From contig JACPPH010000002.1 in the NCBI GenBank assembly GCA_016191105.1, forward strand, positions 141,931 through 205,930: DNA of 64,000 bases. The letters are read 5' to 3'. This document shows, in pieces, positions 1 through 64,000 of this stretch. The position numbers and the translations under genes are program-made. This DNA comes from Candidatus Saccharimonadota bacterium (lineage in GTDB: Bacteria > Patescibacteriota > Saccharimonadia > CAILAD01 > BJGX01). Below the pieces are notes generated by a model. That model made no database searches. It was not told the DNA's origin and was given only the letters and a program-made list of their open reading frames with translations. The number at the start of each line of letters is the position of its first letter. Position 1 is the stretch's first letter.

Positions 1-1584
1 CAAGGCCTGTGTTAAATAAGGTTCTGGCAAAATTTGTTGGAGCTCACCTTGCTGACTATCGTCGATGGAGTTATTAATCTCCTCGATTTCAGCCCTGGCG
101 GCAGTTTCAGTTAATTCTTGCAGCTCATTTTTAAGTTGCCCAGGGGTTAAAAGCGGCTCAACAAATGAATACTCTGGCACATGTTTAAATGTCTTCGCGA
201 TTTCGGCCAGCTTAATTTTAAGCTCTTGCTTAGTGGTGTCACTGACTTTTAGTCTACAAAGCTCGAGTCTCATCTTTTGATAATCGTGCAGGGCTTTGGG
301 TGTGGCCACAATATCTATAACCCTCTGAGCTTTGCTTGCAAACTTAGTTTCTACATATTCCTTAAACTTTGGGTACAAGATAGCATCGATGGCAACACCC
401 GTATACAGAAATACACTCAACTTAGTTAAGAATTCTCGGTAGCGTGTAAAAATGTCCTCATAGTTGCTAGGCTTGTCCTCCACAAACTTAATAACAGTTT
501 GGGCAAACTCTTTAAGTTTGTTGTAGCTATCGAGATGACTATTTAGTTTCTTTTTGGTATTAACGCCTTCCAGGCAGAGGCCAAGAATCTTTTTTGAACC
601 ACCAGCCTCAAGATAATAGGCCCTGGTTGTGCCCTCCACCGGGATGGTCACTACATCGACTGGCGCAACTATATTAGAGGTAAAGCGTACAATCTCATCG
701 CGCTGCAATGTGGCCGGTCGAGCGATGGTTTTTACACAATGGCTAAAGAACTCCGGTAGCTCAGCGCCCGCACTATTAAGGGTTGTGATTGGGCGAGATT
801 GCACAATATAGATTTGTTGATTCTCGATTGCAAACTCAATGTCTTGTGGCGCATCGTAATAATCTTCAATTTGCTTGCCCTGCTCTACCAGCTTTTGCAG
901 CAATGCTTTTGACAGAATCTGTCCTTTTTTGGTCACGACAGCTTCTGTGTTTTTGCCATCTTTATATACAAGCATTTTGGCCTGGCGGTGCTTTGTATGA
1001 TATATTGCACTGCCCGTCTTTTTATCGACGGTGTAGCCTTCTGGAGTTACTAAGCCCTGTACCAGCAACTCGCCCAAGCCATGGATCGCCTCAATTACCA
1101 TTTGTTCTGGATTGCTACTAAGCGGATTTGCGGTAAACATTACTCCAGACACTTCGCTATCGACCATCTTTTGCACAACTACAGCTACGGCCTGCTGTTT
1201 TTTGGGTATATGGTGATCTTTGGCATAACTTTGGGCGCGATCAGACTCTATCGACTGCCAGCAGTGCTTAATGGCATCGAGCAAGCCTCCTCTGTCAACA
1301 TTGAGCTCGGTATCGAGCTGGCCCGCCCAAGAAGCGCCTGCGGCATCTTCGGCAATTGCTGAAGAGCGTACAGCTACTCTTTCGGCACCTAGCTTATCAA
1401 ATACTGCGTAGATCTCTTTTGTGAGGCCGTTAGAGTCAACTAGGCTTTTATTAAACGACGCTGTGGTAATTACAAACCCTGGCGGAACGGCCAATCCGGC
1501 ATTCGTCATCCGCCCCAACGAAGCACCTTTGCCACCAACCTCATTTACGTTGGTTGCTTCTTCTAGAAAAACCACACTTTTCAT
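1..1584 (-). CDS. PEP/pyruvate-binding (PPDK_N, PEP-synthase-like ATP-grasp) domain protein; C-terminus lies beyond the left edge
   Basis: Absent from the ORF track because there is no stop in the window. My reverse-strand translation from ATG (1584-1582) gives MKSVVFLEEATNVNEVGGKGASLGRMTNAGLAVPPGFVITT..., the conserved N-terminus of PEP synthase / pyruvate phosphate dikinase nucleotide-binding domains. The frame stays open to position 1. Confidence 0.75.
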   Translation of the reverse strand, partial: MKSVVFLEEATNVNEVGGKGASLGRMTNAGLAVPPGFVITTASFNKSLVDSNGLTKEIYAVFDKLGAERVAVRSSAIAEDAAGASWAGQLDTELNVDRGGLLDAIKHCWQSIESDRAQSYAKDHHIPKKQQAVAVVVQKMVDSEVSGVMFTANPLSSNPEQMVIEAIHGLGELLVQGLVTPEGYTVDKKTGSAIYHTKHRQAKMLVYKDGKNTEAVVTKKGQILSKALLQKLVEQGKQIEDYYDAPQDIEFAIENQQIYIVQSRPITTLNSAGAELPEFFSHCVKTIARPATLQRDEIVRFTSNIVAPVDVVTIPVEGTTRAYYLEAGGSKKILGLCLEGVNTKKKLNSHLDSYNKLKEFAQTVIKFVEDKPSNYEDIFTRYREFLTKLSVFLYTGVAIDAILYPKFKEYVETKFASKAQRVIDIVATPKALHDYQKMRLELCRLKVSDTTKQELKIKLAEIAKTFKHVPEYSFVEPLLTPGQLKNELQELTETAARAEIEEINNSIDDSQQGELQQILPEPYLTQAL

Positions 1585-1598
1585 GACTTTATCATATC

Positions 1599-1622
1599 AA
1601 AAAAGAGGCCAGATGGCCTCTT
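1599..1622 (-). terminator. Rho-independent terminator downstream of tRNA-Glu
   Basis: 8-bp stem AAGAGGCC (1603-1610) / GGCCTCTT (1615-1622) with a 4-nt loop. Read on the minus strand the stem runs into CTCTTTTTTG (T-tract). Confidence 0.6.
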
Positions 1623-1632
1623 GAATTATTCA

Positions 1633-1707
1633 TGGTGATCCCACGGGGAGTCGAACCCCGGTTGCCAGGATGAGAACCTGGTGTCCTAACCACTAGACGA
1701 TGGGACC
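1633..1707 (-). tRNA. tRNA-Glu (anticodon CUC)
   Basis: Reverse complement GGTCCCATCGTCTAGTGGTTAGGACACCAGGTTCTCATCCTGGCAACCGGGGTTCGACTCCCCGTGGGATCACCA folds as a cloverleaf. It has a 7-bp acceptor stem, anticodon stem CCAGG/CCTGG, loop TTCTCAT (CTC), T-arm CGGGG-TTCGACT-CCCCG and an encoded CCA. Confidence 0.9.
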
Positions 1708-1990
1708 TCGTCTAAACTGTGCTTCGATAGCTATTGCAAACTTCTCGGGTTTGCAACTTATATTCTCGCACTGTTTCTCCTTTCGATTCAAATTTCTTCG
1801 ACAATTTGAATCGGTCAACAGCTATCGCAAAGAACAAATTTCATTCTCTGTCGAGTCGGGGTAGCTGCAGCAAAGTAAAGTCAGAACACGACCTTAACAT
1901 AAACCTAAGCTCATTTCAATACTAGCATCGTGCTTAGCATAGGCGTATTATAAATCCAAGTTTTGTTTTTGTGAGTTCGATAATGTGGAG

Positions 1991-2019
1991 TTGACAATAA
2001 GGGGGTATTTTCGTATTAT
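1991..2019 (+). promoter_or_regulatory. Consensus-like sigma70 promoter (P1) upstream of nrdAB
   Basis: TTGACA (1991-1996), a 17-nt spacer, then TATTAT (2014-2019). It is followed by an AT-rich 9-bp inverted repeat TTTTTTAAC/GTTAAAAAA (about 2034-2056). Confidence 0.5.
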
Positions 2020-2076
2020 GTTCGTAAGCATAAATTTTTTAACGTGTGTTAAAAAAATCCTTGACGAACATCTAAT

Positions 2077-2125
2077 ACTCTATATATAGTGGTAATGCTT
2101 ATAGTTCTTACGCTATATGTAGTGT
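2077..2125 (+). promoter_or_regulatory. Tandem NrdR boxes overlapping a second promoter (TTGACG at 2061-2066, TATATA-rich -10)
   Basis: ACTCTATATATAGTGG (2077-2092) and ACGCTATATGTAGTGT (2110-2125) each match 14/16 of the published NrdR palindrome acaCwAtATaTwGtgt. They lie 17 bp apart, 40 bp upstream of nrdA. Confidence 0.7.
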
Positions 2126-2165
2126 TTGCTGCTTATAAAACATAAAAAAATGGAGGGTTGACGAC

Positions 2166-4955
2166 ATGGCTTTTACGCATATTAAAAAACGCAACGGACA
2201 AACGGCCGAATTTGACCGAGCACGGATTGAAATTGCGATTGGTAAAGCCAACGATTCGGTTGAGGGCGAGATTGCCAAGGGCGCTATAACGCCGCTGGTC
2301 GATGGCATTGTGGCCCGTCTCGATCAGGAGTTCGACGATGTCTTGCCCGATGTCGAGTCGATCCAAGACCTTGTAGAGCAAGCATTAATGCAAGCTGGTT
2401 ACTATCGCACCGTGCGCAGTTACATTCTTTATCGTGAGCGGCATAGCCAAGAGCGGGTCGAAGCTCAAGAAGAAATCATCCACAAACTCGAGCAAAAGCA
2501 ACTAACAGTTGTTCAGCACGACGGCAAAAAAGAAAAGTTCTCCGAAGAAAAAATCGCTCAAACCATCCAAGCTTATACCAAGGATCTCAAACATGTCGAC
2601 GTGCCCATGCTGGTAGGCGCAGTTAAGATCAACCTCTACGACGGCATTGTAGCCGATGAACTTTACGACGCTATTATTGTGGCCGTACGCTCATTTATAG
2701 AACGTGACTACGAGTACTCGCTTTTGGCGGCTCGGCTGCTACTCAATAAGCTCTATTACGACATAATTGGCCCCACTACTCTAACCCGATTCGGTTCGAC
2801 CTACAAAGACGGCTTTGCTAACTACATTCAAGAGGGCGTTAAAAATAAGCTTTTGCTGGTTGAAATGCTAAACTTTGACCTCGAAGAGTTGGCTGGCTAC
2901 CTCAAACCCGAGCGCGATGAAATTTATAGCTTTATGGCTTTGCAGTCTATGTATGGTAATTATTTCTTGCGCCCGGAGCGCGAGAGCAAGACTGTTTTGG
3001 AAACACCTCAATTCTTCTGGATGCGTGTGAGCATGGGTATGGCCCTGAATGAGCCAGTCGAAAACCGCACCGAGCTGGTGAAAAAATTTTACGATATGGT
3101 CTCAACCAAGCGCTACACACCAAGCTCGCCTACTCTATACAACTCCGGCACCTCATTCCCGCAAATGAGCTCGTGCTTTTTAAACACTGTCGACGACGAT
3201 CTCGACCATATCTTTAAGGTCTTTCGTGACAACGCCATGATGAGTAAATTTTCGGGCGGCATTGCCACCGATTGGACCAACATTCGCGGTACTGGCTCAC
3301 TGATCAAAACTATCAACATCCCCTCGCAGGGCGTGATACCTTTCTTAAAGATTGCCAACGATGTTACCATTGCCATTGCGCGCAGTGGCCGCCGGATTGG
3401 TGCCACCTGCGTATACCTAGAAAACTGGCACTACGACTTCGAAGACTTTTTGGAACTGCGCAAAAACACTGGCGATGAGCGCCGCCGCACTCACGACATG
3501 AACACTGCCTCTTGGGTGTCAGATCTATTTATGAAGCGTGTGGCTCAAGACGGCCAATGGACCATGTTCTCGCCTAGTGAAGTGCCTGAATTACACGACC
3601 TATACGGCAAGGAATTTGAGGAAAAATACGTCGAGTACGAAAAAATGGCTGATAATGGTGACATTAAGATGTTCCGACGCACTTCGGCTACTCAGCTCTG
3701 GCGCAAGATGCTAACTATGCTATTTGAAACTGGCCACCCGTGGTTGACGTTTAAAGATGTTTGTAACCTGCGCTCGCCTCAAGACCACGCTGGTGTGGTG
3801 CACAACTCTAACCTATGCACCGAGATTACCCTAAATAACTCGGCCGACGAAACCGCCGTTTGTAACCTGGGCTCAGTCAATCTCGCAACTCACGTTAAAG
3901 CTGGCAAGCTCGATACTAAGATGCTGTCAGAAACTGTCGCTTGGGCAATGCGCATGCTCGACAATGTGGTCGACATTACCTTTTACCCGACCGAAGAAAC
4001 CAAGACCTCTAATATGCGCCACCGCCCGGTCGGTTTGGGCATCATGGGCTTTCAAGATGCTCTTTACAAGCTAGACATTCCGTTTGAGTCTGAGGCGGCC
4101 ATAAAGTTTGCCGATGAATCGATGGAGCTAATTAGTTACCACGCCATTATGGGTTCGGCTAACTTGGCTCGTGAAAAAGGTGCCTACTCGAGCTTTAAGG
4201 GCAGTAAGTGGGATCGCGGCATATTCCCGATCGACACCATTGAGCTAGTTGAAAAAGAACGTGGCCAAAAGATCGACGTTAGCCGCACTGGCAAGCTCAA
4301 CTGGAAACCTGTGCGCGAAGCCGTTAAAAAGTATGGCTTGCGCAACTCCAACACCATGGCCATCGCCCCAACCGCCTCAATTGCCAATATCAATGACTGT
4401 TATCCTTGCATTGAGCCGATCTACAAAAATCTGTATGTAAAATCGAACATGAACGGCGAATTCACGGTTATTAATCCGTTCTTGGTCGAAGACCTTAAAA
4501 AAGCTAAGCTTTGGAACGACGACATGATTGAAAAGCTTAAGTTCCACGATGGCAGCATTCAAAAGATTACCGAGATTCCGCAAAAACTGCGCGACAAGTA
4601 CAAAGAAGTTTTTGAGACTGATTCTAAGTGGCTAGTGCGCGTAGCTGCCTACCGCGGTAAGTGGATCGACCAGAGTCAAAGCTTTAATGTTTTTGTACGC
4701 GGCGTTTCGGGCAAGGCCTTGAGCGAAATCTACACCTACGCCTGGAAGATGGGCCTCAAAACCACCTACTATCTGCGCTCACTGGCAGCCAGCCAGGTTG
4801 AGAAGTCCACAGTTGATACCGGTAAGTTTGGCAGCACCCACAAGCGTGATTTTAGCGCCATTGCCGTCGAAACTGTCGAAACTGCTCCAGTGCCGGCGCC
4901 AATTGCCGAAAACGCTCCAGTTCCGAAGCAACAATCAAGTAAATCTAAAAAATAA
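2166..4955 (+). CDS. nrdA: Class I ribonucleotide reductase, alpha subunit, with N-terminal ATP-cone
   Basis: 929-aa ORF with SD GGAGGG. ATP-cone start (HIKKRNGQTAEFDRARI), catalytic-core strings (NLCTEI, PTASIANI) and a C-terminal redox tail. Followed by nrdB. Confidence 0.95.
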   Translation: MAFTHIKKRNGQTAEFDRARIEIAIGKANDSVEGEIAKGAITPLVDGIVARLDQEFDDVLPDVESIQDLVEQALMQAGYYRTVRSYILYRERHSQERVEAQEEIIHKLEQKQLTVVQHDGKKEKFSEEKIAQTIQAYTKDLKHVDVPMLVGAVKINLYDGIVADELYDAIIVAVRSFIERDYEYSLLAARLLLNKLYYDIIGPTTLTRFGSTYKDGFANYIQEGVKNKLLLVEMLNFDLEELAGYLKPERDEIYSFMALQSMYGNYFLRPERESKTVLETPQFFWMRVSMGMALNEPVENRTELVKKFYDMVSTKRYTPSSPTLYNSGTSFPQMSSCFLNTVDDDLDHIFKVFRDNAMMSKFSGGIATDWTNIRGTGSLIKTINIPSQGVIPFLKIANDVTIAIARSGRRIGATCVYLENWHYDFEDFLELRKNTGDERRRTHDMNTASWVSDLFMKRVAQDGQWTMFSPSEVPELHDLYGKEFEEKYVEYEKMADNGDIKMFRRTSATQLWRKMLTMLFETGHPWLTFKDVCNLRSPQDHAGVVHNSNLCTEITLNNSADETAVCNLGSVNLATHVKAGKLDTKMLSETVAWAMRMLDNVVDITFYPTEETKTSNMRHRPVGLGIMGFQDALYKLDIPFESEAAIKFADESMELISYHAIMGSANLAREKGAYSSFKGSKWDRGIFPIDTIELVEKERGQKIDVSRTGKLNWKPVREAVKKYGLRNSNTMAIAPTASIANINDCYPCIEPIYKNLYVKSNMNGEFTVINPFLVEDLKKAKLWNDDMIEKLKFHDGSIQKITEIPQKLRDKYKEVFETDSKWLVRVAAYRGKWIDQSQSFNVFVRGVSGKALSEIYTYAWKMGLKTTYYLRSLAASQVEKSTVDTGKFGSTHKRDFSAIAVETVETAPVPAPIAENAPVPKQQSSKSKK

Positions 4956-4976
4956 AACTTTTAAGGAGAATATGTA

Positions 4977-6011
4977 ATGCCACTTACTAAAACTACTAAG
5001 CGTCCCGACATCAATAAGCGCCGGATTATCAACGGCGTTGATGCCGATGTGGTGCAGCTGCACCCTATGAAACACAACTTTGCTTGGGAGGCCTATAATA
5101 CCGGCAATGCCAACCACTGGCTGCCAACCGAAATTGCTATGCAAGACGACATAGAGATGTGGAAATCGGGCAAGCTGACCAGCGACGAGCGCTTGGCTTT
5201 CGAAACAGCCTTGGGCTTTTTTACCACCGCCGACTCGATTGCCGCCAACAATCTAGTGCTAGCTTTTTATCGACACGTTACTAGCCCCGAGGTGCGCATG
5301 TACTTACTGCGTCAATCTTATGAGGAGGCCATTCACACTCATGCCTATCAGTATATTGTGGAAAGTTTGGGCCTAGACGGTGGTAAGATCTTTAATATGT
5401 ACCGCGAAAACGCCTCGCACTTTTCGAAAGCTGACTTTATTTTGACTTTCAACGAGGGTGTGTATGATCCTAAGTTCAAGACCGGCACCTTTGAGGCCGA
5501 TCAGAAATTTTTAGAAAATATGTGCGTGTTCTCGTTGATTTTGGAAGGCATATTCTTCTACTCCAGCTTTGCTGTGATATTTGGTTTTCAGCGCCAGCAC
5601 AAGATGACCGGCAGTGCCGAGCAGATTCAGTACATTATGCGCGACGAGACTGTGCACCTCAACTTTGGCATTGATATGATTAACACCATTAAAGATGAGC
5701 AGCCCGAACTCTGGACCAAGGACTTTCAAAAACGCATTGTTAAGCTGGTAAAAGATGCTGCTAAGCTCGAATACGCCTATGCCAAGAACGTTTTTCCACG
5801 CGGCATATTTGGTATGAACGCCGATGGCTTTCGTCAATACATAGAGCACATTGCCGACCGTCGCCTAAGTCGAGTCGGCCTGCCGCCTCAGTTTAATGTC
5901 GACAATCCATTCCCGTGGATGAGCGAAGCTGTCGACCTAAGTAAAGAAAAGAACTTCTTCGAAACTCGAGTAACCGAATACCAAACCGGCGGCACTCTTA
6001 ACTGGGAATAA
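4977..6011 (+). CDS. nrdB: Class I ribonucleotide reductase, beta subunit
   Basis: 344-aa ORF with SD AAGGAG, starting 22 nt after nrdA. Ferritin-like di-iron motifs are present (EEAIHTHAY, RDETVHLNF). Confidence 0.95.
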   Translation: MPLTKTTKRPDINKRRIINGVDADVVQLHPMKHNFAWEAYNTGNANHWLPTEIAMQDDIEMWKSGKLTSDERLAFETALGFFTTADSIAANNLVLAFYRHVTSPEVRMYLLRQSYEEAIHTHAYQYIVESLGLDGGKIFNMYRENASHFSKADFILTFNEGVYDPKFKTGTFEADQKFLENMCVFSLILEGIFFYSSFAVIFGFQRQHKMTGSAEQIQYIMRDETVHLNFGIDMINTIKDEQPELWTKDFQKRIVKLVKDAAKLEYAYAKNVFPRGIFGMNADGFRQYIEHIADRRLSRVGLPPQFNVDNPFPWMSEAVDLSKEKNFFETRVTEYQTGGTLNWE

Positions 6012-6012
6012 G

Positions 6013-6657
6013 CTAGATCAATTCTCTCTTGTCATCTGAAACGACGACAGCTTGATCGTCATTGATTGATACCACTTCCACTCCTTTGGCATTGAACGAC
6101 TCTTTGATTGATGCAATTATGTAGCCATACTTTTGGCTGTCGGCGTGAACAAGCGGTTCAAAATCAACCAAATTAAGTCCCTCCCACATAGCTTCGGGGG
6201 CCTCTTTTGGATCATCTGCTAGGTCAAAATATTTTAGCGATGGGCTCAACACGATTGCGCCAGCACTTCCGCCGCCAATAACTAGCCCGTTATTAGCCTC
6301 TTTGGCGAGAATCTTGTCTGCGCCAACCTTGTGCAACCAATATCTTAAATAGAAGGTGTTTCCGCCACCCATAAACACCCCGTCGGCAGATTTGATCTTA
6401 TCTAGCAATTCGTCTTGCTTGTTTACATAGTTCCTTAAATCTATTGCCTCTTACTTAATGTCGTAATCGCCTAAAATGGCATCATCCCTGTTGCGCTGGG
6501 TTACAAACACGCTGCCCTTATAATCTGAGGCATTATGGATCGTTAAGACAAGTGGCTTTTTTTGTCCACTTCGCTCTGTAGCCAAAAGCTTTTTGTAAAC
6601 AGGTATTAATTTGTCAGGAAGCTGAGCTAAGTTAAGAGACGAAAGAAATAGCTTCAT
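6013..6657 (-). pseudogene. S51 (peptidase E-like) peptidase gene interrupted by one in-frame TAA
   Basis: ORFs 6451-6657 and 6013-6408 are in the same frame. Translation across the gap reads ...GDYDIK-TAA(6453-6451)-EAIDLRNYVNKQDELLDKIKSADGVFMGGGNTF...GGGSAGAIV, one continuous peptidase E-like sequence (GGGNTF motif and SAG nucleophile). Confidence 0.7.
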
Positions 6658-7229
6658 ATGATCTCCATGATAGCGCTTAAGTACTCTTTTTGACCAATGT
6701 CGTGTTTGCCATTTGGGACTACCTTAAGTGTTGATTCTCTAATGACGGAATTTGCACGTTTGGCTACAGTCATCATTTCCGGTTCCCTTACTGATTCCTT
6801 TTCTCCAACAAGCAAAGTGGTTTTAGATTTAATCTTTTTGCCAGCTTCTAATAAAGAAAAGCTCTTAAAATCGGCCGCTCTATGTTTTCCAATGGATTTG
6901 GCCCAGCTGTCGGGAATCGTCTCCATATCTTCTGCAAAGAATGGTGACAAGGAACACAATACCAGTCTGTCTGGGCAGAACTTAGCTGCGCTTATAGTGG
7001 CTATCATCGCCCCAAACGAAAATCCTAGTACCAGGTTGAAGTCTCCACTTTTTGAGTTATATAGTTCGTTGAATTGAACAACATAGTCGCTCATTATTTT
7101 ATATCTCCAGTCAATATTGACCTTAACGGTCTCAAAAGACTGTTGTGCTAGCCTCTTTGAAATTTCATCGACACCCTTTCTTTCAGGTGTTTCGGTATAG
7201 CCTGGGACTATGAAAGCTACTTTTTTCAC
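6654..7229 (-). CDS. Small alpha/beta-fold hydrolase
   Basis: 191-aa ORF with nucleophile elbow GFSFG and a late His (NGKHD). It has 4-nt overlaps with both neighbours. Confidence 0.6.
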   Translation of the reverse strand: MKKVAFIVPGYTETPERKGVDEISKRLAQQSFETVKVNIDWRYKIMSDYVVQFNELYNSKSGDFNLVLGFSFGAMIATISAAKFCPDRLVLCSLSPFFAEDMETIPDSWAKSIGKHRAADFKSFSLLEAGKKIKSKTTLLVGEKESVREPEMMTVAKRANSVIRESTLKVVPNGKHDIGQKEYLSAIMEII

Positions 7230-8647
7230 AATAGATTTTTAGCCGTTTCTAACCTTTTCAGTGACTCTTCTTTACCCAGAGTTGCAAAGATATCAAAAAG
7301 ACCTGGAGCCTCGGTGCGGCCGGTTAGGGCTATGCGTAAGGCATAAAATAGATTTCCGGTGTTTATATCACCCGCTTCGGCAAGTTTGCGTAGGGCTTTC
7401 TCGATAACATCGTGATTAAATTCAACATCTTTAAGATCGCTGGCAACAACCTCTAGCCAATTCTCAACATCTTCTGGCTTATCTTTCTTGGTTAGCAGCT
7501 CCTTATCAACTTTTGGCTCAGTAAAAAATATCTCCATAAGATACTCGGCGTCACTTAGCTTCTTTATACGGTCTTTATCGAGCTCTACAACTCGAGTTAG
7601 ATAATCGTTGTGTTTGTACCAACTCGCCGGCAAAAACGGCTCTAAGCGCTTTAAAAGCTCGTCTGTGGGTAACTCGCGTATGTATTCGCCATTCATCCAG
7701 GCCAGGCGATTAATATCAAATACCGCCGGGCTTTTTTGTACTCTATCCAAACTAAAACGTTTCACCAGTTCATCGTGGCTAAATATCTCTTGCTCGGTGC
7801 CGTCGTTCCAGCCTAAAAGTGCCAAAAAGTTCACCAGTGCCTCTGGCAAATAACCCTTTTCCTTATATTCCAAGACATCGACATCGCCATCGCGTTTACT
7901 GAGCTTCTTTTTGCCATCGGGGCCTAAGATTGGTGGCATATGCACAATTGTGGGTCGATCAATCTTTAGTAAGTCGTACAGTGCGGCATACTTTGGCATG
8001 GAGCTAATAAACTCATCACCACGAATAATATGGGTAATTTTCATTAGGTAATCATCAACAATATGGGCAAAGTTATAAGTTGGAAAGCCATCGGCCTTGA
8101 TTAGTATAAAATCATCTATTAGTTCGTTCTTTGTCTCAAACTCGCCCCTTAGCTCATCTTTCCACTTTGTGACTCCGGCTGGGACCTTCAGCCGTACTGG
8201 ATAACCATTCGTTTCCTTTGAGTGCTCTTCAGGCTCCATATTTTGTTTATAGACAAATGGCTTCTTGGTATCGATTGCGGCAGCTTTATGTGACTGAAAC
8301 TCTTCAGGGGTAATGTATGAATAATAAGCATTTCCCTGCTTAATTAACTTTTCGGCAAATTCTTGATAGTTTGGCAACCGCTTCGACTGCACATATGGAG
8401 CATGCTCGCCCGTTTCGGTATACCACACCCCTTCGTCGGGCTTAAGGCCAAGCCAATCAAGGCTTTTAACTATATGTGTGGCACCCCAGTCTACAAACCG
8501 CTCTCGATCAGTGTCTTCGAGGCGTAGAATAAAGCTACCCTTTTGATTTTTGGCAAATAAGTATGCAAACAGTGCTGTGCGAACATTGCCAACATGCAAA
8601 AACCCAGTTGGACTGGGTGCAAAACGAGTTCTAACAGGCTTGCTCAT
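7226..8647 (-). CDS. gltX: Glutamyl-tRNA synthetase
   Basis: 473 aa. N-terminus RTRFAPSPTGFLHVGNVRTALF (HIGH region) and KLSKRDG (KMSKS). Confidence 0.95.
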   Translation of the reverse strand: MSKPVRTRFAPSPTGFLHVGNVRTALFAYLFAKNQKGSFILRLEDTDRERFVDWGATHIVKSLDWLGLKPDEGVWYTETGEHAPYVQSKRLPNYQEFAEKLIKQGNAYYSYITPEEFQSHKAAAIDTKKPFVYKQNMEPEEHSKETNGYPVRLKVPAGVTKWKDELRGEFETKNELIDDFILIKADGFPTYNFAHIVDDYLMKITHIIRGDEFISSMPKYAALYDLLKIDRPTIVHMPPILGPDGKKKLSKRDGDVDVLEYKEKGYLPEALVNFLALLGWNDGTEQEIFSHDELVKRFSLDRVQKSPAVFDINRLAWMNGEYIRELPTDELLKRLEPFLPASWYKHNDYLTRVVELDKDRIKKLSDAEYLMEIFFTEPKVDKELLTKKDKPEDVENWLEVVASDLKDVEFNHDVIEKALRKLAEAGDINTGNLFYALRIALTGRTEAPGLFDIFATLGKEESLKRLETAKNLL

Positions 8648-8675
8648 AGCTACATTATAACAAAATGGAACCCGC

Positions 8676-9011
8676 TTAGCTCAACAGGTCTTCGGCCTGA
8701 ATCTCGTTCCAGTAGCCGTCGGGTTGCCCGCGGTAGAAAACTACTTTTGTAGATGTTTCTTCTGGGTCGTAAACATACTGAACGCGATTGGCGCTACCAG
8801 TTTGATGATAAAAAGTTTTCTTATCAATAATTACTGGCCCGGCAATTCGCTCAATCTTATACTTAACATTGTCTTTCTCAAACTCAATACTCTCGACAGT
8901 TCGAGTAAGGTCTTTGTTGTCTTCGAGTGGTTCGGTTTTGCGGTTGGAGTTGTCGATTTGATATTTTTCATCTATCAGATCAATTAACTCGTCCCAGGCA
9001 CGATTGGTCAT
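8676..9011 (-). CDS. Hypothetical protein
   Basis: 111-aa ORF translationally coupled (4-nt overlap) to the upstream gene. No recognisable motif. Confidence 0.5.
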   Translation of the reverse strand: MTNRAWDELIDLIDEKYQIDNSNRKTEPLEDNKDLTRTVESIEFEKDNVKYKIERIAGPVIIDKKTFYHQTGSANRVQYVYDPEETSTKVVFYRGQPDGYWNEIQAEDLLS

Positions 9012-10558
9012 AGGCTGGTAGCAATTTTGATTAATTGGTCTTGGTTCAGACCGCTAGTATTGCCCTCTAGTCTATACCAAGTGCCCTTATTAATCCAGCT
9101 GGCTTGGTTGTTGCCATACATGTATATGGTTAACCCCTGAGCCTGCAAAGCCAGGTAGTTGTCAGATTTCTGAGTCACATAGTTTTCAGCTAAGGCTTGA
9201 GAGTCCCAGTCGGTCTTAGCCTCTTGCACCTGCATCTGCTGACTGCCGTTTGAATTGCTAACATTGTAACTAATAAGTCCTGGACTGGCCTGAATGTCGC
9301 CCGATACCTTCCAGCCTGAGGGCAAATAGTTTGGCAAACTGGCGTTAATACCCGCCTTGCCACTGGCGACTTTAAAAGCCAAGTTTGGATAGTTGATTTG
9401 CCATACATACAATCCAACCACCACCACACCAATTAGGCTTAGAGCCACACTGGCCGGCTTAAGACCAGGCTTTTTCTGCCCGGGCTGAGAATTATTTAAT
9501 TGAGCTATGACGGTTGGCACGCTATTGGGTTTAGGTATAAGGTGAGTCGGCAGCCCCATTTCCACTACTCGGCCTGAGCCAGGTGTCTGCCTGGCATTGG
9601 TTAGTTGGCTATTGGCCCTGGTTGTGGGCGGGAGTATGCTTGGTGGCTGAACAGAATTAACGGCTTTAACTACAGGTGCAGTTTCGGCAGTCGACAGGCC
9701 AGGGCTTAAGGCGCTCAGAGTGTTGTGTTTGGGCGGAATGTACTCCACCCCCGGGCTGGCCGCAGGCCGAATATCGCTCATGACTTTGAGGCTGGACTGG
9801 GACGGTTTGGCGCTGCCCTGAGTGGCTTTGGCTAGTTCATTAAGCTGAGCATCAGAAAAAACAGACTCGTTTTTGGTATCCAACCCCCCCAGCTCACTGC
9901 CGACATTCTCACTCGCAGGGGCTGGATTAGGCTTGGCTAAGTCTAGGTTTTTAATTGGCGCCACCCTCGACACAGTGGGTGCAAATTGAGGTTGGGGAGC
10001 CGACTTTGGAGTCTTTTGACCCTCTAAAAGTCGTTGTAGTGAAGACTCGTCGTGAGCATGCTGGACTTTAGATGTGATTTCTGCAGCCGCCTTGGTTTGA
10101 GGCTGACTTCTGCTGTCGGGCTGGGTCGTTGGGACTACAGCGGGCTGCGGCACTGGCTGTGCTTGGCTGATTGCCGGTTGTTCAGCAGGGTTTGAAGACA
10201 GTGGCTTGGGCGCTCCGGCTGGTTGCTGTGAGCTTGATTGTGCGATAGGTTCTGGCTGTATCGGCTTGGTGCTGCTTACTGCATTGGCCGATGCTGGTTC
10301 GGCCGGTTTTGGCGCAATGACTGTAGATGGGGGTGCAGCCAGGGGAGCTAGGGCAGGCGCTGCTTGGGTGTTGGTACCATCAGCCAGTGGTGCTGTGGCA
10401 GCTTTGACCGCCACATCTGCAACCGGTGCGCCGGAGCTTGCTGTTTGGCTGTCTGTAGTTTGGACGGGCGTACCACAGTTAGCACAAAAAGTCTTACCTG
10501 CAATGGTTATTTGATTGTCGGAACTACAATTTGCACATTGATTCATACTAAAACTCAC
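9008..10558 (-). CDS. Hypothetical membrane protein: N-terminal zinc-ribbon, long Pro/Ala/Gln-rich linker, one TM segment, C-terminal globular domain
   Basis: 516 aa. CANCSS...CANCG double-CxxC at the N-terminus, low-complexity PAQ-rich middle, hydrophobic LSLIGVVVVGLYVW. Confidence 0.6.
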   Translation of the reverse strand: MSFSMNQCANCSSDNQITIAGKTFCANCGTPVQTTDSQTASSGAPVADVAVKAATAPLADGTNTQAAPALAPLAAPPSTVIAPKPAEPASANAVSSTKPIQPEPIAQSSSQQPAGAPKPLSSNPAEQPAISQAQPVPQPAVVPTTQPDSRSQPQTKAAAEITSKVQHAHDESSLQRLLEGQKTPKSAPQPQFAPTVSRVAPIKNLDLAKPNPAPASENVGSELGGLDTKNESVFSDAQLNELAKATQGSAKPSQSSLKVMSDIRPAASPGVEYIPPKHNTLSALSPGLSTAETAPVVKAVNSVQPPSILPPTTRANSQLTNARQTPGSGRVVEMGLPTHLIPKPNSVPTVIAQLNNSQPGQKKPGLKPASVALSLIGVVVVGLYVWQINYPNLAFKVASGKAGINASLPNYLPSGWKVSGDIQASPGLISYNVSNSNGSQQMQVQEAKTDWDSQALAENYVTQKSDNYLALQAQGLTIYMYGNNQASWINKGTWYRLEGNTSGLNQDQLIKIATSL

Positions 10559-10614
10559 CCTTCCAGAGTCGATAATATTATATCTTGTTCAAGCTTAAGC
10601 GTAAAGCAGATTAA

Positions 10615-11451
10615 CTAGGTGTTTTTGCGCCAGTTAGACCTAGCCTGTCTATGTACAGCCCACACAAATTTAGGGATAGCCAGCTGGCGGCCGATTCGGC
10701 TGGGCTGCCGAAACAGCCGCCAGAGCCACTCTAGTCCGGATTTTTGAATCCAAGCTGGCGCCCTCCTAATCTGACCTCCAAGCTCATCATAATCAAAGCT
10801 GCCACCCTCACCTATCATCAGCTTGACCCCTACGTATTCGCGATACTTGGCCATAAACAATTCTTGCTTGGGAAAGCCCATAGCCACGAAGAGAATATCT
10901 AACTTACTACTAGCTATGTCCGCTACTAATTTTCGTTCATTACTGAGATCATAATACCCACTCCATGATTCGACTCGCGACAATCCAGGAAATCGCTTGA
11001 TTAAACTCTGAGCGGTCATTTCGTGGTTGATCGGCCCGCCCAAGACCCCTATCTTGTAATGCTTTTTTTCGGCCAACTTTAGAATTGGTACCGTTAAATT
11101 AATTCCGGCCATTTTCTCAGGGATTATTTGGTTGCGCCAGGTCATTTTTTGCATATTTACCAAGCCACTCCAAGCTAGTCGGAAGAGATTGGGTCGGCTA
11201 CGAGGCTTGCCGTACAGGTAGCTGGCTGCCCACTGCAGCGACACTCCATCTGCCAAACAGAGCATAGACTGATTTAGTATTTTCTGAAGCGCAGCATCGT
11301 CTTTGGCTAATGATAAAAATTCGACGTAAGGCTTGGTAATGTAGGTCGGTGGACTGCTAGATTCCAATCTGTCCTCGACAATTTTTAGTACTTCTGATTT
11401 TGTAACAGGATCGATTAAGACTCCCAGTATATCAACCTGGACTCTATTCAT
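10615..11451 (-). CDS. WecG/TagA/CpsF-family glycosyltransferase
   Basis: 278 aa. The family-typical C-terminus GLEWLWRLFRQPSR is present. Overlaps the upstream GT gene by 8 nt. Confidence 0.75.
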   Translation of the reverse strand: MNRVQVDILGVLIDPVTKSEVLKIVEDRLESSSPPTYITKPYVEFLSLAKDDAALQKILNQSMLCLADGVSLQWAASYLYGKPRSRPNLFRLAWSGLVNMQKMTWRNQIIPEKMAGINLTVPILKLAEKKHYKIGVLGGPINHEMTAQSLIKRFPGLSRVESWSGYYDLSNERKLVADIASSKLDILFVAMGFPKQELFMAKYREYVGVKLMIGEGGSFDYDELGGQIRRAPAWIQKSGLEWLWRLFRQPSRIGRQLAIPKFVWAVHRQARSNWRKNT

Positions 11452-12571
11452 GAGTCCCCTCGATGCTATCTACAACTCTGGCAAGTTTTTTTACGAACCG
11501 CTCAGCAGAAAACTTCTTAGCTTGAGCTAGAAGGGTATTTTCACTCCAATTTATCTGCTCTGCCCTAGTGATTGCTTGGTTTAAACTGTCTTCATTGTCT
11601 TGGTCGAAAAAAACACCCGTTTCGTTTGCAACTACGGTCTCATTTGCTCCTCCGCCGCGTCGCGCGATCACCGGTGTCGAGGCCGCCATAGCTTCAACTG
11701 GCGTGAGGCCAAAGTCTTCGATGTTGGCAAAGACCAATCCTTTGGCCTGCTGCAGTAACTCAATCTTTTTGGCCTCGCTAACTCGACCCAAGAACTTTAT
11801 GTTTGGCGAGCTAGCTGCCAACTCTATAAGGCGGTCTTTGTCCGGGCCGTCGCCAGCAATCACTAGCGGCAACTTGTTTTTATTGAAAGTTTTAATTACA
11901 AGTTCAATGTTTTTATATTTAGACAGTACCGATAATATTAAATAGTAGCTGCCTTTTTCTTGACCAGTTGCGGATTTGAATTGCCCAACATTGACCGGTG
12001 GATAAACAACCTCAGCGCCGCGGCGATAAAACTTTCTAATGCGGTCTGCAATATAATTACTGTTTGCTAAAAAATGATCTACCCGATTTGAACCATAGAA
12101 ATCCCAAAGCCTTACTCTAGAAGTTGTTCGGCTAATAATGAATCGTGAGAGCGGCCCCACCTTGAACGGCCTAATTCGCTGGCCATCTAGATATTTTGGC
12201 CAGCTGTCCCACAACATCCGAGCTGGAGTATGACAATAGCAAATATGAACACAGTTTTTGGGTTTTTGAATATTCTTGGCCCAAGCGCTGGAGCTAGACA
12301 CTATTAAATCGTAACCACTAAAGTCAAGATTATCCACAGCCCTCGGGATAAGCGGCAACATAAACTGCGGTCGCTTCTTTAAGGCACCGGGGGCGTACTG
12401 CAAAAAACTAGTTTGGACTTTTCGATCGTTTAGACTCTCGGCAAAGAGCTTTTGATTACATATTAGGCTATAAAGATCAGCTTCTGGATACATTTTAGCA
12501 AGCTCAAAAAAAACTCGCTCAGCGCCACCAGACTTAACATTCAGCCAGTCATGAACCAGGGCTATCTTCAC
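11444..12571 (-). CDS. Glycosyltransferase family 4 (GT-B fold)
   Basis: 375 aa. E-x7-E-type region EDFGLTPVEAMAASTPVIA typical of GT4 enzymes. Confidence 0.8.
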   Translation of the reverse strand: MKIALVHDWLNVKSGGAERVFFELAKMYPEADLYSLICNQKLFAESLNDRKVQTSFLQYAPGALKKRPQFMLPLIPRAVDNLDFSGYDLIVSSSSAWAKNIQKPKNCVHICYCHTPARMLWDSWPKYLDGQRIRPFKVGPLSRFIISRTTSRVRLWDFYGSNRVDHFLANSNYIADRIRKFYRRGAEVVYPPVNVGQFKSATGQEKGSYYLILSVLSKYKNIELVIKTFNKNKLPLVIAGDGPDKDRLIELAASSPNIKFLGRVSEAKKIELLQQAKGLVFANIEDFGLTPVEAMAASTPVIARRGGGANETVVANETGVFFDQDNEDSLNQAITRAEQINWSENTLLAQAKKFSAERFVKKLARVVDSIEGTHE

Positions 12572-13842
12572 TTTTTACGACCTTCTATAACGCCAAAAAA
12601 CGTAAAGGCCACTAAGGCCAAGCTGCTGTCGGCCCAGCTGTGCAAAAATAAATTTGCTATCAAAATGCCAATAAGTGCCGCTGCTGCGCCTATCAAAATT
12701 TCGGTCTTTGGTTGTCGTAGCCAGCCAACTACCAAACTCCCAAAAAGCACCAGATAAGCCAAAATACCCAACCAACCGTATTCATAGCCAATTTGTAAAT
12801 ACCAGTTTTCGGTAATGAGTTGATTTGGGCTATAATAGCTGGCTGGCCCAGCTGTACCTAGGCCGTGACCCCAGGGCTGTTTAATAAACAATTCATAACC
12901 CCGTGCTAAGGCGCCGCCACGCACTACGTCGGGTGGCCCAATGGTTTTGTTGCTAAAAAACTGACCATGCAAGAAGATATTTTGAAGCACCACATTGTTG
13001 GAGTTACTTAACTGTGGCGCCAACAGAACATAACCTATTAAAACCAACCCAGCTAAGCTGGCGGCCATAATGATCTTAAATTTTGCTGGCAAAAACAAAA
13101 ATAATACCAGCGTTATTGCCACTATGGCTCCAAGCCAGCTGCTACGCGAGAAGCTTAGGCCAAGCGCTACTAGCAAGAATGCTAATATCGGTAGATAAAC
13201 TAGCCGTTTGGTTCGAATAAGCGCTGCAAGCGCCAAAGCCACTGGCAATATCATATATGTGCCCATCTGGTTTGGCCCGCCCAAAGTTGCAAAGGCTCTT
13301 GCTATGCCGCTACTCGCATCAATTACTTGCAGTGGATTAATAGTCATCGGGTTGTAGCCGATCAGCTGCAGCAGTTGATAAGGTATAACCGTAACCTGCA
13401 GAATGGCCAGCACCGACACAATCAGAGCCGGCAATAGAACAAGTCTTAACAGTTTGTTGTCGCCAAAATCAGCCGCATAAGCTTGGGCTATCAAAAACAA
13501 CCCAAGCGGTACTAGGTTGGTCTTAACGCCAAAAATTAACCCGTTGAGATTCGGCCTGTAAATAATGCTTACTCCTATGCCAAGCAAAATAATAGCTAGA
13601 ACGGTTAAATTGGTAAAGCTAAATTTAAAAAGAAGTTTTTTTCGCAAGACGCAGTTATACAACCAGATCGCTGCTAAGCCTACAAATAGCACTTCTTTCC
13701 AGGCCTGAAAGGCCGCCTGGTATCCAAAAACAGATCCCAGGACTACGCTTAAAAAGGCGTGAAAGGGCATAATTACCAATATTGCAATTAGCCCCCAGAC
13801 TGACAGTTGATTAAGTAAATTAAGCTGTTTTTTAATCGTCAT
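12568..13842 (-). CDS. O-antigen ligase/polymerase-like (Wzy_C) polytopic membrane protein
   Basis: 424 aa with about 10-12 hydrophobic segments and a SFSRSSWLG loop of the O-antigen ligase type. Confidence 0.65.
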   Translation of the reverse strand: MTIKKQLNLLNQLSVWGLIAILVIMPFHAFLSVVLGSVFGYQAAFQAWKEVLFVGLAAIWLYNCVLRKKLLFKFSFTNLTVLAIILLGIGVSIIYRPNLNGLIFGVKTNLVPLGLFLIAQAYAADFGDNKLLRLVLLPALIVSVLAILQVTVIPYQLLQLIGYNPMTINPLQVIDASSGIARAFATLGGPNQMGTYMILPVALALAALIRTKRLVYLPILAFLLVALGLSFSRSSWLGAIVAITLVLFLFLPAKFKIIMAASLAGLVLIGYVLLAPQLSNSNNVVLQNIFLHGQFFSNKTIGPPDVVRGGALARGYELFIKQPWGHGLGTAGPASYYSPNQLITENWYLQIGYEYGWLGILAYLVLFGSLVVGWLRQPKTEILIGAAAALIGILIANLFLHSWADSSLALVAFTFFGVIEGRKK

Positions 13843-14849
13843 TAGCGGTTACTCATTACGCTTCGTATATATTCATCTAGATTCTCCATAGCTATACCTG
13901 TACCTTTGGCCACACACAACATTGGTTCTTCAGCCACATAACTGGGCACACCGGTTACCTTTGTCATTAGCTTATCAATGTTTTTTAGCATGGATCCGCC
14001 GCCAGTCATAATCATGCCCCGGTCGATAATGTCACTTGAGAGTTCGGGCGGGGTCTGCTCTAACACAGCTTTTACTGCCAAGATAATATCGTCTAAGCAT
14101 TCGCTAATAGCCTCGGTTATGTCGTCGGAACTAAGCTCGATTGTCTTGGGTAGCCCAGATACAGCATCGCGCCCACGGATCTGCATTTTTTGTGGTTTTT
14201 TGAGTGGCAGAGCCGATCCAACTTGCTTTTTTATGTCCTCGGCGGTCTGCGAGCCCACCACCAAGCCATGATTCTTACGAATAAAGTCAGTAATAGCGGT
14301 ATCAACCTTACCGCCACCAATTCGCACGCTATTCTCAGCTACAATTCCGCCCAGACTAATAATAGCCACTTCGGTTGTGCCCTCGCCGATGTCTACTACA
14401 AGGTTTCCGGCCGGCGCAGCTATCGGCACATTGGCTCCGATTGCAGCCGCGACTGGTGCGCGAATAATGTAAACCTTACGTGCACCTGCATTTAGGGCGG
14501 CGTCGATTACAGCCCTCCGCTCGGTTGAGGTTATGCCGATAGGCACACTTATCATTAGCTCCGGACGAGTTAGCCTGAATTTGCCAGCCACCCGGTTTAT
14601 TAAAAACTTCAGCAGTGCTTGGGTGATTCTGTAATCAGCAATAACGCCGTCCTTTAGTGGCTTAGAGGCGGTGATTATGTCGGGAGTCCGGCCCAGCATT
14701 TCTTTAGCCTCGTTGCCGACAGCGACAATTCGGTTGTCGTCGATGCTGACAGCCACCACTGATGGCTCATTGGCCACAACGCCCTTTTTGGGTACATAAA
14801 CTCTGGTGTTAGATGTGCCCAGATCTATCGCAATTCGTTTTTTGAGCAT
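13842..14849 (-). CDS. mreB: MreB/Mbl-family actin-like protein (paralog 1)
   Basis: 335 aa. IAIDLGTSNTRVYV phosphate-1 motif, VVDIGEGTTEV, MTGGGSML. Confidence 0.9.
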   Translation of the reverse strand: MLKKRIAIDLGTSNTRVYVPKKGVVANEPSVVAVSIDDNRIVAVGNEAKEMLGRTPDIITASKPLKDGVIADYRITQALLKFLINRVAGKFRLTRPELMISVPIGITSTERRAVIDAALNAGARKVYIIRAPVAAAIGANVPIAAPAGNLVVDIGEGTTEVAIISLGGIVAENSVRIGGGKVDTAITDFIRKNHGLVVGSQTAEDIKKQVGSALPLKKPQKMQIRGRDAVSGLPKTIELSSDDITEAISECLDDIILAVKAVLEQTPPELSSDIIDRGMIMTGGGSMLKNIDKLMTKVTGVPSYVAEEPMLCVAKGTGIAMENLDEYIRSVMSNR

Positions 14850-14893
14850 AGGCTTATTTTAGCAAATTAGCTATAAGACCAACATGTTGTTGG

Positions 14894-16156
14894 CTACTGA
14901 CCATTGTCTATACGTTCTATTTTTGCACCAAGCGACCCGAATCTCTTATCGAGATACTCGTAGCCCCGGTCGATATGTTCAACTCGATCAATAGTCGTCT
15001 TGCCTTCTGCAATCAGTGCGGCAACCAGAATTGTTGCACCAGCCCGAATGTCAAAACTAACCAGATCTGTACCATGAAGCTTAGTTGGACCCTTAATTAG
15101 GCCCACATGCGTGTCCTTTAGGCTTATATCTGCCCCCATTCTTTGGAGCTCGTACAGATAGCTCAGTCGGCCCTCATACATGGTTTCAAATATTTCAGAT
15201 TGACCGGTCGCCTGGGTCATTAAAACAGCCAATGGTGCCTGTAAATCAGTTGGTAAGTTTGGGTATGGTTGAGTCTTCACCTTGGTGGATTTTAGCTTGT
15301 CAGATGGACAGATTCTAATCTCTGTCGGGCTCAGTATCTCAAAGTTCACATTCATTTCAATAAAAACATTCAGAAGTGCATCGTGGTCGTCCTGAACAAA
15401 GCCATCTATCTTAACCTCCCCTTGACTGGCCGCAGCCGCAATCGCCAAGGTACCTGCTTCAAGCTGGTCTGGAATTACTGTCCCCTCACCGCCGTGCAAG
15501 ATCTCCACCCCCTCTATCTGGAGATTGTGTGTATCTATGTTACTAATCTTTGCTCCTAGTGAGTTTAGAAAATTACATAGACCCACAATATGAGGTTCCA
15601 TCGCGGCCATTCGAACCTCTGTTTTGCCAGGCGCTAAAACAGCCGCCAGAATAGCGTTCTCGGTTGGCGTAACACTTAGATCGCCCATAATCACCCGAGC
15701 CGCTCTAGGCTTGCCTATAAGCTTAACCCTATCTTTAGCTTCAACAACTTTAACACCCATGCTGCTAAGGGCATGGAGATGTCTATCGAGTGGCCGTACA
15801 CCTATCACATCGCCGCCCGGGGGTACAGTTTCGGCCTGGCCAAACCTCGCAACAGCTGGGCCAAGTACGAGGATAGAGGCTCGCATTTTACCGGCCAATG
15901 TCGGGTCTACGCTAGCTGCCTGGGCACTACTGCCGTCTAGGGTTAATGTATTCGCTTGCCGGCCAACTTTTACGTTAAATAATTCCAAGATAGAAGCCAT
16001 AACCTCGACATCTGAGATACTGGGAACGTTGTAGAGTGTGATCGGCGCATTGGCGAGCAGGGCTGCGGCCATCATGGGCAAAACAGCATTCTTGCTACCA
16101 CCAACTTTGACCTCACCGTGTAGACGGTTCGGTCCTGTTATGACTAACTTTTGCAA
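14894..16156 (-). CDS. murA: UDP-N-acetylglucosamine 1-carboxyvinyltransferase
   Basis: 420 aa with a TTG start. LVITGPNRLHGEVKVGGSKNAVLPMMAAALLA is the canonical MurA N-terminus. Confidence 0.95.
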   Translation of the reverse strand: MQKLVITGPNRLHGEVKVGGSKNAVLPMMAAALLANAPITLYNVPSISDVEVMASILELFNVKVGRQANTLTLDGSSAQAASVDPTLAGKMRASILVLGPAVARFGQAETVPPGGDVIGVRPLDRHLHALSSMGVKVVEAKDRVKLIGKPRAARVIMGDLSVTPTENAILAAVLAPGKTEVRMAAMEPHIVGLCNFLNSLGAKISNIDTHNLQIEGVEILHGGEGTVIPDQLEAGTLAIAAAASQGEVKIDGFVQDDHDALLNVFIEMNVNFEILSPTEIRICPSDKLKSTKVKTQPYPNLPTDLQAPLAVLMTQATGQSEIFETMYEGRLSYLYELQRMGADISLKDTHVGLIKGPTKLHGTDLVSFDIRAGATILVAALIAEGKTTIDRVEHIDRGYEYLDKRFGSLGAKIERIDNGQ

Positions 16157-16215
16157 GTGTTTAAAATATCCCTTTATTCGTAGTTAGAGTATAATTGTTC
16201 TCGAGACTATAACCC

Positions 16216-17616
16216 ATGATATCACAAAAAACTCGCAATAGTTTGCTTTATATACTGGCCGTTACGGTGATAGTATTCGGCTCTATTTTTCTGGTTTCAC
16301 TTGCCCAGGGCTATGAGTATGACTTTTTGCGCAATCGTATTCGCTTGACTGGCTTGGTGCTGATCGGTTCCCAACCCAATGGGGCTAGCATTGGAGTTAA
16401 TGGCAATCAGGTTAAACCCAAGACACCCTATAGAATTGAGAATGTCACGACCGGCAATCTTGAAATTGAATTAAGCAAAAACGACTACCAAAATTGGAAG
16501 TCAAATTTTAATGTAAAGGCTGGCGAAGTTACGTTTGCCAACTATGCCTTGCTTGTGCCCAATAAGCTAAATTACACCCAGATTGGTCAGCCTAACACTT
16601 TTACCAACCTGGTGATTAGCGAAGACCGTAGGCATCAGTACGCCATTAGTAATAGTCCTGTTGGCATTTGGCGCATAGAAACTAACCGGTTAGCACCGCT
16701 TTACTCCCCGCCTGTTGACGGCAACAAGCCCAACCAAAGTGTTACCGAAATAACAGCACTGCAAGCGTCTACTGATGGGTCCAGTTTGCTGTTTCAGCAA
16801 AAGACTGCCGACGGCAAATTAAACAACATGTTTCTCAATACAGCCAGCGGCCAACTTACAAATGTCTCTAGCGAGTTTGGATTTAACTTGGCTCAGCTTT
16901 ATTTCAATCCAGCAAATAGCCGCGAGCTTTACTGGCTTGATAGCCAGAACCTGCGCCGCATAAGTATAGACAATAAGACAGTCAGTGCAGTCTTAATATC
17001 GTCGGTTGCATCGCTTCAGCCCAGCCAGGATCGGCTGATGGTGGTTGAGGCGCCAACAGAGCCCAACAAGATTGAACAAAGCTTTTATAGCTATAATTTA
17101 GACGGCAGTGATAAAAAACTAGTTGGTACAATTGTGGCCGATCCCGCTGGTTACGACTTGGCCTATGTAAAAGGTAGATTCAATAGCTATGCAGCTGTTA
17201 GAGCTCGGTCTAAAAACGACTTTTACTTGGTAAGAAACCCGCAAAGTGACAGCAACAAAGCAACCACGGTATTAACTCGCGATATCCGGTCGTTTAGCTT
17301 TAGTCCCAGCTCACGTTTTTTGGTCGTTAACCGTGCTGGTCAACTCAAGACCTATGACCTTGAATTTACACAGATCTATGACAATCGCTACGAGCTTGGT
17401 GATTTAAGGCAGTGGCAGTGGTACGATAACTACCATTTGTTGTTGATTATTAATAATCAAGCCAGACTTGTGGATTTTGATGGTCAAAATAGCTATACCA
17501 TACAGTCATCCGAAGATCAGGTGGCAAACATTGTCCCCCTGGAGTCAGATAAGTACATCGACTATCTGAACAAGGCTGGTAATTTAACCAGAGTCGATCT
17601 AGTCCTCAAGCGTTAG
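16216..17616 (+). CDS. Membrane-anchored PEGA-domain protein with a beta-rich C-terminal region
   Basis: 466 aa. N-terminal TM, then a PEGA-like segment (GSQPNGASIGVNGNQV...TPYRIENVTTGNLEIELSKNDY). Confidence 0.6.
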   Translation: MISQKTRNSLLYILAVTVIVFGSIFLVSLAQGYEYDFLRNRIRLTGLVLIGSQPNGASIGVNGNQVKPKTPYRIENVTTGNLEIELSKNDYQNWKSNFNVKAGEVTFANYALLVPNKLNYTQIGQPNTFTNLVISEDRRHQYAISNSPVGIWRIETNRLAPLYSPPVDGNKPNQSVTEITALQASTDGSSLLFQQKTADGKLNNMFLNTASGQLTNVSSEFGFNLAQLYFNPANSRELYWLDSQNLRRISIDNKTVSAVLISSVASLQPSQDRLMVVEAPTEPNKIEQSFYSYNLDGSDKKLVGTIVADPAGYDLAYVKGRFNSYAAVRARSKNDFYLVRNPQSDSNKATTVLTRDIRSFSFSPSSRFLVVNRAGQLKTYDLEFTQIYDNRYELGDLRQWQWYDNYHLLLIINNQARLVDFDGQNSYTIQSSEDQVANIVPLESDKYIDYLNKAGNLTRVDLVLKR

Positions 17617-18413
17617 CTGCGCTGCCTTAGTGCTTCAAACAATATAACTGTTGCGGCGGCCGAAACATTCAGTGAGTCGACTTGACCGTGCATAGGAATT
17701 CGAACCTTTTGCCCGGCCTGGTCTAACCAAGTTTTGGATAGACCAGATTGTTCGGCACCAACTGCAATGGCAATCTTTCCGGTCAAATCAGCTCGAGTAT
17801 AAGGCTGCTTAGCTGATGGTGTGGCGGCTACAAGCTGTATCTTGTTTTGGGCGCTCCATTCAAAAAGTTCTTGGCTAGTAGCCTGCCCAACTTTTATCGT
17901 AAACAGGGCGCCTACGCTGGCTCGAACAACGTTGGGGTTAAAAACATCGGTTACGCCATCACAAATAATTACAGCCTCGGCGCCGGCAGCATCGGCACTA
18001 CGCAACATTGTACCTAGGTTGCCTGGCTTTTCGACTGACTCTGCAACCAAGAACAATGAGTCAGGATTTACCGGCAAGTTTCTGATTGATGTGTCGAACT
18101 GTGGCCCAATAGCAATCAAGCCTTCAGGCTGATCTCGGTAAGCCATCTTTGAAAACACCTCAGCTGTGGTTTGGTAGGTTTTGTAACCACCAGCATTTTG
18201 CCCTAAAAGGTTCTCTACAAGCTCTTGCTCCTTAGAGCCAGAATATAGATCAGGGCAAAAATATATCTCATTCAGTGCAAAACCATTTTTGAGAGCTAGG
18301 CTGACAGCGCGATAGCCTTCAACTAAGATCAACTGGTTTAAGTCGCGTTGGCGACGACTTTTGAGTCTTACAATGTGTTTGATCTTAGGGTTTTGCAAGC
18401 TAGATATAAGCAC
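17613..18413 (-). CDS. TrmH/SpoU-family RNA 2'-O-methyltransferase
   Basis: 266 aa. SPOUT motifs VEKPGNLGTMLRSADAAG and IPMHGQVDSLNVSAAATVILFE. Confidence 0.85.
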   Translation of the reverse strand: MLISSLQNPKIKHIVRLKSRRQRDLNQLILVEGYRAVSLALKNGFALNEIYFCPDLYSGSKEQELVENLLGQNAGGYKTYQTTAEVFSKMAYRDQPEGLIAIGPQFDTSIRNLPVNPDSLFLVAESVEKPGNLGTMLRSADAAGAEAVIICDGVTDVFNPNVVRASVGALFTIKVGQATSQELFEWSAQNKIQLVAATPSAKQPYTRADLTGKIAIAVGAEQSGLSKTWLDQAGQKVRIPMHGQVDSLNVSAAATVILFEALRQRS

Positions 18414-18415
18414 CC

Positions 18416-19459
18416 CTACTGCACCTCGGGTAAGCGTTGTTGCTGGGCTTTTGCAGGCGGTACGGAGGTTTCGGTCTGTGCAGCTGGTTGAGGTTTACGA
18501 CCTGTAACTGTATTCCATAGCTTAGCAAAGAAATCTGAAATCTGACTCCAGATAGAGGGCGCGGCGCTTGGCAGCACAGTATTGGCTGGAGGTTGCGAGG
18601 CTGTGTTTTGCTCGGCCGGGCTGGTAGTTTTATCTTGAGTCGCAGCAGGAGCCGGTTCAGTTTGTTTAGCACTCACAATAAAACGCTTCCAGCTAGTGCC
18701 AGGGGGTGTACAGGTAATTAGTGTAGAGGTTGGTTCGGCTGTCTGCTTTAATACGCTTAGATCAGTTGGCTCAACAATCTTGGTCGAAGTTACTGTATAG
18801 ATATATTTGCGAGAATTGTAGTTAATCTGATATGTGTCGCCAGGCGCCAGTTTTTCTAGCAATACAAACACATACTTATAGTTGCCGGGTTGCCACCAAT
18901 CGTTGCTAGAGTGCCCAAAGAATACGGCGTTGCCAACATCGCCCGGGTTGGCAGTGCCGGCATAGTGAGCCACGCCGCTCTCTAGGGCCTTAAGTACCAC
19001 AGCCTCATTTATACTATCTGGAAAGACCAATGGAGCCCTAACATTAATTTTGGGAATAATAATTACATTCTCTGGAGTGGTAAGTTGAGCCTGAGCCGGT
19101 GCGTTGGTTGTTTGGGTCGGTGTCGGGGTTGGATTAACTTGCTTAGACTGTTGAGTGCTGGGTTTATTGAAGAAAAACAAGAATTGGCTGTAAATAACTT
19201 GGTAATTGAAAACGAGCGCGAAGACCACAAAAGCCACCACCGCAAACCGCACATTGCGCCATCTTTGCTTCTTCTTAAAGTCTGCCAACTCATTGGTAAC
19301 TGCTTGCTTTTTGTCGGCCGATAGCTTTTTGGTTTTAGGACCAGCTTTGGCCAAGCTGTTGCCACGGAGATCAATTTTGGGCACACCCTTGGCTGGGGTT
19401 GGGACATTTGAAAGCTCACTTATCTCGAGCTCGGGCTTTTTTTTGTTGGCTTTACTCAT
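18416..19459 (-). CDS. Sortase (membrane-anchored cysteine transpeptidase)
   Basis: 347 aa. N-terminal TM, catalytic His context AVFFGHSS, TLITC active-site motif. Confidence 0.8.
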   Translation of the reverse strand: MSKANKKKPELEISELSNVPTPAKGVPKIDLRGNSLAKAGPKTKKLSADKKQAVTNELADFKKKQRWRNVRFAVVAFVVFALVFNYQVIYSQFLFFFNKPSTQQSKQVNPTPTPTQTTNAPAQAQLTTPENVIIIPKINVRAPLVFPDSINEAVVLKALESGVAHYAGTANPGDVGNAVFFGHSSNDWWQPGNYKYVFVLLEKLAPGDTYQINYNSRKYIYTVTSTKIVEPTDLSVLKQTAEPTSTLITCTPPGTSWKRFIVSAKQTEPAPAATQDKTTSPAEQNTASQPPANTVLPSAAPSIWSQISDFFAKLWNTVTGRKPQPAAQTETSVPPAKAQQQRLPEVQ

Positions 19460-19525
19460 ACTTTGGCAAAATTATCATAATCTATTATAATACAGTAACC
19501 TGATTTGTTGCGACCCCAATGGTCA

Positions 19526-19612
19526 GCCGCGGTGGTGGAACTGGTAGACACGCGGGTCTCAAAAACCCGTGAGGGCAACCTCATGAGAGTTCGAGTCTCT
19601 CCCGCGGCACCA
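19526..19612 (+). tRNA. tRNA-Leu (anticodon CAA)
   Basis: GCCGCGG acceptor stem, anticodon stem CGGGT/ACCCG with loop CTCAAAA, long variable arm, T-arm GAGAG-TTCGAGT-CTCTC, encoded CCA. Confidence 0.9.
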
Positions 19613-19619
19613 ACTGCCA

Positions 19620-20498
19620 TTATTGATACTTTTCTAAGACTGCTTGTAGCTTCTTGTCTAAGGAGCTATTATTTGTTTTAGTAACTTGGCGCAGCAAAAA
19701 TGCAGCTGTTAGACTGCGCTCTAAAAAGTCATGTTGCCAAAGCCTGGAATCAGCCAACAAACAGCTTAAGATTGCAACCACCATAGTCTCTACTTCAAGC
19801 TTGTTAGTAGTTTTGAAATTTGTCACCCCAAACCTACCAGACTGGGCTGGGTTGCAGCTAATGACTTGGCTGGTTTCGTAGCAGACAACTGGCCAGCTCA
19901 ACGAGTCAGCCAGAAGTCTTATTACGCTCAGCTTGTTGTTAATACCAGCTCCGGCTTTTAGACTTACAGCTAGATTAGCCATATTGGCAAGTCTAATTAG
20001 GCTCTTAGTGTCAAGAACAAATACGCCCTTGTGGTTTTTCAATAATCCGGGCGAGGTCTTTACTATTGGCAAAAGACTATTGGTAGCCAATATTGGTGTT
20101 TGTGTAGAGCTAATAACCTTCTCAACTAGGATTTGGTACTTGCTGCTTATTTCTAGCTCAAGTCCCATTATTACAAATGCTGAATCATTAACAATCTCCA
20201 TAACTTGCTCGGTGTTGGCAAAATGAAGCTCGTTTTTGATATCCGGCTTTAGAAACACGTCGGCCGGAACATCGCGAGTGCGCAGGGCATGAGCAGCGAT
20301 AAGCCGGCTATGATGATTCATGATGTTTATAAGCTGGTAGGCATCGTGAATTTGTTTGAGCTTGGCATGGCGGCCGGCCAAGAGTGTAATGTTGCGCGCC
20401 CTCAATCTATTAATAGGTCGTTCAAATAAGATGTTTCTAAACAACAACTCATCTTGTTGGCGCACGATGTTTACTGGGGTTGGAGCGCTATCTAGCAT
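19620..20498 (-). CDS. Hypothetical protein (weak resemblance to ribokinase-like/YjeF-C folds, not established)
   Basis: 292-aa ORF with backbone-like composition. No firm motif. Confidence 0.45.
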   Translation of the reverse strand: MLDSAPTPVNIVRQQDELLFRNILFERPINRLRARNITLLAGRHAKLKQIHDAYQLINIMNHHSRLIAAHALRTRDVPADVFLKPDIKNELHFANTEQVMEIVNDSAFVIMGLELEISSKYQILVEKVISSTQTPILATNSLLPIVKTSPGLLKNHKGVFVLDTKSLIRLANMANLAVSLKAGAGINNKLSVIRLLADSLSWPVVCYETSQVISCNPAQSGRFGVTNFKTTNKLEVETMVVAILSCLLADSRLWQHDFLERSLTAAFLLRQVTKTNNSSLDKKLQAVLEKYQ

Positions 20499-20887
20499 TC
20501 GGAGTATAGTCGGGCTAGGCTGGCCGGTAGATAATCGGCTATAAGCTGGGAGTGGTCACGACTCGATAGTATCTTCAAGGTTTTGAAGTAAGCTTTTAGG
20601 CTATTCTTTAGTTCATTTTCATCGGTCAAGCCCGACTGGATCATGGCCGAGCGTACAAAGCGGTCTATCTCGAATTCACCCTGTATATCACTAAGCTTGT
20701 GGCCAAATAGTCGTCTTTTTGGCCACAAATAATGCGGCATGGCGGCAAAAACCTGTTGGCGGCTACGCTCATTAAGATTCATGTATAGCGAGTTGGTGAT
20801 AGCCACGGCAATGTTTTTGGCCTCGATCTCATTGGTCAAGTTGGCGTACTGCTTTATTAGGGCCAAGAAATAGTCTGGTGCTTGCAT
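20492..20887 (-). CDS. Hypothetical protein (possibly DUF2267-like helical protein)
   Basis: 131-aa ORF overlapping the downstream gene by 7 nt. Confidence 0.45.
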   Translation of the reverse strand: MQAPDYFLALIKQYANLTNEIEAKNIAVAITNSLYMNLNERSRQQVFAAMPHYLWPKRRLFGHKLSDIQGEFEIDRFVRSAMIQSGLTDENELKNSLKAYFKTLKILSSRDHSQLIADYLPASLARLYSEC

Positions 20888-20946
20888 GTTTTATCCTAAA
20901 TATTTTGGCCAATCATACCACGCGCCAAAGTGTTTAGCTAGCTTAA

Positions 20947-21162
20947 CTATTTTTCGAAATTTTGCTTTAAGGTTGCAACTCGATTTTTGGCAGTTTGCAG
21001 ATAACTCTTTAATTCTTTTGCCAGTTCGGTGCCACGTTCAAACCTAGCAATGGCTCTTGCTAGGTCAACCTCACTGCTCTCTAGATAGTCGGTTATCTCC
21101 TCTAGCTCCTTCAGGCTATCACTAAAATTAAAGTTTGCCCCGGTGTCTTTTTTTGTGCTCAT
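20947..21162 (-). CDS. xseB: Exodeoxyribonuclease VII small subunit
   Basis: 71 aa. FSDSLKELEEITDYLESSEVDLARAIARFERGTELAKEL is the typical XseB helical pattern. Lies directly after xseA. Confidence 0.85.
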   Translation of the reverse strand: MSTKKDTGANFNFSDSLKELEEITDYLESSEVDLARAIARFERGTELAKELKSYLQTAKNRVATLKQNFEK

Positions 21163-22348
21163 CGTTTCTTCTTTCGCCCTTCAGCTGCTTGTTGGTTCGA
21201 CGCAGGCTCACCTTTCCTTGGTGCAATTGTAGCACAATTGTATCTGTAGCCGAAACTTGATCAGCAGAATGCACAACATGCGAGCCGACAGTAGCAATAC
21301 TGTAGCCACGAGCTAATATTGCTTTGGGATCTAAGCTTTGTAGCAACCTACATATTGAGGCTAGCTTGAATTCTTTCTCAGCCAAAATGTTTTCTAGTGC
21401 CGTCTGCAGCTTGTTAATTTTCTGTTCGACCGTTTGTGAAATTTCTATAAAATTATTTCTAAATGCGAGTTCAAATTTGTCTATGCCATAGAAGCACTGT
21501 TCGATTTTGCTAATAATCTGGTGCGACATAACATATACCGAATCAGTTAGAGTGTCTATTACAGCATTCTTGTCGGGCACTAACCGCCTAGCCGCATCAC
21601 TAGGTGTGGCAGCTCTTAAATCGGCAGCCAGCTCGGCCAAACTCACATCGTCTTCGTGGCCTATAGCAATTAGTGTAGGTACTTTGGATCCAAACACCGC
21701 CCTTACAACCGACTCTGTATTAAAAGCCTGGAGGTCCTCGGCGCTGCCACCACCGCGAATAATCACCAGTACATCAAACTTAGCCGAACGAGCACTAAAG
21801 TACTCAATCGCCCGGGCAATTTGATCCGGCGCCTCGGCGCCTTGCACTTGAACTTGGGCATGAATAACCTCTAACCCAGCCCAACGATCGTCTAAAATTG
21901 TCACAAAATCATTAAAAGCTGCAGCCTGTCTGGAGGTTATTAAGCCAATCCGTCTCGGATGGCTGGGCAATGCCCGCTTTCTCTCGATCGCAAACAAACC
22001 CTCGCGTGTAAATTCAGCCTTCAAAAGTTCAAAAGCCTTCTTTACGGCGCCCTCGCCAGATAATTCAAGTGATTTTACGGTTAAACTAAACTTTCCCCAT
22101 TTAGTTAATCTGGGTGCACACCTAATTTTAACTAGCATGCCGTCTTCTACCTTGGTTTTAAGCTGAAAGATTGGCATAAAACAACTAATGACCGAGTCGT
22201 CGTCTTTTAGATCAAAAAACACCCACTTCTTCTGACTAATTTTGAAGCTTGCAACCTCGCCCTCAATCATTATCTCAGGGTAAGCAAACTGCAAAGTCTG
22301 ATTAAGAATTGCATTAAATTCGCTAACTGTTAAAACCTCAGTCTCCAT
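21128..22348 (-). CDS. xseA: Exodeoxyribonuclease VII large subunit
   Basis: 406 aa. N-terminal OB-fold region (LTVSEFNAILNQTLQFAYPEIMIEGEVASFK) and a catalytic core with RGGGSAEDL. Confidence 0.9.
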   Translation of the reverse strand: METEVLTVSEFNAILNQTLQFAYPEIMIEGEVASFKISQKKWVFFDLKDDDSVISCFMPIFQLKTKVEDGMLVKIRCAPRLTKWGKFSLTVKSLELSGEGAVKKAFELLKAEFTREGLFAIERKRALPSHPRRIGLITSRQAAAFNDFVTILDDRWAGLEVIHAQVQVQGAEAPDQIARAIEYFSARSAKFDVLVIIRGGGSAEDLQAFNTESVVRAVFGSKVPTLIAIGHEDDVSLAELAADLRAATPSDAARRLVPDKNAVIDTLTDSVYVMSHQIISKIEQCFYGIDKFELAFRNNFIEISQTVEQKINKLQTALENILAEKEFKLASICRLLQSLDPKAILARGYSIATVGSHVVHSADQVSATDTIVLQLHQGKVSLRRTNKQLKGERRNDEHKKRHRGKL

Positions 22349-23336
22349 CTATCACCCCGTGCTTGTACAAATAAACTCCAGCCGGCACAAACAGCCACAG
22401 CGCAATGCTACGGTAGACAATTGTTACAGAAAGAGCTAAGTCAAAACTTACTCCTAAACCTACAAAAGTTGCAATCATGGTAGCCTCGAATAACCCTACC
22501 CCAGCGGTAATAATTGAAGCCAGCGATGCCGCCTGTGCCAGCGTATAGCCGGCAATAACAACACTTGGATTTATCCAGGTGCCAAAGGCCAAGAAAACAA
22601 CATAGACACTAGCAAAATCAAACAACAACATAAGTAAAATGTGCCAGAATGACGGTCCGAGCTTTTGCCAGTTATCCTGTATAAAAAATAAAGAATCGTG
22701 AAACTGATCAATAAACTCTGCGACCTTCTCATCGGTAATCTGTTGCTTGTGAGATTTGCGCAACAGCCAATTAACAGGCCTTAGAACAATCACAATAGCT
22801 TCAACCGTAAAATTCTTGTTGTAAATAAATATCAGCATGCCTATGCAGACCACCAGTAAGGCAAATAAAACTACCAGGGTAACCCTGGAGCTAACTCTAA
22901 TCACCCTGTTAGACAATAATAGCAACACAAAAGCCACGGCTAAACTTGCCACTAAGGCAATAAATAGCAGCACATAGTAAAAGAACTGAGCCAAGGTTAT
23001 GGTTGATGAGCTAACATCTTTACCAACCTGCTTTCGTAGGTAAGATAGGCCCGATATGCCGCCGCTGGGAAAAATAATGTTTACAAAGTTCATTGCAGTG
23101 ACCGCCCTAAACAAATGTTTAAAGTTTGTTTTTTGTTTAAATATGGCAAAAAATGAAGCAAAGAACTTACTGTTTTCCCGATAATAAAGAAACCGTAGTG
23201 GCAGGATTAGAATTAGTATGAAGATGTTTAATTTTTCGAGGGTTGAAATAAACTTCTGGATTTGACCGAACTGGCCTATTAAAAGCCCGGCCACAAGAAT
23301 TAAGCCTAAAAAAAATAGAAGCTGGCGCAATTTCAT
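22338..23336 (-). CDS. Polytopic membrane protein, flippase-like / lysylphosphatidylglycerol-synthase TM-region family (UPF0104-like)
   Basis: 332 aa with about 8 hydrophobic segments. The assignment is by overall pattern only. Confidence 0.5.
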   Translation of the reverse strand: MKLRQLLFFLGLILVAGLLIGQFGQIQKFISTLEKLNIFILILILPLRFLYYRENSKFFASFFAIFKQKTNFKHLFRAVTAMNFVNIIFPSGGISGLSYLRKQVGKDVSSSTITLAQFFYYVLLFIALVASLAVAFVLLLLSNRVIRVSSRVTLVVLFALLVVCIGMLIFIYNKNFTVEAIVIVLRPVNWLLRKSHKQQITDEKVAEFIDQFHDSLFFIQDNWQKLGPSFWHILLMLLFDFASVYVVFLAFGTWINPSVVIAGYTLAQAASLASIITAGVGLFEATMIATFVGLGVSFDLALSVTIVYRSIALWLFVPAGVYLYKHGVIDGD

Positions 23337-23391
23337 AACTATTATTGTACTCCAAACTCAGCAACCGCTAAAATTTGCTACAATTTAGTAG

Positions 23392-24558
23392 ATGAAGATA
23401 GCAATACTTGGTCGCGAGGCAAATTTGGCTCTAGCAGAGCTAGAGACCCGTGGAAAAGAGCTGGTTAAACACGGCACCTGGGCCTGTTCTTTTGAGCCCA
23501 GGAATTTGCCTGCTAGTGTCGATGACTTTGGCTCAATTGTAAAAATTGGCGAAATTTTAAGCGACAGACTGATGGCTACAGATTCAGAAAAGATTGCCGA
23601 AACCATTGCAGAAAGTTTGGTCAAGTTTGGCAAACGCAAAATAAGCTTTGGCCTAAGCATTTATGGGAGTTCCGCTTTTACCAGGCAAGTCGATCGTAGG
23701 CTAGCCTTTAATATCAAGAAAAGACTTCAGGTGGCTGTTGGTGTGCCAGTCCGCTATATCGCCGCTAAGTCTGGTTTTGAGCTCAATTCCGCCCAAGTTA
23801 CGCATAATAGCCTAATAAGTCGTGGTGGTGATTTTTTGTTAGTCCAAAGCGGCAAGCAGTTAGTTGTAGCCCGAACAATCTCGGTTCAAAACATTGAATC
23901 GTTTGCCCACCGGGACTACGGCCGACCGTGTCGCCCAGCTAAGGTCGGCATGCTGCCACCCAAACTAGCCAAAACCATGATCAATCTGGCAGATGCTGGG
24001 TCTGGCGTTGGCATTATTGATCCATTTTGCGGGAGCGGTACAGTTCTGCAAGAGGCGCTGTTAATGGGTTACGACACCTGCGGCAGTGACAACTCAGCTC
24101 AAATGATCAGCTGCAGCCAGAAGAATCTGGACTGGCTACAGCGAGAGTACAAAGTCGAAAATTTTTTTGAGGTTGGTCTTCAAGACGCAGCTAGATTCAA
24201 GCTTGGTAGCACAATCAAGAATTATGCCGTTGTTACCGAAGGCTATTTAGGCCAGCCCTTCTCGGCTGCACCCAGCACCGCTAGGCTAGCTACGCTACAA
24301 TCTGAGCTGATAAGACTTTACCTAGGATTCTTGAACAATCTTTTAAGCCAAACAAATTTGCCAAAATCGGCTGTTATGTGTTTGCCGTTCTGGCGAACTA
24401 ATAGCGGTTATAACGATCTAAAGGTTATTGACCAAATCGAAAAATTGGGGTATACTGTTAGGCAGTTTCAATCTGTTGATTCATCACAACTTCGATATCA
24501 GCGACCGAATCAAATAGTTGGGCGACAAGTACTAGTGCTAAAACCAAACCGAGGATAA
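23392..24558 (+). CDS. SAM-dependent RNA (guanine-N2 / UPF0020-type) methyltransferase
   Basis: 388 aa. Motif I IIDPFCGSGTVLQEA typical of the Trm14/RlmL-like family. Confidence 0.65.
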   Translation: MKIAILGREANLALAELETRGKELVKHGTWACSFEPRNLPASVDDFGSIVKIGEILSDRLMATDSEKIAETIAESLVKFGKRKISFGLSIYGSSAFTRQVDRRLAFNIKKRLQVAVGVPVRYIAAKSGFELNSAQVTHNSLISRGGDFLLVQSGKQLVVARTISVQNIESFAHRDYGRPCRPAKVGMLPPKLAKTMINLADAGSGVGIIDPFCGSGTVLQEALLMGYDTCGSDNSAQMISCSQKNLDWLQREYKVENFFEVGLQDAARFKLGSTIKNYAVVTEGYLGQPFSAAPSTARLATLQSELIRLYLGFLNNLLSQTNLPKSAVMCLPFWRTNSGYNDLKVIDQIEKLGYTVRQFQSVDSSQLRYQRPNQIVGRQVLVLKPNRG

Positions 24559-24561
24559 CTA

Positions 24562-24840
24562 ATGTCACATACAAAAGCCGGCGGCTCTACTAAGAACGGC
24601 CGGGACTCCCAAGGTCAAAGATTAGGTGTTAAGCGCTTCGGCAGCCAGATGGTACGCCCTGGTGATATTATTGTTCGCCAAAACGGCACTAAATGGTCAG
24701 CCGGTAATGGCGTTGGGGTTGGCAAAGACTACACGCTTTTTGCACTCACAGCCGGTAGTGTACAATTTAAAACCACCCGCCAAACTCGATTTAGCGGCAA
24801 CAGTCAGCGAAAGACCGTGGTTTCAATAGCTTCTAGCTGA
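24562..24840 (+). CDS. rpmA: 50S ribosomal protein L27
   Basis: 92 aa. [26 protein letters not shown]...[10 protein letters not shown]. Ends in TGA. Confidence 0.95.
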
Positions 24841-26473
24841 GAACTCTCTTGTTTGACTTACAATTTGCAGTCGGCTTATAGCTGGCGTTTTTGATTGTGG
24901 CACCAATAAACTCTCGGAATAACGGATGTGGCCGATTTGGCCTCGACAAGAACTCCGGGTGAAATTGAGAGGCCACAAAAAATGGATGTTTATCTAGCTC
25001 AATCATCTCAACTAGACTATTGTCGGCCGACTTGGCAGCAAAAATTAAACCAGCGTCCGATAACTTCTTGGCATATTCATTGTTAAACTCATAGCGGTGT
25101 CTGTGGCGCTCGGTAATCTTTTTGACGCCATAAATTTGCTCTGTCCGGCTATCTGGCCTCACCTGAGCGGTATAGTTGCCCAGCCGCATGGTGCCGCCCA
25201 TATTTTTACCGCTCTGCCCGGGTAGAATATCAATTACCGGATACTGAGTATCTGGGTTAAACTCGGTTGAATGAGCACCCTCTAAGCCCGCGACATTGCG
25301 CGCAAATTCAATCACAGCCGCCTGCATGCCCAAACATAAACCTAAAAACGGTAGGTTATTCAGCCGCGCGTATTCAATAGCTTTTATCTTGCCTTCGACA
25401 CCACGTTTGCCAAATCCTCCTGGCACAACTATACCCTCAACCGTTTGTAGCGCACTCACATCGGCCTCAAGTTCTTCGGCATCTATCCAAACAATCTCAG
25501 TGTTTCGGCTGTGGTACCACCCGGCCGCATGTATAGCTTCGCAAACACTTTTGTAAGTGTCTTCGTTGCTTAGATACTTGGCCACCAAACCAATTCTGGC
25601 TATTTTCTTTGAGCGCAGTATGCTGTCGACCAGAGCACTCCAGTTCTCAAGCTCAGCGGCGCGTTGCACCAAGCCCAGCCTCTGGCAAACTACTTTACCA
25701 ATTCCCTGCTGCTCCATGCTAAGTGGCACCTGGTAAACAGTTTTTACAGTGGGCAGTGCCACGATTGCATTTGGATCGACGTCGCAATATAGACTAAGCT
25801 TTTCGTAGGCATCTTCGTTGAGAGGGTTGTCTGATCTAACGCAAAGCAAGTCAACCTGAATCCCAACCTCGCGTAGACCGCGCACACTATTTTGAGCCGG
25901 TTTGGTCTTCATCTCCTTGCTGGTTCCAAGGTACGGTACAAAAACCACATGAGCATACATAACATTTTCTGCACCAACCTTTTGTCGTAATTGTCGGACA
26001 GCTTCTACCAATGCCAAGCCTTCGTAATCACCAACCGTGCCGCCGATCTCAGTTATTTGAACGTCGAAGCCATGACTAGCTTCTAAAATATGTCGCTGAA
26101 TCTCACCGGTTACGTGTGGGATTATCTGAACGGTTTTACCCAGATATTTGCCGGCTCGCTCATCGTCTAAAATCTGGCGCAGTATCCGACCCGTCATGAC
26201 CGAAGAACTCTGGTCGAGCTCGCGATCAATAAAGCGCTCGTAGTGACCAAGATCTAGATCTGTTTCGGCGCCGTCGGCCGTTACATAAACCTCACCGTGC
26301 TCGGCTGGATTCAAAGTACCAGCATCGAAATTTAGATACTGATCGAGTTTTTGGATATTTACAGAGAATCCTCGTGCTGTGAGGATCTTGCCAAGGCTAG
26401 CAGCTGTAATGCCTTTGCCCAAACCTGACATGACACCACCGGTTACAAAAATGTATTTTGTTTGCTTACTCAA
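24833..26473 (-). CDS. pyrG: CTP synthase
   Basis: [17 protein letters not shown]-terminus and a GATase domain (GLCLGMQ, HRHRYE). The ORF is open up to 26530, but a TTG at 26473 preceded by AGGGGTGA gives the canonical N-terminus. Confidence 0.93.
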
Positions 26474-26754
26474 AGCCAACTCACCCCTTTCAATATTTCT
26501 ATCATACCGCTTATGTCGAGGGTTGTGCAATAGAGTTGAGCTGACACTAAACTAAAATTTCTTATACCATGATGGCATGCATTTCTAAGCTCGGCAAAGA
26601 GCTATCTGAGCAAAAGGACTGGACCGAGTCGCGGAAAAAAGCAGTTGAAGCCCACCAGACACCGAGGGAGAGATTTACTCCGATACAATTCCACTAAACC
26701 GAGATCACCTCACATCTGCAGCTCGCCTGTCCTTTGTGGGACGGGCGTTTCGCG

Positions 26755-28005
26755 TTACTGGACTTTTGCTCCAGCAACCTCTAGGGCTTTTTGAAGCTGA
26801 GGATCGCGGCCAGCATTATAGTCATCTTGAGTAAGTTTAACCTCAACATTTGGCGTTATGCCTTCTTTGCTAATATTAATGCCGTTTGGCGTAAACCAAT
26901 TGGCCACCGTTACCTTTAGGGCGTCGGTACTACAATTTTCACTGCTCGTACTAGCCAGACTAAAGCCACCCAGGCAAATTACCTCCTGAACGCTACCTTT
27001 TCCAAAGGTCTTCTCACCAACCAGCGTAGCTCGCTGGTTGTCACTCAGGGCACCAGCAGTTATTTCCGAAGCGCTGGCACTGCCGCCATTTACTAGTACC
27101 ACTATCGGAATTGTGGTCATATTACCACCAGGCAATGCTTTGAATTTTTTGGACGACTCGCGAATCGAGCGTTCCTCTACTACAGTACCGTTGGCCATGA
27201 ATTGTGAACTAACCTTAACTGCACCATCCAAATATCCACCCGGGTTGTCACGCAGATCGATTACCGCTGCCCTTACGCCCTGCTGCATAAGTGCTTGGGT
27301 GGCATTCTCTAGGCTTTGAACTGTATTGGCGCCAAACTCCCGAATCTTAATATAGCCTATATTGCCGGCTTTAACCTCAGTCGTAACGCTTGGTACGGTG
27401 ATCTGCTCGCGAGTTAGGGTGATTTCATTGGGCTGTTGTCCGGGCCGCACAATTATGAGCTTTACCTGTGTACCTGCCTGACCACGGATCATTTTTACAG
27501 CCTGCTCAGTCGTAAGTGCGCTAGAATCCTTACCATCGATGGCAGCAATCAGATCGCCAGCTCTTATACCGGCCCTAGCAGCCGGTGTGCCATCAACTGG
27601 CGCAATCACGGTTAACCTGTTGTTTTTAATACCTACCTCAATGCCTACGCCGCTCAATGTTCCTTTAAGCTGGTCGTTTAAATCCTTATTCTGCTCGGCT
27701 GTTAGATATGTCGTATACGGGTCCCCCAGCGCCGCCACCATACCGGCTACCGCTCCTTGAGCTTGCTTTTTAGCATCAATACTGCCATCGAACTTTTGAC
27801 GCAAAATGTCATTTACCTGCCAAAACTGAGTTAGGTTTATCTGGTTTTGACCGGTCAAAACCCAGGGGTAAAGCCCTAGTCTGGTCGGAACTATCGATAC
27901 ACCCAAGCCCAACCCAAAAGCGACCAGTCCTACTAATATAAGTCTAGCTACTGGGCGCCGGCTAGCTGGCCTTGCACTATTAGCCATGTTTGGTTGGGTA
28001 TCCAC
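26755..28005 (-). CDS. ctpA: S41 carboxyl-terminal processing protease with PDZ domain
   Basis: 416 aa. N-terminal TM, PDZ segment, DLRDNPGGYL and VLVNGGSASASEI motifs. Confidence 0.85.
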   Translation of the reverse strand: MDTQPNMANSARPASRRPVARLILVGLVAFGLGLGVSIVPTRLGLYPWVLTGQNQINLTQFWQVNDILRQKFDGSIDAKKQAQGAVAGMVAALGDPYTTYLTAEQNKDLNDQLKGTLSGVGIEVGIKNNRLTVIAPVDGTPAARAGIRAGDLIAAIDGKDSSALTTEQAVKMIRGQAGTQVKLIIVRPGQQPNEITLTREQITVPSVTTEVKAGNIGYIKIREFGANTVQSLENATQALMQQGVRAAVIDLRDNPGGYLDGAVKVSSQFMANGTVVEERSIRESSKKFKALPGGNMTTIPIVVLVNGGSASASEITAGALSDNQRATLVGEKTFGKGSVQEVICLGGFSLASTSSENCSTDALKVTVANWFTPNGINISKEGITPNVEVKLTQDDYNAGRDPQLQKALEVAGAKVQ

Positions 28006-28014
28006 AAAATCAAC

Positions 28015-29172
28015 CTAATTAAAACTGGCCAGGTGGGCATACAAAGTTACATAGCCATTATCTTGCCTAATTTGCACCATATTGCCATAACCACCGTTAA
28101 ATCCCGCACCATATGGATCCCAGCCTCTAAAAATTATATCGCCATCGGCTGGAGCGCGGATTGGGGTGCCAAAACTGTTAGCAATGTCAAGGCCGCTATG
28201 AAAATTACAACCATACTGAGAATTCCATGGTTCAAAAGGAAATGGGCTGCAGCCATAGTTCTGGGTGATGGTGCCCGAGGTGGCGCTAGTATACGAAAAC
28301 CCTGAACCGTTAGGGTTAATATAATTACCGCTGGGGTTAATAACCGAAAAGTGAAGATGCGAGCCAGTTGAATTGCCCGAACTGCCCATATAAGCAATAA
28401 TCTGTCCAGCTCGAACCCGACCCTGGCTAACATAGTTTCCTCTAGCTGCCGCGGCCGCCTGGCTAGCAATTTGCTGATTAACCTGCTCGCGCTTCTTGGC
28501 TAGATCACTTACGTTTTGACGGAACTTAGCCTCATCGCCCTGGGTTTGAGCTAGTAGGGTAGCTTTTTGCGACCGCTGCTGAGCTATACTCTGAACCTGA
28601 GCCGTTTGTTGGCTAGACAGTGCCACCAACTCCTGTTTCTTGTCATCAAGAAGTTTTTTCAACTGCATAATCTCTTTAAGATTACTGTTCACCTTGTCTT
28701 TAATGGCCGAGAGATACTGCTGTTGAGCCACAAAACTACTCAAGTCCTTACTAGATGCAATCACCTCCAATAGGCTAATTTCGCGCTGGCGGTAAGCCAG
28801 CTTCAAATTGTCTTTAAGGATTGACTGCTGGCGAGCTAGTCTGGCCATAGCCTGATCCAAGTCCTCCTGGGTTTTACTAATCTGCAGATTAGTAAGGTTT
28901 AAGCTAGCTTGAGCCGAGTTTATGTTGCCATCTAAACTCGCAATTGTCCCCTGTAAGGTATTAGCTTCGCCACGCTTGGCATTGGCAGCATCTTGATTTT
29001 GTTTGATTTGATTATTAAGAGCATTAATCTTATCTTGAAGCGTTTCGGCTCGAACCCGACCCGCACCAATAGTCCATAGACCATACAAAGAGCCGCTAAT
29101 CGCTAGTCCAAACATTACAAACACTAGCAATTTTTTGGTTTTAGTTGACTTATAAATATCTTCTATCGACAT
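28015..29172 (-). CDS. M23 peptidase with N-terminal coiled coil (EnvC/PcsB-like murein hydrolase factor)
   Basis: Coiled-coil region followed by GSSGNSTGSHLHFSV and a YGNMV..H.. M23 core. Lies directly after ftsEX. The ORF is open to 29277; ATG at 29172 (MSIEDIYK.. then a TM) is the likelier start. Confidence 0.8.
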   Translation of the reverse strand: MSIEDIYKSTKTKKLLVFVMFGLAISGSLYGLWTIGAGRVRAETLQDKINALNNQIKQNQDAANAKRGEANTLQGTIASLDGNINSAQASLNLTNLQISKTQEDLDQAMARLARQQSILKDNLKLAYRQREISLLEVIASSKDLSSFVAQQQYLSAIKDKVNSNLKEIMQLKKLLDDKKQELVALSSQQTAQVQSIAQQRSQKATLLAQTQGDEAKFRQNVSDLAKKREQVNQQIASQAAAAARGNYVSQGRVRAGQIIAYMGSSGNSTGSHLHFSVINPSGNYINPNGSGFSYTSATSGTITQNYGCSPFPFEPWNSQYGCNFHSGLDIANSFGTPIRAPADGDIIFRGWDPYGAGFNGGYGNMVQIRQDNGYVTLYAHLASFN

Positions 29173-29396
29173 AATAGGCGCTGATAGCTGGGGGTACGCC
29201 ATTGGCTTAGCACAACCGCATTTACAAAATCCTGTGCAGACAACAACACGGCTGGCCGCTGAACGGCCGGCTGCCAAAACATTTGTTTTATACTATTCAG
29301 CTATATCACCCTCCTTGGAATGATGTTATCAGTTTAATAAAAAAACCTGCTGGTTGCAAGTCGGTTTAGCCAAAAAGTTTATAAATAGAGTAGTTT

Positions 29397-30311
29397 TTAT
29401 AGCTTAAGGTGGCGAGCAATTGCCAACAAGCTCGAAACAGCCCCAATTACGACACCAGTCAAAACCAAGCCCAGCACAACCAATATAATATGCGACTGAA
29501 AATACTGCAGGGTAGAGCCAGCGTTAAGTCTATCCGCTAAGAATGGTCCAACCGAGCGAGCAAATGGCACCAATAGCAGCAAGGCAATAAAAGCCCCAAA
29601 GGCTCCGTACATTGAGCCCTCCACCAAGAAAGGACCGCGTATAAACCATTTAGTGGCCCCTACTAACTTCATAATTTCGATCTCTTCACGGCGTGTAAAA
29701 ATAGCCATGCGTATGGTATTAAAGATTACCAGTAGGGCTACCACCAAAAAAATCATACTCAAGACTAAGCCAATGCGTGATACAGCATTGCTAATTTTAA
29801 TCACATTTTCAATCACCCCTTTGCGGTTGTTATCACGGTTATCGTAGCTAGTATCTGAAATCACTTTATTATCATCGAGCGCGCGGATCTTGCCGTTGGT
29901 ATCACCAATCTGGTCTAAACTTTTAAGCTTAACTTGAAAACTAGCTGGCAAGGGGTTCCCGATCTCAGTGGCCGATTTGGCCAGCTGGCCACCTTCGGAG
30001 CTGCTGCTGGCTAGTTGGTTTAGAGCGTCGGCCTTACTAACAAAAGTTACCGACTGAACGTTGTCCACTGTCAGCATTCTACTTTGGAGATCTTTTATAT
30101 TATCGGCTGGGGCTTCGTCGCTTAAGAAAATAGTCAAATCGATTTTATTTCTTACTTCAGCCAGTTGGGTACGCACAAACATAGTTGAGAACACAAAAAA
30201 TGTCATTATTAGAAGAGTGATCACCATGATAGCGGTGGCCGCCGTACTGAGCCAGGCATTGCGAAAAGTGTTGCGAAAACCACTCTTGAATATGCGCCAA
30301 AAAGTAATCAC
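29397..30311 (-). CDS. ftsX: Cell-division ABC transporter permease FtsX
   Basis: 304 aa, four TM segments with a large first extracytoplasmic loop. 4-nt overlap with ftsE. Confidence 0.85.
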   Translation of the reverse strand: MITFWRIFKSGFRNTFRNAWLSTAATAIMVITLLIMTFFVFSTMFVRTQLAEVRNKIDLTIFLSDEAPADNIKDLQSRMLTVDNVQSVTFVSKADALNQLASSSSEGGQLAKSATEIGNPLPASFQVKLKSLDQIGDTNGKIRALDDNKVISDTSYDNRDNNRKGVIENVIKISNAVSRIGLVLSMIFLVVALLVIFNTIRMAIFTRREEIEIMKLVGATKWFIRGPFLVEGSMYGAFGAFIALLLLVPFARSVGPFLADRLNAGSTLQYFQSHIILVVLGLVLTGVVIGAVSSLLAIARHLKL

Positions 30312-30988
30312 AGGCTATATCTTCCTATCTTTTCGTCTTTTACTACCCGGCCTCGGTTTATTGTAATCACCCGTTTTTTAAGAGCATTTACAATTTCTTT
30401 GTTGTGAGTTGTGAGCAGCACGGTTGTGCCAAATCGGTTGATCTTTAGCAGCAATTCAATAATATCCCAAGAATTTTTGGGGTCGAGGTTGCCGGTCGGT
30501 TCGTCGGCTATCAATATTTTTGGATTACGAATTAAGGCACGAGCAATTGCCGTACGTTGCTTCTCGCCGCCCGAGATTTCACTGGGGTAGTTGTGAGCTT
30601 TTTCGCTCAAACCTACTAGTTGCAATATTTTGGGCACAGCCCGTTTGATTTCGCGGGTTCGAACGCCCGAAACTTCGAGCGCAAAAGCTACGTTTTCATA
30701 CACGGTCAAATTGGGTAAAAGCTTATAATCTTGAAACACCACTCCAATTCGGCGTCTTAGGTGTGGAATGTTAGACTTATCGATAGTGTCATAGTCGATT
30801 GAACCAACAATAATCTTGCCACTAGTCGGCACATCTTCCTTAATGAGTAATCTAATCAAAGTACTTTTGCCGGCACCCGAAGCCCCCACAATGGTTACAA
30901 ATTCTTTGGGTTGAATATGCAAAGAGACGCCAGAAAGCGCCACGGTTTTATTAGGATAAATAACCGATACTCGATCGAGCAATATCAT
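30308..30988 (-). CDS. ftsE: Cell-division ABC transporter ATPase FtsE
   Basis: 226 aa. Walker A GASGAGKST, signature ISGGEKQR, Walker B ILIADEPTGNLD. Confidence 0.9.
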   Translation of the reverse strand: MILLDRVSVIYPNKTVALSGVSLHIQPKEFVTIVGASGAGKSTLIRLLIKEDVPTSGKIIVGSIDYDTIDKSNIPHLRRRIGVVFQDYKLLPNLTVYENVAFALEVSGVRTREIKRAVPKILQLVGLSEKAHNYPSEISGGEKQRTAIARALIRNPKILIADEPTGNLDPKNSWDIIELLLKINRFGTTVLLTTHNKEIVNALKKRVITINRGRVVKDEKIGRYSL

Positions 30989-31041
30989 CGTGTACTCATT
31001 GTAGCACTATCGCTATGCGCCGTAAAACTTATGTTTGCCAG

Positions 31042-32130
31042 CTAATTTTTTGATTTCAGCTGCCAGTCTAAGTAAGCTTCAATTAGGGGCTCGAGCTTAC
31101 CTTCGAGCACACCCGACACATCATTAGTTTCGTAGTCACTACGGTGATCCTTAACTTTGGTGTAGGGCTGCATAACATAGCTGCGAATTTGCGCACCCCA
31201 GTCGGCGGATTTGGTTTGGCCGCTAAGTTTAGACACATTTTCGGCTTTGGCCTCTCGTGCCAATTCATTCAGGCGAGATAACAATATCTTAAGTGCAGCT
31301 TGCTTGTTTTTGAGCTGTGAGCGTTCATTTTGTACGCTCACAGTAACTCCGGTTGGAATATGGGTAATCCGCACTGCACTGTCGGTGGTGTTCACGCTTT
31401 GACCGCCACGGCCGGAGCTTCGAAAAGTATCAATTCGCAAGTCACGCTGGTCAATTTCGCTGTCTTCATCTTCTATTTCAGGAACCATATCAACCAGAGC
31501 AAACGAGGTTTGGCGCAGGTTTTGAGCATTAAATGGGCTGAGCCGCACCAATCGATGAACACCCTTTTCGGCTTTCAAGAGCCCGTAGGCAAACGGCCCA
31601 CTTATGCGCACGGTTGCACTCTTAATGCCAGCTTCTTCGCCGTACGAGGTGTCAAGCACTTCGGCCTTCAGGCCTTGGCGCTCAGCATACTTTAGATACA
31701 TTTCCATGAGTATTTGAGCCCAGTCGGCCGCATCGGTACCGCCGACACCAGCTGTTATTTGTATAATTGCCGGTGACTTATCATATTCACCATTGAGCCT
31801 AACAGCCACCATAGCTGCTTGGATTCGCTTTTCTAGATCCTTAGTTAAGCCCTCAAACTCCTCAAGCTGTGTGTTATCGGCTGTCTCGGCCAATTCTAGG
31901 GTTGTTTGCACATCATCTTGGAGTCTATGCCAGTCGACCAGATATTTTTTAAGCTCAGCTGCCCTTCGGCTAACTTCTTCGGCTCTTGACTGATTAGACC
32001 AAAAATCGGCCGACTGCATATCGGCCTCGAGTTTGGCTATCTGTTCAGCATCTTTGTTTAAAGCCAACACCTCCATGGCTCTTTGGACTTCAGCTAGCAA
32101 GCTGGAAAGTTTTTCGATTATTGGTTTCAT
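31042..32130 (-). CDS. prfB: Peptide chain release factor 2 (single uninterrupted frame)
   Basis: 362 aa. SPF tripeptide (RLSPFNA) and GGQ (SGRGGQSVN). Confidence 0.93.
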   Translation of the reverse strand: MKPIIEKLSSLLAEVQRAMEVLALNKDAEQIAKLEADMQSADFWSNQSRAEEVSRRAAELKKYLVDWHRLQDDVQTTLELAETADNTQLEEFEGLTKDLEKRIQAAMVAVRLNGEYDKSPAIIQITAGVGGTDAADWAQILMEMYLKYAERQGLKAEVLDTSYGEEAGIKSATVRISGPFAYGLLKAEKGVHRLVRLSPFNAQNLRQTSFALVDMVPEIEDEDSEIDQRDLRIDTFRSSGRGGQSVNTTDSAVRITHIPTGVTVSVQNERSQLKNKQAALKILLSRLNELAREAKAENVSKLSGQTKSADWGAQIRSYVMQPYTKVKDHRSDYETNDVSGVLEGKLEPLIEAYLDWQLKSKN

Positions 32131-32156
32131 AGCTTATATTATACCTTTTATGTACC

Positions 32157-32189
32157 AAAAAGACCCGCTGATTACTCATTGGGTCTTTT
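32157..32189 (-). terminator. Rho-independent terminator after the LPQTG surface-protein gene
   Basis: Stem AAAGACCC/GGGTCTTT flanking a 14-nt loop. On the minus strand it is followed by TTTTT. Confidence 0.65.
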
Positions 32190-32206
32190 GGTTAGCTGCT
32201 TTCTAA

Positions 32207-33484
32207 TTACTTCACGTTACGCAAGGCAATTGAGACAGCTTTTTTGCTTTTTCGCAGAGCATATACACTGTAGCTGATACCAGTCATACCAAGCATGCCA
32301 GCCACACCACCCGCAACACCAGTCTGTGGCAAAGTTGTTGGCTGAGACGGTGTAACTGGAGTTACTGGAGGAGGTGTTGGTGTTAGTGGTGTCGGGGTAG
32401 GAGGCTTAGGTGGAGTAAAACTGGCTGTACTACAGACGTCTTCGCGGGTTTCGTTAGAGCCTGTACAGGCAACATTATCAACAGTTGTTACTGTAGCCGG
32501 AATGTTGTCTTTCACCTTAGCCAAAAACTGAATGTTACCATCGGCATTTGGCGAGTAATCACCCACCATCACGCCCTCACGGAACAATGCAGTATCATTT
32601 AGCTGTACGCCTTGGGGTTGGGTCACTAGATACATCTTTACCGACCCAGGCACAATATCAACGTATTGTGGCAATTTATCGGTTACTACCACTTGGCGCA
32701 TAACTGCATTGCCGGTATTCTTGTAGTTGATGTTGTACTTTACAATGTCGCCTGGTTTGGCAGCCATAGTCTTCTGCCAGTTACCGCTACCGGGCACACT
32801 AATTTCTTTGTTTATTTTTAGATTCGATGCAGTCACTTTAACCTTAATGGTCACAAGCAGGCCGTACTGAAAACAGCCCTTGACATTACCGTCGGGGCCA
32901 GTCTCGCCAATTGGTGCACCATCGCCTACAATGCTATCGGCTAGCTTGTAGCCGCCTGGCACACTGTTGGTGTAGGCTGTGGCGCTTCCTTGCTCATACT
33001 CTAAGTTAAAAGGCTGGGTACTTTTTAGATCCACACTAGCAGCCACCGTACCTGGCTGGGCATTGCTAGCTGAAATGTAGCTGATCGAACGTAGCGCCGT
33101 GTCATTGCCGGCTGGCACCAAAATTTTAACTTTGGTGTTGCGAGCAATACCAGCGCCACTAGCGTTCAGGCTAGAATCTGCGCCGTTGTGTACATAAGTA
33201 CGCATCAGCAGCTCTTGGCCTTCACGAACCTGCATGTTATCGGTAAAACCGCCTTCACTAGTGTTAGCGGCGTCTTTTACAGTGTAGAACTCGCGCTCAT
33301 CGCCATAGTTGGGGGTGCCCACAAAGGAGTTAAATGTAACATAGTCAAAGCCAGCCACACCAGGTGTGTACTGCTTAACTGGTCGCTCTGGACTCCAGTC
33401 TGCTACTGCCATGACAGGAACTAAGATCCCAATCACAACAATGCCGATCACAGAGGCCAGCTTACGCAAAACATTCTTTTTCAT
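32207..33484 (-). CDS. Secreted surface protein with C-terminal LPXTG (LPQTG) sortase signal
   Basis: 425 aa. Signal peptide/TM at the N-terminus, beta-rich repeats, Pro/Thr stalk, LPQTG (32318-32332), then a hydrophobic stretch and an RKSKK tail. SD AAAGGAG. Confidence 0.8.
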   Translation of the reverse strand: MKKNVLRKLASVIGIVVIGILVPVMAVADWSPERPVKQYTPGVAGFDYVTFNSFVGTPNYGDEREFYTVKDAANTSEGGFTDNMQVREGQELLMRTYVHNGADSSLNASGAGIARNTKVKILVPAGNDTALRSISYISASNAQPGTVAASVDLKSTQPFNLEYEQGSATAYTNSVPGGYKLADSIVGDGAPIGETGPDGNVKGCFQYGLLVTIKVKVTASNLKINKEISVPGSGNWQKTMAAKPGDIVKYNINYKNTGNAVMRQVVVTDKLPQYVDIVPGSVKMYLVTQPQGVQLNDTALFREGVMVGDYSPNADGNIQFLAKVKDNIPATVTTVDNVACTGSNETREDVCSTASFTPPKPPTPTPLTPTPPPVTPVTPSQPTTLPQTGVAGGVAGMLGMTGISYSVYALRKSKKAVSIALRNVK

Positions 33485-33815
33485 AAGCTATAAGCTCCTT
33501 TCATAGAAGTATTAGTTAATTAAATAGCGTTCTCGTTCGGTTGTGTATATGCAATGTAAAAGGACTTTTGTATCTATTGAGCAGTAATGGTACTATATTA
33601 TACGCTTTAAGTCAATAGATAATTGTTATGTTTTTGCAGGGTTTTTCGAAAGGCCCTGAGATCAAGTTTTTTATGAAAGCCTGATCTCAAAGACTTATAG
33701 TTTCGGGTGGGTGTCGTCCCGGAGACCGAAGTCTCCAGGACGAGCGACACCCAAGAGTGGACTCTGTGTGCCATCGCACCGCGAATTGAGTCCGCTAATT
33801 CGCGGTGTTTAAGCC

Positions 33816-35306
33816 CTAGGCGGGCTTGGGCGACGGACCGGGCGGGGCCGTCGTGGGTGGCACCGGCGCCGAGCTGGGCGGCGTTGCCCTGGTGGTGGGC
33901 GGGCTTCCCCCCGGGCACAGCTGCGGACAACCGGTGCTCGGGTTCGGCACTCCTGGATTGATGTCCGGGTTGGGCGGCCTGGGGGTCACCCCACCGCAGC
34001 CACTTGGACCACAGCCTTTCACCGGCGCCGGCACAGCCGGATTGCTGATAGGCTGCTGCTCGGCGATCTTGCCCTGAGGCTTGGTCGTCGGCGTCGTCAC
34101 CGTCGGCGGTGGGATGGTCGGCCCTCCCGTCGGCGGGGGCGTCACCGTCGGCGGTGGGATTGTTGACTCCGGTGGCAGGTTTGGCGGAACCGGCACCTGC
34201 GGCACGTTCGGCGTGGGCTTGAGCGACCCCCTGTTCCCGCACGAGGCGAAGAACATGATGTATGCGTTGTCCTTCCAGAACTTCACGTACAGCCGGGGCG
34301 TGCTGGTGACGTAGTCGAACTGCACCACGGTACCGTTTTGCACGACTGTGTTGTACAGGCGGGTACCCGCTGGCAACACTCCACGTTCCACCATGGAACC
34401 TCGAACGAAGTCCAGCACGATGAACAGATCCCAACCGGCCTTGGCGGCATCGCCGACCGGGCGGGGGTCCTCGTAGGGCTTGTCTTGGCTGGCCATGATG
34501 GTCCGCGCCGCATCGTCCAAGAATGCCGGGCTGCCAACACCCTTCAGGAGCAAGTCGGAGAACATGTCCTCCGGCGTGTTTCCTTGGATGCCGTTGAGCA
34601 CAACACACTTGGTCTCACACGTCACGCCCACTCCCTGTACGAGGCCACGGCGCTGGGCAATCTTCTGAACGAAGATGGCAAGGTCGACGGTGTCGGGCTG
34701 ATGCGGTGGCGCCGTGCTTGGCGGTGTGGTAGCCATAGTTGTTGGCGCAGCTGTGCCTTGCGGTTGTGTCCCGCTCGGTACTGCCGTGGTGGTGGAAGGA
34801 GCCGTGGTGTCGCTGGGCGATGTGCTTGGCGTTGAACCACCCCCGTTGCTGGTGGTGGTAGTGACGCCGGCCAGGATTGCGACGCACTTGGTGTCTGGCG
34901 GGTCCACTCCGAGTTGCTTGAGCTTGTCGGAGCTTTCCTGCACCACCTTGGCGTCGTCGCTGCCAACTCCCTGGCACAACTCGACTGTCAGCTTGAGACA
35001 TTCGGTCGGCGTGATGCCGGCCTCTTGCAGCTTCTTGTCGTCGTCGGAGTTGTTGGTGACTCCGATCCGCTTCTGGCAGTCCTCCAGACTCACCTTGGCC
35101 TTGCGCTCTTCGGTGGTTGCGGGCGGAACAGACGCGGTCGGCGCTGGCACCTGGGTGGTGTCGGAGCCTTGAGGCCCAGGTGATTGCTGGGTTGGTTGGG
35201 CACTCGCAGTGCCGCTTTTGGCTGCAATACCGGCTACACCCACCGCCCCCAAAAGGACAGTGAACACAACCGCGCAAGCAGCGAAGATCGCATGACCCCT
35301 GGTCAT
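33816..35306 (-). CDS. Signal-anchored secreted protein, Pro/Thr-rich linkers, Cys-containing domains, unknown function
   Basis: ATG at 35306 preceded by GGAGGTGA. MTRGHAIFAACAVVFTVLLGAVGVAGIAA anchor, a globular middle, and a PPPTVTPPPTGGPTIPPPTVTT tail. The ORF-track upstream extension to 35387 has no SD. Followed by an 11-bp perfect hairpin at 33777-33807. Confidence 0.7.
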   Translation of the reverse strand: MTRGHAIFAACAVVFTVLLGAVGVAGIAAKSGTASAQPTQQSPGPQGSDTTQVPAPTASVPPATTEERKAKVSLEDCQKRIGVTNNSDDDKKLQEAGITPTECLKLTVELCQGVGSDDAKVVQESSDKLKQLGVDPPDTKCVAILAGVTTTTSNGGGSTPSTSPSDTTAPSTTTAVPSGTQPQGTAAPTTMATTPPSTAPPHQPDTVDLAIFVQKIAQRRGLVQGVGVTCETKCVVLNGIQGNTPEDMFSDLLLKGVGSPAFLDDAARTIMASQDKPYEDPRPVGDAAKAGWDLFIVLDFVRGSMVERGVLPAGTRLYNTVVQNGTVVQFDYVTSTPRLYVKFWKDNAYIMFFASCGNRGSLKPTPNVPQVPVPPNLPPESTIPPPTVTPPPTGGPTIPPPTVTTPTTKPQGKIAEQQPISNPAVPAPVKGCGPSGCGGVTPRPPNPDINPGVPNPSTGCPQLCPGGSPPTTRATPPSSAPVPPTTAPPGPSPKPA

Positions 35307-35529
35307 CCGATCACCTCCTTGTTGTTGTCTGGGTGATGTAAAGCTGCGAACTGGGTGCAGGTTTTCTCTCCTGTACTCAGCCCACATATCAGATTACACT
35401 CTTTTCGTCTATACACAAGTATAAATCTCACATTTGGGTTGAGCGGGTGGCGCCCGGCGGGAACTCGATCCGAAGATCGAAGCTCCCTGCCGGGACCACG
35501 AGGTAGGGGCCAGAACGTCATCCTGACCG

Positions 35530-36006
35530 CTACTTTGTGCCGTGCTTGAACAGCGCCGTGCAGCCGATGATGCCACCGATCACAAACGGGGCAAGAAATG
35601 CCACGATCCGTGGCCCGCCTGCGTCCGTGAGCATGGCAGCCACGACTGCACTGCAGATTGCTGCGAACACCGTTGCAAAGCAGCCCATGAGCACGCCCAC
35701 AAGGATGTGGAGGCTCTTGCCATTGGCTGGGTCTGCGCCGCCGCCAGCGGGTGGCGGCGGTGTGGCGGCATTGGCCGATGGATCGCGTGTGAGGAACCAG
35801 AAGGTCCCCCCTGCGCCACCCAGGCCAACCACCAGGGCGGTGAGGAATCCATACAGCCACGACCAATTGAGTCCTGCGACTACAAGGGTCACGAGCAGCA
35901 GGACTCCGCCAATCACCCCGCTGATGATCAGCTGGGTTTGCTGGTCGAGCCCACCTCCGGGCGATGGGGCCGGCGCGGCATAGCGCGCACGGTTGAAACC
36001 AGGCAT
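35530..36006 (-). CDS. Small integral membrane protein (about 4 TM), unknown function
   Basis: ATG at 36006 preceded by GAAGGTGG. 158 aa with four hydrophobic segments and a Pro/Gly/Ala loop. Followed by hairpin 35453-35494 with a central CGAA loop. Confidence 0.65.
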   Translation of the reverse strand: MPGFNRARYAAPAPSPGGGLDQQTQLIISGVIGGVLLLVTLVVAGLNWSWLYGFLTALVVGLGGAGGTFWFLTRDPSANAATPPPPAGGGADPANGKSLHILVGVLMGCFATVFAAICSAVVAAMLTDAGGPRIVAFLAPFVIGGIIGCTALFKHGTK

Positions 36007-36027
36007 AATGCCCACCTTCTTTCGTAT

Positions 36028-36106
36028 ATGTTCGGGAGCGGTACCTGGTCGTGAACTTCATTGTTCATGTGCCCTCACGGGGGCAATATACCAGGATAGC
36101 GATCCT
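36028..36106 (-). repeat. Promoter/operator/leader module, copy 1 (upstream of the 4-TM protein gene)
   Basis: Minus-strand reading: AGGATCGCTATCCT palindrome, TATATT, GCCCC, GTGAGGGCAC, stem-loop CATGAAC..GTTCACG, GACCAGGTACCGCTC, CGAACAT. Near-identical to 36469-36545. Confidence 0.75.
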
Positions 36107-36172
36107 GAAATTGTGGGTCACGAGCGGCCGCGCTCCGGGGTAAACCGGAGCACAGCCTCTCGCGTGGCGAGA

Positions 36173-36454
36173 TCACGTGAGCACTTGGTCGATGATCTCG
36201 AGCATTGCGGCCTTGAACGCCTTGTTGGCATCTTCGTCCACAACGTCCGGGAAGGACTTCAAGAAGTCGGGGCCACAGAGGTCGATCATGGCCTGCACGC
36301 CTTCCTTGTTGAACTTGACCGTGCCGCCGCCGCTGATCTCCAGTTGCTCGAGAGCAACCTTCTGCAGCAGCTCCAGGGCGCGGGCCTTCATGGCCGGGTC
36401 GGCGTCGGCTGTTGCCGACTTGGACTTCTCGTAGCGGTCTTTGCTGAACGCCAT
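36173..36454 (-). CDS. Small acidic protein (93 aa), paralogous to the C-terminus of the 415-aa protein
   Basis: ATG at 36454 preceded by AGGAGA. MAFSKDRYEKSKS...FLKSFPDVVDEDANKAFKAAMLEIIDQVLT. The long ORF-track extension (to 37117) is an out-of-frame shadow across the upstream gene. Confidence 0.65.
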   Translation of the reverse strand: MAFSKDRYEKSKSATADADPAMKARALELLQKVALEQLEISGGGTVKFNKEGVQAMIDLCGPDFLKSFPDVVDEDANKAFKAAMLEIIDQVLT

Positions 36455-36468
36455 GATGATTCTCCTGC

Positions 36469-36545
36469 ATGTTCGTGAGCGGTACCTGGTCGCGAACCGA
36501 AGTTCACGTGCCCTCACAGGGGCAATATACCAGGATAGCGATCCT
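36469..36545 (-). repeat. Promoter/operator/leader module, copy 2 (upstream of the 93-aa gene)
   Basis: Same module as 36028-36106. The stem-loop here is CGTGAAC-TTCG-GTTCGCG, so the loop sequence differs while the stem is retained. Confidence 0.75.
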
Positions 36546-36570
36546 AACATTCTGTTGAGTTGGCCGGGGA

Positions 36571-36599
36571 GCTCCGCTGCACACAGTGTGCAGCGGAGC
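36571..36599 (-). terminator. Perfect 14-bp GC-rich hairpin after the 415-aa gene (no U-tract)
   Basis: GCTCCGCTGCACAC-A-GTGTGCAGCGGAGC, 27 nt downstream of the TAG at 36627-36629 and immediately upstream of module copy 2. Confidence 0.6.
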
Positions 36600-36626
36600 C
36601 AACCCCGTTTACCGCTCCCGGTAAAT

Positions 36627-37874
36627 CTAGTCGTCGGCGAAGACCTCCTCGATGATGTCGAAGAACGCGGCGTAGAACACGTCGCGATCGGACTCGAAGT
36701 CACCGTTGGGATACTTCTCGAGGTAGAGGTTGAGGGCGCAGAACGCCACATCGGTGATCCCTTCCTCACTGAACGACCATGGCTTGCGAAGCGGGTCGCG
36801 CGCCCACATGCCGACGGGTGTGCGCTCGATGCACTGCTTGGCTGTCGCCACACGCGCGTCGAAGTTCGGTGGCCGAACATTGGAGCGTTGCTGTCCCGAA
36901 GGACCGCCGCGCGAACCAGCACCCGAACCACTGCTACCACCCGGTCGACTCGACGAGCCGCCACTGGCGCCAGCACCCGACCCGGACTTGGGCCGTGCGC
37001 CTCTGCCAGAGGAGCCACCTTGCGAGCCGCGTGGTCGTTGCCCATTGCCGCCGTTGCGAACGAAGATCCCCTCGAGATTCTCTCGAGTGATGTCGTCGTT
37101 CCGGTCCGGATGGGCAAACGCCAAGACGCTTCGCCAGCAGAACTTGGCCCACTTCTTGCGGTCGCCGTAGGTGAACTTCTCGCCCTTCGGGTCCACCTTG
37201 CGAGCCTCGGCCTCGAAGATCACCATGATCTGGGTCATCCAACCCCGGTACTGGCGATACAAGTCCTGCTCTTCTGGTGTACGACGCGCGAAGGCGGTGA
37301 AGCGCGCCAGGTTGTCGTCGTCTCGTGGTGGCGCGCCGAACTCGGCATGCAAACCCTGGACACCCGAGAAGTTCTCGCGGATGCCAGAGATCGCGGTGTT
37401 CAGCTCTGTGATCTCTCGATCGTTCATGTCGTCTCCCTCCTGGGGGTCTTTGGTTCCCCCCGGAGGGGATGTAGGTTCTGGTTCTTCTGCAAGATCGAGC
37501 ATGAGCGTGACGATGCCACGCTTAACCATCTCGAAGCTGGCGTTGGCTTTGCGTGTCGCGTTGAGGTTGACCCCAACAATCCGACGCACGAGCCGCCACG
37601 GCTCGGGGTCTTGCTCGGTCGCTTGTACGGGTATGCCTTGTGCTTCGAGCCATGGCACCCAGTCTTCGTAGGAAAGGGTTGGCTCGGGGTCTTCGCCTTC
37701 TGGTGGTGTGTCACCTGCCCCTGAATCTTCAAGGACTTTACCAAGTGCCACCAAGAAGTCTTCTTCACCCACCTGTCCGTCATCGGCAAGCTTGTCGCCC
37801 AGTTCAACAATGAGCTTGGGCTTAAGGTCGATCGAAACTTCCAGGTCAGCACATAGCGTTTCGAGATGCGGCAT
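36627..37874 (-). CDS. Acidic 415-aa protein with a J-domain-like HPD motif and a Gly/Ser-rich linker, function unknown
   Basis: ATG at 37874 preceded by GAGGAGGG. KKWAKFCWRSVLAFAHPDRNDD (HPD codons 37112-37104) resembles DnaJ helix II plus the HPD loop. It is followed by a roughly 55-aa G/S/R-rich stretch and a C-terminal domain alignable to the 93-aa protein. Confidence 0.7.
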   Translation of the reverse strand: MPHLETLCADLEVSIDLKPKLIVELGDKLADDGQVGEEDFLVALGKVLEDSGAGDTPPEGEDPEPTLSYEDWVPWLEAQGIPVQATEQDPEPWRLVRRIVGVNLNATRKANASFEMVKRGIVTLMLDLAEEPEPTSPPGGTKDPQEGDDMNDREITELNTAISGIRENFSGVQGLHAEFGAPPRDDDNLARFTAFARRTPEEQDLYRQYRGWMTQIMVIFEAEARKVDPKGEKFTYGDRKKWAKFCWRSVLAFAHPDRNDDITRENLEGIFVRNGGNGQRPRGSQGGSSGRGARPKSGSGAGASGGSSSRPGGSSGSGAGSRGGPSGQQRSNVRPPNFDARVATAKQCIERTPVGMWARDPLRKPWSFSEEGITDVAFCALNLYLEKYPNGDFESDRDVFYAAFFDIIEEVFADD

Positions 37875-38124
37875 TGCTTCCCTCCTCGGGTAGTGCCCCG
37901 GGAGGGGCGTCTTGTTTACTGTTACCTACAGGAGCCTGCGTACGGCATTCAATCTTGGGCGGCAAGATCGCTTACACGTACACAGGTGCCTGTAGGCAGT
38001 TTGTAAACTAAAAAGCAGGTAAAATAGCCTGTTCTATACGAACAAGCAACCCTCCTGCCTACTTATTTAGGGAGCGGATATTTCAAATTGAACGATCCAT
38101 AGCCTAAGCTATGAACTCGGAAAC

Positions 38125-38153
38125 AATATACTACAAAACTATCGTTTTGTCAA
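38125..38153 (-). promoter_or_regulatory. Consensus sigma70-type promoter pointing into island 1
   Basis: Minus strand: TTGACA (38153-38148), a 17-nt spacer, then TATATT (38130-38125). Lies just after the stop of the 38164-38511 gene, about 250 nt upstream of the 415-aa start. Confidence 0.5.
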
Positions 38154-38163
38154 GTATTTTCTA

Positions 38164-38511
38164 CTATTTTTGGTATTCAGCTCGTAGTGCTTTTCGAGCT
38201 TCAGATACGTCTTCGAACAGCTCGGTTTTCATGCGCCTAATCTCTTCGGCTACAATTGCCTGGTAGTCGAGTACATGATCGTTCAGGTATTGCCCCACCT
38301 TGGTGTCATCACCTGCATCCATTAACACTACAAGCTCGTTAAGCTCAGTCTCGGTTAAGGCATCTATAATTCGAACCGCCAACCTGTTCTGAACAATCTC
38401 GGCCATAGTATCCAGCAGTTCAGCCTTTTGTTCATCCGAAACAGCTTCGATCCCCAGCTCTTTAAAAAGTACAACCCCAAATTGATCTGTTGGGATTTTT
38501 TGATTGTCCAT
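38164..38511 (-). CDS. Hypothetical small acidic helical protein
   Basis: 115-aa ORF with backbone composition, starting 3 nt after the upstream gene. Confidence 0.55.
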   Translation of the reverse strand: MDNQKIPTDQFGVVLFKELGIEAVSDEQKAELLDTMAEIVQNRLAVRIIDALTETELNELVVLMDAGDDTKVGQYLNDHVLDYQAIVAEEIRRMKTELFEDVSEARKALRAEYQK

Positions 38512-38513
38512 TG

Positions 38514-39893
38514 TTACTTTTTCTCCTTATCTTTCTTATCTTTGCGTCGTTTTTGAATAATAAACTCAGCCAAACCAAAGCCACCGGCCACAGCCGAAGC
38601 ACTTACGGCATTTGGCACCTCGCCGGCCAACGATACGCCCGCAACCGCCGCTGAGCCTATTAAGCCCAACCCTACAGACGTAGCTATCTTATACCGATTA
38701 CCTCTACCCTGTTTGGCCGCCTCTTTACTCTCCGATTCCAGCTCGTAATTTAGGGCCTTGCCTACAATATTTGCAACCTCCCTAGGTTTGTTGTTATAAA
38801 TCCAGTTTTCTATGCCGCCTACCTGAGATGGTTTTATACCGCTACCCCTCGTTCTGGCAAGCTCATTCTCGGCCTTTTGCATGTTTAAAAGCATAAGCTG
38901 AACTTCTTGGGGCAGCTCCTGGCCAGTGGTGGCGTTATTAATAAAGGCCTGAGCCTCAGGGCTTAAGGTCTCTCCAGGGACATTGTTAACCCTATATACA
39001 AATGTGTCGAGTACAGCCTTGCCGGAGGCATTGTTTTCTGACAGTATCTTATTGAGATCTTTCTGGAGGTTCTTTTCTTTGCGGCCCTCTCGAACTGTTT
39101 CCTGTCCTCTATCTATATTGCCCCTGGCAGCCATATATCCTCCTAAGCCAATCATGGCCGGAGCAGGTGCAAAGCCCAACATGGTGGCCCCAACCCCACC
39201 TACCATCAACCCTATACCAAGGCCTACCCTTAGCCCAGGGTGTCGGGCTAGGAATGCTCCCGCTCTACCACCTTTGCGGGCCGCCTTGGCAGCGGTTTCG
39301 GACTTAGCTCTCTCGCAGCGCTCATTTGCAACCATCATCAACAGCTGAACCTGGGTCTCGGGCTTTTCCAAGACTTCTAAATTGTTTCGGTTTACCAGCT
39401 CTTTCATATTTTGTTTCACCTGGTTTTGCAGCTCCTGATTATATTGAGCTTCGGCATCTAAAATGTCCTGCTTACCAAAGCCCAGCCATCTGGCAAAAAC
39501 TGACTTTTGTTTTTCCCTGGCCACAGCAAGGGTATTTCTGGCTTTTTCTAGATCGGTCAGCTTGGGGTCGGTTGCAAACTCTTTATCTCTCTGGGTAGCC
39601 CAATCAAAAACCTTGTTGCCACCACGAAATATACTCTCTGCAGCGTTCTTTACGCCCCTGCCAAGCTCTTTACCGACTGTTTTGGTGGCATCAACTATCT
39701 TGCCAACATCCATCGAGCCCTCGTCGCCCCGTAATCTCGAAGAAGAGGCAGCTTCAGACTCGGCACGCATGTTTTTTAGGTCATCATAGACGTTTGAGCT
39801 GGCGCCAGAGTCACTAGACTTTTCACCAGAATCCTTTGGCCCAAAATTTACGTTATAATTTCCAGGCGAACTGCTGTATGCTTCAGCACTCAT
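38514..39893 (-). CDS. Hypothetical membrane protein (disordered N-terminus, coiled coil, Gly-rich TM segments, Lys-rich tail)
   Basis: 459-aa ORF. Hydrophobic glycine-zipper-like segments GLGIGLMVGGVGATMLGF and VGLGLIGSAAVAGVSLAG. Confidence 0.55.
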   Translation of the reverse strand: MSAEAYSSSPGNYNVNFGPKDSGEKSSDSGASSNVYDDLKNMRAESEAASSSRLRGDEGSMDVGKIVDATKTVGKELGRGVKNAAESIFRGGNKVFDWATQRDKEFATDPKLTDLEKARNTLAVAREKQKSVFARWLGFGKQDILDAEAQYNQELQNQVKQNMKELVNRNNLEVLEKPETQVQLLMMVANERCERAKSETAAKAARKGGRAGAFLARHPGLRVGLGIGLMVGGVGATMLGFAPAPAMIGLGGYMAARGNIDRGQETVREGRKEKNLQKDLNKILSENNASGKAVLDTFVYRVNNVPGETLSPEAQAFINNATTGQELPQEVQLMLLNMQKAENELARTRGSGIKPSQVGGIENWIYNNKPREVANIVGKALNYELESESKEAAKQGRGNRYKIATSVGLGLIGSAAVAGVSLAGEVPNAVSASAVAGGFGLAEFIIQKRRKDKKDKEKK

Positions 39894-39938
39894 AGTTACC
39901 TCTGATTATAGTTTAATTTACAGATCAACGCAAACAGC

Positions 39939-41243
39939 TTATGCTGAGCCTAGCAGTTCTTTGAGCCTTGACTCAATTTGATCTGGCATATAGCTCCTGT
40001 GCCACTTTTTATAGTCGTAATCTGGGCGTGGAAACACAAAACGAGCCAATTCTGGATAGTCGCCGCTATCTTTGGCTATTTGCATGGCCGTGCGTACCTC
40101 GGCGATTTCGCCCACGCACTCTAGCGGCTTAATGCCATCTAAGCCTAACATCTGCTCGAAGGTACCACGTAAATTATTATCGGCAAACAAGTCGCGACCA
40201 TTGAATATCTCCATAAGCTCGGCTTTTTTTAGAAAAGGCGAGAATATAGTGTACACAAAGGCGCATTTAGGGCATTGGCCGCACCAGCTAAGCTTGTCTT
40301 TTTTATCCAAGTAAAAGTTACCATTGCAGCTCGAGAACAAGCCTTTGTATTTATCGAAGTAGTCTCGACAAAAAATCTCGGCAATTCGCAACTCGCTCAA
40401 AGGTCGCAAAACTGAATAAAAGTCCATATTAGCAGCTACATTATCTTTCAGGTATTTGTCCATAATAACCTCAAACATTGAGCTTTTTGAATATTGGTGG
40501 TTTACCGGCAGGTCTTTCCAGGTGGTGTTGGGTTCATCAGTTGAGGATTCAACCGCCCAAACCAAGCTCTTTTTGCCGGTTAAAATAGCCAAAACTGCCC
40601 CCATAAAGCCAATAATGGCCGTGACCGGCACATGACCGTTGTAGGCATCTTGCTCGTTAACCTCTTTTAGCTTGGGGTCGATTTGCCGGTTTATGCCAAA
40701 GCTTGGCTTGCCAATTTTATCTAGCAGGGGCTTAAACCGGTCGTGATGATAAACCACCCAGGTGAAATAATCCTCGCCTAACTTGTCTAACAACTCAGCG
40801 GCAACTATTGAATCCTTACCGCCTCCAACAGCCAGCAGCGAGCCTTTTAAATCTAGGCTTGGAGCCGGGCTGGCATGATCTGAACCCGCTGGAAACTTGG
40901 CAACCACAGCCGGATCAAGCTGGTTGGTATACAAAAACTGGCTTAAGCCATACAGATAAACGTCGTCGAAAAACGCCTTTTGAGCCGAATTAAGTCCACC
41001 TTTTTTAACGACTATCTCGGGTGCAAGATAAGCTTTGTAGTAACTAATGCCGGCCATTATCCACAAGCCAAACAAGACCCGATCGAATGCGGCTTGGTCG
41101 TAGCCTGCTGGATCGAGATTATCCCAGATTATTCGCTCCTCGAACTTAAGCTCGCCATCGAAGCTGTACTTTAAGGTCGCTATGTTAGCTTTGGTATCAA
41201 AGCTGTAATCTTCAAATATAAACTGTTTATACTTTGGCTTCAT
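39939..41243 (-). CDS. murL: PP-loop (GGGKDS) ATP-utilising protein; candidate MurL-type UDP-MurNAc-L-Ala-L-Glu epimerase
   Basis: 434 aa with a 4-nt overlap with murD. PP-loop-like LLAVGGGKDSIVAAELL and a CGQCPKC cluster. The gene order matches the published MurD2-MurL pair. Assigned by context and motif only. Confidence 0.45.
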   Translation of the reverse strand: MKPKYKQFIFEDYSFDTKANIATLKYSFDGELKFEERIIWDNLDPAGYDQAAFDRVLFGLWIMAGISYYKAYLAPEIVVKKGGLNSAQKAFFDDVYLYGLSQFLYTNQLDPAVVAKFPAGSDHASPAPSLDLKGSLLAVGGGKDSIVAAELLDKLGEDYFTWVVYHHDRFKPLLDKIGKPSFGINRQIDPKLKEVNEQDAYNGHVPVTAIIGFMGAVLAILTGKKSLVWAVESSTDEPNTTWKDLPVNHQYSKSSMFEVIMDKYLKDNVAANMDFYSVLRPLSELRIAEIFCRDYFDKYKGLFSSCNGNFYLDKKDKLSWCGQCPKCAFVYTIFSPFLKKAELMEIFNGRDLFADNNLRGTFEQMLGLDGIKPLECVGEIAEVRTAMQIAKDSGDYPELARFVFPRPDYDYKKWHRSYMPDQIESRLKELLGSA

Positions 41244-42565
41244 TTTAACTTTCTCACTGCTTCTATAAACTGATCGCCGCGGTCTTCGTAATTAGCAAAC
41301 ATATCAAAACTCTTGGCGCCAGGTGACAGCAACACGGCATCGCCGGCTTGAGACGACTTTGCGGACATCGTTACGGCTTCTGACATGTTTTGGGCCTTGG
41401 CATACTCAACCTTTCCGCCTAGTTGAGCGGCAAGACTATTGGTAGTGCTACCAATCAATATTATTTTTTTAACCTTATTATCTATAAGTTGTGACACTAA
41501 TTGGCTGTAGTCCTGATTGTCGTCTTGGCCGCCCAAAATTAATACTTTTGGCTTGCTAATAGCCTCTGTCGCCACCCTGGCGGCAGTTGGGTCTTTAGAT
41601 ATTGAGTCGTCAACATATTCGACACCGCCAATCTCACTAATAGTTTGTAACCTGTGTGGCAAGCCCCCAAATTCAGACAGCACCTTAGAGTAAACAGTCT
41701 GGCCATCCACCAGATCAAATACGGCTGCACAAGCAGCACAGACATTATCTAACACATGGGCTCCGCGCATTTTAACATCGGTGGTCTTGGCAACTTGGTG
41801 TTCACCAACCAAGATCCGACCATCTTCCACCCTCGCCGCAGCTGGGTCGGTAGAACCTCTATCAAACGGGATTTTTGTTTTAGCCTGCGAGGCTTCGGCG
41901 GCTTGCTTCACCTTCTCGTCGCCAGCATAGAAGACCGCTACATCATCGGGCTTTTGGTAGCAAAATATATTAGCCTTAGCCTGCATATAGCCTTCAACAC
42001 TAGGATGTATATCTAAGTGATCTGGCTCAATCATTAAGTGTACAGCTATGTGCGGACTTTGCTTGATGTCGGCTAATTGAAAACTAGACAGCTCAAAGAC
42101 CACCCAATCTTTGGCGCTAACTTGCCCTAAGCTTTCCAGTGGAGCATCACCGATATTGCCAATCAGATGAGCTGTTTTGCCATCGGCTTTTAAAAATTCT
42201 GCTATCAACGAACTTGTGGTGCTCTTACCTTTAGTGCCGGTAACGCCAATTATGGGAGCTGGGCACTTAGTAAAAAATTCTATGGTGTTCGAGGTGATGG
42301 GCGCCGTGGTTTTAATGCGATGTGGCAGAATATCGGCTGTGCGCACCACTAGATCGAAGTTGTCGAGCAAGCCTGCAAAATCGGTGTTGCGCAGGACCTC
42401 CTGTAACTCCACATTGGCTGGAAGATTGCGAATCGGTGAGTTTTGGGCTGCTTGGGGGTTTTTGTAGTAAAACACCGTGCAATCTGAGCCTTGATTGCGA
42501 AAATAATCTAAGGCCGCGCGACCCTCACGGTTGTAGCCTAGTATTGCAACTCTTTGGTTAGACAT
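41240..42565 (-). CDS. murD: UDP-N-acetylmuramoyl-L-alanine--glutamate ligase (MurD family; possibly the L-Glu-adding MurD2 type)
   Basis: 441 aa. Mur ligase P-loop GVTGTKGKSTT with central and C-terminal Mur ligase domains. Confidence 0.85.
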   Translation of the reverse strand: MSNQRVAILGYNREGRAALDYFRNQGSDCTVFYYKNPQAAQNSPIRNLPANVELQEVLRNTDFAGLLDNFDLVVRTADILPHRIKTTAPITSNTIEFFTKCPAPIIGVTGTKGKSTTSSLIAEFLKADGKTAHLIGNIGDAPLESLGQVSAKDWVVFELSSFQLADIKQSPHIAVHLMIEPDHLDIHPSVEGYMQAKANIFCYQKPDDVAVFYAGDEKVKQAAEASQAKTKIPFDRGSTDPAAARVEDGRILVGEHQVAKTTDVKMRGAHVLDNVCAACAAVFDLVDGQTVYSKVLSEFGGLPHRLQTISEIGGVEYVDDSISKDPTAARVATEAISKPKVLILGGQDDNQDYSQLVSQLIDNKVKKIILIGSTTNSLAAQLGGKVEYAKAQNMSEAVTMSAKSSQAGDAVLLSPGAKSFDMFANYEDRGDQFIEAVRKLK

Positions 42566-42579
42566 AACTACATTATAAC

Positions 42580-43236
42580 TTATTGAATTGCCATTAGCTG
42601 GACATCGAATACTAACGTAGCATTTGGTGGAATAGCGGGCGGATAACCTCTCTCGCCATAGGCTAGACTAGCCGGAACCGTAAGCCGGCGCACCACCCCC
42701 ACCTTCATGTCTTGCAGACCAATGTCCCAGCCCTGGATAACTTGGCCAGCACCCAATTTGAAAGCGAATGGCTTTTTTTCGCCTTTTAGGCTAGTGTCGA
42801 ACACATTGCCGTCAGTAAAGTAGCCTATGTAATGCACAGCCACGGTATCACCAACCTTGGTTTTACGATCACCCTGACCAGAATTATACTCTTCGATTTT
42901 CAAGCCATTACTAAGTGTTTGGCTGCGAACCGGCTGCGACTGTTGAGATGACGATGACGATTGCTGTCCAGTCGAACCCTGTTGCGAGTTAGGAGCAGTT
43001 TGCGGCTGGGTGGCAGGTGCTTGCAAAGTTTGCTGGCCCAAGTTGCCATCGAGCCCTGGCAAAGCAATACCGTTGCCATTGTAGTTAGACTCACTGCTTA
43101 CTATAACCGGCTGGCTGGCTTGATCGTATTTATAAAACAAGTAGCCCACGGCGGCCATCAGCAATAGTAAAACAACCACAGGAACTAGCCATAGCCATTT
43201 TCTCTCAAAACGTCTTTTTTTAGAGCCAAATTCCAT
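42580..43236 (-). CDS. Membrane-anchored FKBP-type peptidyl-prolyl cis-trans isomerase
   Basis: 218 aa. N-terminal TM, Gln/Ser-rich linker, FKBP core GDTVAVHYIGYFTDGNVFDTS...GQVIQGWD...LVFDVQL. Confidence 0.85.
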   Translation of the reverse strand: MEFGSKKRRFERKWLWLVPVVVLLLLMAAVGYLFYKYDQASQPVIVSSESNYNGNGIALPGLDGNLGQQTLQAPATQPQTAPNSQQGSTGQQSSSSSQQSQPVRSQTLSNGLKIEEYNSGQGDRKTKVGDTVAVHYIGYFTDGNVFDTSLKGEKKPFAFKLGAGQVIQGWDIGLQDMKVGVVRRLTVPASLAYGERGYPPAIPPNATLVFDVQLMAIQ

Positions 43237-43241
43237 TTTGC

Positions 43242-45833
<2,592 letters not shown>

Positions 45834-45892
45834 AAACTGCTAAATTAACCTAGTTATTATACCAGATAACAACAGATAGGTCGAGGCCGTGA

Positions 45893-46249
45893 CTACTTTT
45901 GCCGTAGTTTGCCTAGAGCATCTTTAATACGTAGCCGTTTAGGGACACTCTTGTCTTTGTAGCGACGGATTTGATCTTTGAGCTTGGCCTCAACAATATC
46001 GACTGCCGAATGCGGATTAATGGTAGCGGTTTCGGCCACCAAGTCAGGACCCGGCACCTCTAAAACTGCCGTGACTTTGTAGCGATTATCCTCGCGGCCC
46101 GAAGGATCGCGAAACACCTCCACGCGCATAGCCACAGCCTGGTGAGCTCGCGGCATGTATTTATCGAGCTTGCCAAGCTTGGTTTCTACGTATTTACGAA
46201 GGTTTTTGTCGATCTCGTACTGGCGCCCGCTAAGCTGTATTTTGATCAT
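45893..46249 (-). CDS. hpf: Ribosome hibernation-promoting factor / RaiA family (short form)
   Basis: 118 aa. IQLSGRQYEIDKNLRKYVETKLGKLDKY is the typical family start. Confidence 0.85.
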   Translation of the reverse strand: MIKIQLSGRQYEIDKNLRKYVETKLGKLDKYMPRAHQAVAMRVEVFRDPSGREDNRYKVTAVLEVPGPDLVAETATINPHSAVDIVEAKLKDQIRRYKDKSVPKRLRIKDALGKLRQK

Positions 46250-46258
46250 AACACCTCC

Positions 46259-47554
46259 TTATAACTTATCGGCTCCGTAGTATTTTTGCAGAACCCTAGG
46301 AATCGCTACCGAGCCATCTGCTTGCTGATAGTTCTCCATGATTGCAATCATGGTTCGACCCATTGCGAAAGCCGTGGCATCGTTGGTATGAGCAAAGCTA
46401 ATATTTCCTTCACCGTCTTTTAATCGTAGGTTAAGACGTCGTGCCTGATAATCGGTCATATAATCAGCTGAATGGGTTTCACGATACTTATTTTGCGACG
46501 GAATCCAGGCCTCAATATCAACGCCGCGGAAATTAGGGTCGCCCATGTCGCCAGTACATTTAAGTAGCACATGGTACGGAATTTCTAGCTCCTGCATTAA
46601 ATATTCCTGCACCGCAACCATAAATTTATGTTCATTCATACCGTCTTTTGAACCTGTAAAGCTCTCCATTTCTAGCTTGTCGAAGTGATGCATGCGCAAA
46701 ATACCGTGCAAATCCTTACCGTAGCTGCCGGCTTCGCGACGAAAACTCGTAGAGTAGCCCAAAAAGCGCAATGGTAAGTCCTTGTTATCTAAAATTTCAT
46801 CCTGATACATAGCTACCATGCTGTGCTCGGCGCTGCCTATGAGCCACAAGTCATCATCGGCTAACTTATAAGTAACTTCTTCGGCCTTTAGGCGCGCAGT
46901 GGCGGCATAGCTATCCGTTCGCAACATTACGGGTGGCAGCATTAGCTGAAATGGCCTAGTTGAGACACATAGTTTGGACTGATCAGTTATTTTTTTGATC
47001 TGATCTTCGCTAGTTAATACATCAATTGTCCAGTTTATAATTGCAAATTGCAGCTTAACCAAACCGTTCATTAGATAGGCAAAACGCGCACCTGAAACTT
47101 TAGCCGCCCTTTTTAAATCAATCGTTCCATGAGCCTCTCCAAGCGTTACGTGATCTTTTGCTTTAAATTCAAATTTTGGCCGTTCGCCCCACTTCGAAAT
47201 CTCAACATTCTCTGACTCATCTTTGCCAACAGGTGTGTCTTGAGATGCAATATTAGGAACAGCGTAGAGCAACTTTAGATAATCAGCATTTACCTGGTTA
47301 TAAGATTTATCTAGACAGTCTGCTTTGACTTTTAGATCTTTGCCTTTTTGCACTAAATCCTCAGTCGGCTTGCCACCTTTCGACTCTCTGGCCAGGGAGT
47401 TTCGCTCAGATTGTACACTTTCCAGCCGTTGAAGCTCATCACGTCTCTGGTTATCAAGTTCAAGTAGCTTGTCGATATCAACTTTTGCGTTCTTATTCTT
47501 AGCCGCATTCCTAACCTCATCGGTGTGCTCGCGGATGTACTTTATATCTAACAT
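46259..47554 (-). CDS. serS: Seryl-tRNA synthetase
   Basis: 431 aa. MLDIKYIREHTDEV N-terminal coiled-coil arm and class II core motifs (FRREAGS, GRTMIAIMENYQ). Confidence 0.95.
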   Translation of the reverse strand: MLDIKYIREHTDEVRNAAKNKNAKVDIDKLLELDNQRRDELQRLESVQSERNSLARESKGGKPTEDLVQKGKDLKVKADCLDKSYNQVNADYLKLLYAVPNIASQDTPVGKDESENVEISKWGERPKFEFKAKDHVTLGEAHGTIDLKRAAKVSGARFAYLMNGLVKLQFAIINWTIDVLTSEDQIKKITDQSKLCVSTRPFQLMLPPVMLRTDSYAATARLKAEEVTYKLADDDLWLIGSAEHSMVAMYQDEILDNKDLPLRFLGYSTSFRREAGSYGKDLHGILRMHHFDKLEMESFTGSKDGMNEHKFMVAVQEYLMQELEIPYHVLLKCTGDMGDPNFRGVDIEAWIPSQNKYRETHSADYMTDYQARRLNLRLKDGEGNISFAHTNDATAFAMGRTMIAIMENYQQADGSVAIPRVLQKYYGADKL

Positions 47555-47594
47555 ATTAGGCTCATTATAGCCGATTTTGATCTAGTCAGAAAGC

Positions 47595-49166
47595 TTAAGC
47601 TTTGCGAGCCAATCTATCTAAAACAAATTGTTTATCGAGGCTAGCCAAGAAATAGCCGGCTTTGGGGCCCGAATCTTTGGCGATAAACAGCTGGTATATG
47701 AGCTTAAAAGCATCGCCAGGCTTTAAATCGCAGGCCACGGAAGTTTCGTAAATAGCCGTATGAATAGCCTCGGGCTCGAAGCTGCCACCCGACAGTTCTT
47801 CGGCTAGCTTGTTTAAAAATTTCTCTTGCTCAGATCTGAGCTCAAGTTTTGGTAACTTCTGCTGAATCTCAAATTTAACAGTCTCTGGGGCGAACTTTTT
47901 GAGCCAGCGCCTAATATACTCGCATTCTCGCAAAATCGAGTCCTTTTGGGTTTTAACGGCTTCTTGGTGCCCCGTGCGATTAAGTAGCTCGAGTATCTCT
48001 TCGTCCTCTCCCTGAGCGGTTTGATAGACGGTTACTAAATGGCTAAATGGCACCGTGCTCACCACATGCTCATCGCCCTGCAAACTAGCAATTTGCCAAG
48101 ATCGTTTGAATTCTGGCTCTTCGCCAGCCAGCGTTTCGGATTCGGTCTTAGCATATTCATCCACTAGGTTATATAAGCCTATACCTGGGTCAAAGAATAG
48201 TTGTCGTTCGGGTCGACTTTTGAAGGTAAAGTAGCGCAGAATTTCGGGTGGGATTATCTGCAAAGTATCGGTAATACTAACCAGGTTGCCGATTGAACTC
48301 GACATCTTCTTGGTCTCGCCTTTTAGGTTAATTGTTTCGTAGGGCACGGGATATGGTGCCGGTGAACCAAAAACCTCTTCCATAATTGCTTTGCCGGTGT
48401 CGTAGCTGCCACCTTTGGTGGCGTGTTCACGCCCAAAACCTTCGAGCTGGTTGCCCCAAATCTTCCACCAGGCCGGCCAGTGCACCCGCCAATCGAGCTT
48501 AACTTGGCCTTTGGCAATATTGGCTTGATGCTCTTTGCCATCGGTGCCCAGATAGTTAACCAAACCTGTTTGAGAGTTAAAGCCGACAAACTTAGCCGTG
48601 CGCAAGCTATTGCTGGTTTCATCAAGTACCTGAATTGGCTGCCAGCCGTCTTCAACCGCTCGACCACCAACTCGATGTAAAATTTCGGCAATCTGATCGC
48701 GCTTTTGTAAACTTAAACTAATTAACTCAGCAAAAGCACCTTTTTGATACTCTTGGTGGATGCGCACAACCTCCATCTCAATTCCAAGTTTTTTGGTAGC
48801 GTTTAAGTATTCATTGAAGTACTGATCGGCGTAACTCTTGGATTTACCATCTGGAGCAGGCACCAAGTAGAGTGGTTTGCCGGCTTCACTCTCGTAGCTT
48901 TCTGGCAAATATGGATAACGTTTGCGCAAAGCATCAAAATCATCGACGAAATGAACATGGCGGATAACACGGCCGTGTTCCCTTAAGCCGCGCAAAATCG
49001 CGTCTGGCACCAGAACCTCGCGCGAATGCCCTAGATGGTACGGCCCAGACGGCGTAATGCCACTGCACACCAAAAGCTCACCCTCCGGATACAGTTTTTG
49101 TATGTGACCGCAAATAAGATCGACCCAGTAGCCCGAAGCCGCAGCTTGATCCGATGTGTTACTCAT
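47595..49166 (-). CDS. lysK: Lysyl-tRNA synthetase, class I (archaeal type)
   Basis: 523 aa. SGITPSGPYHLGHSREV (HIGH-type), FVDDFDALRK, KMSSSIGN (KMSKS-type). Confidence 0.85.
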   Translation of the reverse strand: MSNTSDQAAASGYWVDLICGHIQKLYPEGELLVCSGITPSGPYHLGHSREVLVPDAILRGLREHGRVIRHVHFVDDFDALRKRYPYLPESYESEAGKPLYLVPAPDGKSKSYADQYFNEYLNATKKLGIEMEVVRIHQEYQKGAFAELISLSLQKRDQIAEILHRVGGRAVEDGWQPIQVLDETSNSLRTAKFVGFNSQTGLVNYLGTDGKEHQANIAKGQVKLDWRVHWPAWWKIWGNQLEGFGREHATKGGSYDTGKAIMEEVFGSPAPYPVPYETINLKGETKKMSSSIGNLVSITDTLQIIPPEILRYFTFKSRPERQLFFDPGIGLYNLVDEYAKTESETLAGEEPEFKRSWQIASLQGDEHVVSTVPFSHLVTVYQTAQGEDEEILELLNRTGHQEAVKTQKDSILRECEYIRRWLKKFAPETVKFEIQQKLPKLELRSEQEKFLNKLAEELSGGSFEPEAIHTAIYETSVACDLKPGDAFKLIYQLFIAKDSGPKAGYFLASLDKQFVLDRLARKA

Positions 49167-49207
49167 AAATTTAGTATACGAGATTTAGCTTGATCGCAAC
49201 AGTGTAA

Positions 49208-49672
49208 CTAATTGACGCTTACAATTTTGTAAGTAATAGTACCGGCCGGGATTTCAACATCGACTTCTTCACCAACTTTACAGCCGATTAAAGCCTTGCC
49301 AATTGGGCTAACATCAGAGATCTTACCTTTGTCTGGGTTGGCTTCGGTGCTACCTACAATCTTAAATATCTGATCACCATCAGCCAGCAAAACTTTTACA
49401 GTTGAGCCAACAGCCACCACATCGGTTTTTTGATTCTTAATGACTTTAGAATGCTTTAGAATATTCTCAATTTCGGCAATCCTGCCCTCTATGAACACCT
49501 GTCGAGCCTTGGCATCATCCCAATCGGTATTTTCACTAAGATCACCAAACTCCTTAGCTTCTTTGAGTGCCCTAGCAACTTCTTTACGCTTATTTTTTGT
49601 GAGGTCAGCTAGCTCGGTCTTGAGCTCTTCAATGCCCTCCGACGTTAAATAAAAATCTTGCTTCTTTGCCAT
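49208..49672 (-). CDS. greA: Transcription elongation factor GreA
   Basis: 154 aa. N-terminal coiled coil (LTSEGIEELKTELADL) and a C-terminal FKBP-like domain (VSPIGKALIG). Confidence 0.9.
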   Translation of the reverse strand: MAKKQDFYLTSEGIEELKTELADLTKNKRKEVARALKEAKEFGDLSENTDWDDAKARQVFIEGRIAEIENILKHSKVIKNQKTDVVAVGSTVKVLLADGDQIFKIVGSTEANPDKGKISDVSPIGKALIGCKVGEEVDVEIPAGTITYKIVSVN

Positions 49673-49723
49673 TCCCGCAGATTACCTCGCTTTCAGAAAC
49701 ACTTGGTTACTACCAAGCAAAAC

Positions 49724-49744
49724 GACCATGTTTTTTGCATGGTC
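49724..49744 (-). terminator. Candidate rho-independent terminator downstream of PBP2
   Basis: GACCATG / CATGGTC stem with a 7-nt loop. The minus strand continues GTTTTGCTT. Confidence 0.4.
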
Positions 49745-49860
49745 TAAGTTAAGCAATTTTACAACTGAGATTTACATCTCACCCTCAACACATGCGGTGT
49801 TTGTTTTCGAGTTTAAACCTGTAAGCCCAGCCTGTCAAGCTATTTGTTGCTTTTACCGCT

Positions 49861-51831
49861 CTAGCGTGGTGAAAAATACCATTTTAGAATCTCGTTGGTT
49901 ACTGGCACCGAGTACTCAGCGCCTTCTCCAGAGTTCTCTACCAGCACCACCATGGCGATCTGGGGGTTTTTAGCCGGCGCATAAGCTACAAACCACGCAT
50001 CTGGTTTAGTGGTTGGATTCTTGCCATCGAAGCCTTGTGAGCTGGTTTCGGCCGTACCGGTTTTGCCAGCCACCTGCACTGGCACTTCGTTCTTTATGCT
50101 ACAACAAGCGGTGCCTGCCGCCACAGCTTGTTCCATGCCTTGGCGAATTAGATCGAGAGCCTGGGAGCTAACAACATTTTGCCTAACCGGCACCGGCTCA
50201 ATCTTACGCACAGTCTGACCAGACGGGCTGCGCACCTCCAAAGCTACGCGTGGCTCATAAAGAGTGCCGCCATTAGCGATTGCTGCGGTCGCCATAACCA
50301 GCTGCATAGGCGTAGCCAAAAAGTCACCTTGGCCAATTGAAATATTATAGGTGTCGCCTAACCCCCAAGGCTCGCCAGTTTTTTGCTGTTTAGTAGCTGG
50401 CGTTGGCACATAGCCGTTGCTCTCGGATTTTATATCAATGTTAGTCTTTTGGCCAAAACCAAACTTTTTGTACCAGGCGACTAGCTTTTCTGGGCCCACC
50501 CCCTTAAACCCCTGGTAACCGCCACCCACCACGTAAAAGAAGATATCCGAGCTCCAGGTAAGTGCTTTAACTACATTAACAGGTCCCAAGCCACTAGCCT
50601 CCCAGCCCTTAAAAGTATAAACAATCGATGGGTTATATTGATTTTGTACCTCCAGCTTGCCCTTGTCATCGACAATAGTGCTGGCATTTATTACCTTCTC
50701 ATCTAATGCGGCGCTCGAAATAAACGGCTTGATAGTCGAGCCAATGGGGTAGCTGCCATTCAAGGTTCGGTTAAACAGGGGCTTGGAGGGATCGTTGAGC
50801 AAGCGGCTATAGTCGGCCTGAGATATTCCTTTGGCAAACAGATTGTTATCGTAGCCCGGATAGTTAACTGCTGCCAACACCTGGCCGTTTTGAGGATTGA
50901 CTGCTATTGCTGCTCCCGCCTTAGCGCCAGCCTTCTGAACTCCAGCCGCCAAAGCTTCGTAGGCTTTTGCCTGTAGATTCTTGTCGATTGAAAGAATTAA
51001 ACCATTGCCAGGAGTTGGCTCAATTTTTGCCAAGTATTTTATAGGCTGTCCCGAGGCATCGACAGCCGTTTGTTCCTTGCCATCTACTCCCTTTAGATCT
51101 TGCTCATAGGATTGTTCGAGACCACTTTTGCCAATGTAGTCAATTTGGCGGTAGTTGGGGTACTGAGCCCATTCCTCGGCTGATATGCGCCCGGTGTAAC
51201 CCAAAAAATGCGATAAATTACCCCCATCTAGATATTCCCTGATCGGGTTGACCTCTATAGAAAAGCCCCTCAGGCCGGCCTGGTATTCATCAATATTTAG
51301 AGCCGTGTCGCGGTCGACATTTTCGGCCACCACAACTGCTTGAGAATATTTTAGCCCTTTTGATTCTGCTTTGGCTTTTAGCTCGGCCGGCGAAGACCGC
51401 AACAGCCCTGCCAAGAGATTGTATTGAGACTGACGATCAGTAGCATTGCTTGGAAGCTGGCTCGGCATGGCTGTTAAATCGTAGTTGGCTACATTGCGCG
51501 CCACCACCTGACCATTACGATCATATATGGTGCCGCGGGGAGCTGTAATGTTTTGTGAGCGAACTCTGTTGCCAGCTGCTAGCGCCGTCGATTGCCGGCC
51601 ATTTACAATTTGTAAATTGGCTAGCCGCGCAAACAAAACGATCGCCACGCCCAGCGTAGCAACTGCAAATACTATAAAAAAGGCGATCGGTAGACTGTCA
51701 TAACCAGCAACCTGGTCGCTGCTACCGGTCATAACTGCTGCCGACCAGTCCTCGCTGGTTTTTACCGATTGCTCTCGCTTCGACGGCTTAAAACTTATGG
51801 CTCGATCATAAAAGTCACCAAATATCTTCAA
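49861..51831 (-). CDS. mrdA: Penicillin-binding protein 2 (elongasome transpeptidase)
   Basis: 656 aa. N-terminal TM, STIKPF (SxxK), KTGTAE (KTG). Last gene of the mreBCD cluster. Confidence 0.85.
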   Translation of the reverse strand: MKIFGDFYDRAISFKPSKREQSVKTSEDWSAAVMTGSSDQVAGYDSLPIAFFIVFAVATLGVAIVLFARLANLQIVNGRQSTALAAGNRVRSQNITAPRGTIYDRNGQVVARNVANYDLTAMPSQLPSNATDRQSQYNLLAGLLRSSPAELKAKAESKGLKYSQAVVVAENVDRDTALNIDEYQAGLRGFSIEVNPIREYLDGGNLSHFLGYTGRISAEEWAQYPNYRQIDYIGKSGLEQSYEQDLKGVDGKEQTAVDASGQPIKYLAKIEPTPGNGLILSIDKNLQAKAYEALAAGVQKAGAKAGAAIAVNPQNGQVLAAVNYPGYDNNLFAKGISQADYSRLLNDPSKPLFNRTLNGSYPIGSTIKPFISSAALDEKVINASTIVDDKGKLEVQNQYNPSIVYTFKGWEASGLGPVNVVKALTWSSDIFFYVVGGGYQGFKGVGPEKLVAWYKKFGFGQKTNIDIKSESNGYVPTPATKQQKTGEPWGLGDTYNISIGQGDFLATPMQLVMATAAIANGGTLYEPRVALEVRSPSGQTVRKIEPVPVRQNVVSSQALDLIRQGMEQAVAAGTACCSIKNEVPVQVAGKTGTAETSSQGFDGKNPTTKPDAWFVAYAPAKNPQIAMVVLVENSGEGAEYSVPVTNEILKWYFSPR

Positions 51832-51858
51832 GCTAACCCCCTGTTTGAATAGTAACCC

Positions 51859-52359
51859 CTACCTAGCATAAAAGTGTGACCATCGTCCGAGTAGTTGATA
51901 GAGAAATTTTATGGCTGGCAAGAGTAGCCAGGTCAACGCTCCAGCCACAACAGTCCGCCCCAATAGTATTAGTGCGATACTCGTCCAACCAGATACCAGT
52001 AAGAACTGTTGGGTGCCTACAACCCGAATAAAGCCGTACAGCAGACTAAAGCCACCGGCCAGCAGAATCATGACTATTACCGACGGTTCTTTTTCGCCCA
52101 GCTTAAAGACTAACTTAGATATCAACACCACCAACAAATAGTAAACCATGTGCAGACCAAAATCGCTGCCGCTATAGTAGTCTGCCAGAACTCCTGCCAG
52201 AATAGCTGGAATCAAAAGGCTGTCTAAGGGCAGCAGTACTGCCAACACAACCAGCAAGATAATGCTCAAATTCGGCCAAAGATTGCCCAGATTTGAGCCA
52301 ACAGTTACCTGAAGTAAGCCGGCAAATATTAAGACAGCAACTGCAAAAACCGTTTTCAT
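51859..52359 (-). CDS. mreD: Rod shape-determining protein MreD
   Basis: 166-aa polytopic membrane protein with a 4-nt overlap with mreC. Assigned mainly by position. Confidence 0.6.
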   Translation of the reverse strand: MKTVFAVAVLIFAGLLQVTVGSNLGNLWPNLSIILLVVLAVLLPLDSLLIPAILAGVLADYYSGSDFGLHMVYYLLVVLISKLVFKLGEKEPSVIVMILLAGGFSLLYGFIRVVGTQQFLLVSGWTSIALILLGRTVVAGALTWLLLPAIKFLYQLLGRWSHFYAR

Positions 52360-53153
52360 TGTTTCAACCCCAAAACCACAAAAACTAATTCTACTCTATT
52401 CACATCTACCAGCGGCTTTAGCTGGGCACTCTGAAACACAGCGTTGTCAGCCTTGTTAACTTGCTCTATTTGGCCAATTAGAATACCGCGTGGAACTAGG
52501 CCAGTACCGGTCGTTATAACCATCTCACCCACACCAAGACTGTCACCTTGCAAAACTTGACCAAATACATAGCCGCTACCCAGCTGGCCAGAGACAATCC
52601 CGTTGGCCCGGCCGTCTTGGGCAGTACCACGTATTTTAAACTGCGGGTCGCTTACCAAGAAAACTCTCGAGCTATAGTCATTAACCTGGTCGACCGTACC
52701 AACTAAGGCACCACTACTAACCACCGCCATACCTTTTTTTATGCCACTAGAGTTGCCTCTATCAATCGTAATATAACGCTGGGTCGTATCGACATCACTA
52801 GCCACAACTCTGGCCGGCGCCAAGTCTAGTGAAAGACTTTTATTAAACTCCAGTTGGGTGCGCAACTCTTCATTTTCGCGAGCAACTTCTTTAAGCGTAG
52901 ATAATTGCTGTTTGAGTTGCAAAATTTCATCGGCTTGACGGCCATTTTCGCGATTCAGGTTCTGAACCTTGCCCAAAAACCCAAACACGTCAGAAACCGA
53001 ACGGCCAACGCGAATTAGGCTGCGTCCGACCGGGTTAAAAATTTGATCGTGGATAATCCTAAATGGCCACAGAAACCCCAATATGTAAAGCAACATAATT
53101 AAGCCCGCAATCGCAGCCGCCACAACCACAGCAGGTGCATTTTTATTTTTCAT
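52356..53153 (-). CDS. mreC: Rod shape-determining protein MreC
   Basis: 265 aa. TM, coiled coil (LQLKQQLSTLKEVARENEELRTQL), beta-barrel region with GMAVVSSGALVGTV and GILIGQIEQV. Confidence 0.8.
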   Translation of the reverse strand: MKNKNAPAVVVAAAIAGLIMLLYILGFLWPFRIIHDQIFNPVGRSLIRVGRSVSDVFGFLGKVQNLNRENGRQADEILQLKQQLSTLKEVARENEELRTQLEFNKSLSLDLAPARVVASDVDTTQRYITIDRGNSSGIKKGMAVVSSGALVGTVDQVNDYSSRVFLVSDPQFKIRGTAQDGRANGIVSGQLGSGYVFGQVLQGDSLGVGEMVITTGTGLVPRGILIGQIEQVNKADNAVFQSAQLKPLVDVNRVELVFVVLGLKQ

Positions 53154-53292
53154 GCCTTAATCCTATGGCCACGACTAAATCACGGATTTTAGTGCGATTC
53201 GAGGCGTCTATGGGCAGTGAATGTAGTCGTACTAACAGGTACGACGAACAAGCCTCGGAATTGGCAACAAAGAAGCCTGCAACATCCATGGT

Positions 53293-54345
53293 TTAGTAAG
53301 GTGCCTTCTCGTACTGGGTGCTCACCAGCACGTCTTTTAGCCTATCAATGTCTTCGAGTACCATGCCCGTACCCCGCACCACGGCGGTCAAAGGGTCTTG
53401 GGTAATGTGCACCGGCATTTTGGTTTGTTGTTCGAGCAGCTTATCGAGTCCACGCAGCAGCGCACCGCCACCAGCCAAGTAAATGCCGTGGTCCATAATG
53501 TCGGCTATTAGCTCCGGTGGTGTTTCTTCGATGGTGTGCTTAATGGAATCCACAATTGCTCGCACACTACGAGCCAGCGCCATTCGCACTTGGTCGGAAT
53601 CGATAATCATCTCTTTGGGCAGGCCAGTTACCATGTCGCGACCGCGCAGTGGCGCCTCGAGGGTTTTGTCGAGCTTTAGAGCTGAGCCGATAGTGATCTT
53701 AATGTTTTCGGCGGAGCGCTCACCCACCTGCATGTTAAATTTCTCTTTGGCATAGTTAATAATATCTTCGGTTAGCTCGTCACCCGCTATGCGAATGCTA
53801 CGACTAGCCACAATGCCGCCTAAAGATATCACCGCCACCTCGCTGGTGCCGCCACCAATATCGACAATCATATTGCCAGCGGCGTCGTGCACCTCTAGAC
53901 CAGCCCCTACTGCCGCCGCCATGGGCTCCTCGATTAAGAAAGCCTGCCTGGCGCCGGCATTGCTGGCGGCATCTTCAACAGCCCGCTTTTCGACCTCGGT
54001 AACACCCGAGGGGATGCCAATCACCACACGGGGGCGCGGGAACAGCACAAAGCTCTCACGATGCACCTTTTCGATGAAATATTTAAGCATTTGTTCGGTA
54101 ATCTCGAAATCACTCACGACACCATCAACGAGTGGACGAGTAGCTACAATATTGGCCGGGGTTTTGCCAACCATGCGTTTAGCCTCGTCACCAATTGCCA
54201 AGATCTGCTTGTTCTTTTTGTTAATGGCCACAACTGAAGGTTCGTTAATTAAAATGCCCTTGCCACGCACGTACACCAAAGTATTGGCAGTGCCAAGGTC
54301 AATGCCAATGTCGTGGCTGAATCTGCCAAGCAAAGAGTTGATCAT
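53293..54345 (-). CDS. mreB: Rod shape-determining actin homolog MreB (paralog 2, in the mreBCD-mrdA operon)
   Basis: IGIDLGTANTLVYV, IVDIGGGTSEV, LAGGGALLRGLD. The ORF is open to 54375, but ATG at 54345 has SD GGGGGTGGA. Confidence 0.93.
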   Translation of the reverse strand: MINSLLGRFSHDIGIDLGTANTLVYVRGKGILINEPSVVAINKKNKQILAIGDEAKRMVGKTPANIVATRPLVDGVVSDFEITEQMLKYFIEKVHRESFVLFPRPRVVIGIPSGVTEVEKRAVEDAASNAGARQAFLIEEPMAAAVGAGLEVHDAAGNMIVDIGGGTSEVAVISLGGIVASRSIRIAGDELTEDIINYAKEKFNMQVGERSAENIKITIGSALKLDKTLEAPLRGRDMVTGLPKEMIIDSDQVRMALARSVRAIVDSIKHTIEETPPELIADIMDHGIYLAGGGALLRGLDKLLEQQTKMPVHITQDPLTAVVRGTGMVLEDIDRLKDVLVSTQYEKAPY

Positions 54346-54479
54346 GCGCATCCACCCCCAAGTTTCAGTGCGCATAATTCAAAAATATCCAAATTGTTTT
54401 TCTGCCAACGTTGGATCATGTAATTATAGTGTAACAAGCTACAAGGGCTGGTACTAGATAAAATCAGGTTTAAATTGCG

Positions 54480-55460
54480 TAGAAATGAAGAAGGGGCCCG
54501 AAGACCAGTGGTCGCGATGATCTCGCGAACCCCTTCTTCAGACCCCTGTGGGGACTGTCCCGTGCTACTAGTCCGACCAGACTTCCGGTGCGCTGTGCCG
54601 GGTTTGCCGGGCGCCATGCCAGTCGGTCTCGAGCAGAACCCGATTGCTGGCCAAGTTCCACTCCAGACGAGGAACCCCCACCCATGTGCCGTCTGGCAGG
54701 CAGAGCTCATAGCCAGCCATCTCGACGTAGGGCAGACGCTTGCCATCCTGCTGCTGAAGCAGCTTGGGGTGGTAGGCGTAGGCCGCCAAGACCTCAGCGT
54801 GGGCCAAGTTCCTGGACTTCTTCTCGGATCGCTGACAGATGTTGCCAACCATCCGACCTTTCGAGGGCTCCCAGTTCGCCAACAGATCGATGTGGACCAG
54901 GTGGATGCCCCGCTCGTAGTTGCACGCAGAGGAGTTGAGACGGAGATGATCCGCATCGGCGCACATACGTTCGGCACGAGTGTTGTCATGATCAACGCGG
55001 ATCACTCGCCACCACGTCTCGAAGGTGGCATCGGGCGAGCCGAGGTCGACATAGAGCAGCAACAGGTCGTCGATCTGTTGCGCATGCTCCAGATCGTCCT
55101 CACTGAAGACACGCTCGAAGTCCTCGTCGCTGAGGGCGTAGTTCCAATACCCGGCGTTGTATTCACGCAGGAGCGCCATCTGCTCATGGATTGTCAACAG
55201 CTGAGCGTTGTAGCGGTCATACAGGCCCTCAACCGAGAACTTGCCGTCCACCAGAGCTTGCAGCCCCGCGATTGCCTCGTCAGCTGGACGCTTGCCACTC
55301 TTGACGAATTCGAAGAGGCGGTTGTACACCACCCCCAGGTCGCCGAGCTCCTGTCGTGTAGCTCTCTTGGCCATCTTAATGGCCTCCTTTGCCGGTGTTC
55401 ATCCACGCTTACACTGTGTCGTGCATCGTGGTCTCAAGCCTCAGCTTGAGAGCGGCGCTT
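54480..55460 (-). other. High-GC island 2: single ORFan gene between the CPBP protease gene and mreB
   Basis: 38/60 G+C at 54601-54660. Shadow ORFs on both strands. AT-rich backbone sequence on both flanks. Confidence 0.75.
54568..55374 (-). CDS. Hypothetical 268-aa cytoplasmic protein, no recognised family
   Basis: ATG at 55374 preceded by AAGGAGG. Balanced amino-acid composition, unlike the Arg/Pro-rich overlapping ORFs. A GC-rich compound hairpin at 54487-54539 lies 28 nt after the stop. Confidence 0.65.
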   Translation of the reverse strand: MAKRATRQELGDLGVVYNRLFEFVKSGKRPADEAIAGLQALVDGKFSVEGLYDRYNAQLLTIHEQMALLREYNAGYWNYALSDEDFERVFSEDDLEHAQQIDDLLLLYVDLGSPDATFETWWRVIRVDHDNTRAERMCADADHLRLNSSACNYERGIHLVHIDLLANWEPSKGRMVGNICQRSEKKSRNLAHAEVLAAYAYHPKLLQQQDGKRLPYVEMAGYELCLPDGTWVGVPRLEWNLASNRVLLETDWHGARQTRHSAPEVWSD

Positions 55461-55503
55461 TATAGTTAAAAACGTTAACCACCATGCTTCTGTCAAGGTC
55501 TTG

Positions 55504-56247
55504 TTATCTGATCCAACCGGCAAGCAAAGCAAAAGCCAGCAAGTTGTTGAGCATGTGCAAAAATATGCCAGGAACAATGCTTTTGAGCCGCATATACATT
55601 AAACTCAAGAACATACCCAGCAAGAAAGTATAAATAATTACATTGGGCTGAAAGTGCAAAACAGCAAACAATATGCTGCTACCAGCCGCCCCAATTAACC
55701 AACCCCAGCGGCGCACCAAGGTTGGCAAAATCACCCCCCGAAAGTATATCTCCTCGACTATAGGCACGATTACTACGGTCGAGGTAAAACTAAATGCTAG
55801 TCCTGCCCCTGACTTGCCAAATTCAAAGCCCACAGCCTGAGGTGCATCGGCATTAAAGCTTGGCCAAAGCACTTTTATAGCCACATAGCTGATTGCCACT
55901 AAAACGACTGTTAATATGTAGAACAATACAACATATCCGGCCGAGTTCAGTGGCTTAAACTTACGCAAGCCAAAGTCAACTAGCTTAAGCCCGTATTTTT
56001 GCTTTAACATGAGCAAAACCAGGAATTCGATGGCTACGGTAATCAGCGTGAGGCTCACCCCAGACCAATACGGGTCGGTAACAAAAAAACTACTTAAAAA
56101 GCCTGGGAGCAAGCGGCTTTTAGCCAAAATAATAAGCATAATATAAAAACCAACCGGCAAGGCAACTATCATTGCCAGCGCCTTGGCGGCATCGCGCAGC
56201 CGCCAAGCTACGCCGGCAATCGCAAGATCTTTGCGCAAGGGATCCAT
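55504..56247 (-). CDS. CPBP-family (CAAX-type) intramembrane glutamic protease
   Basis: Motifs EEIYFRG, FAVLHF, HMLNN. The start is uncertain: ATG at 56247 or 56328, or TTG at 56379. Confidence 0.7.
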   Translation of the reverse strand: MDPLRKDLAIAGVAWRLRDAAKALAMIVALPVGFYIMLIILAKSRLLPGFLSSFFVTDPYWSGVSLTLITVAIEFLVLLMLKQKYGLKLVDFGLRKFKPLNSAGYVVLFYILTVVLVAISYVAIKVLWPSFNADAPQAVGFEFGKSGAGLAFSFTSTVVIVPIVEEIYFRGVILPTLVRRWGWLIGAAGSSILFAVLHFQPNVIIYTFLLGMFLSLMYMRLKSIVPGIFLHMLNNLLAFALLAGWIR

Positions 56248-56658
56248 GGCTTTATTATAGCCGAATGCACCTAGATGTTTTAGCGGCATTACAGCAAACA
56301 GGAAGCCAAAGAGGTTGGTGTGCTCCATGTTCGAGGACTGTTTGAGCATAAGTGAGTTCCGTAGAGCTGGAAGCAACAAGCTCTTTGGTGCTCTTGACTA
56401 GCGTCCATGCCGGCAGTTTTGGCTTAACTTTTTGCTGTCAAAAAGTAAGTCGGCCATTCGGCCGAAACTGAGTCTTGCGCTGTCCGCGCGGGACTTCTTT
56501 GAGTGAGCAAAGAAGCAAACTCACCGACATGGGCTCAAATCTAGAATCACAAAGTTGTCTTCACTTTCTGTTCTGCGACAGAGACGGCACTCGTGCTCGA
56601 ACAGAAGCATTCAGACAACTTTGCTTTCTGATTTTCGAATGTCGGAGAACTACGGTAA

Positions 56659-57738
56659 TTAGCGCAGTCGGTTTATGTCAGATATACTCACTACAATCAG
56701 CAGTATAATTAAGGCTGCAAAACCCAAAACGTGCACCAGGTTTTCGCGCGCCGGAGTAATCTTAACTCCAACCCGGCGCAAGATTATCAGTAGCTCTCGG
56801 CCACCATCAAGCGCCGGTAGTGGCAGGGCATTTATTACCGCTAGGCTCAATGATATCGAGGCCACAAACACCAATATGTAGCGCCAGCCAAACTGAATGA
56901 TCTGCGAGAAGATCGAGACAATACCAATTGGCCCAGCTACCTGCTCACTGACCTTGGCTTGAGTAAACAGACCGACAATTAGGCCAGCAAAAGCACCTAT
57001 TGTGGCCTCAACAAGCTGCCAAACCACCACCACCGCGGCAACCGGTGCCTGCCACCATGAATAACGCATAAGCTGCAAACTATCTGAGGCCACGCCTAAG
57101 TTGCCCTTGTTTGGATCGGTACCGAGTGTCGCTGTTGCCGTGTGCTCGCCCTGCGAGTTCTTGTAAACCAGAGTTATCTGTTGTCCGCCATGAGATTTGG
57201 TAAAGTCCTGCAACTGCTGATTGCTACTCAACATCTGGCCATTCACAGAAACCAGTTGGTCGGCCGTCTTGAGGCCGGAGCGGGCGGCGGCCGAGTTGGG
57301 CGTTACGGCCAAAACCGTTAGCTTGGCCTCGCCAATAGGTGCGGGCTGAATCGGGCCGAAACTTGGTAAGCCGCTTGGCAGCAATGGCGGCATGCCAACA
57401 ATAAGTAGAAATGTAATCAATAAATAAGCAATCAAAAGATTCATGGTAACGCCTGCCATTACGATCTTGGTCTTTACCCAAGCCGACTTGCTGGCAAAAC
57501 TGTCGGCACCCTTGGCCTCGCCATCTTCGCCTTTGAGGCGCACAAAGCCACCAATTGGAAAGGTGTTTATGCTAAACAAGGTACCGTTACTCTTACGACC
57601 CCATAGCCGCGGCGGAAAACCAACGCCAAACTCATCGACTTTTACGCCGTTGCGGCGGGCAGCCTTATAGTGCCCCCATTCATGAGCAATCACTAATACC
57701 GAGAACACCAACAGAACCAGAACAATCGTTAAGATCAT
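56659..57738 (-). CDS. rseP: Site-2 (M50) zinc metalloprotease RseP with PDZ domain
   Basis: 359 aa. HEWGHY (HExxH) in the first TM, PDZ segment, C-terminal NALPLPALDGG. Confidence 0.85.
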   Translation of the reverse strand: MILTIVLVLLVFSVLVIAHEWGHYKAARRNGVKVDEFGVGFPPRLWGRKSNGTLFSINTFPIGGFVRLKGEDGEAKGADSFASKSAWVKTKIVMAGVTMNLLIAYLLITFLLIVGMPPLLPSGLPSFGPIQPAPIGEAKLTVLAVTPNSAAARSGLKTADQLVSVNGQMLSSNQQLQDFTKSHGGQQITLVYKNSQGEHTATATLGTDPNKGNLGVASDSLQLMRYSWWQAPVAAVVVVWQLVEATIGAFAGLIVGLFTQAKVSEQVAGPIGIVSIFSQIIQFGWRYILVFVASISLSLAVINALPLPALDGGRELLIILRRVGVKITPARENLVHVLGFAALIILLIVVSISDINRLR

Positions 57739-58436
57739 TTGCCCCCACCATAGCGTCGTTCGCGGCCATTAAAGTCGTCGATCACATTATCGAGCCAGGC
57801 TACATCGAAGTCTGGCCAGTAAGCCGGCACAAAATTTAGCTCAGAGTAGGCACTGTCCCAAAGCAAGAAGTTACTCAGCCGTTGCTCGCCGCTAGTTCGC
57901 ACTATTAGGTCTGGTGCGGGTGTATCGTGAGTAAAAAGGTGGCTTTTTATTACCTCTTCATCCACTTTGTCGGCGCTGATCTTGGAATCAACAATCTCCT
58001 TAACCGCCATTACGATCTCTTGCTGACCACCATAGTTAAAGCACAGATTCAACGTGCCAGCAGTGTTTTTGGCAGTTTTGCTCTCGGTTTCGTCGATGGC
58101 TTGTTGCAGCTTCGCACTCAAACGCTCACGAAAGCCCCAAAATCTGATTCGCACGCCCTTGCTATTAAGCTCTTCGAGATCTTGAGTAAAAATCCGATAA
58201 GCCAGGTTCATTAAATATGACACCTCGGCTTCTTGTCGGTTCCAGTTTTCGGTCGAAAATATGTAAGCACCCACCTGGGCAATACCTCGATCAAAACAGG
58301 CTAGGGCAATCTCTTTGAGGCGTTCGTAGCCAGCCTTGTGGCCGTCGAGCTTGGACAATCCACGCTCAACTGCCCAACGGCGGTTACCATCGACAATAAA
58401 GGCAATATGGTTTAGCTGGCTTTTGGCTTTGGCCAT
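57735..58436 (-). CDS. uppS: Undecaprenyl-diphosphate synthase (cis-prenyltransferase)
   Basis: 233 aa. IAFIVDGNRRWA, RTSGEQRLSNFLLW. Confidence 0.95.
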   Translation of the reverse strand: MAKAKSQLNHIAFIVDGNRRWAVERGLSKLDGHKAGYERLKEIALACFDRGIAQVGAYIFSTENWNRQEAEVSYLMNLAYRIFTQDLEELNSKGVRIRFWGFRERLSAKLQQAIDETESKTAKNTAGTLNLCFNYGGQQEIVMAVKEIVDSKISADKVDEEVIKSHLFTHDTPAPDLIVRTSGEQRLSNFLLWDSAYSELNFVPAYWPDFDVAWLDNVIDDFNGRERRYGGGK

Positions 58437-58449
58437 ACTGGGGCTTTGG

Positions 58450-59010
58450 CTAGATAGCCATTAGCTCCTTTTCTTTGACCTCAACGGCCTCAGAAACCTT
58501 GCCCTGATAACGTTCAATCAAAGAATTCAAATCCTTTTCAACTCGAATTAGGTCATCCTCGGTAATTTTTTTGGCCTTGGAATCCGATTTAGCCTCATTC
58601 AAAACTTCGTGGCGCCCGTTACGCATACTCACATTGGCTTCTTCAGCTTTTTGACCTAGTAACTTAACCATTTGTGAGCGAGTTTCTTCGCTCATTGGCG
58701 GAATGTTCAGTCGCAGCGTGTGGCCATCGCTACTCGGGTTTAACCCTAGGGCCTGGTGTTCACGAATGGCCTTGTCGATTGCACTTAAATTAGCCTGATC
58801 CCAGGGTTGAATTTGAATGGTTTTGGCATCGGGCGTGGTGATCGTAGCCAAACCCTTAATGGGCATGGATTGGCCATAAACCTCAACCTTAATGCTGTCC
58901 ACCAAGCCGGCATTAGCCCGGCCCGAGCGCAGCCCAGCTAGATCACCTTCCAGGTGCTCTAAGGCGGCCTTCATTTTGGTTTCAGCAGCGTTTAAGTACT
59001 GTTGATTCAT
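58450..59010 (-). CDS. frr: Ribosome recycling factor
   Basis: 186 aa. Typical RRF pattern (LRSGRANAGLVDSIKVEVYG..., PPMSEETR). Confidence 0.95.
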   Translation of the reverse strand: MNQQYLNAAETKMKAALEHLEGDLAGLRSGRANAGLVDSIKVEVYGQSMPIKGLATITTPDAKTIQIQPWDQANLSAIDKAIREHQALGLNPSSDGHTLRLNIPPMSEETRSQMVKLLGQKAEEANVSMRNGRHEVLNEAKSDSKAKKITEDDLIRVEKDLNSLIERYQGKVSEAVEVKEKELMAI

Positions 59011-59018
59011 GCTGGTTA

Positions 59019-59633
59019 TTATACCGCAAGCGTTGGTTGGTCGCCACCAAGGCTTAGGCGTACAAAGCGTCGAATCACAATGTTTTCACCTAGCTTAGCC
59101 ACTAGAGCTTGGCGCATCTGTTCGATGGTTTGCTCAGGATCTTTTACAAATTTTTGATCGCTTAAGCAGACAGCCTCGTAGTATTTGTTAAGCTTGCCCT
59201 CAACAATTTTGTCGGCGTGCTCGGCTGGTTTGCCGCTGGCCACCACCTCTTTTTTAATAACTTCTTTTTCTTTCTCTATCACATCTTCGGGCACCGATTC
59301 TTGGTTCAAGTAGACCGGCTCGGCAGCGGCTATGTGCATGGCCAGATCGTGAGTAAAGGCTTTAAAGTCGTCGGTGCGGGCTACAAAGTCGGTTTCGCAA
59401 GCCACTTCAACTAGCACACCAATCTTGCCACCATGAATGTAGCTTTCAATTACACCATTTTCGGCCGCTCGATCAGCCTTTTTGGCGGCTTTGGCCAAGC
59501 CTTTGAGGCGTAAAACTTCGAGGGCCTTGTCGTAGTTACCCTTAGCTTCTTCGAGTGCAGCTTTGGCATCCATCATGCCCGCCCCGGTGGCTTCGCGAAT
59601 CTTTTTTACATCGTCGATACTAAAATCGGCCAT
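59019..59633 (-). CDS. tsf: Elongation factor Ts (short form)
   Basis: 204 aa. UBA-like N-terminus VKKIREATGAGMMDAKAALEEAKGNYDKALEVLR. Confidence 0.9.
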   Translation of the reverse strand: MADFSIDDVKKIREATGAGMMDAKAALEEAKGNYDKALEVLRLKGLAKAAKKADRAAENGVIESYIHGGKIGVLVEVACETDFVARTDDFKAFTHDLAMHIAAAEPVYLNQESVPEDVIEKEKEVIKKEVVASGKPAEHADKIVEGKLNKYYEAVCLSDQKFVKDPEQTIEQMRQALVAKLGENIVIRRFVRLSLGGDQPTLAV

Positions 59634-60481
59634 TACTTCTCCTCCTTTGTAGCAACTTTGGCGGCCTCCATATCTGCATCTTTGGCGGCTTTGGCCCTGT
59701 AGGCCTCGTGGCCAACTCGGGCAGCCTCGGCAATTTTTGTAGTAATTAGTGTAACGGCCTTAATGGCGTCATCGTTAGCTGGAATGGGGTGCTCCACTCG
59801 GTCAGGATCAGCGTTGGTGTCGCAAATAGCAACCACCGGTATGCCTAGCTTGTGAGCCTCGGCAATGGCAATGTCCTCACGCGGCATATCAACTACAAAC
59901 AGTGCCGCTGGCACGGTGTCCATGTCGACCACGCCACCAAAGATCTTTTCAAGATTTTCGAGCTCTTTTAGATTCTTAGAGCGGTCTTTTTTGCTCATGT
60001 CGGCAAAGTCGTTTTCGACTTGTTGAGAGCGCAACTTCTTCATGCGCAACACGCGCTTGCGGATAGTTTCTAGATTGGTTAGCATGCCACCCAGCCAGCG
60101 CTGATTTACATAGGGCATCTCGGCACCCGCGGCCGCTTTAGCCAAGACATCTTTGGCCTGGCGTTTGGTGCCAACAAATAAAACGTTGCCGCCACGTTTA
60201 GTGACGTCTTCGATGAACTTTTCGGCACTCTTTAGAGCCTCGGCAGTTTTGGTGAGATCCAAAATGTGCACCCCGCCTCGAGCAGTGTAAATAAATTCAC
60301 CCATTTTGGGGTTCCAGCGAGCCGTTTGGTGACCAAAATGAGCCCCGGCCTCGAGTAGCTCGCGCAAGATTGGGTCAATCTTTGTCGTTGTTTTTTTGGT
60401 GGCTGGCTTTGCAGCAGCAGTTTTGACTGTAGACGTTTTGGGCGCAGCTTTTTTAGTAGCTGCAGTTGTTTTTTCGCTCAT
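59633..60481 (-). CDS. rpsB: 30S ribosomal protein S2 with a Lys/Ala/Thr-rich N-terminal extension
   Basis: 282 aa. Core LLEAGAHFGHQTARWNPKM begins at about residue 40, and the first ~35 residues are AKT-rich low complexity. Confidence 0.95.
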   Translation of the reverse strand: MSEKTTAATKKAAPKTSTVKTAAAKPATKKTTTKIDPILRELLEAGAHFGHQTARWNPKMGEFIYTARGGVHILDLTKTAEALKSAEKFIEDVTKRGGNVLFVGTKRQAKDVLAKAAAGAEMPYVNQRWLGGMLTNLETIRKRVLRMKKLRSQQVENDFADMSKKDRSKNLKELENLEKIFGGVVDMDTVPAALFVVDMPREDIAIAEAHKLGIPVVAICDTNADPDRVEHPIPANDDAIKAVTLITTKIAEAARVGHEAYRAKAAKDADMEAAKVATKEEK

Positions 60482-60680
60482 ATTTCTCCTTGATAGCCTC
60501 GCTGCAGTATCCCAGTTGGGAGGAGCTTGCTGCAGGTGCGTGATTTAATACATTTAAGTGCAATAATTGTAACAGATAGGCTTAAGATGGTCAAAAGCTT
60601 CATAAAATGACGAAAGCCCCCGGCGAGGGAGTCAGAGACTCTCGTCGAGGGCTGTTGGTGTTCTTCGAGCTCGAGTGGGC

Positions 60681-61163
60681 TCAGGCCGGCACGAGGAGTT
60701 CGAATTCCTGAGTGACCGGGTTAAACCGGCGGAGGTTCTCGAGCTTTGGAACCTCGGGGAGGAGCTCGAGCGTGCCGGGCGGAAGACGAATGTTGTCCGC
60801 CGAGATCAGCACGAAGTCCATGAAGATCATCTTGTAGTCACCCAAGGGGCGCACAAGCTCTTCGAGACGCTTCGAGTGACCATCTCCCTCATCGAACAGG
60901 TTGAGGAAGGCATAGGCCCGAGACTGGCGCTGCGAAAGCAGAGGGGATCCTTCTCGCCGAACGCGACCAAGCTCCTTGGTGAAGGCGCCATAGTCATCGA
61001 TCCCCAGCGGGATAACGAAGCCCATTTGGCCCGAGTTCTCAGGGTTCCTCTCAGGATCAAACCCCAACCCGAACACGAACACCGCGCCGAAGGTCACGGC
61101 AACGAACCTCGCCACTGCGTACCCTTCATGCTCGCCTTGGCGGCGAAATTGCTGTGGCTCCAT
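60681..61163 (-). CDS. Hypothetical 160-aa protein, no recognised family
   Basis: ATG at 61163 preceded by GAAAGGGG. The codon third positions I read are mostly G/C. An imperfect GC hairpin at 60615-60653 lies 27 nt after the stop. The overlapping plus-strand ORF (60675-61298) has shadow-like composition. Confidence 0.6.
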   Translation of the reverse strand: MEPQQFRRQGEHEGYAVARFVAVTFGAVFVFGLGFDPERNPENSGQMGFVIPLGIDDYGAFTKELGRVRREGSPLLSQRQSRAYAFLNLFDEGDGHSKRLEELVRPLGDYKMIFMDFVLISADNIRLPPGTLELLPEVPKLENLRRFNPVTQEFELLVPA

Positions 61164-61206
61164 TGGGGAACCCCTTTCTGTCGAAGATCAGAAACACAGT
61201 ATACCA

Positions 61207-61497
61207 CTAACGGTGTTGCTTGTCAATGGTACTTAATGCCTCCCAGATTACATCAAATTTGGCCTGGAGATCGGCTCGATACCAATCAGGGCGCTTAGAG
61301 GCCCAACAGAACTGGTCGACCGCTACAATCCAGCACATCTGGAGCTGTGTTTGGGACAGTACTTTACACGCAGTCTGTGCAAAAACCTCCCACAGAGGCT
61401 CTAATTCACCCAAAGGGCAGGTTTTACGCAGCACCGACTTCAGTTCTCGCTTTCCAGGAAGCTTAACCTGGTCCATATCAAAACTGCTCACTTTCAC
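61207..61497 (-). CDS. Hypothetical ~90-aa Trp/Cys-containing protein
   Basis: GTG starts at 61497/61491 just after GGCGGAG, with a TATAAT (61530-61525 on the minus strand) upstream. The start and the coding status are both uncertain. Confidence 0.4.
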   Translation of the reverse strand: MKVSSFDMDQVKLPGKRELKSVLRKTCPLGELEPLWEVFAQTACKVLSQTQLQMCWIVAVDQFCWASKRPDWYRADLQAKFDVIWEALSTIDKQHR

Positions 61498-61593
61498 TCC
61501 GCCGGGAATGAGTGTGACAGTAAGATTATACTCCTAAAATGGCAAATGCCCCCAGAACTGGGGGCGTCTGCCTCCATCCTGAGGGCTTGCGTA

Positions 61594-62295
61594 CTAGTCG
61601 AGCCTTGTCATGATGCCCGTCGGATCCAGCCGCTCGAGCGCAGCAGTTACCGCCACAGCCTTTGCCACCATTTCGCCGCCTCGGGCAACGCGGCTTTGGC
61701 CGGTACTGCCAACGGCCTTAGTAACCGAATTGACCAGGCAGAAGCCTGGGTGGCTAGAGCCCAGGTTGGGGTTCTTGTCACGTTCAGCGTCTTCATAGAT
61801 CAACTCCAGGAGCCGGTCGTCAGAGACCACCTCGAAGTTTATCTTGGTCACTATCTCGGTAACTGCAGTCCTGTTGTGGTCGAAGCCCGCCTGATTGTCC
61901 ACGTCGGTCGTGTACTCAAACTCCAACATCAACAGATTGCCCGACTGCAGCATCCAGAAGCTTCGGTATTTCTTGGCCTCACGAAAGTGATGCTCAACAA
62001 GCAAGATCGCCCTCGTCGAAAGCATCTCGCTCTGCAGGAAGCTGTCGTCGTAGACCCGCTGGGCGACGTTTCGGAATTGGTATGAACCAGCGCCCGGACG
62101 TTCCCAAAGGTGCTTCTTGATTGCCTCTGGCTTCATGGTGACATACTCCATGTGTGGCCCGAGGTCGTGCAGCCACAGCAGCACGAAGTCGTGCCACTCC
62201 TCTGGAGTGACTTCGGCGGGCGGGATGTATTCACCGCCGCGCATTACGGCTCGGCGAACCGCGGCCTTCACTTCTGGCCTGTTGGACGAATCCAT
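61594..62295 (-). CDS. Hypothetical 233-aa protein, no recognised family
   Basis: ATG at 62295 preceded by AAGGAG. MDSSNRPEVKAAVRRAV.... An 8-bp GC hairpin GCCCCCAG/CTGGGGGC (61548-61565) lies 28 nt after the stop. The ORF-track extension to 62367 lacks an SD. Confidence 0.6.
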   Translation of the reverse strand: MDSSNRPEVKAAVRRAVMRGGEYIPPAEVTPEEWHDFVLLWLHDLGPHMEYVTMKPEAIKKHLWERPGAGSYQFRNVAQRVYDDSFLQSEMLSTRAILLVEHHFREAKKYRSFWMLQSGNLLMLEFEYTTDVDNQAGFDHNRTAVTEIVTKINFEVVSDDRLLELIYEDAERDKNPNLGSSHPGFCLVNSVTKAVGSTGQSRVARGGEMVAKAVAVTAALERLDPTGIMTRLD

Positions 62296-62413
62296 TGCCA
62301 GGCTCCTTTGCTGTACCTTGGGGCGTACCCCTACCAGTATCGTTGCGTCGTCGCAGGTTTGCGACAATCAAGCTAATTGAACCATTAGCGGAGTTCATAT
62401 GCAAACGTAACAG

Positions 62414-64000
62414 CTATCCAGCTAAATCGTACTTCTTGAGCTCAGCCTTGCGCTTGTCTTTGGCGCCAATGGTTTGCAAGGTTAGCAGTTCGGCGTAAAT
62501 GCCTTTTTGCTTGGCCAACTGATCGGGTGTGCCCATTTGCGACACCTTACCGCCTTTGAGACCCACAATCATATCGACATGCTCAATGGTGCTCAGACGG
62601 TGGGCAATAATCATGGTGGTACGGTCTTTCATAAGCCGCTCCAGCGCCTCCTGCACCTCATGCTCGGCTTTGCTATCAAGACTACTGGTGGCCTCATCGA
62701 GTATCAAAATTGATGGGTCTTTCATAATCGCTCGAGCAATGGCAATGCGTTGCTTTTGGCCGCCACTCAGCTTAACGCCGCGCTCTCCAATTTCGGTATC
62801 AAAGCCCTTGGGCAGCTTCTTGATAAAACCATAAGCATTGGCCGCCTTGGCAGCCTCAATCATATCTTTTTCGGCTGGGTCGTCTTGGCCATAGGCAACG
62901 TTCTCACGCACGGTGCCGCTGAATAGTTGGGGCTCCTGGAAGACCACGCCAATATTTCGGCGCAGGCTCTTTTGAGTGACCTCGTTCACATCTTGGCCAT
63001 CAATTAATATTTGCCCACCAGTAGTCTCGTAAAAGCGCAGCATTAGATTGGCAATAGTGCTCTTGCCCTCGCCGCTTTCGCCCACCAGGGCAATCTTTTG
63101 ACCCGGCTTAATGGTAAAGCTAATGCCGGTTAAAACTCGCTGACCTTTTTCGTAAGCAAAGTCGACCTTGCGATATTCAACTTGCGACTTAGTAATCTTG
63201 AGCTCTTTGGCGCCTGCTTCGTCGGTAATTGCCGCTTTGGTGTTCATAATTTCGAAGTAGTCACGGCTATCGGCTGTAGCTCGCTGCAGAGCATCAACAA
63301 TAAAGCTAGAGCCAAACAACGGAAACTCCGCCTGGTTAACTAAAGTAATTAACAGCACCACCGTGCCCAGGCCATAGCGGCCGGTAAAAGCCTGCCAGAT
63401 TATAACCACGTATATACCCACAAACACCAGATTTAGAATGAGTCGGCGGGCCACATCGTAGCGGTGCCATTTATTGGACTGGTTGCGGGTGAGGCTCTCA
63501 ATGTTGCGTCGCTTTTTGCTAAAGAAGTTTAGCTCGCTAATTTCGGTTACAAACGACTTAATAACTCTAATCTGGCTAATTGACTCCACAAAGCGGCCAT
63601 TGCTAACATCGCGCTCAGTGTTAATTTTGCCTTGCACCTTTTGCCAAGAGGTCGAGCTGAGGTGGGTTATCCAAATGTAGGCTGGAAATATAACCGCTAG
63701 TAGCACCGCCACCGGCCAGCTAAACCAGGCAATAACGGCCAGGGTGATAGCAGTCGTTAAAAAGAACTGTATAAAGTTATTGCTAAGAGTTTGCATTAAT
63801 GTGCTTATGCCGGTAATTGAGCGCTCCAGGCGAGCTGTGATCTTACCAGTAATTTCGTTGTCGTAAAAACCAATTGGTAGTTTGAGCAGGTGATCAAAAT
63901 ACCGCTCCGAGAGTAGGTTGTTGAGCCTAGCAGCCATATTGTCGCCCAAGTAGCCGTTAACGTTGCTAAGTAGAGTAATTACAACATTTACAACCAACAG
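62414..64000 (-). CDS. ABC exporter, fused permease and ATPase (MsbA/multidrug type I exporter-like); N-terminus beyond the right edge
   Basis: TM domain followed by Walker A GESGEGKST, signature LSGGQKQR and Walker B ILILDEATS. The frame is open to the window end. Confidence 0.85.
   Translation of the reverse strand: MLVVNVVITLLSNVNGYLGDNMAARLNNLLSERYFDHLLKLPIGFYDNEITGKITARLERSITGISTLMQTLSNNFIQFFLTTAITLAVIAWFSWPVAVLLAVIFPAYIWITHLSSTSWQKVQGKINTERDVSNGRFVESISQIRVIKSFVTEISELNFFSKKRRNIESLTRNQSNKWHRYDVARRLILNLVFVGIYVVIIWQAFTGRYGLGTVVLLITLVNQAEFPLFGSSFIVDALQRATADSRDYFEIMNTKAAITDEAGAKELKITKSQVEYRKVDFAYEKGQRVLTGISFTIKPGQKIALVGESGEGKSTIANLMLRFYETTGGQILIDGQDVNEVTQKSLRRNIGVVFQEPQLFSGTVRENVAYGQDDPAEKDMIEAAKAANAYGFIKKLPKGFDTEIGERGVKLSGGQKQRIAIARAIMKDPSILILDEATSSLDSKAEHEVQEALERLMKDRTTMIIAHRLSTIEHVDMIVGLKGGKVSQMGTPDQLAKQKGIYAELLTLQTIGAKDKRKAELKKYDLAG

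Follow-up and report, generated by a model that had tools for sequence, protein, structure and literature searches.

Among the described systems that come closest to the locus considered here are the 3'-UTR-derived small RNAs of enterobacteria (CpxQ, SroC), which are cut from mRNA 3' ends as a seed followed by a terminator, and the put RNAs of phage HK022, which are two-hairpin cis-acting antiterminator RNAs present in two copies per genome. Cis-regulatory leaders of the kind collected in Rfam, such as ribosomal-protein leaders and the orphan motifs of GC-rich intergenic regions, can be added to these, and the repeats described below share with such leaders the position of a sense-strand element between a stop codon and the next Shine-Dalgarno (SD) sequence, a structure kept by compensatory changes, and the occurrence of duplicated copies before co-located genes. 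The genomes of Saccharibacteria and other CPR bacteria are tiny and encode few recognisable regulators, the organisms depend on actinobacterial hosts for their way of life, and to our knowledge almost nothing is known about their gene regulation. An initial annotation of the DNA analysed here (a stretch of 64 kb, hereafter the window) had interpreted a pair of repeats as promoters overlapped by a shared repressor operator and followed by a short hairpin leader. We favour a different reading, to which we assign a probability of roughly 0.55, namely that the repeats are paralogous copies of a structured RNA leader of about 80 nt, encoded on the minus (gene-sense) strand and folding into a closed Y-shaped domain.

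Results

The window belongs to a contig of Candidatus Saccharibacteria (TM7), and the repeats lie inside an island of four minus-strand genes with a GC content of about 61%. Gene 1 (36627-37874, with its stop codon at 36627-36629) encodes an orphan protein of 415 aa; gene 2 (36173-36454) encodes 93 aa and is paralogous to the ~45 aa at the C-terminus of gene 1; gene 3 (35530-36006) encodes 158 aa with four transmembrane (TM) segments; and gene 4 (33816-35306) encodes a Pro/Thr-rich protein of 496 aa with a signal peptide. The four island proteins had no match in Pfam and PHROGs, homology searches with the 415-aa and 93-aa proteins returned only self matches, no DNA-binding domain was detectable among the island proteins, and no reverse transcriptase (RT) domain was found in the neighbouring ORFs. 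The AlphaFold model of the gene 4 product had a pLDDT of 44 and was left unused. The island proteins are orphans and probably surface-exposed.

The islands of related genomes were located through gene 4 homologues, giving a comparison sample of six to seven lineages, two of them close, that includes L003, L010, L016, L019 and L020; the L003 contig begins within gene 1, and the 5' edge of its island lies outside that contig. The island occupies the same site in six related lineages, between a DUF5663 gene and an LPXTG gene, with a GC content of 58-71% across relatives whose genomes have about 45% GC, and with a GC3 of 0.69-0.85 it is compositionally foreign at a conserved locus. In all members the module sits on the sense strand between the upstream stop codon and the downstream SD, the 3' end of the domain lying 8-17 nt ahead of the SD of gene 2 or gene 3. 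The repeats have a period of 439-495 bp, and in L003 and L020 the N-termini of these two genes are shared. A phage or plasmid origin of the island was discarded after blastn against phages and plasmids gave no matches, and a viral origin after the exact operator pattern proved absent from viral contigs; three viral matches to a gapped pattern were attributed to chance, the covariance model scoring none at the matched position. A protein-based metagenome scan gave no match, and three metagenome loci with a conserved 19-mer of IGR-C were also set down to chance, having no blastn similarity to any island.

As initially described, two near-identical stretches are found at 36028-36106 and 36469-36545. 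They are 90% identical across the 77 positions that align, with an additional loop indel of 2 nt, and are direct copies that precede, on the minus strand, the 4-TM gene and the 93-aa gene, respectively. Within the 64 kb, exactly two occurrences each were counted for the 27-mer AGGATCGCTATCCTGGTATATTGCCCC and the 15-mer GACCAGGTACCGCTC (chance expectations of 0.00 and 0.07), and a covariance-model scan of the window with the module returned two matches, these two copies only. Copy A, the leader of gene 2, is a self-contained Y-shaped RNA domain at 36469-36547 (covariance model R1 match at 36471-36547, 78.5 bits), and copy B, the leader of gene 3, spans 36028-36108 (R1 match at 36030-36108, 79.2 bits) and has an A-type sequence, sharing 66-71% identity with the A copies, and 47-53% with the B copies, of L003 and L020. 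These identities indicate that the ancestral B-type copy in the window has recently been overwritten by A-type sequence, an event that explains the near-identity of the pair.

In the predicted domain, an irregular closing helix, formed by the former 'operator' box with CCUGGU on one side and ACCAGG with UACCGCUCC on the other, is topped by two hairpins, hp1 and hp2, stacked directly on each other. The box AGGAUCGCUAUCCU (copy A 36532-36545, copy B 36093-36106; all module elements are on the minus strand) provides with its 5' part (GGA, CG) the 5' strand of the closing helix P1', and its terminal CCU belongs to helix P2, whose 5' strand CCUGGU (copy A 36529-36534, copy B 36090-36095) has ACCAGG as its partner. 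The hairpin hp1 is UGCCC-CUGUGA-GGGCA (copy A 36509-36524, copy B 36070-36085), and hp2 is CGUGAAC-UUCG-GUUCGCG in copy A (36491-36508) and CAUGAAC-AAUGAA-GUUCACG in copy B (36050-36069). The 3' strand of P2, ACCAGG, is followed by the motif UACCGCUC(A/C)C (copy A 36475-36490, copy B 36034-36049, including ACCAGG), which is complementary to two partners, the box, with which it forms P1', and a distal strand, P1a. The minimum free energy (MFE) fold of copy A is the closed three-way junction (z = -2.8), and independent MFE folds of the single sequences recover the same helices.

Pairing in these helices is retained across the relatives through compensatory changes. In hp1, 100% of the cells are paired and six of eight pairs show changes on both sides (nine copies), and the corresponding values for hp2 are 97% and five of eight, with lineage-specific stems (CGUGAAC/GUUCGCG, CAUAAGCC/GGCUUAUG, CACAAGC/GCUUGUG, CAUUAC/GUAGUG) that keep their pairing. 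P2 shows the exchanges C-G<->G-C, A-U<->G-C and U-A<->C-G, and a further hairpin adjoining the SD in relatives (hp3) is 100% paired and covarying. When RNAalifold was run on the sequence-only alignment, the box paired with CG..UCC in the 3' motif, and P1' showed covariation of its outer pairs (UA<->AU, 3:3); box-motif duplex energies alone are weak (p = 0.007-0.56), and P1' was retained on RNAalifold and the pair counts, that is, on two covarying outer pairs. In the sequence-only MAFFT alignment of six copies, 94.7% of the cells were paired and 12 of 25 pairs changed on both sides, with a covariation score of 0.517 against 0.206 in shuffles (0/500), while slid controls reached 26-43% paired with this alignment and 22-56% across the structure counts overall. 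An alignment of nine copies that was in part made by hand, and hence biased towards the structure, gave 93.5% paired cells and 15/24 compensatory pairs (0/500 shuffles). Moreover, a covariance model trained on one clade found the untrained L019 copy of another (32.8 bits, E = 2e-7). Regarding strandedness, the sense-strand reading of the helices contains 18 G.U pairs against five A.C mismatches, an excess that by itself would favour the sense strand; however, the window copy B folds better in antisense (z = -5.2) than in sense (z = -3.0). Clade-2 A copies and L016 have one long hairpin in place of hp1 and hp2, the junction nucleotides are poorly conserved, and j3 varies in length and sequence. 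Searches of Rfam (4227 models) gave no relevant match for the window island at E <= 10 and none for L003, L016, L019 and L020 at E <= 1. The best reading of the module, judged from the sequences, is a putative family of structured cis-regulatory mRNA leaders outside Rfam.

The proposal that the hairpin now called hp2 is under structural selection was borne out, since its stem sequences differ fully between lineages with pairing kept, and both the further copies and the covariation that had been named as a check were found in related genomes. The hairpin had also been described as kept in both window copies, which holds for the seven pairs of copy A but only in part for copy B, with five pairs plus an A.C mismatch. 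The two stem differences do not form a compensatory pair, as they hit separate pairs (G-C to A.C and U.G to U-A); they are not covariation, which appears only with the related genomes.

The hexamer TATATT (copy A 36524-36529, copy B 36085-36090, minus strand), which had been taken for a -10 element, overlaps the RNA helices: the P2 5' strand ends with the initial T, the hp1 stem begins with the final T, and the ATAT in between makes up the P2/hp1 junction. The junction reads GAAAC, AGTTATT, GATCCCATC, TATCAAT, AGCTTGCT or ATTTAT in orthologues, TATATT occurring only in the window, and a consensus scan found no -35 hexamer 16-18 nt upstream in either window spacer; in the spacers of L003, L020 and L010 the promoter scan yielded only one weak 9/12 site. 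Neither conservation nor a -35 supports the -10 assignment. Besides, the supposed perfect palindrome AGGATCGCTATCCT differs at two positions from its own reverse complement, being a 5-bp inverted repeat AGGAT/ATCCT around the non-symmetric CGCT (a 5-4-5 dyad), and it does not abut TATATT, from which GG separates it. The shared repressor operator is not supported by the comparison with orthologues either, whose boxes (GGATAAGCTACC, GGCTCGTAACCC, GGCTCGAAATCC, AGAATCGTCTTGC) have lost the dyad symmetry and kept the pairing with the 3' end of the module; in clade 2, the dyad-keeping base is altered so that P2 stays paired (C-G to G-C). The 'extended -10' TGG and the 3' half of the 'operator' are the 5' strand of the covarying helix P2 and hence have to be part of the RNA, ahead of the start site that had been proposed.

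Recognisable promoters are found at the borders of the island. A canonical sigma-70 promoter, TTGACA-17-TATATT (38125-38153, minus strand, 11/12 matches), marks its 5' edge, with equivalent 11/12 promoters in L010 and L020; promoters of this quality occur only at island borders, and none is conserved in the internal spacers, where a weak promoter may lie in the AT-richer spacer upstream of the module. At the 3' edge, every relative has a strict AGGAT-N4-ATCCT dyad just upstream of the promoter, which fits a protein site as well as an RNA hairpin.

The distal partner of the 3' motif, P1a (GGGAGCGGUA, 36610-36619, minus strand), begins 8 nt past the stop codon of gene 1 and is separated by AA from the base of hairpin T (36565-36607, minus strand), which the resulting helix P1 encloses. 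Hairpin T contains the 14-bp perfect hairpin at 36571-36599 that had been reported and is indeed present; it has no U-tract, is followed by CCCCGGCCAAC and was not listed by the terminator scan. A corresponding hairpin T after gene 2 (36119-36164, minus strand) has 19 bp and no U-tract. The loop of T is a C(UUCG)G tetraloop in four of six lineages, and UUCG tetraloops are frequent in T and hp2. The long-range helix formed by P1a is the MFE solution in all six A-type spacers, and in the gene 1-gene 2 spacer P1a matches the motif much better than the local box does. Helix P1 occurs in three sequence versions in three clades (GGGAGCGG/CCGCUCCC, UGCUACAGGAGC/GCUCCUGUAGCA and CUGACGGGG/CCCCGUCAG), P1a and all motif copies changing in parallel, and cognate P1a-motif duplexes are more stable than non-cognate ones; comparison with shuffles gave p = 0.0015-0.054. 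P1a is a single copy within the island in each lineage; its bare 7-8-mer core is also found at other, unrelated places of the window and of L019. P1 was assessed from per-sequence folds, pair strings and duplex matrices; the formal column count including L016 was dropped, as MAFFT had shifted the L016 row.

A third copy of the motif, GGAUCG-N13-AUCC followed by GCUCCC, is located in the 5' leader of the island (38070-38098, minus strand), with CCGCUCCC at 38070-38077. Its duplex with P1a has an energy of -18.3 kcal/mol (shuffle p = 0.001), and the match is clade-specific in L020, L010, L019 and L016, in L010 preserved via two G.U pairs. Clade-specific pairing of P1a with the leader and IGR-B copies of the motif yields -18 to -24 kcal/mol, compared with -7 to -15 (shuffle p <= 0.0025). 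Overall, the cognate duplexes reach -17 to -32 kcal/mol, and non-cognate combinations from different clades give -7 to -22; the lowest shuffle p is < 0.0005. Between the 5'-edge promoter and gene 1, this leader also carries, past the motif, a terminator or attenuator hairpin with a U-tract (UUUUU; 38010-38058, minus strand), which is conserved in L010, L016, L019 and L020. Translational coupling, with the end of the upstream ORF pairing to the downstream SD, was rejected after the pairing proved no better than shuffles in most spacers.

Discussion

The four island genes most likely form one transcription unit, predicted to start at the 5'-edge promoter and to be gated by the U-tract attenuator of the leader, and the module probably acts via alternative RNA pairing. 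Pairing of the motif with either the box or P1a would remodel the leaders, and P1a could act in cis on the polycistronic mRNA or, instead, as the seed-plus-hairpin 3' end of the gene 1 transcript, so that genes 2 and 3 would be tied to the gene 1 mRNA in their translation or stability, as would possibly the read-through of the leader. The initial annotation had proposed that two genes are co-regulated independently of the 415-aa gene: the same regulatory element does precede both, but independence is not supported, the module 3' motif being predicted to pair with the strand between the stop codon of that gene and hairpin T. A more ambitious version, which we consider doubtful and advance tentatively, is a self-addressed RNA circuit in which P1a is the selector strand, the hyperstable hairpin its anchor and both constitute the 3' end of the gene 1 message, with three co-evolving motif sites in the 5' attenuator leader, the gene 2 leader and the gene 3 leader. 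If so, read-through and translation across the entire GC-rich island would be determined by the message of its first gene, and we know of no described counterpart in CPR/Patescibacteria of such an operon-internal, multi-site RNA-RNA control device.

The alternatives differ in how much of the RNA they accept. The same structures might serve a different transcriptional arrangement, in which T terminates transcription despite having no U-tract, the AT-richer stretch of 15-30 nt that separates T from the module holds a weak promoter, the module stabilises the 5' end of its own mRNA, and P1a with T forms the 3' end of the gene 1 transcript and, in the manner of a 3'-UTR-derived small RNA, acts in trans on its three motif sites. 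This arrangement is doubtful, though several observations fit it: the similarity of the window copies starts exactly at the base of the closing helix, most copies have AT-rich patches ahead of the box, P1a followed by a very stable hairpin has a seed-plus-terminator layout, and P1a matches three sites, two of them distant. If T were such a terminator, the modules would need their own promoter, a point against the preferred reading. Yet the spacer is too short for a full promoter and has no conserved -35 or -10, the promoters of this organism are otherwise textbook (11/12), and T is without a U-tract. The reading as DNA, that is, a TGG-TATATT extended -10 promoter with an overlapping palindromic repressor operator, a start just downstream and only the 7-bp hairpin as RNA, is unlikely. 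It can point to TGGTATATT as a good extended -10 in the window, to AGGAT-N4-ATCCT being exact in both copies, to the strong hairpin ahead of each copy and to the same dyad half-sites upstream of the LPXTG-gene promoter in all relatives; but orthologous copies lack TATATT and the dyad symmetry, a -35 is missing, helix P2 with its compensatory changes includes the TG and the ATCCT half-site and so makes them part of a selected RNA, a start inside hp1 would drop the covarying 5' arm of hp1, P2 and P1', and the island proteins have no detectable DNA-binding domain.

The closed three-way junction adjoining the SD, together with CUGAUGA at the P2/junction boundary in the A copies of L003 and L020, could also suggest the aptamer of a ligand-binding riboswitch or a self-cleaving ribozyme. 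We consider this very unlikely in view of the lack of an Rfam match (window, E <= 10; four relatives, E <= 1), the weakly conserved junction nucleotides with a variable j3, the single long hairpin of clade-2 A copies and L016, which ill fits a conserved pocket, and the presence of CUGGUAU rather than CUGAUGA in the window; hammerhead and other ribozymes were discarded on the last point, on the absence of GAAA between the hairpins and on the Rfam result. Least probable of all is that the repeats have no function and were left behind when a ~440-bp unit, comprising a gene end, a spacer and a gene start, underwent tandem duplication or gene conversion, or that they are a small MITE/REP-like mobile repeat. 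The paralogy of gene 2 with the C-terminus of gene 1, the N-termini that gene 2 has in common with gene 3 in L003 and L020, the period of 439-495 bp and the recent copying of A into copy B of the window all fit such an origin, but the duplication is old and common to all lineages, the helices have survived many compensatory substitutions, the two copies per 64 kb are always in the same two syntenic spacers, and there are no matches in phage, plasmid or viral collections. A mobile MITE/REP repeat was rejected in addition for having no dispersed copies and no terminal-repeat or target-duplication signatures. Other candidates were dismissed on direct inspection: ARAGORN found no tRNA-like element here, the defining features of an integron attC site are absent, and the differences between the copies (C/T, G/A, A/C and a loop replacement) are not confined to adenines as in the TR/VR pairs of diversity-generating retroelements, and the neighbouring ORFs have no RT domain.

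The preferred reading of the repeats as structured RNA leaders has implications for the biology of this phylum, in which covarying RNA structures without an Rfam match offer a concrete and testable example of post-transcriptional control. The island encodes orphan secreted and membrane proteins, and the locus may take part in the interaction with the host; if the tentative circuit is true, the proteins under its control would be orphans, probably exposed at the surface, that an epibiotic bacterium encodes at a conserved locus. There is also a lesson for annotation, as RNA helices can look, at the DNA level, like a convincing '-10 plus palindrome'.

Compared with known systems, the module departs from the cis-regulatory leaders of Rfam in matching none of the 4227 models, in being limited to one GC-rich island of one Saccharibacteria clade and in having a second, distal and co-evolving partner for its 3' strand. 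The likeness to a sigma-70 promoter with operator is found in the window alone, where TGn-TATATT stands beside a 5-4-5 dyad downstream of a hairpin, whereas the sequences concerned are part of covarying RNA helices. REP/BIME and Correia or MITE-like elements resemble it as short intergenic repeats whose RNA forms hairpins and which can influence mRNA processing, but the module has only two copies, at fixed syntenic positions. The HK022 put RNAs share with it two hairpins that abut without a spacer, two paralogous copies per gene cluster and potential terminator hairpins downstream; unlike put, with which it has no sequence or Rfam similarity, the module encloses its hairpin pair in a closing helix and, in some lineages, has one long hairpin instead of the pair. 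The small RNAs of the CpxQ/SroC type come close to P1a, whose 8-15 nt lie directly past a stop codon, are followed by a very stable hairpin and have several complementary, co-varying sites in 5' leaders. In contrast to these RNAs, the predicted targets of P1a are all confined to its own operon-like island, and one is only about 140 nt distant in cis; the putative seed is followed by a hairpin that has no U-tract, and we know of no small RNA chaperone in this phylum.

The GC-rich island and its genes

The window contig (locus tags HYX70_01140-01155) belongs to Candidatus Saccharibacteria, and the repeat lies in an island of ~4.4 kb with ~61% GC, against ~46% in the surrounding genome, and with a GC3 of 0.69-0.85 in its genes vs 0.45-0.51 in the flanking genes. 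Its four genes, all in one orientation, encode a protein of 415 aa (gene 1), a protein of 93 aa (gene 2; 36173-36454, minus strand) that is a paralogue of the gene-1 C-terminus (36627-36770, minus strand), a protein with four TM segments (gene 3) and a secreted, Pro/Thr-rich protein of 496 aa (gene 4). Neither Pfam nor PHROGs gave a match for any of the four proteins, and no DNA match to the island was found among phages, plasmids and viral contigs. Contigs carrying gene-4 homologues (35-52% identity) and two species-representative genomes have the same island in the same place, GC-rich in all and flanked in the relatives by a DUF5663 gene and an LPXTG-protein gene; the comparison covered 6-7 distinct lineages (the window, L003, L020, L016, L010, L019, and L001).

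Across the spans compared for GC (window 33700-38000; L010 7000-11500; L016 6500-11500; L019 3000-7500; L020 2500-7000), the island has ~60-65% GC (GC3 0.69-0.85) in ~45% GC genomes, at one syntenic site in lineages with 35-52% protein identity, and no amelioration is visible. The L016 island has five genes, owing to an additional gene-2-like ORF. The N-terminus MxGxF(T/Y)DDD is common to genes 2 and 3 of L003 and L020, and the similarities among genes 1, 2, and 3 (in L003, 1021-1066/1504-1549 and 1264-1291/1759-1786) point to a putative old tandem duplication with a unit of ~440-495 bp. Besides, the start region of gene 1, "GC hairpin + AGGAGGGAG + ATG", recurs in frame inside the gene (window 37418-37448, minus strand; L010 7276-7324 and 7687-7735; L016 7119-7159), which suggests internal starts nested within gene 1 or a fusion of tandem modules.

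The repeat and the promoter/operator reading

The module occurs on the minus strand upstream of gene 2 (copy A, 36469-36545) and of gene 3 (copy B, 36028-36106). The near-identity of these stretches was borne out: the 77 positions that align are 90% identical, with an additional 2-nt indel in the loop, and each long invariant block is found at exactly two places in the 64 kb vs ~0 expected; the repeat is real and non-random. Three details of the initial annotation need correction. The supposedly perfect palindrome AGGATCGCTATCCT has two mismatches to its reverse complement, being a 5-bp inverted repeat flanking a non-symmetric CGCT, and GG intervenes between this dyad and the TATATT that it was said to abut. 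Two stem differences between the hairpins of the copies are indeed present, but because they strike separate pairs (G-C to A.C; U.G to U-A) the copy B hairpin is weakened rather than compensated.

Every lineage has homologous, diverged elements in the gene1-gene2 (A) and gene2-gene3 (B) spacers. At the position of the proposed -10 hexamer, TATATT, the orthologous junctions read GAAAC, GATCCCATC, AGTTATT, TATCAAT, AGCTTGCT, and ATTTAT, so the hexamer is not conserved, and the proposed operator dyad loses its symmetry in orthologues (GGATAAGCTACC, GGCTCGTAACCC, AGAATCGTCTTGC). Moreover, the extended -10 "TG" lies in a strand of a covarying helix, as does the ATCCT half-site. Consensus scans of the window, L003, L020, and L010 placed 11/12 sigma-70 promoters at the island edges only and found no conserved sigma-70 promoter in the internal spacers. 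A sigma-70 promoter with operator thus failed on the unconserved -10 and dyad and the lack of a conserved spacer promoter, and this reading of the repeats is largely wrong.

A perfect (C)AGGAT-N4-ATCCT(G) dyad does occur exactly once per relative, at the island 3' edge (L001 2577-2590; L003 4132-4145; L010 11595-11608; L016 11557-11570; L019 7595-7608; L020 7106-7119), where the -35 of the LPXTG-gene promoter follows ~25 nt downstream. The window carries the dyad in its two spacers instead, and at the 3' edge, around 33650-33700, it has another inverted repeat, of 12 bp. Given that the 3'-edge dyad is perfect in all relatives, the dyad may have a protein-binding role.

A conserved RNA fold

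The claim of structural selection on a 5'-UTR hairpin held for a covarying fold far larger than the hairpin described. Separate MFE folds of each spacer recovered a closing helix, P2, in different versions (window CCUGGU/ACCAGG; others UACCUGAU/AUCAGGUA, UCCUGAC/GUCAGGA, and UUGCUGAU/AUCAGCAA), which in two-hairpin copies encloses two directly adjoining hairpins, hp1 and hp2. RNAalifold predicted the same three elements from a sequence-only MAFFT alignment of six copies and added an outer helix, P1', in which the former operator box (GGA, CG) pairs with the 3' end of the module, the 3' motif (CG, UCC), and whose outer two pairs show a UA<->AU switch. In this alignment 94.7% of cells were paired, with both-sided changes in 12/25 pairs, values reached by none of 500 shuffles, and slid controls were 26-43% paired. 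A hand alignment of nine copies gave 93.5% paired cells and 15/24 compensatory pairs (0/500 shuffles). A further hairpin adjoining the SD, hp3, is absent from both window copies and present in relatives, where it is 100% paired and covaries.

A covariance model from one clade found an untrained copy in another (32.8 bits) and, in the window, the two known copies only; no Rfam family matches the module. The full 80-nt window units fold into a closed Y (z = -2.8 and -3.0), so the repeat boundaries are RNA domain boundaries. The box/3' motif duplex energies are weak, and in copy B the antisense folds better than the sense strand; the tally of 18 G.U to 5 A.C pairs speaks for the sense strand. The window copies both belong to the A type, with 66-71% identity to L003_A vs 51-53% to L003_B. 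Because copy B resembles L003_A more than L003_B, it must have been recently overwritten, which accounts for the near-identity of the window copies.

A long-range helix and a third motif copy

P1a, a strand between the gene-1 stop codon and a strong hairpin, T, is a better pairing partner for the 3' motif than the box in each of the six A spacers. The helix formed with P1a, P1, exists in three clade-wise versions, GGGAGCGG(UA)/(UA)CCGCUCCC in the window, L003, and L020, UGCUACAGGAGC/GCUCCUGUAGCA in L010 and L019, and CUGACGGGG/CCCCGUCAG in L016; cross-clade duplexes are far less stable than the cognate ones, all of which outdo shuffles (p = 0.0015-0.054). Hairpin T, previously read as closing off a separate unit upstream, is thus enclosed by a covarying P1 reaching into the module. 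A C(UUCG)G loop, a hallmark of RNA, is present in 4/6 T hairpins. T does not qualify as an intrinsic terminator.

When the stop-to-T fragment is folded alone, P1a lies partly inside a weak local hairpin (window UUUACCG-GGAG-CGGUAAA, 36610-36628, minus strand; equivalents in L003, L010, L016, and L020), beginning 1 nt past the gene-1 stop codon in the window and L003. A ribosome terminating there could thus unmask P1a.

The clade-specific motif is also found in the island 5' leader, between the sigma-70 promoter (38153-38125, minus strand; 11/12 consensus) and a U-tract terminator hairpin (38058-38010, minus strand). It reads CCGCUCCC in the window (38070-38077) and L020, CCCCGUCAG in L016, and CCGUUUCUGUAGCAA in L010 and L019, where P1a pairing is kept via two G.U pairs. 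The motif complement occurs once per island, as P1a, while its bare 7-8-mer core turns up again at other, unrelated places in the window and L019. Cognate P1a/leader motif duplexes reach -18 to -24 kcal/mol vs -7 to -15 cross-clade (shuffle p <= 0.0025), and the B-spacer motif shows the same cognate-over-cross-clade pattern. The flanks of the short motif copies are unrelated to each other, which makes gene conversion unlikely; selection for pairing with a common partner is the simplest explanation.

The gene-1 leader (window 37875-38153, minus strand) comprises, in order, the promoter, a leader of ~100 nt, the terminator hairpin and a ~70-nt hairpin (37996-37925). The latter is conserved among L010, L016, L019, and L020; in the window its arm sequences differ and the inverted repeat is kept, unresolved by automatic alignment. 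This layout looks like that of a putative attenuator of transcription, or of a riboswitch, controlling the entire island, and it could alternatively be a separate small RNA gene. Conservation within the island is highest in the gene3-gene4 spacer (window 35307-35529, minus strand; L010 9765-10005; L003 2284-2515; L019 5767-6010; L016 9752-10005; L020 5306-5560), which is AT-richer than the remainder and shows 91-95% identity over ~200 nt between lineages with just ~50% identity in their gene-4 proteins. A long hairpin (CATATTAGG...CCTTAATATG) and a block, ATATGTGGGCTGAATCTTGGAGAGAAAACCAAG, lie in this spacer, which has no Rfam match and is more diverged in the window than in relatives.

Interpretation and comparison with known systems

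The comparisons demonstrate the module fold, its covariation and the co-evolving complementarities, and the modules are best explained as paralogous structured mRNA leaders. Weighing against this explanation are the few lineages (6-7), the weak box/motif energies, the antisense fold of copy B and the 3'-edge dyad. From sequence we infer the transcript architecture, the transcribed strand and the regulatory output, with the island as a probable single unit of transcription whose leader resembles an attenuator. In the proposed mechanism, the 3' motif would alternate between two partners, the local box and P1a; this would remodel the leaders and couple the gene-1 message to genes 2 and 3 and perhaps to read-through of the leader. 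P1a could act in cis or, alternatively, in trans as a seed-plus-hairpin 3' end.

The module does not qualify as a MITE/REP repeat, a DGR repeat pair or a known ribozyme. We rate the leader module as a new family of RNA motifs, belonging to a general kind that is already known; the multi-site complementarity of the motif is unusual and deserves experimental follow-up. Overall, the module would work like a structured cis-regulatory leader, and P1a and T are arranged in a way reminiscent of seeds in 3'-UTR-derived sRNAs.

Follow-up and report, generated by a model that had tools for sequence, protein, structure and literature searches.

Introduction

The defining signature of a diversity-generating retroelement (DGR) is a layout of target, template repeat (TR), Avd, and reverse transcriptase (RT) in which the mismatches between TR and variable repeat (VR) are adenine-specific. 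The DGR variable proteins Mtd of the Bordetella phage BPP-1 (PDB 1yu0) and TvpA of Treponema denticola (PDB 2y3c) have a C-type-lectin fold. High-confidence GC-rich inverted repeats could be identified in only 34% of the DGRs surveyed (PMC5758913), and Guo et al. showed for phage BPP-1 that efficient retrohoming depends on a hairpin of this type (PMC3240598). Cellular "clade 2" DGRs have been described from CPR bacteria (Roux et al., 2021, PMC8144416; Wu et al., 2018, PMC5758913), and their authors suspected that the targets are novel C-Lec variants (PMC8144416; PMC5758913). For this "CPR set," the VR classes UVR1-6 were given (Wu et al., 2018, PMC5758913). CPR DGRs mostly have a single adjacent target, as surveyed by Wu et al. 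(PMC5758913). Non-adjacent targets are documented as well, some of them more than 100 kb away (PMC5758913), and the remote targets of the Treponema and Legionella type lie far from any RT and have a matching TR elsewhere (Wu et al., 2018).

The DNA analyzed here is a 64-kb stretch (the window) of a 214-kb contig of Candidatus Saccharibacteria, and its subject is a GC-rich island with a single gene between an Rce1-like gene and mreB. The original prediction took this gene for an acquired orphan whose position could feed read-through into mreB, and which may belong functionally with two other islands of the window. As described below, the relatives of the gene share the host group of the clade 2 CPR DGRs (Roux et al., 2021, PMC8144416; Wu et al., 2018, PMC5758913), and like these they belong to chromosomal, non-viral elements and have targets without transmembrane or Pfam domain. 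Taken as a whole, we hold with moderate confidence that the island is a solo DGR-target module, its fixed state included.

Results

The island block (54483-55456) has a GC content of 59.8%, compared with an average of 48% over the whole window and with 33% and 38% in the flanking spacers. The stretch 54601-54660 has a G+C of 38/60, and the description as a GC-rich block of about 1 kb with one gene between AT-rich spacers was thus accurate. Windows of 807 nt with at least 60% GC account for 4.6%, and all of them lie within the island at 33.5-37 kb or the mreB-side island. The module edges that result from the homology to relatives (55456..54483) coincide with those originally given. The CDS (54568..55374, minus strand; HYX70_01230, MBI2797906.1) encodes 268 aa, with a helical N-terminal part and a putatively C-type-lectin-like C-terminal domain, and the Shine-Dalgarno sequence AAGGAGG (55383..55389, minus strand) is placed 8 nt before the ATG, a position that is conserved in the family leaders. 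Gene, Shine-Dalgarno sequence, and the hairpins on either side (55432-55451 upstream; arms within 54486-54540 downstream) are all found as described. The junctions, which the original prediction had wanted to see confirmed, are both present in the independent Logan assembly of SRR12113392, which is 100% identical across 11,865 bp, and the island is therefore no assembly or binning artefact.

With HYX70_01230 as query, Pfam, PHROGs, PADLOC, and NCBIfam returned only noise and no family could be assigned, and the remark that no family motif is recognizable was therefore fair. A single-sequence search found three close homolog clusters, and the nearest relative, P0002, is 54% identical (E 3e-83). 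By profile search, the family comprises about 60 clusters at 90% identity with E-values down to 1e-144, and 373 representative clusters at E<=1e-3. Its members have about 210-300 aa and none contains a Pfam domain (0 matches with 51 members), and the named ones come from Saccharimonadales, Uhrbacteria, and other Patescibacteria. The gene is therefore not an orphan but one of many members of a Patescibacteria family of DGR targets, and with respect to CPR-wide orthologs of similar GC at the same locus, which would have spoken against an orphan, CPR-wide homologs with similar GC do exist, but not at this locus. No relative of the family is encoded on IMG/VR viral contigs, and a phage origin of the whole family was therefore no longer considered, even though the relative at locus L005 adjoins ParB and serine recombinases.

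A profile search against PDB sequences gave 0 matches, and Foldseek found no significant match in the PDB for the predicted structure. AlphaFold on a four-sequence alignment reached a pLDDT of 33 and was unusable; a later structure model of the window protein was confident. Because the Foldseek and sequence searches against the PDB were not significant, we predict a C-type-lectin-like C-terminal domain of the family protein with moderate confidence. The FGE/sulfatase-modifying-factor fold (SUMF2, PDB 1y4j; C-terminal domains of EgtB and OvoA) was also compared with the family, which differs in that the corresponding Pfam model matches 0/51 members and in that there is no sign of the catalytic residues. 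The window protein has no hydrophobic segment, which agrees with the reports on CPR DGR targets (PMC8144416).

The function of the family became apparent from the neighborhoods of the homologs, which contain RVT_1 genes, a bAvd gene, and serine recombinases, with RTs annotated in Saccharibacteria, Uhrbacteria, and other Patescibacteria. Nine gene copies at eight distinct loci (L004, L005/L135, L001/L003, L009, L010, L014, L152, and L154, the last with two copies) are linked to a DGR, and the 3' end of the family gene is the VR: a second copy of its last ~128 nt is found 0.4-1.5 kb further downstream. As a rule, the target is followed by the TR, then by bAvd, which is encoded on the opposite strand, and finally by the RT. 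In total, 156/160 TR/VR mismatches are located at TR adenines (L004, 19/19; L005, 13/14; L001/L003, 11/12; L009, 21/21; L010, 18/20; L014, 20/20; L152, 21/21; and the two targets of L154, 17/17 and 16/16). These VR/TR pairs with adenine mismatches, together with bAvd and RT, identify the family as DGR targets, and the window gene is very probably a member of this Patescibacteria-wide DGR variable-protein family. As in Mtd and TvpA, the C-terminal VR of the relatives carries TR-templated, adenine-specific changes, the variable residues are found in the last ~45 aa of the CLec-like domain, Avd and RT are encoded beside the target, and an IMH-like end and a GC-rich hairpin past the stop codon are present. 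In the DGR-linked members, CAC comes after the stop codon, then a small hairpin and a GC-rich hairpin that is conserved (GGAGGNCC-TTGG...CCTTGG-NCCTCC), and last a terminator hairpin. The GC-rich hairpin has a z of about -6.5 in L010 and L011, and it is weak in L005 (z -0.6).

At L010 (7064-11284), a whole DGR cassette lies between a KH-domain gene and trmD, and at L014 (5911-11781) between ftsH and ruvB, and these placements within conserved housekeeping runs resemble that of the window gene, which has the Rce1-like gene on one side and mreB on the other. In L005 (7392-13485; also L006, L007, and L135), the locus of the nearest relative of the window gene, clpP lies between VR and TR. The neighbors of this cassette are ParB, HTH regulators, and two serine recombinases, and the surroundings resemble an integrated mobile element. 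L154 (3188-5493) is a two-target Patescibacteria DGR, with tandem paralogs of 270 and 303 aa and one common TR, and L137 (8883-10762) has two tandem family members at a contig end, the upstream one of which is akin to the divergent P0059 subgroup. A decaying DGR is found at L001 (10001-12117) and L003 (132-2248), where the target is frameshifted (P0003), the RT is a 372-nt fragment, and a serine recombinase is encoded directly upstream, with 11/12 VR/TR mismatches still adenine-specific. In L011 (2127-6312), a 24-27-nt repeat occurs at no fewer than seven intergenic positions (2127, 2739, 3492, 4489, 4937, 5663, and 6291) in the vicinity of an RT. We rejected this RT as partner of the L011 family copy, as its identity to the DGR RT clade is only 26% over 147 aa and no matching TR is present.

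Other family copies have no TR, Avd, or RT nearby. In the locus census, such solo copies are L011/L140/L141, L136, L139, and L143. When variability was counted within 90%-identity clusters, the DGR-linked P0002 had 27 variable columns, all at column 240 or beyond and in part due to one frameshifted member, and the DGR-linked P0014 had 14, all in columns 240-271. This VR-confined hypervariation is absent from the solo clusters P0030, for which more than 20 contigs of various sources all have the same sequence, and P0018, where (P0018/P0345, with P0345 from the solo locus L136) ordinary substitutions are spread along the whole protein. Hypervariable and fixed copies of the family hence coexist in nature. 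The window protein itself is a single known sequence.

The 5' leader (55375..55503, minus strand) takes up all of the sequence between the Rce1-like/CPBP gene, whose stop codon is at 55504-55506, and the start codon of the island gene, and its family-conserved part begins 8 nt past this stop codon. It can be aligned across ten family loci (the window, L001, L004, L005, L009, L010, L011, L014, L137, and L144), with the equivalent leader of the relatives covering the 130 nt upstream of the family genes. Three stems on the minus strand were recognized, namely the family-conserved P1 (55496-55486 with 55456-55446; TTGAGAGCGGC/GCCGCTCTCAA) and P2 (55482-55475 with 55468-55460), and P3 (55432..55451; TCTCAAGC/GCTTGAGA, also given as CTCTCAAC/GTTGAGAG), which is the 8-bp hairpin described originally. 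In the RNAalifold consensus, 92% of the P1 and P2 cells pair, compared with 37-46% when the partners are slid, and the covariation score is above that of all shuffles (500/500). Three of the five broken P1 cells belong to the window copy. P3 is found in 7/10 of the leaders in the alignment, and its fold has -11.7 kcal/mol (z -2.2). Two compensatory changes support this stem, a G-C pair in the window copy and, in L009, a G-C that replaces A-U. Since the 5' arm of P3 and the 3' arm of P1 have CTCTCAA in common, the two stems are mutually exclusive, and the three broken P1 pairs should favor P3 in the window copy. The ten sequences are thus suggestive of a two-state P1/P3 leader structure. Rfam returned for the leader and the 3' hairpin only a sub-threshold sRNA match (19.5 bits versus a gathering value of 45, E 0.4), and the leader may represent an undescribed cis-regulatory RNA of DGR target genes.

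At the other end of the module, a compound hairpin (54483..54551, minus strand), whose arms TGAAGAAGGGG/CCCCTTCTTCA are at 54486-54496 and 54530-54540, folds with -36.6 kcal/mol (z -4.5), and 0/200 shuffles were as stable. The homology to L005 covers 55456-54709 with 68.5% nucleotide identity and resumes at 54551-54483 with 90% identity over 70 nt (L005 10881-10949), where the counterpart (-34.0 kcal/mol, z -5.1) separates the DGR hairpin from the gene that follows. Terminator-type hairpins occupy the same position in other family members. The compound hairpin has no canonical T-run and is not listed by the consensus scan; judged from conservation and placement, it is probably the intrinsic terminator of the module. 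The TATAAT near the island edge is present as described (54423..54428, minus strand, 55 nt past the edge), lies outside the module upstream of mreB (called start 54345), has no acceptable -35, and is not listed by the consensus scan. Given the conserved 3' hairpin with its 90% identity to L005, the terminator hairpins elsewhere in the family, and the distance of 222 nt to the called start of mreB, read-through into mreB is less likely than termination, and the terminator hairpin probably insulates mreB from the island gene.

The composition of the island is foreign to its host, and the same GC3 is found in nearly all family copies, whatever the host. It is 0.72-0.92 in 11 copies and about 0.58 in L138, whereas at the same loci the RTs have 0.37-0.55, the Avds 0.47-0.61, and most housekeeping neighbors are near the RT range; the hosts of the high-GC3 copies have 41-53% GC. 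The GC of the island can therefore neither date a transfer nor indicate its source, and GC as a mark of acquisition had to be given up: a high GC3 is a family trait, and it is the RTs and Avds that match the host. Along the gene, the excess stays at the same level, and it ends abruptly at either edge; a GC3 gradient toward the VR, as local conversion would predict, was not seen. On average, third positions of the family genes outside the VR consist of A 0.07, T 0.13, C 0.45, and G 0.35, and those of the RTs have A 0.22 and T 0.30. Although A is found at only 2-11% of the third positions in family genes, an adenine-specific depletion was rejected as cause of the high GC3, as T is depleted almost equally, which is the generic pattern of GC-rich genes. 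The members are only 30-54% identical and yet have a high GC3, and at such divergence a passive donor composition should have decayed, which implies some active force at synonymous sites. High-GC3 genes are not limited to DGR targets in these genomes, as the DGR target of L009 is directly preceded by pyrD and pyrF (5405-7058), which have a GC3 of 0.73-0.75 in a locus of 52% GC.

No two of the genomes examined have the family gene at the same place in the chromosome, and the window gene has therefore arrived at its position by insertion at some time. What remains of the "acquired gene" is thus a discrete one-gene module that was once inserted; GC as the sign of its transfer does not remain. No integrase, transposase, tRNA attachment site, or target-site duplication was found at the island edges, and the nearest tRNA is 35 kb away. 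An imperfect 14-nt inverted repeat around the island (12/14; 54410-54423/55504-55517) is probably meaningless, as we estimate that chance alone gives two to three such pairs in 1.2 kb. Exact-protein look-ups of MreB and the CPBP protein, in search of strains without the insert, led only to the same sample.

A functional tie to the two other islands, as considered originally, did not find support, as the islands are not similar in sequence and the 310 kb of family loci contain no homolog of the other two, and the proteins of island 1 (33651-37850) and island 3 (60601-62350) have neither a Pfam match nor similarity to the family profile. Island 1 is a 4-kb block of 61-63% GC whose ORFs, with a GC3 of 0.69-0.74, encode a Pro/Thr-rich protein of 523 aa with an N-terminal hydrophobic segment, a membrane protein of 161 aa, and a protein of 415 aa. 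Two of its intergenic stretches share a direct repeat of 53 nt (36063-36115 and 36502-36554), the copies of which are 91% identical. Island 3 has 57-58% GC, with an ORF of 257 aa (61594-62367, minus strand; GC3 0.72) and one of 207 aa on the opposite strand.

Discussion

Our data suggest that the island is a self-contained module, in which a structured leader, the CDS, and a terminator hairpin would be combined. In the usual state of the family, TR, bAvd, and RT just downstream would rewrite the VR, i.e., the last ~128 nt, by adenine-mutagenic retrohoming, and thereby diversify the ligand-binding face of the predicted C-type-lectin-like domain. The window copy appears to encode an intact binding protein with its own expression signals that is probably cytoplasmic, where it probably binds a ligand. 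The cis and trans parts for diversification may have been lost by this copy, or they may never have been brought along. Its binding site would now be fixed and would evolve by ordinary substitution. We therefore regard a fixed, still-functional solo copy that is no longer diversified as the most likely state of the window gene, and the clusters P0030 and P0018/P0345 provide precedents for such copies.

The alternative that has to be taken most seriously is that the gene is an active remote target, whose 3' end is rewritten in trans by a DGR elsewhere in the genome. Besides the documented non-adjacent targets (PMC5758913), the solo copies L011 and L143 argue for it, as they retain the IMH-like end and the strong post-VR hairpin, which suggests that trans-targeting occurs in the family. 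Like the remote targets of the Treponema and Legionella type (Wu et al., 2018), and like L011 and L143, the window copy is far from any RT, and it has kept an intact ORF and the post-stop CAC motif. However, those remote targets have a matching TR elsewhere, whereas no TR is known for the window copy. The VR-equivalent region (54577..54705, minus strand), as aligned to the VR/TR pairs of five loci, has no second copy that could be the cognate TR in the 64-kb window, neither by repeat search nor by blastn with the VR and foreign TRs at word size 7, and tblastn with six RTs and four Avds detected neither RT nor Avd in the window. The TR-end signature of the clade is present in the window at chance level only. 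These searches covered 54 kb downstream, which is the usual side of TR and RT, and 9 kb upstream, and as the 64 kb belong to a contig of 214 kb in a still larger genome, a DGR may lie elsewhere. The RT profile search with its 7,720 matches is uninformative on this genome, with none from the HYX70 genome among the 120 matches listed.

Further objections come from the gene end itself. The post-stop segment TAGCAC-GGGACAGTCC (54552..54567, minus strand) is the site where the relatives have the small and the GC-rich hairpin; in the window copy, the local fold of this segment is no better than that of shuffles (z -0.26), the conserved hairpin-core pattern has 0 matches in the window, and the interval from stop codon to terminator is 21 nt (54547-54567) compared with 70 nt in L005. 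The VR ends with GTCTGGTCGGACTAGTAGCAC instead of the GGGAGTCGTAGCAC of the family, and the IMH-type boundary, which in the family is GGGAGTCGTAG-CAC followed by hairpins, is GTCGGACTAGTAG-CAC with no hairpin core. The window copy, unlike L011 and L143, hence is without the recognition hairpin. The missing hairpin is weaker evidence than it may seem, since the active-looking L005 also has a weak one and inverted repeats were found in only 34% of DGRs (PMC5758913). The scaffold of the VR is nevertheless unusually diverged: non-adenine mismatches to foreign TRs amount to 37-48%, compared with 12-31% among the DGR-linked members, which makes it the most diverged of the set, and the near-invariant Trp of the WAAPV motif is lost. 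In addition, single adjacent targets prevail in CPR DGRs (PMC5758913). Together, these aspects render an active remote target rather unlikely, though it keeps more weight than the explanations below.

It is also improbable that the gene is a decaying relic, i.e., a functionless former DGR target on its way to a pseudogene. Such decay does exist in the family, as seen with the frameshifted target and the RT fragment of L001/L003, and the accessory parts of the window copy are gone, three P1 pairs are broken, and near-invariant residues are changed (F111L, Q129H, R180C, A250T, and W to H in WAAP). Against this stands a full-length ORF with no frameshift and no stop, in which all eight family-invariant residues (8/8) are kept, and Shine-Dalgarno sequence, leader hairpin, and terminator are intact, the 3' element being 90% conserved; the structure model is confident, and the high GC3 has been retained. 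Least of all do we believe in a recently acquired orphan from a high-GC donor whose GC marks the transfer, since sharp edges with 60% GC next to spacers of 33% and 38%, the lack of matches in curated families, and the differing loci between genomes are outweighed by membership in a DGR target family, by edges without mobility genes, tRNA genes, or target-site duplications, and above all by the family-wide GC3 of homologs with 30-54% identity in hosts of 41-53% GC whose RTs and Avds match the host, which largely refutes this reading.

Accepting a fixed, still-functional solo copy as the best explanation, the novelty lies in the family-wide anomaly at synonymous sites and in the conserved leader rather than in the position next to mreB. 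In the searchable literature, we found no mention of a gene-wide GC3 excess of DGR targets, and no description of the conserved leader or of the split into hypervariable and fixed solo copies, and in these three aspects the family appears to go beyond what is described for the clade 2 CPR DGRs, although it may correspond to one of the published UVR classes. It is conceivable, but in our view doubtful, that the GC3 excess and the two-state leader both reflect an undescribed cis-level constraint on Patescibacteria DGR targets. A candidate would be selection or a biased repair that keeps the target adenine-poor and GC-rich beside an adenine-mutagenic RT, and another a recognition at the nucleic-acid level or a regulatory role. 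If there is such a constraint, then the solo copy of the window, which has kept the signature without a nearby DGR, would be a natural control.

In summary, a hypothetical and possibly foreign gene turns into a DGR-type binding protein that has parted from its diversifying machinery, and the idea of foreign DNA that is wired into a cell-elongation operon is removed. A lone high-GC gene may be the signature of a family and is no proof of recent transfer, which calls for caution in the search for genomic islands. The sequence-defined, domain-less family, for which layout, post-VR hairpins, and leader are now described, can be used for the annotation of Patescibacteria genomes, and its coexisting hypervariable and fixed copies offer a route to the fate of DGR targets after the loss of the retroelement.

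Follow-up and report, generated by a model that had tools for sequence, protein, structure and literature searches.

A roughly dyad-symmetric hairpin module found in both orientations between the rseP and CPBP protease genes of related Saccharibacteria

In one lineage of Saccharibacteria and its sister clade, the gene for the site-2 protease RseP is separated from that of a CPBP/Rce1-like intramembrane protease by a stretch of non-coding DNA, which raises the question of what kind of element, RNA or DNA, is held between them. The rseP gene is the final conserved member of the rpsB-tsf-frr-uppS-rseP row, and its product is 100% identical to a site-2 protease named at NCBI under Candidatus Saccharibacteria. 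In an earlier note on the window (the whole 64-kb stretch of DNA that was analysed), a structured RNA candidate of ~210 nt had been placed in a 280-bp gap between the two genes; the structured element is real, and all of the stems that had been named are found at their positions, with the gap and the element itself both being larger.

The spacer and its hairpins

The rseP-CPBP spacer comprises 411 non-coding nucleotides (56248-56658) rather than 280 bp, because the true start of the CPBP gene is the ATG at 56247: the CPBP orthologues are 247 aa long and their alignment begins at residue 1. The 281-aa protein of the deposited annotation and the 291-aa product of the longest ORF both begin too far upstream, within the non-coding spacer, that of the 281-aa version (56349) falling inside hairpin A (Table 1), and the correction of this gene start is a practical gain of the analysis. 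The TATAAT of the CPBP promoter (56259-56254), which is conserved and of the leaderless type, lies 6 nt before the ATG and just outside the module. The same TATAAT-N6/7-ATG layout precedes gltX, prfA, frr, lysS, the Mur ligase gene (41240-42565) and other genes of the window, showing that a -10 box at 6-7 nt from the ATG is a frequent arrangement in this genome, which is streamlined and ~92% coding by a crude ORF call. On the other side, the spacer ends at the rseP stop codon (56659-56661). The flanks are collinear with those of relatives, as seen for the rseP-side flank, which lies outside the inverted block described below (TACTGTAGCTTTT in L090), and for the CPBP-side flank (TATAATAAAGCCATG in the window, TATAATGAAGTCATG in L090 and L091).

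Table 1. Features of the rseP-CPBP locus, in order of position in the window
Feature	Position	Strand	Basis
CPBP/Rce1-like intramembrane protease, 247 aa	55504..56247	-	Pfam PF02517
CPBP-side flank with -10 box	56248..56284	-	collinear with L090 and L091
Hairpin A, ~125-nt extended hairpin	56286..56410	.	folding; covarying helices 1-4
Hairpin B1, ACTTTTTG-CTGT-CAAAAAGT	56427..56446	.	stem in sequence; L090 counterpart
Hairpin B2, TCGGCC-ATTC-GGCCGA	56450..56465	.	terminator scan
Hairpin C1, GAGTCTTGCGC-TGTCC-GCGCGGGACTT, GC-rich	56470..56496	.	folding
Hairpin C2, CTTCTTTG-AGTGAG-CAAAGAAG	56494..56515	.	helix 7
Invariant 26-nt block, TGAGCAAAGAAGCAAACTCACCGACA	56504..56529	.	identical in window and L090 alignments
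Hairpin D, 122-nt extended hairpin, ~40 bp	56524..56645	.	folding z; helices 8-11
rseP-side flank after stop, TTACCGTAGTTCT	56646..56658	-	end-by-end local alignments; MAFFT alignment
rseP (site-2 protease, M50 plus PDZ)	56659..57738	-	Pfam PF02163 and PDZ domains

The module occupies ~375 bp of the spacer (about 56286-56645) and consists of a long hairpin A, the short hairpins B1, B2, C1 and C2, and a long hairpin D, in that order. The previously proposed extent of ~210 nt was too small in that it missed hairpin A altogether as well as the closing stems of D out to 56645. Hairpin A has a closing stem GCAT/ATGC, a covarying stem whose arms are 56305-56332 and 56364-56389, and an inner part that is conserved (TTCGAGGACTGT ... 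AGTGAGTTCCG), and its reverse complement resembles hairpin D. The latter is built from the stems CCGACAT/ATGTCGG, AAATC.AGAA/TTCT.GATTT, CAAAGTTGTCT/AGACAACTTTG and TTTCTGTTC/GAACAGAAG, the third of which is the 11-bp stem already named (56550-60 with 56613-23); the 8-bp stem TTCTGTTC/GAACAGAA (56566-73 with 56599-606) is likewise present.

All three of the short hairpins that had been named, ACTTTTTG/CAAAAAGT (B1), GGCC/GGCC (56452-56463, within B2) and CTTCTTTG/CAAAGAAG (C2), are present, and the comparison with the homologue in L090 indicates how they have been kept. In B1, which reads ACTTTTGT-GACG-ACAAAAGT in L090, two neighbouring pairs are swapped with the pairing retained (a reading of the sequences, the MAFFT alignment being off by one base there); the stem of B2 is the same in L090, with the loop AAG; C1 (helix 6) shows one compensatory G-C to A-U change together with two one-sided wobble changes; and the stem of C2 is invariant, its loop being GATGAG in L090. 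The invariant 26-nt block covers the loop and 3' arm of C2 and continues through the linker CAAACTCA into hairpin D. The outer pairing CAGTTT/AAACTG (56414-19, 56465-70), which had been drawn around B1 and the GGCC hairpin, does exist in the window but, unlike the other hairpins, has no counterpart in L090.

The folding of the region is strong on either strand. For the 279-nt gap, the folding energies are -104.8 kcal/mol (plus strand, z -5.7) and -104.0 (minus strand, z -5.5), with 0 of 200 dinucleotide shuffles folding as well; the z-scores in the window range from -5.5 to -6.1, and those of the L090 homologue are -9.0/-8.3. The stem density had been described as far above that of other spacers, but this is not the only spacer of its kind among the 12 of at least 150 nt in the window, assessed by a regression of folding energy on GC content and by per-spacer shuffles: two others, flagged here as at least as strongly structured, reach z -5.2/-7.1 (33485-33815) and -6.0/-10.4 (37725-38163), and the remaining nine lie between about +0.6 and -4.2.

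The consensus fold contains 86 pairs on each strand (-80.3 and -79.2 kcal/mol). In the window copy, the plus strand gives the better fold for hairpin A (z -3.4 vs -1.3) and the minus strand for hairpin D (z -6.9 vs -4.7 on plus), with G-U pairs favouring plus for A and minus for D, and L090 is symmetric. The weak preference for the plus strand voiced earlier is therefore not borne out, and because L090 folds symmetrically no strand is assigned to the module; the caveats that the strand could not be fixed and that this might be a DNA-level element were apt. The symmetry extends to the architecture as a whole, in that A-B is similar to C-D read as its reverse complement (z 7.7), giving a rough dyad symmetry, and a covariance model built on C-D scores 26.9 bits against A-B when that half is reverse-complemented.

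Conservation, distribution and orientation

The rseP and CPBP genes abut or overlap in 28 other Saccharibacteria loci as well as in L002 and L093, and L002 presents a clean empty site (TAA-AAT-ATG); the module itself was missing from L002, L093 and at least 26 more loci. The module is carried only by the window lineage and the sister clade L090/L091, with a partial copy in L001, and on this distribution it is a clade-specific insertion between the two genes. The L090 homologue was found by way of the CPBP protein; a genome scan with the single RseP protein gave no homologous element, and an alignment-based scan returned distant relatives only, none with the element.

Over the aligned bases, the window and L090 are 66% identical (236/358), compared with 40-46% at the third codon positions of the flanking genes. 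Eighteen of the 86 consensus pairs are changed on both sides and still pair, and none is broken, whereas slid controls gave 0-2 such pairs; nine of the double changes fall in helices 1-4 (hairpin A) and eight in helices 8-11 (hairpin D), the latter again with none broken. The core proposal of the earlier note, a structured non-coding element, holds. It should be noted that the covariation comes from a single pairwise comparison, because only two full copies exist. These data show the helices of the module to be under purifying selection, compensatory changes having preserved them since the carriers diverged enough to saturate silent sites.

Related species carry the module in opposite orientations with respect to the neighbouring genes. 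Between the window and L090, whose flanking genes are collinear, the central block aligns only as an inverted match (81% over 107 nt, E 6e-22), so that hairpin D adjoins rseP in the window and CPBP in L090, and hairpin A adjoins CPBP in the window and rseP in L090 and L001; the inversion junctions were confirmed in the independent assemblies L083, L092, L091 and L001. The module works, or is at least tolerated, either way round. At its ends, the left end of the window copy aligns with the reverse complement of the right end (score 38, ~55 nt, ~70%), L090 has an outer stem of 9 bp (TTGTCGCTT/GAGCGGCAA), and the two ends share an imperfect repeat core, AA(A/T)CAG(A/G)AAG(C)CAAAG (about 13 of 18). 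The arm sequences beyond this core (GGCATTA... vs CCGACAT...) have also swapped sides, and therefore the breakpoints are not in the shared core. As for target-site duplications, there are weak candidates only, namely ACTGTAGCT / ACTCGAGCT in L090 and an NTAG that flanks the module on either side in each of the two genomes.

The inversion bears on the suggestion of a cis-regulatory leader of CPBP: a fixed leader is hard to reconcile with a module that is inverted relative to CPBP in a related species, and the conserved leaderless-type -10 box, 6 nt before the ATG, sits downstream of the module. The suggestion of a 6S-like or other known RNA likewise found no support, with no Rfam family matched in the window or the homologue. 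At the gathering threshold, Rfam 15 returned nothing but two tRNAs over the whole window, none of 4227 Rfam covariance models matched 56200-56800 even at E<=10, nothing was hit inside the element in L090, L091 or L001, and ARAGORN detected no tmRNA and no extra tRNA in the window. Nor, to judge from its sequence, is the module a protein-coding gene or pseudogene: its concatenated six-frame translation had no match at E<=10 among 5.8 billion proteins, and the indels relative to L090 measure 1, 11, 1, 23, 1 and 6 nt. A 30-aa minus-strand ORF (MSVSLLLCS...) that seemed conserved in L090 was discarded, the substitutions tracking hairpins and not codons; it looks conserved because the underlying DNA is.

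A second copy of the module was found neither in the 64-kb window (a weak test, the window being ~8% of a Saccharibacteria-sized genome) nor in 94 other loci (585 kb), and a covariance-model search of ~620 kb of Saccharibacteria/CPR loci plus the window gave none either. Phage and plasmid collections (BLAST in distant mode) and viral contigs (exact-pattern scans) contained no match. A metagenome scan with both arms of the 11-bp stem produced six matches, all of them unrelated chance palindromes.

Possible roles of the module

The favoured explanation, held tentatively and as a possibility short of a probability, is that of an orientation-independent array of RNA hairpins that ends or insulates the rseP operon transcript. 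The module would have no promoter of its own and would be transcribed by read-through from the rpsB-tsf-frr-uppS-rseP operon, and since it is symmetric, the same kind of array would come to stand at the 3' end of the transcript in either orientation, beginning and ending with a long helix, with an AU hairpin inside each of these and, in the middle, two GC hairpins that are each followed by a U-rich stretch. This array may stop or process the operon transcript and protect its 3' end, and it would uncouple CPBP from the operon, so that CPBP would be expressed from its own promoter. Consistent with the first of these steps, no conserved -10/-35 pair of a sigma-70-like promoter was found inside the module, the sole candidates lying in the CPBP-side flank. 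Terminator-like GC hairpins are present on both strands because of the dyad symmetry. On the minus (operon-sense) strand, B2 is terminator-like, the GC hairpin TCGGCCGAATGGCCGA being followed by the U run CTTACTTTTT, for which the matching tail in L090 (CCGACTTTTG) is weaker; on the plus strand, CTTTCTGATTTT follows hairpin D in the window only. Behind the GC hairpins the U tracts are in general of poor quality, and L090 has kept them only in part.

Several observations sit uneasily with the array. Its ~375 nt, conserved loops and 26-nt invariant block far exceed the needs of a terminator or stabiliser; leaderless promoters elsewhere in this genome lie within upstream genes with no insulator (frr after tsf, for example), so that an insulator seems not to be required; and the absence from L002 together with the two orientations fits a mobile element at least as naturally. 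Such an element, a non-autonomous MITE or palindromic mobile element entering or leaving the rseP-CPBP junction either way round, with hairpins kept for transposition or host-side processing and not for a host function, is possible though somewhat unlikely. It would account for presence and absence at an otherwise invariant junction with an empty site in L002, for the reversal of the entire module including its terminal arms, and for the imperfect terminal inverted repeats within an overall dyad symmetry. RseP groups L002 with the carriers L001 and L090 (P0002 vs P0003 78%, the window 71-72% to either), and therefore either a precise loss or two independent gains would have taken place. Yet two independent insertions at exactly one junction are unlikely, and the CPBP proteins of the two carriers, the window and L090, are closer (71%) than those of L090 and L002 (66%); because the similarities disagree, the tree behind the choice of loss or double gain is unsettled. 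Also against mobility are the single copy (in the window, the 94 loci and the phage, plasmid and viral collections), the want of a convincing target-site duplication, and a 66% identity with compensatory changes between hosts whose silent sites are saturated, which has the appearance of vertical retention over a long time. The more than 50 proteins of the 64-kb window contained no Phage_integrase, Resolvase or transposase domain (Pfam, with PHROGs on orphan proteins), and this lack of a transposase or recombinase nearby counts against the mobile element and also against an inverton, that is, a phase-variable switch with its recombinase encoded elsewhere that tunes how much rseP-operon transcription reaches CPBP. 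A further idea, a single-strand origin of a rolling-circle plasmid, was dropped, the motif TAGCGT being present in the window copy and absent from L090.

The switch is distinctly unlikely. Both orientations do occur at one locus in related species, the ends are inverted repeats with a shared core, the module has an operon before it and a gene immediately after it, and the equal folding of both strands would be expected if both were transcribed; but the orientations differ only between species, never both appearing in one sample, with the contigs of each species in agreement, and the repeats are imperfect with breakpoints outside the core. Several short-read contigs end inside the module or at its edge, which would suit a switch, but in the window species they end at hairpin centres (56585, 56432) and not at repeat boundaries, so contig breaks were rejected as a sign of inversion, and L083 reads 65 nt into the module, its outer edge showing no branch. 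The module also has no evident internal promoter. In the literature searched, no paper paired 'Patescibacteria' with 'inverton', and none of the best matches for Saccharibacteria with invertible or phase variation dealt with an invertible promoter in this group. The more general notion of a self-contained cassette that switches orientation, by a recombinase encoded elsewhere or by excision and re-insertion, and so re-wires the link of the essential rpsB-rseP operon to CPBP, is put forward as a speculation of similarly low probability.

Between the mobile element and the switch in plausibility stand one or two free-standing sRNAs, an unlikely reading. They might be a convergent pair of paralogous RNAs of ~180-210 nt, one from each strand, in which a long hairpin is joined by one AU and one GC hairpin, and inversion of such a cassette would be harmless. 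The compensatory changes in the helices, the conserved loop and linker sequences, the independence from orientation and the two halves being inverted paralogues all point this way, as do the better folding of hairpin A on plus and of D on minus in the window and the minus-strand GC hairpin with its U run; the palindromic -10 (TATAATA/TATTATA) near CPBP could also fire towards the module. Nevertheless, no conserved -10 box is suitably spaced from either long hairpin in the block and both flanks, the terminators are non-canonical, the strand preferences of the window are not reproduced in L090, and no Rfam family is matched. Functionless leftover DNA, a decayed insertion or palindrome owing its structure to its origin and not to selection, is already disfavoured and very improbable: the narrow distribution, the want of an assignable function and the position of the two other hairpin-rich spacers of the window, which flank a GC-rich and apparently foreign island, would agree with it, but conservation far above silent sites (66% vs 40-46%), 18 pair-preserving double substitutions where slid controls gave 0-2, and 26 nt in a row without a change, all in a streamlined genome, do not.

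That 375 bp of selected non-coding DNA has some role is probable, because the genomes of Saccharibacteria are tiny and densely packed, and here the module interrupts a gene pair that abuts in 28 other members of the group. If it acts as RNA, it would represent an unclassified family of narrow phylogenetic range; flipping or mobility would instead make it a rare case of programmed or mobile rearrangement among Saccharibacteria. Should the orientation-changing cassette prove true, no phase-variation-like switch or domesticated mobile RNA-structure cassette would have been described before it in these ultra-small, host-dependent bacteria, and the six hairpins with their dyad symmetry would define a new class of structured RNA selected on both strands.

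Comparison with known systems

Among the known structured RNAs, 6S, RNase P RNA, tmRNA, SRP RNA, raiA, HEARO and OLE resemble the module in being highly structured and 200-400 nt long, but 6S is one interrupted helix with a central bubble, unlike the two long and four short hairpins found here. The REP/BIME hairpins and the RNase III sites of T7 early mRNA, intercistronic or 3'-end structures by which polycistronic mRNAs are terminated, processed or stabilised, are single hairpins of 30-60 nt that act through structure with little need of a particular sequence. The module shares with them stable, near-perfect Watson-Crick helices located between cistrons, and differs in its six hairpins over 375 nt, in the conservation of its loops and in the 26 nt that do not vary.

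The cwpV and flgB switches of Clostridioides difficile are flipped by RecV, their orientation deciding whether transcription terminates before the gene, and they show both orientations in one population, near-perfect repeats and a known recombinase. Both are invertible switches in a 5' untranslated region (PMC7446863, PMC5914908). The module is comparable as a segment in the range of 150-400 bp, bounded by inverted repeats and lying between an upstream promoter and a downstream gene; its orientations, however, are seen between species, its repeats are imperfect and its breakpoints fall outside the shared core.

By description, the module is also like the Correia elements of Neisseria, the enterobacterial ERIC/IRU and the pneumococcal BOX/RUP, which are non-coding too, a few hundred bp or less in length, ended by inverted repeats and able to form long hairpins from either strand. 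They likewise occupy intergenic sites either way round, and a given orthologous site may have or lack one. These elements, which are transcribed together with genes, number tens to hundreds of copies per genome; neighbouring mRNAs can be terminated or stabilised by them or acquire RNase III sites from them. The module differs from them in being one copy in the ~620 kb searched, and in having been long conserved, with compensatory changes, at a single locus.

Insertion of a hairpin array between rseP and the CPBP gene

In 28 retrieved Saccharibacteria/CPR loci, rseP and the CPBP gene are adjacent, and in nearly all of these the CPBP frame begins at or before the rseP stop. The junction reads TAA-AAT-ATG, with no spacer, in the close relative L002 (RseP 71% identical), and the gap is a single base in another, L093 (RseP 63% identical). 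Given that the two genes are fused in relatives, the 411 nt that separate them here represent an insertion into the gene pair (see Table). The earlier note had placed the element in a gap of 280 bp, a figure that changes once the CPBP start is corrected. The longest CPBP ORF starts with TTG at 56379 and encodes 291 aa (55504-56379), and the deposited annotation (P0121) has 281 aa, while the orthologues are 247 aa long, with their residue 1 aligning with the Met at 56247, which gives a non-coding spacer of 56248-56658. Both the orthologues and a conserved TATAAT-N6-ATG indicate that the protein has 247 aa and its start at 56247, and the annotated N-terminus would accordingly be a translation of the spacer, its first codons lying inside hairpin A.

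Table. Genes and module features of the rseP–CPBP region
Feature	Coordinates	Strand	Remark
Gene row tsf, frr, uppS, rseP, then CPBP/Rce1-like protease gene		minus	
rseP	56659-57738	minus	RseP 100% identical to NCBI protein of Candidatus Saccharibacteria
Hairpin A	56286-56410		
Hairpin B1	56427-56446		
Hairpin B2	56450-56465		
Hairpin C1	56470-56496		
Hairpin C2	56494-56515		
Linker			between C2 and hairpin D
Hairpin D	56524-56645		

A homologous module was reached by searching with CPBP, through a protein (P0122, 71% identical) encoded on the ENA contigs L090 and L091 of one other species. Its spacer of 489 nt is homologous to that of the window with the central block inverted: window 56469-56572 matches L090 743-638 (81% over 107 nt, E 6e-22) and 56351-56468 matches 613-497 (69%), with the coding flanks, rseP and CPBP, in the same orientation. 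When each end is aligned separately the terminal arms are also found to have exchanged sides; the window plus strand can be aligned end to end with the CPBP-sense strand of L090, and only ~13 nt past the rseP stop and ~37 nt ahead of the CPBP ATG are collinear. Misassembly as the cause of the inversion is ruled out by independent contigs, in that L083 and L092, Logan contigs of the window species, span the rseP-to-D and A-to-CPBP junctions, in the other species L091 spans D-to-CPBP, and L001, from a third species (its RseP C-terminus and that of L090 are 93% identical), ends with GGCATTAAGCCAATCAGAAA, the beginning of arm A, adjoining rseP.

The short-read Logan contigs from three samples break within the module or at its edge (L083 ends at window 56585, L092 starts at 56432, and L001 ends as described), the window-species breaks falling at or near hairpin centres, namely the D apical loop and 4-5 nt off the B1 centre. 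Strong hairpins seem to have disturbed sequencing or assembly here, and the element is therefore probably under-represented in assemblies.

Structure, symmetry and selection

All the stems that had been listed from the sequence were found where described. Folding energies of the 279-nt core are -104.8 kcal/mol (plus strand, z -5.7) and -104.0 kcal/mol (minus strand, z -5.5), with 0 of 200 shuffles folding equally well, and the full 414 nt give z -6.1 and -4.7; the L090 spacer is extremely structured (z -9.0 and -8.3). The impression that stem density exceeds that of other spacers holds in so far as the structure is real and unusual, but two more spacers stand out as well: among the 12 window spacers of at least 150 nt, nine have z about +0.6 to -4.2, the outliers being the module spacer (-5.9/-5.1), 33485-33815 (-5.2/-7.1) and 37725-38163 (-6.0/-10.4). 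Likewise, the outer pairing CAGTTT/AAACTG is present in the window but has no counterpart in L090.

The two modules share 66% identity over 358 aligned positions, and third codon positions of the flanking genes 40-46%. RNAalifold, applied to a sequence-only MAFFT alignment, yielded 86 pairs, every one formed in both sequences and 18 of them changed on both sides, counts which overstate the evidence since the structure was derived from the same two sequences; in a control with partners slid by 1-3 columns, 0-2 pairs were changed on both sides and pairing was ~40%. In the C-D half, a model-fitted alignment gave both-side changes in 9 of 46 pairs, a figure subject to the same reservation. Less circularly, the window MFE structure put onto L090 via MAFFT retained 60 pairs unchanged, 15 by compensatory change and 10 by one-sided change, with 38 of 124 broken, the latter probably in part misaligned covarying stems and in part window-specific helices. 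B1 is kept with two pairs swapped, B2 with an identical stem and a different loop, and a 26-nt block (56504-56529) is invariant. A coding region is excluded by the indel lengths (1, 11, 1, 23, 1 and 6 nt), and six-frame translation of the spacer found no resemblance among 5.8 billion proteins.

The module has a rough dyad symmetry: once reverse-complemented, the C-D half of the window can be aligned with the A-B half (z 7.7), and a covariance model of the C-D half recognises the A-B half in reverse complement (26.9 bits, E 5e-6). The closing stems of hairpins A and D are related, with AATCAGAAAG-like motifs, so that the module ends are inverted repeats of each other. The consensus folds alike on both strands (86 pairs each; -80.3 vs -79.2 kcal/mol; 18 vs 21 compensatory pairs), so that no strand can be assigned; L090 has 10 G-U pairs on either strand, and the window preferences of hairpin A for plus and hairpin D for minus are not reproduced there. 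It is firmly shown that the module is a clade-restricted, selected, dyad-symmetric hairpin array that tolerates either orientation.

Searches and other structured regions of the window

The suggestion of a 6S-like RNA was not borne out: Rfam returned no family at gathering scores across the window, nor at E<=10 around the spacer, and ARAGORN found no tmRNA. No second copy exists in the 64-kb window, no further one was detected by nhmmer with a profile HMM of the module pair (the window and 94 loci of 585 kb) or by covariance model (the window and 88 loci, 620 kb in all), and neither the phage and plasmid collections nor viral contigs held anything similar. Pattern-scan matches in metagenomes were chance palindromes only.

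The most structured window spacer, 37725-38163 (minus strand, z -10.4; subregion 37860-38163, z -9.5), begins with a good promoter, TTGACA-17-TATATT, and in its terminal hairpin CCCCUCCCGGGG...CCCGAGGAGGG the ribosome-binding site (GGAGG) of the GC-rich gene 36627-37874 is sequestered. This spacer has no Rfam match at E<=10 and resembles a riboswitch- or thermosensor-type leader of ~260 nt. The opposite end of the same GC-rich island is occupied by 33485-33815, with several long perfect GC-rich hairpins, e.g. GGGTGTCGCTCGTCCTGGAGAC...GTCTCCGGGACGACACCC, and sub-threshold chance matches only in Rfam. The island (33.7-37.9 kb), like 9.5-10.5 kb, has a GC of 0.57-0.64 against ~0.47 for the remaining window, and neither Pfam nor PHROGs has a family for the long ORFs on its minus strand (33816-35387, 36627-37874 and others). 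A foreign origin of the island is probable; the high-GC Actinobacteria on which Saccharibacteria live could be the source. A GC-rich (~0.6) orphan ORF of 268 aa (54568-55374, minus), without a Pfam or PHROGs match, lies between CPBP and mreB and is missing from L090, where CPBP directly precedes a promoter and what appears to be the beginning of another gene, presumably mreB; the ORF is a second lineage-specific insertion beside CPBP.

Transcription, possible function and history

No conserved promoter was found within the module. Just outside it, the window, L090 and L091 all have a TATAAT 6 nt ahead of the CPBP start codon ATG, and the same box, or a one-mismatch variant, 6-7 nt before ATG also precedes gltX, prfA, frr, lysS, a second mreB, a Mur ligase gene (41240-42565) and others. 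As this layout is common, leaderless-type starts appear normal in window genes, and in the genomes that carry the module CPBP is probably served by a promoter of its own. A TATAAT-like box lies 6-7 nt ahead of many gene starts that lack a Shine-Dalgarno sequence (e.g. 8647, 14849, 23336, 32130, 42565, 49166 and 59010), which suggests that leaderless mRNAs are widespread in this Saccharibacterium; other genes have a classical GGAGG site. A scan for terminators gave one terminator-like site on the operon-sense strand, B2 followed by CTTACTTTTT, with U tracts that are weak and only partly conserved.

Our best guess, possible yet well short of probable, is that the module acts as RNA at the 3' end of the rseP operon transcript, which it would terminate, process or stabilise whichever way it is oriented, while CPBP would be expressed separately from its own leaderless promoter. 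A low-copy MITE-like element is nearly as plausible; two observations speak against it and for a host function, namely that the module was found in single copy, though only ~8% of a genome was inspected, and that it is strongly conserved over the long term. That the module comprises one or two sRNA genes seems unlikely. An invertible switch, suggested by the exchanged orientation, is less plausible again: its breakpoints fall outside the core that the repeats share, the repeats themselves match imperfectly, a search of 50+ window proteins for integrase, resolvase and transposase domains found no recombinase, and the contigs alone give no within-sample sign of both orientations. Junk DNA is very improbable.

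RseP of L001 and L002 are 78% identical, and either is 71-72% identical to that of the window, whereas CPBP identity is 71% between the window and L090 and 66% between L090 and L002. The RseP and CPBP trees (P0002/P0003 vs P0122/P0123) conflict over the closest pair among the window, L090/L001 and L002, which may reflect recombination or uneven rates near the junction. Owing to this conflict, two histories are possible: there could have been one gain, followed by precise loss and inversion, or the module could have been inserted twice at this junction. The module fits no described family; without the defining features of any one of them, it is similar to palindromic intergenic elements, untranslated-region switches and intercistronic hairpins.

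What the first reader, a model, noticed from the sequence alone, without database searches (positions are those of the whole stretch)
60610..62375. Three-gene high-GC ORFan island wedged between an ABC exporter gene and the rpsB-tsf-frr-uppS-rseP operon
Seen:
- 39/60 G+C at 60721-60780.
- Three minus-strand genes are present: 233 aa with SD AAGGAG, about 90 aa with a GTG start, and 160 aa with SD GAAAGGGG.
- They appear to form two transcription units, separated by hairpin GCCCCCAG/CTGGGGGC (61548-61565) and a TATAAT box (61530-61525).
- The middle gene region is visibly less GC-rich than its neighbours, suggesting mosaic origin.
- I recognise no family for any of the three proteins.

Inference: this could be a small accessory module (for example a toxin/immunity or anti-host function), but nothing in the sequence lets me assign it.
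Basis: partly seen in the sequence, partly recalled or inferred. Interest (0 to 1): 0.7.

Follow-up and report, generated by a model that had tools for sequence, protein, structure and literature searches.

The report
Variable gene slot beside conserved pair
The three unknown genes upstream of rpsB in this Saccharibacteria genome are real, but they are one strain-specific cargo gene next to a pair of small genes shared with two related genomes, not a single imported module; their function is still unknown, so this is an ordinary variable islet.

Summary

All three are real genes. The annotated frame scores best of six. Gene B has dN/dS of 0.09-0.15. Genes A and C each have a homologue in the sense frame.

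They are not one module. In two related Saccharibacteria contigs, B (84-89 aa) and C (156-160 aa) sit at the same place between the ABC exporter and rpsB. The space upstream of B's promoter differs: gene A here (883 nt), an unrelated 159-aa gene in L082 (810 nt), and 9 nt in L083.

- **B** diverges like the core genes (67% against 60-80% identity). Its 33-nt leader is identical in all three contigs. It is missing from the NCBI annotation.
- **C** is only 27-31% identical between the same genomes, although its promoter and terminator are conserved.
- **A** has one remote homologue, in a different context in another contig.

No family, fold, defence, phage or plasmid match gave a function. Two more GC-rich patches without family matches lie in the same window. 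This is a small flexible-genome islet. Interest is low to moderate.

The parts
62414..63997 (-). 3' part of the ABC exporter gene. This is the conserved left anchor of the locus. The gene runs off the end of the window; it is 594 aa on contig L081.
   Evidence: ORF. (PF00664 and PF00005). 74.9% aa identity to the L082 orthologue. The last 52 aa match L083 at 48/52 positions.
61531..62413 (-). Variable cargo slot between the ABC stop codon and the -10 box of gene B. It is 883 nt here, 810 nt with an unrelated gene in L082, and 9 nt in L083.
   Evidence: Sequences and the alignment. No flanking direct or inverted repeats. No tRNA nearby.
61594..62295 (-). Gene A, 233 aa (NCBI HYX70_01270, MBI2797914.1). 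Strain-specific cargo, acidic and soluble. GC3 is 0.73.
   Evidence: Only a self-hit in 5.8 billion proteins. One remote homologue, P0008, at E = 7e-5 library-wide and E = 2e-14 pairwise, 23% identity over 186 aa. Best of six frames for coding potential. GC3 z = +5.4. The AlphaFold2 model is unusable, pLDDT 41.
61541..61572 (-). GC-rich hairpin after gene A; terminator-like, with a weak T tract.
   Evidence: Free energy -24.6 kcal/mol, z = -4.4. Inverted repeat I2. Not listed by the strict terminator scan.
61525..61530 (-). TATAAT -10 box of gene B, identical in all three genomes. No -35 match.
61483..61521 (-). Leader hairpin of gene B. It pairs the GGAG and both candidate GTG starts. It overlaps a 33-nt stretch (61471-61503) that is identical in all three genomes.
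   Evidence: Free energy -17.4 kcal/mol, z = -3.0. The consensus fold is kept in all three sequences, with no compensatory changes. Alignment.
61207..61497 (-). Gene B, 89-96 aa depending on the start codon. It is a Trp/Cys-rich protein specific to this clade and predicted to be a four-helix bundle. It is not annotated in the NCBI record.
   Evidence: Homologues P0004 (73%) and P0005 (68%). dN/dS 0.09-0.15, with third-position changes dominant. AlphaFold2 pLDDT 72.5. No significant fold match. The NCBI locus tags of C (01265) and A (01270) are consecutive.
61198..61226 (-). Promoter-like site for gene C, TTGACA-17-TGgTATACT. It lies in the last codons of B and the B-C spacer.
   Evidence: 11 of 12 consensus matches. 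Conserved in L083, weaker in L082.
60681..61163 (-). Gene C, 160 aa (NCBI HYX70_01265, MBI2797913.1). It keeps its position in relatives but its sequence is highly divergent. GC3 is 0.73.
   Evidence: Only a self-hit in the word-indexed search. 27% identity to L082 8986-9456 at E = 7e-10. The N-terminus matches L083 540-644. Sense frame E = 6e-9 against 0.003 for the best antisense frame. Third-position identity 29%, against 38-54% for core genes.
60615..60653 (-). Terminator-like hairpin after gene C. Its sequence is conserved with L082.
   Evidence: Free energy -22.9 kcal/mol, z = -2.6. Alignment. The L082 counterpart is called as a terminator.
60566..60594 (-). rpsB promoter-like site, TTGACC-17-TGtTACAAT, followed by a conserved leader of about 85 nt. 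This is the conserved right anchor of the locus.

Best explanation
**What it is (shown).** The segment is a composite locus at a variable spot between two conserved operons of a poorly sampled Saccharibacteria clade. It has two parts.

1. A gene pair that keeps its position in the clade.
   - B is a small, predicted four-helix protein under strong purifying selection. It has its own conserved -10 box and an invariant leader.
   - C is a soluble protein of about 160 aa. It has its own promoter-like site, a Shine-Dalgarno sequence conserved in position, and a conserved terminator. Its coding sequence has diverged far more than anything around it, including at synonymous sites.
2. A cargo slot directly upstream of B's promoter. 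It holds a different GC-rich gene in each genome, or nothing. In this genome it holds gene A.

**How it probably works (inferred).**
- A has no detectable promoter of its own and no terminator separates it from the ABC gene. It is probably read through from the marR-ABC operon and stopped at the 61541-61572 hairpin.
- B is probably controlled at translation initiation or by an operator, through its invariant palindromic leader.
- The C alleles and the cargo are probably exchanged by recombination that uses the conserved flanks.

**Function (speculative).** It is not assignable. My best guess, at about 0.3, is that B is the invariant partner (regulator, adaptor or neutraliser) of the fast-diverging C in some conflict-type or host-interaction role, and that A is unrelated cargo.
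For: **Synteny**
- L082 carries marR-MFS-ABC, then a 159-aa gene, B, C and rpsB-tsf-frr-uppS-rseP.
- L083 runs from the ABC 3' end straight to B and then the start of C.
- A and the 159-aa gene of L082 are unrelated.

**Divergence, window against L082**
- Core genes are 60-80% identical at the protein level, B is 67% and C is 31%.
- Third-position identity is 29% for C, against 38-54% for core genes.
- B has dN/dS of 0.09-0.15.

**Conserved non-coding elements**
- The TATAAT box, the 33-nt leader, the promoter of C, the terminator of C and the rpsB promoter and leader are all conserved.

**Composition**
- GC3 is 0.73 for A, 0.73 for C and 0.54 for B, against 0.49 with sd 0.045 for core genes.
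- The cargo gene of L082 has GC3 of 0.86.

**Coding frame and assembly**
- The annotated minus-strand frame is the best of six for all three genes.
- A has a remote homologue in another contig, in a different context, and it is again more GC-rich than its neighbours.
- An independent Logan assembly is identical over 7416 nt.
Against: - Only three genomes carry the locus, and one of them is a 644-nt fragment. 'Conserved pair' and 'variable slot' therefore rest on very few observations, and adjacency within syntenic relatives is weak evidence of functional coupling.
- There are no mobility genes, repeats or tRNA to explain how cargo enters.
- The leader hairpin has no compensatory changes, so an RNA structure cannot be told apart from a DNA operator or from coding constraint.
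- Part of C's low third-position identity may be alignment error at 31% amino-acid identity.
- No evidence of any kind bears on biochemical function.
Confidence: 0.65

Rival explanations
1. A, B and C are one horizontally acquired accessory module, such as a toxin/immunity or anti-host system, that works as a unit.
For: - The three genes are adjacent, on the same strand, have no family assignment, and lie in a block of raised GC.
- A and C share the same codon-position GC signature.
Against: - A is absent from or replaced in the two relatives that keep B and C.
- B has core-like GC and core-like divergence.
- A is separated from B by a hairpin and a promoter element, and C has its own promoter-like site.
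- There are no mobility signatures.
Confidence: 0.07
2. B and C are a two-gene toxin-antitoxin or immunity-type pair. The small conserved B would neutralise or regulate C, and would autoregulate through the palindromic leader.
For: - A small upstream gene and a larger downstream gene keep their adjacency in three genomes.
- An invariant palindromic leader overlaps the start of B.
- C diverges as genes under conflict do.
Against: - No match to any toxin, antitoxin or defence profile.
- The B model is a four-helix bundle without an HTH, RHH or AbrB-like match.
- There is a 43-nt gap, and a separate promoter-like site would allow C to be expressed without B.
- The upstream partner is the conserved one, the reverse of the usual pattern. 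That last point rests on my general knowledge and was not tested here.
Confidence: 0.15
3. The GC-rich genes A and C were taken from the GC-rich actinobacterial host of the epibiont, or from its phages.
For: - GC3 of 0.73-0.86 in a genome of about 48% GC.
- Two more GC-rich patches lie in the window.
- Saccharibacteria live on Actinobacteria (general knowledge).
Against: - No homologue in any actinobacterium or phage. The searches covered 5.8 billion proteins, 1.84 billion cluster representatives, GenBank phages, PLSDB plasmids and IMG/VR.
- GC2 of A and C (0.37-0.39) matches the resident genome rather than a 60-70% GC donor.
- C is GC3-rich in both diverged genomes, which does not fit one old transfer followed by amelioration.
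Confidence: 0.08
4. The feature is an artefact: the ORFs are chance open frames in GC-rich DNA, or the segment is an assembly chimera.
For: - GC-rich DNA gives long ORFs on both strands, and plus-strand ORFs of 207, 105 and 179 aa overlap the genes.
- The coding score of B is near zero.
Against: - Purifying selection on B.
- Sense-frame homologues for A and C.
- Shine-Dalgarno sequences at the right spacing, conserved in position in relatives.
- The annotated frame is the best of six.
- An identical independent assembly and the same locus in other samples.
Confidence: 0.03

Closest known systems
Flexible-genome islets, or integration hotspots, between conserved core genes
   Same: - Conserved flanking operons.
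- Occupancy that differs between related genomes (9, 810 and 883 nt).
- Cargo of atypical composition and unknown function.
   Different: - No integrase, tRNA, direct repeats or transposase.
- The slot holds a single gene.
- The mechanism of entry is unknown.
Lineage-specific ORFan genes of bacteria, usually described as short, fast-evolving and taxonomically restricted
   Same: - Short and fast-diverging: C is 27-31% identical where core genes are 60-80%.
- Found in only 1-3 contigs among about 15 billion proteins.
   Different: - Here they are richer in GC than the genome (GC3 z of about +5). ORFans are commonly reported as AT-rich; that statement is from my general knowledge, not a test here.
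- B is not fast-evolving.
Type II toxin-antitoxin pairs
   Same: - A small gene followed by a larger one.
- A palindromic sequence at the promoter and leader of the first gene.
   Different: - No sequence or fold similarity to known families.
- A separate promoter-like site for the second gene.
- A 43-nt spacer.
- The first gene is the conserved one.
NusB-like and PRIN2-like helical bundles (fold resemblance of B only)
   Different: - Foldseek finds nothing with E <= 0.001 (best 2.5 against PDB).
- No sequence similarity.
- The pI of B varies from 5.7 to 8.4 between orthologues.

Membership tests
Horizontally acquired genomic island | Composition unlike the host genome | tested here: met
   Met for A and C (GC3 z = +5.4 and +5.3). 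Not met for B (z = +1.2).
Horizontally acquired genomic island | Absent from the same site in related genomes | tested here: not met
   Only A is absent or replaced. B and C are at the same site in L082 and L083.
Horizontally acquired genomic island | Mobility signatures: integrase or transposase, tRNA target, flanking repeats | tested here: not met
   No tRNA within 40 kb. No flanking repeats. No recombinase domain in A, B or C or in the flanking genes.
Type II toxin-antitoxin module | Sequence membership in a known toxin or antitoxin family | tested here: not met
   Pfam, NCBIfam and PADLOC give nothing for B, C or their orthologues.
Type II toxin-antitoxin module | Tight co-transcription of the two genes, overlapping or nearly so | tested here: inconclusive
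   There is a 43-nt spacer and no terminator between B and C. However, a strong promoter-like site for C lies inside the 3' end of B.
Type II toxin-antitoxin module | Antitoxin with a DNA-binding fold (HTH, RHH, AbrB or similar) | tested here: not met
   [not shown]
Type II toxin-antitoxin module | Toxicity of one partner, rescued by the other | not testable with these tools
   This needs expression experiments.
Known anti-phage defence systems | Match to a PADLOC profile | tested here: not met
   no hits at E <= 1 (A, B, C) or E <= 0.1 (their relatives).
Prophage or phage remnant | Phage-family proteins, or similarity to phage genomes | tested here: not met
   PHROGs gives only noise, E >= 0.2. 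No tblastn hit in 50,697 phage records. No IMG/VR relatives.
Structured non-coding RNA (considered for the B region and its leader) | Match to an Rfam family, or covariation supporting a structure | tested here: not met
   No Rfam match at E <= 1 in 59500-63000. The leader hairpin has 0 compensatory pairs. The B region evolves as a protein-coding gene.

The most novel reading that the evidence does not exclude
B and C would form a previously undescribed two-protein conflict or host-interaction module private to one Saccharibacteria clade. Deeply diverged C alleles would be kept or swapped by recombination between conserved flanks. The adjacent slot, together with the other GC-rich patches without family matches at about 33.8-38.0 kb and 54.5-55.4 kb, would draw genes from one unsampled GC-rich gene pool such as a CPR-specific mobile element.
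Probability: 0.15. Interest if true: 0.55.

Novelty: new member of a known kind. Interest (0 to 1): 0.25.

Why it matters
As it stands the finding matters little. Patescibacteria genomes are full of small genes of unknown function, and a small variable islet between core operons is expected.

Three things are modestly useful:
- A conserved small gene, B, is missing from the public annotation.
- The locus is a clean example of a conserved gene and a hyper-divergent gene sitting side by side within conserved regulatory flanks.
- The genes without family matches in this genome are consistently rich in GC, which is unusual for ORFans and hints at a common source or at recombination-driven GC bias.

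If B and C turn out to act in epibiont-host or phage conflict, the locus would become a handle on strain specificity in Saccharibacteria.

Tried and rejected
**Searches that found nothing**
- Pfam, PHROGs, PADLOC and NCBIfam on A, B, C and their relatives.
- PDB sequence profiles for the B and C alignments: nothing for B, and only noise at E >= 0.05 for C.
- Rfam across 59500-63000.
- tblastn of A, C and the L082 cargo gene against GenBank phages and PLSDB plasmids.
- IMG/VR and JGI metagenome scans with the B and C alignments, and IMG/VR scans with A and the L082 cargo gene.
- Exact-sequence look-ups of rpsB and C returned only the same sample, and all these proteins are singleton clusters.
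- No paralogues of A, B or C in the window.

**Runs that failed or gave nothing usable**
- The genome-contig scan with rpsB was wasted.
- AlphaFold2 of A alone gave pLDDT 41 and was unusable.
- afdb50 was not available.
- Two literature searches gave nothing specific.

**Ideas rejected**
- B as a non-coding RNA: it evolves as a coding gene.
- C as a membrane protein: the hydrophobic N-terminal stretch is not conserved in the orthologues.
- The matches of A's C-terminus to LRR and Ig-like repeat proteins (P0006, P0007): these are repeat or low-complexity artefacts.
Full report
**1. The observation**

The window comes from a Candidatus Saccharibacteria metagenome-assembled genome (NCBI names).

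- 60721-60780 has 39/60 G+C.
- Gene A is 61594-62295, 233 aa, with AAGGAG 7 nt upstream of the ATG.
- Gene B is 61207-61497. It is 96 aa from GTG 61497, 94 aa from GTG 61491 (GGAG 5 nt upstream) or 89 aa from ATG 61476.
- Gene C is 60681-61163, 160 aa, with GAAAGGGG 7 nt upstream.
- The hairpin is at 61548-61565, and TATAAT is at 61530-61525.
- The segment is 56.5% GC. Same-sized windows average 48.2% with sd 4.2%. Only 5.9% reach the island's value, and all of those lie in a second GC-rich block.
- B is 49.5% GC, against 57.7% for A and 59.4% for C.
- The flanking genes are an ABC exporter, with marR upstream, and rpsB-tsf-frr-uppS-rseP.

**2. Are the minus-strand ORFs genes?**

Yes, for all three.

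- *Codon-position GC.* A and C show the pattern of real GC-rich genes, 0.61/0.39/0.73 and 0.68/0.37/0.73. The overlapping plus-strand ORFs show the mirrored antisense pattern.
- *Coding potential.* A 3-periodic Markov model trained on 33 core genes ranks the annotated frame first of six for A, B and C (+0.139, +0.005 and +0.084 bits per codon). All plus-strand ORFs score negative. The core leave-one-out mean is 0.213 with sd 0.079.
- *Gene B.* Comparison with two homologues gives dN/dS of 0.09-0.15 at dS of 1.3-1.6. Of 64 differences between the window and L083, 36 are at third positions.
- *Gene C.* The sense frames align at E = 6e-9, against 0.003 for the best antisense pair.
- *Gene A.* It has a sense-frame homologue.
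- *Assembly.* A Logan assembly of SRR12113392 is identical over 7416 nt.

**3. Relatives and synteny**

A and C have only self-hits among 5.8 billion proteins. B has two homologues.

- *L082* (13.6 kb, SRR21686417) is syntenic. It carries marR-MFS-ABC, then a 159-aa gene, B, a 156-aa gene and rpsB-tsf-frr-uppS-rseP. The 156-aa protein is a C homologue, 27% identical at E = 7e-10. The 159-aa protein is unrelated to A.
- *L083* (644 nt) runs from the ABC stop codon to TATAAT in 9 nt, then through B to the start of a C homologue.

B and C therefore keep their position, and the space between the ABC stop and B's -10 box is variable: 883, 810 or 9 nt.

An exhaustive HMMER search of 1.84 billion cluster representatives found one remote A homologue, P0008, at E = 7e-5 library-wide and 23% identity over 186 aa, E = 2e-14 pairwise. 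It lies between thrS-VanZ and rplT-rpmI on a 41% GC contig, and there too it is more GC-rich than its neighbours. All of these proteins are singleton clusters.

**4. Rates and composition (window against L082)**

| Gene(s) | Protein identity | Third-position identity | GC3 |
|---|---|---|---|
| Core genes | 60-80% | 38-54% | 0.49 (sd 0.045) |
| B | 67% | 51% | 0.54 (z = +1.2) |
| C | 31% | 29% | 0.73 (z = +5.3) |
| A | no counterpart in L082 | not applicable | 0.73 (z = +5.4) |

- The cargo gene in L082 has GC3 of 0.86, and the L082 copy of C has 0.71.
- C's immediate flanks are well conserved at the DNA level. These are the promoter in the 3' end of B, the terminator, and the rpsB promoter and leader.

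My inference is that the C alleles are older than the genome split or have been swapped in. The alternative is much faster evolution of C within fixed flanks. Raised GC3 in both lineages, with GC2 equal to that of resident genes, fits either recombination-associated GC bias or a shared GC-rich gene pool. I could not tell these apart.

**5. Regulatory anatomy**

- *Gene A.* No promoter-like site precedes A, and no terminator separates it from the ABC gene. A strong hairpin follows it, -24.6 kcal/mol. Read-through from the marR-ABC operon is therefore the simplest reading; this is an inference.
- *Gene B.* B has a TATAAT box that is identical in three genomes, with no -35 match. A 33-nt stretch, GGCGGAGTGAAAGTGAGCAGTTTTGATATGGAC, is also identical in all three, although synonymous sites in the gene differ at about 65%. 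It folds into a hairpin of -17.4 kcal/mol (z = -3.0) that pairs the GGAG and both GTG codons. There are no compensatory changes, so an RNA structure, a DNA operator and coding constraint all remain possible.
- *Gene C.* C has an 11/12 promoter match, TTGACA-17-TGgTATACT at 61226-61198, which is conserved in L083. It also has a Shine-Dalgarno sequence conserved in position and a conserved terminator at 60615-60653.

There are probably three transcription units rather than two.

**6. Function**

- No profile library, PDB sequence search, Rfam, phage, plasmid, IMG/VR or JGI scan gave a lead.
- All three proteins are soluble and none has a conserved transmembrane segment.
- AlphaFold2 of A failed, pLDDT 41.
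- The B model is a four-helix bundle with pLDDT 72.5 and pTM 0.61. It has invariant residues W29, W49, W58, W65, W78, C20, C37 and C57, and an invariant RPDWYRADL motif.
- Function is therefore unassigned.

My working guess, at about 0.3, is that B is the constant partner of the variable C in a conflict-type role. This is inference only.

**7. Comparison with known kinds**

- The locus behaves like a small flexible-genome hotspot, but it lacks every mobility signature.
- It resembles a toxin-antitoxin pair only in gene sizes and the palindromic leader. It fails the family and fold tests.
- It does not qualify as a three-gene island, because two of the three genes are present in relatives.
- Unlike ORFans as usually described, these genes are GC-rich.

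**8. Verdict**

It is not a three-gene module, and nothing points to a new mechanism. It is one of at least three GC-rich patches without family matches in this 64-kb window, so it is not singular even within its own genome. Interest is 0.25. I class it as a new member of a known kind: a strain-variable islet carrying lineage-specific genes.

Noticed in passing
window 33,800-38,000: A larger GC-rich block, 55-74% GC per 200 nt, with sharp edges (37% just outside on both sides). It holds minus-strand ORFs of 523 aa (Pro/Thr-rich, with a hydrophobic N-terminus), 161 aa (membrane-like) and 415 aa. None has a Pfam or PHROG match. The 415-aa protein has no phage or IMG/VR relative.
   Followed up: partly
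window 54,568-55,374 (-): A single 268-aa gene with no Pfam match, 60% GC and GC1/2/3 of 0.65/0.39/0.76. It lies between mreB and a CAAX/Rce1-like protease, with sharp composition edges. Its codon-position signature is the same as that of genes A and C. The longer plus-strand ORF 54475-55449 is its antisense shadow.
   Followed up: partly
window 61,207-61,497 (-): Gene B is not annotated in the NCBI record; the locus tags HYX70_01265 and HYX70_01270 are consecutive. It is nevertheless a conserved protein-coding gene under purifying selection.
   Followed up: yes
window 60,482-60,594 (-); L082 9,560-9,679: The rpsB promoter-like site (TTGACC/T-17-TGnTACAAT) and the leader of about 85 nt are almost identical between genomes whose synonymous sites are near saturation. 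This may be an S2 autoregulatory leader. There is no Rfam match, and the single-sequence fold is not better than shuffled controls.
   Followed up: partly
L081 643-1155 (beyond the window end, upstream of marR); L082 2,940-3,410: Another gene with no family match: 170 aa, 56% GC, with a homologue only 40% identical in L082 where core genes are 60-80% identical. This is again a lineage-specific gene that is both GC-rich and fast-diverging.
   Followed up: partly
L082 4,337-6,004: L082 has an MFS transporter gene between marR and the ABC exporter. It is missing from this genome, where marR is followed directly by the ABC gene.
   Followed up: no
L082 7,805-7,860: In L082 the ABC gene is followed by a promoter-like site (TTGACT-17-TAGTAT) and a terminator-like hairpin before its cargo gene. 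Neither is present in the window, so the two cargo insertions have different boundaries and probably arose independently.
   Followed up: partly
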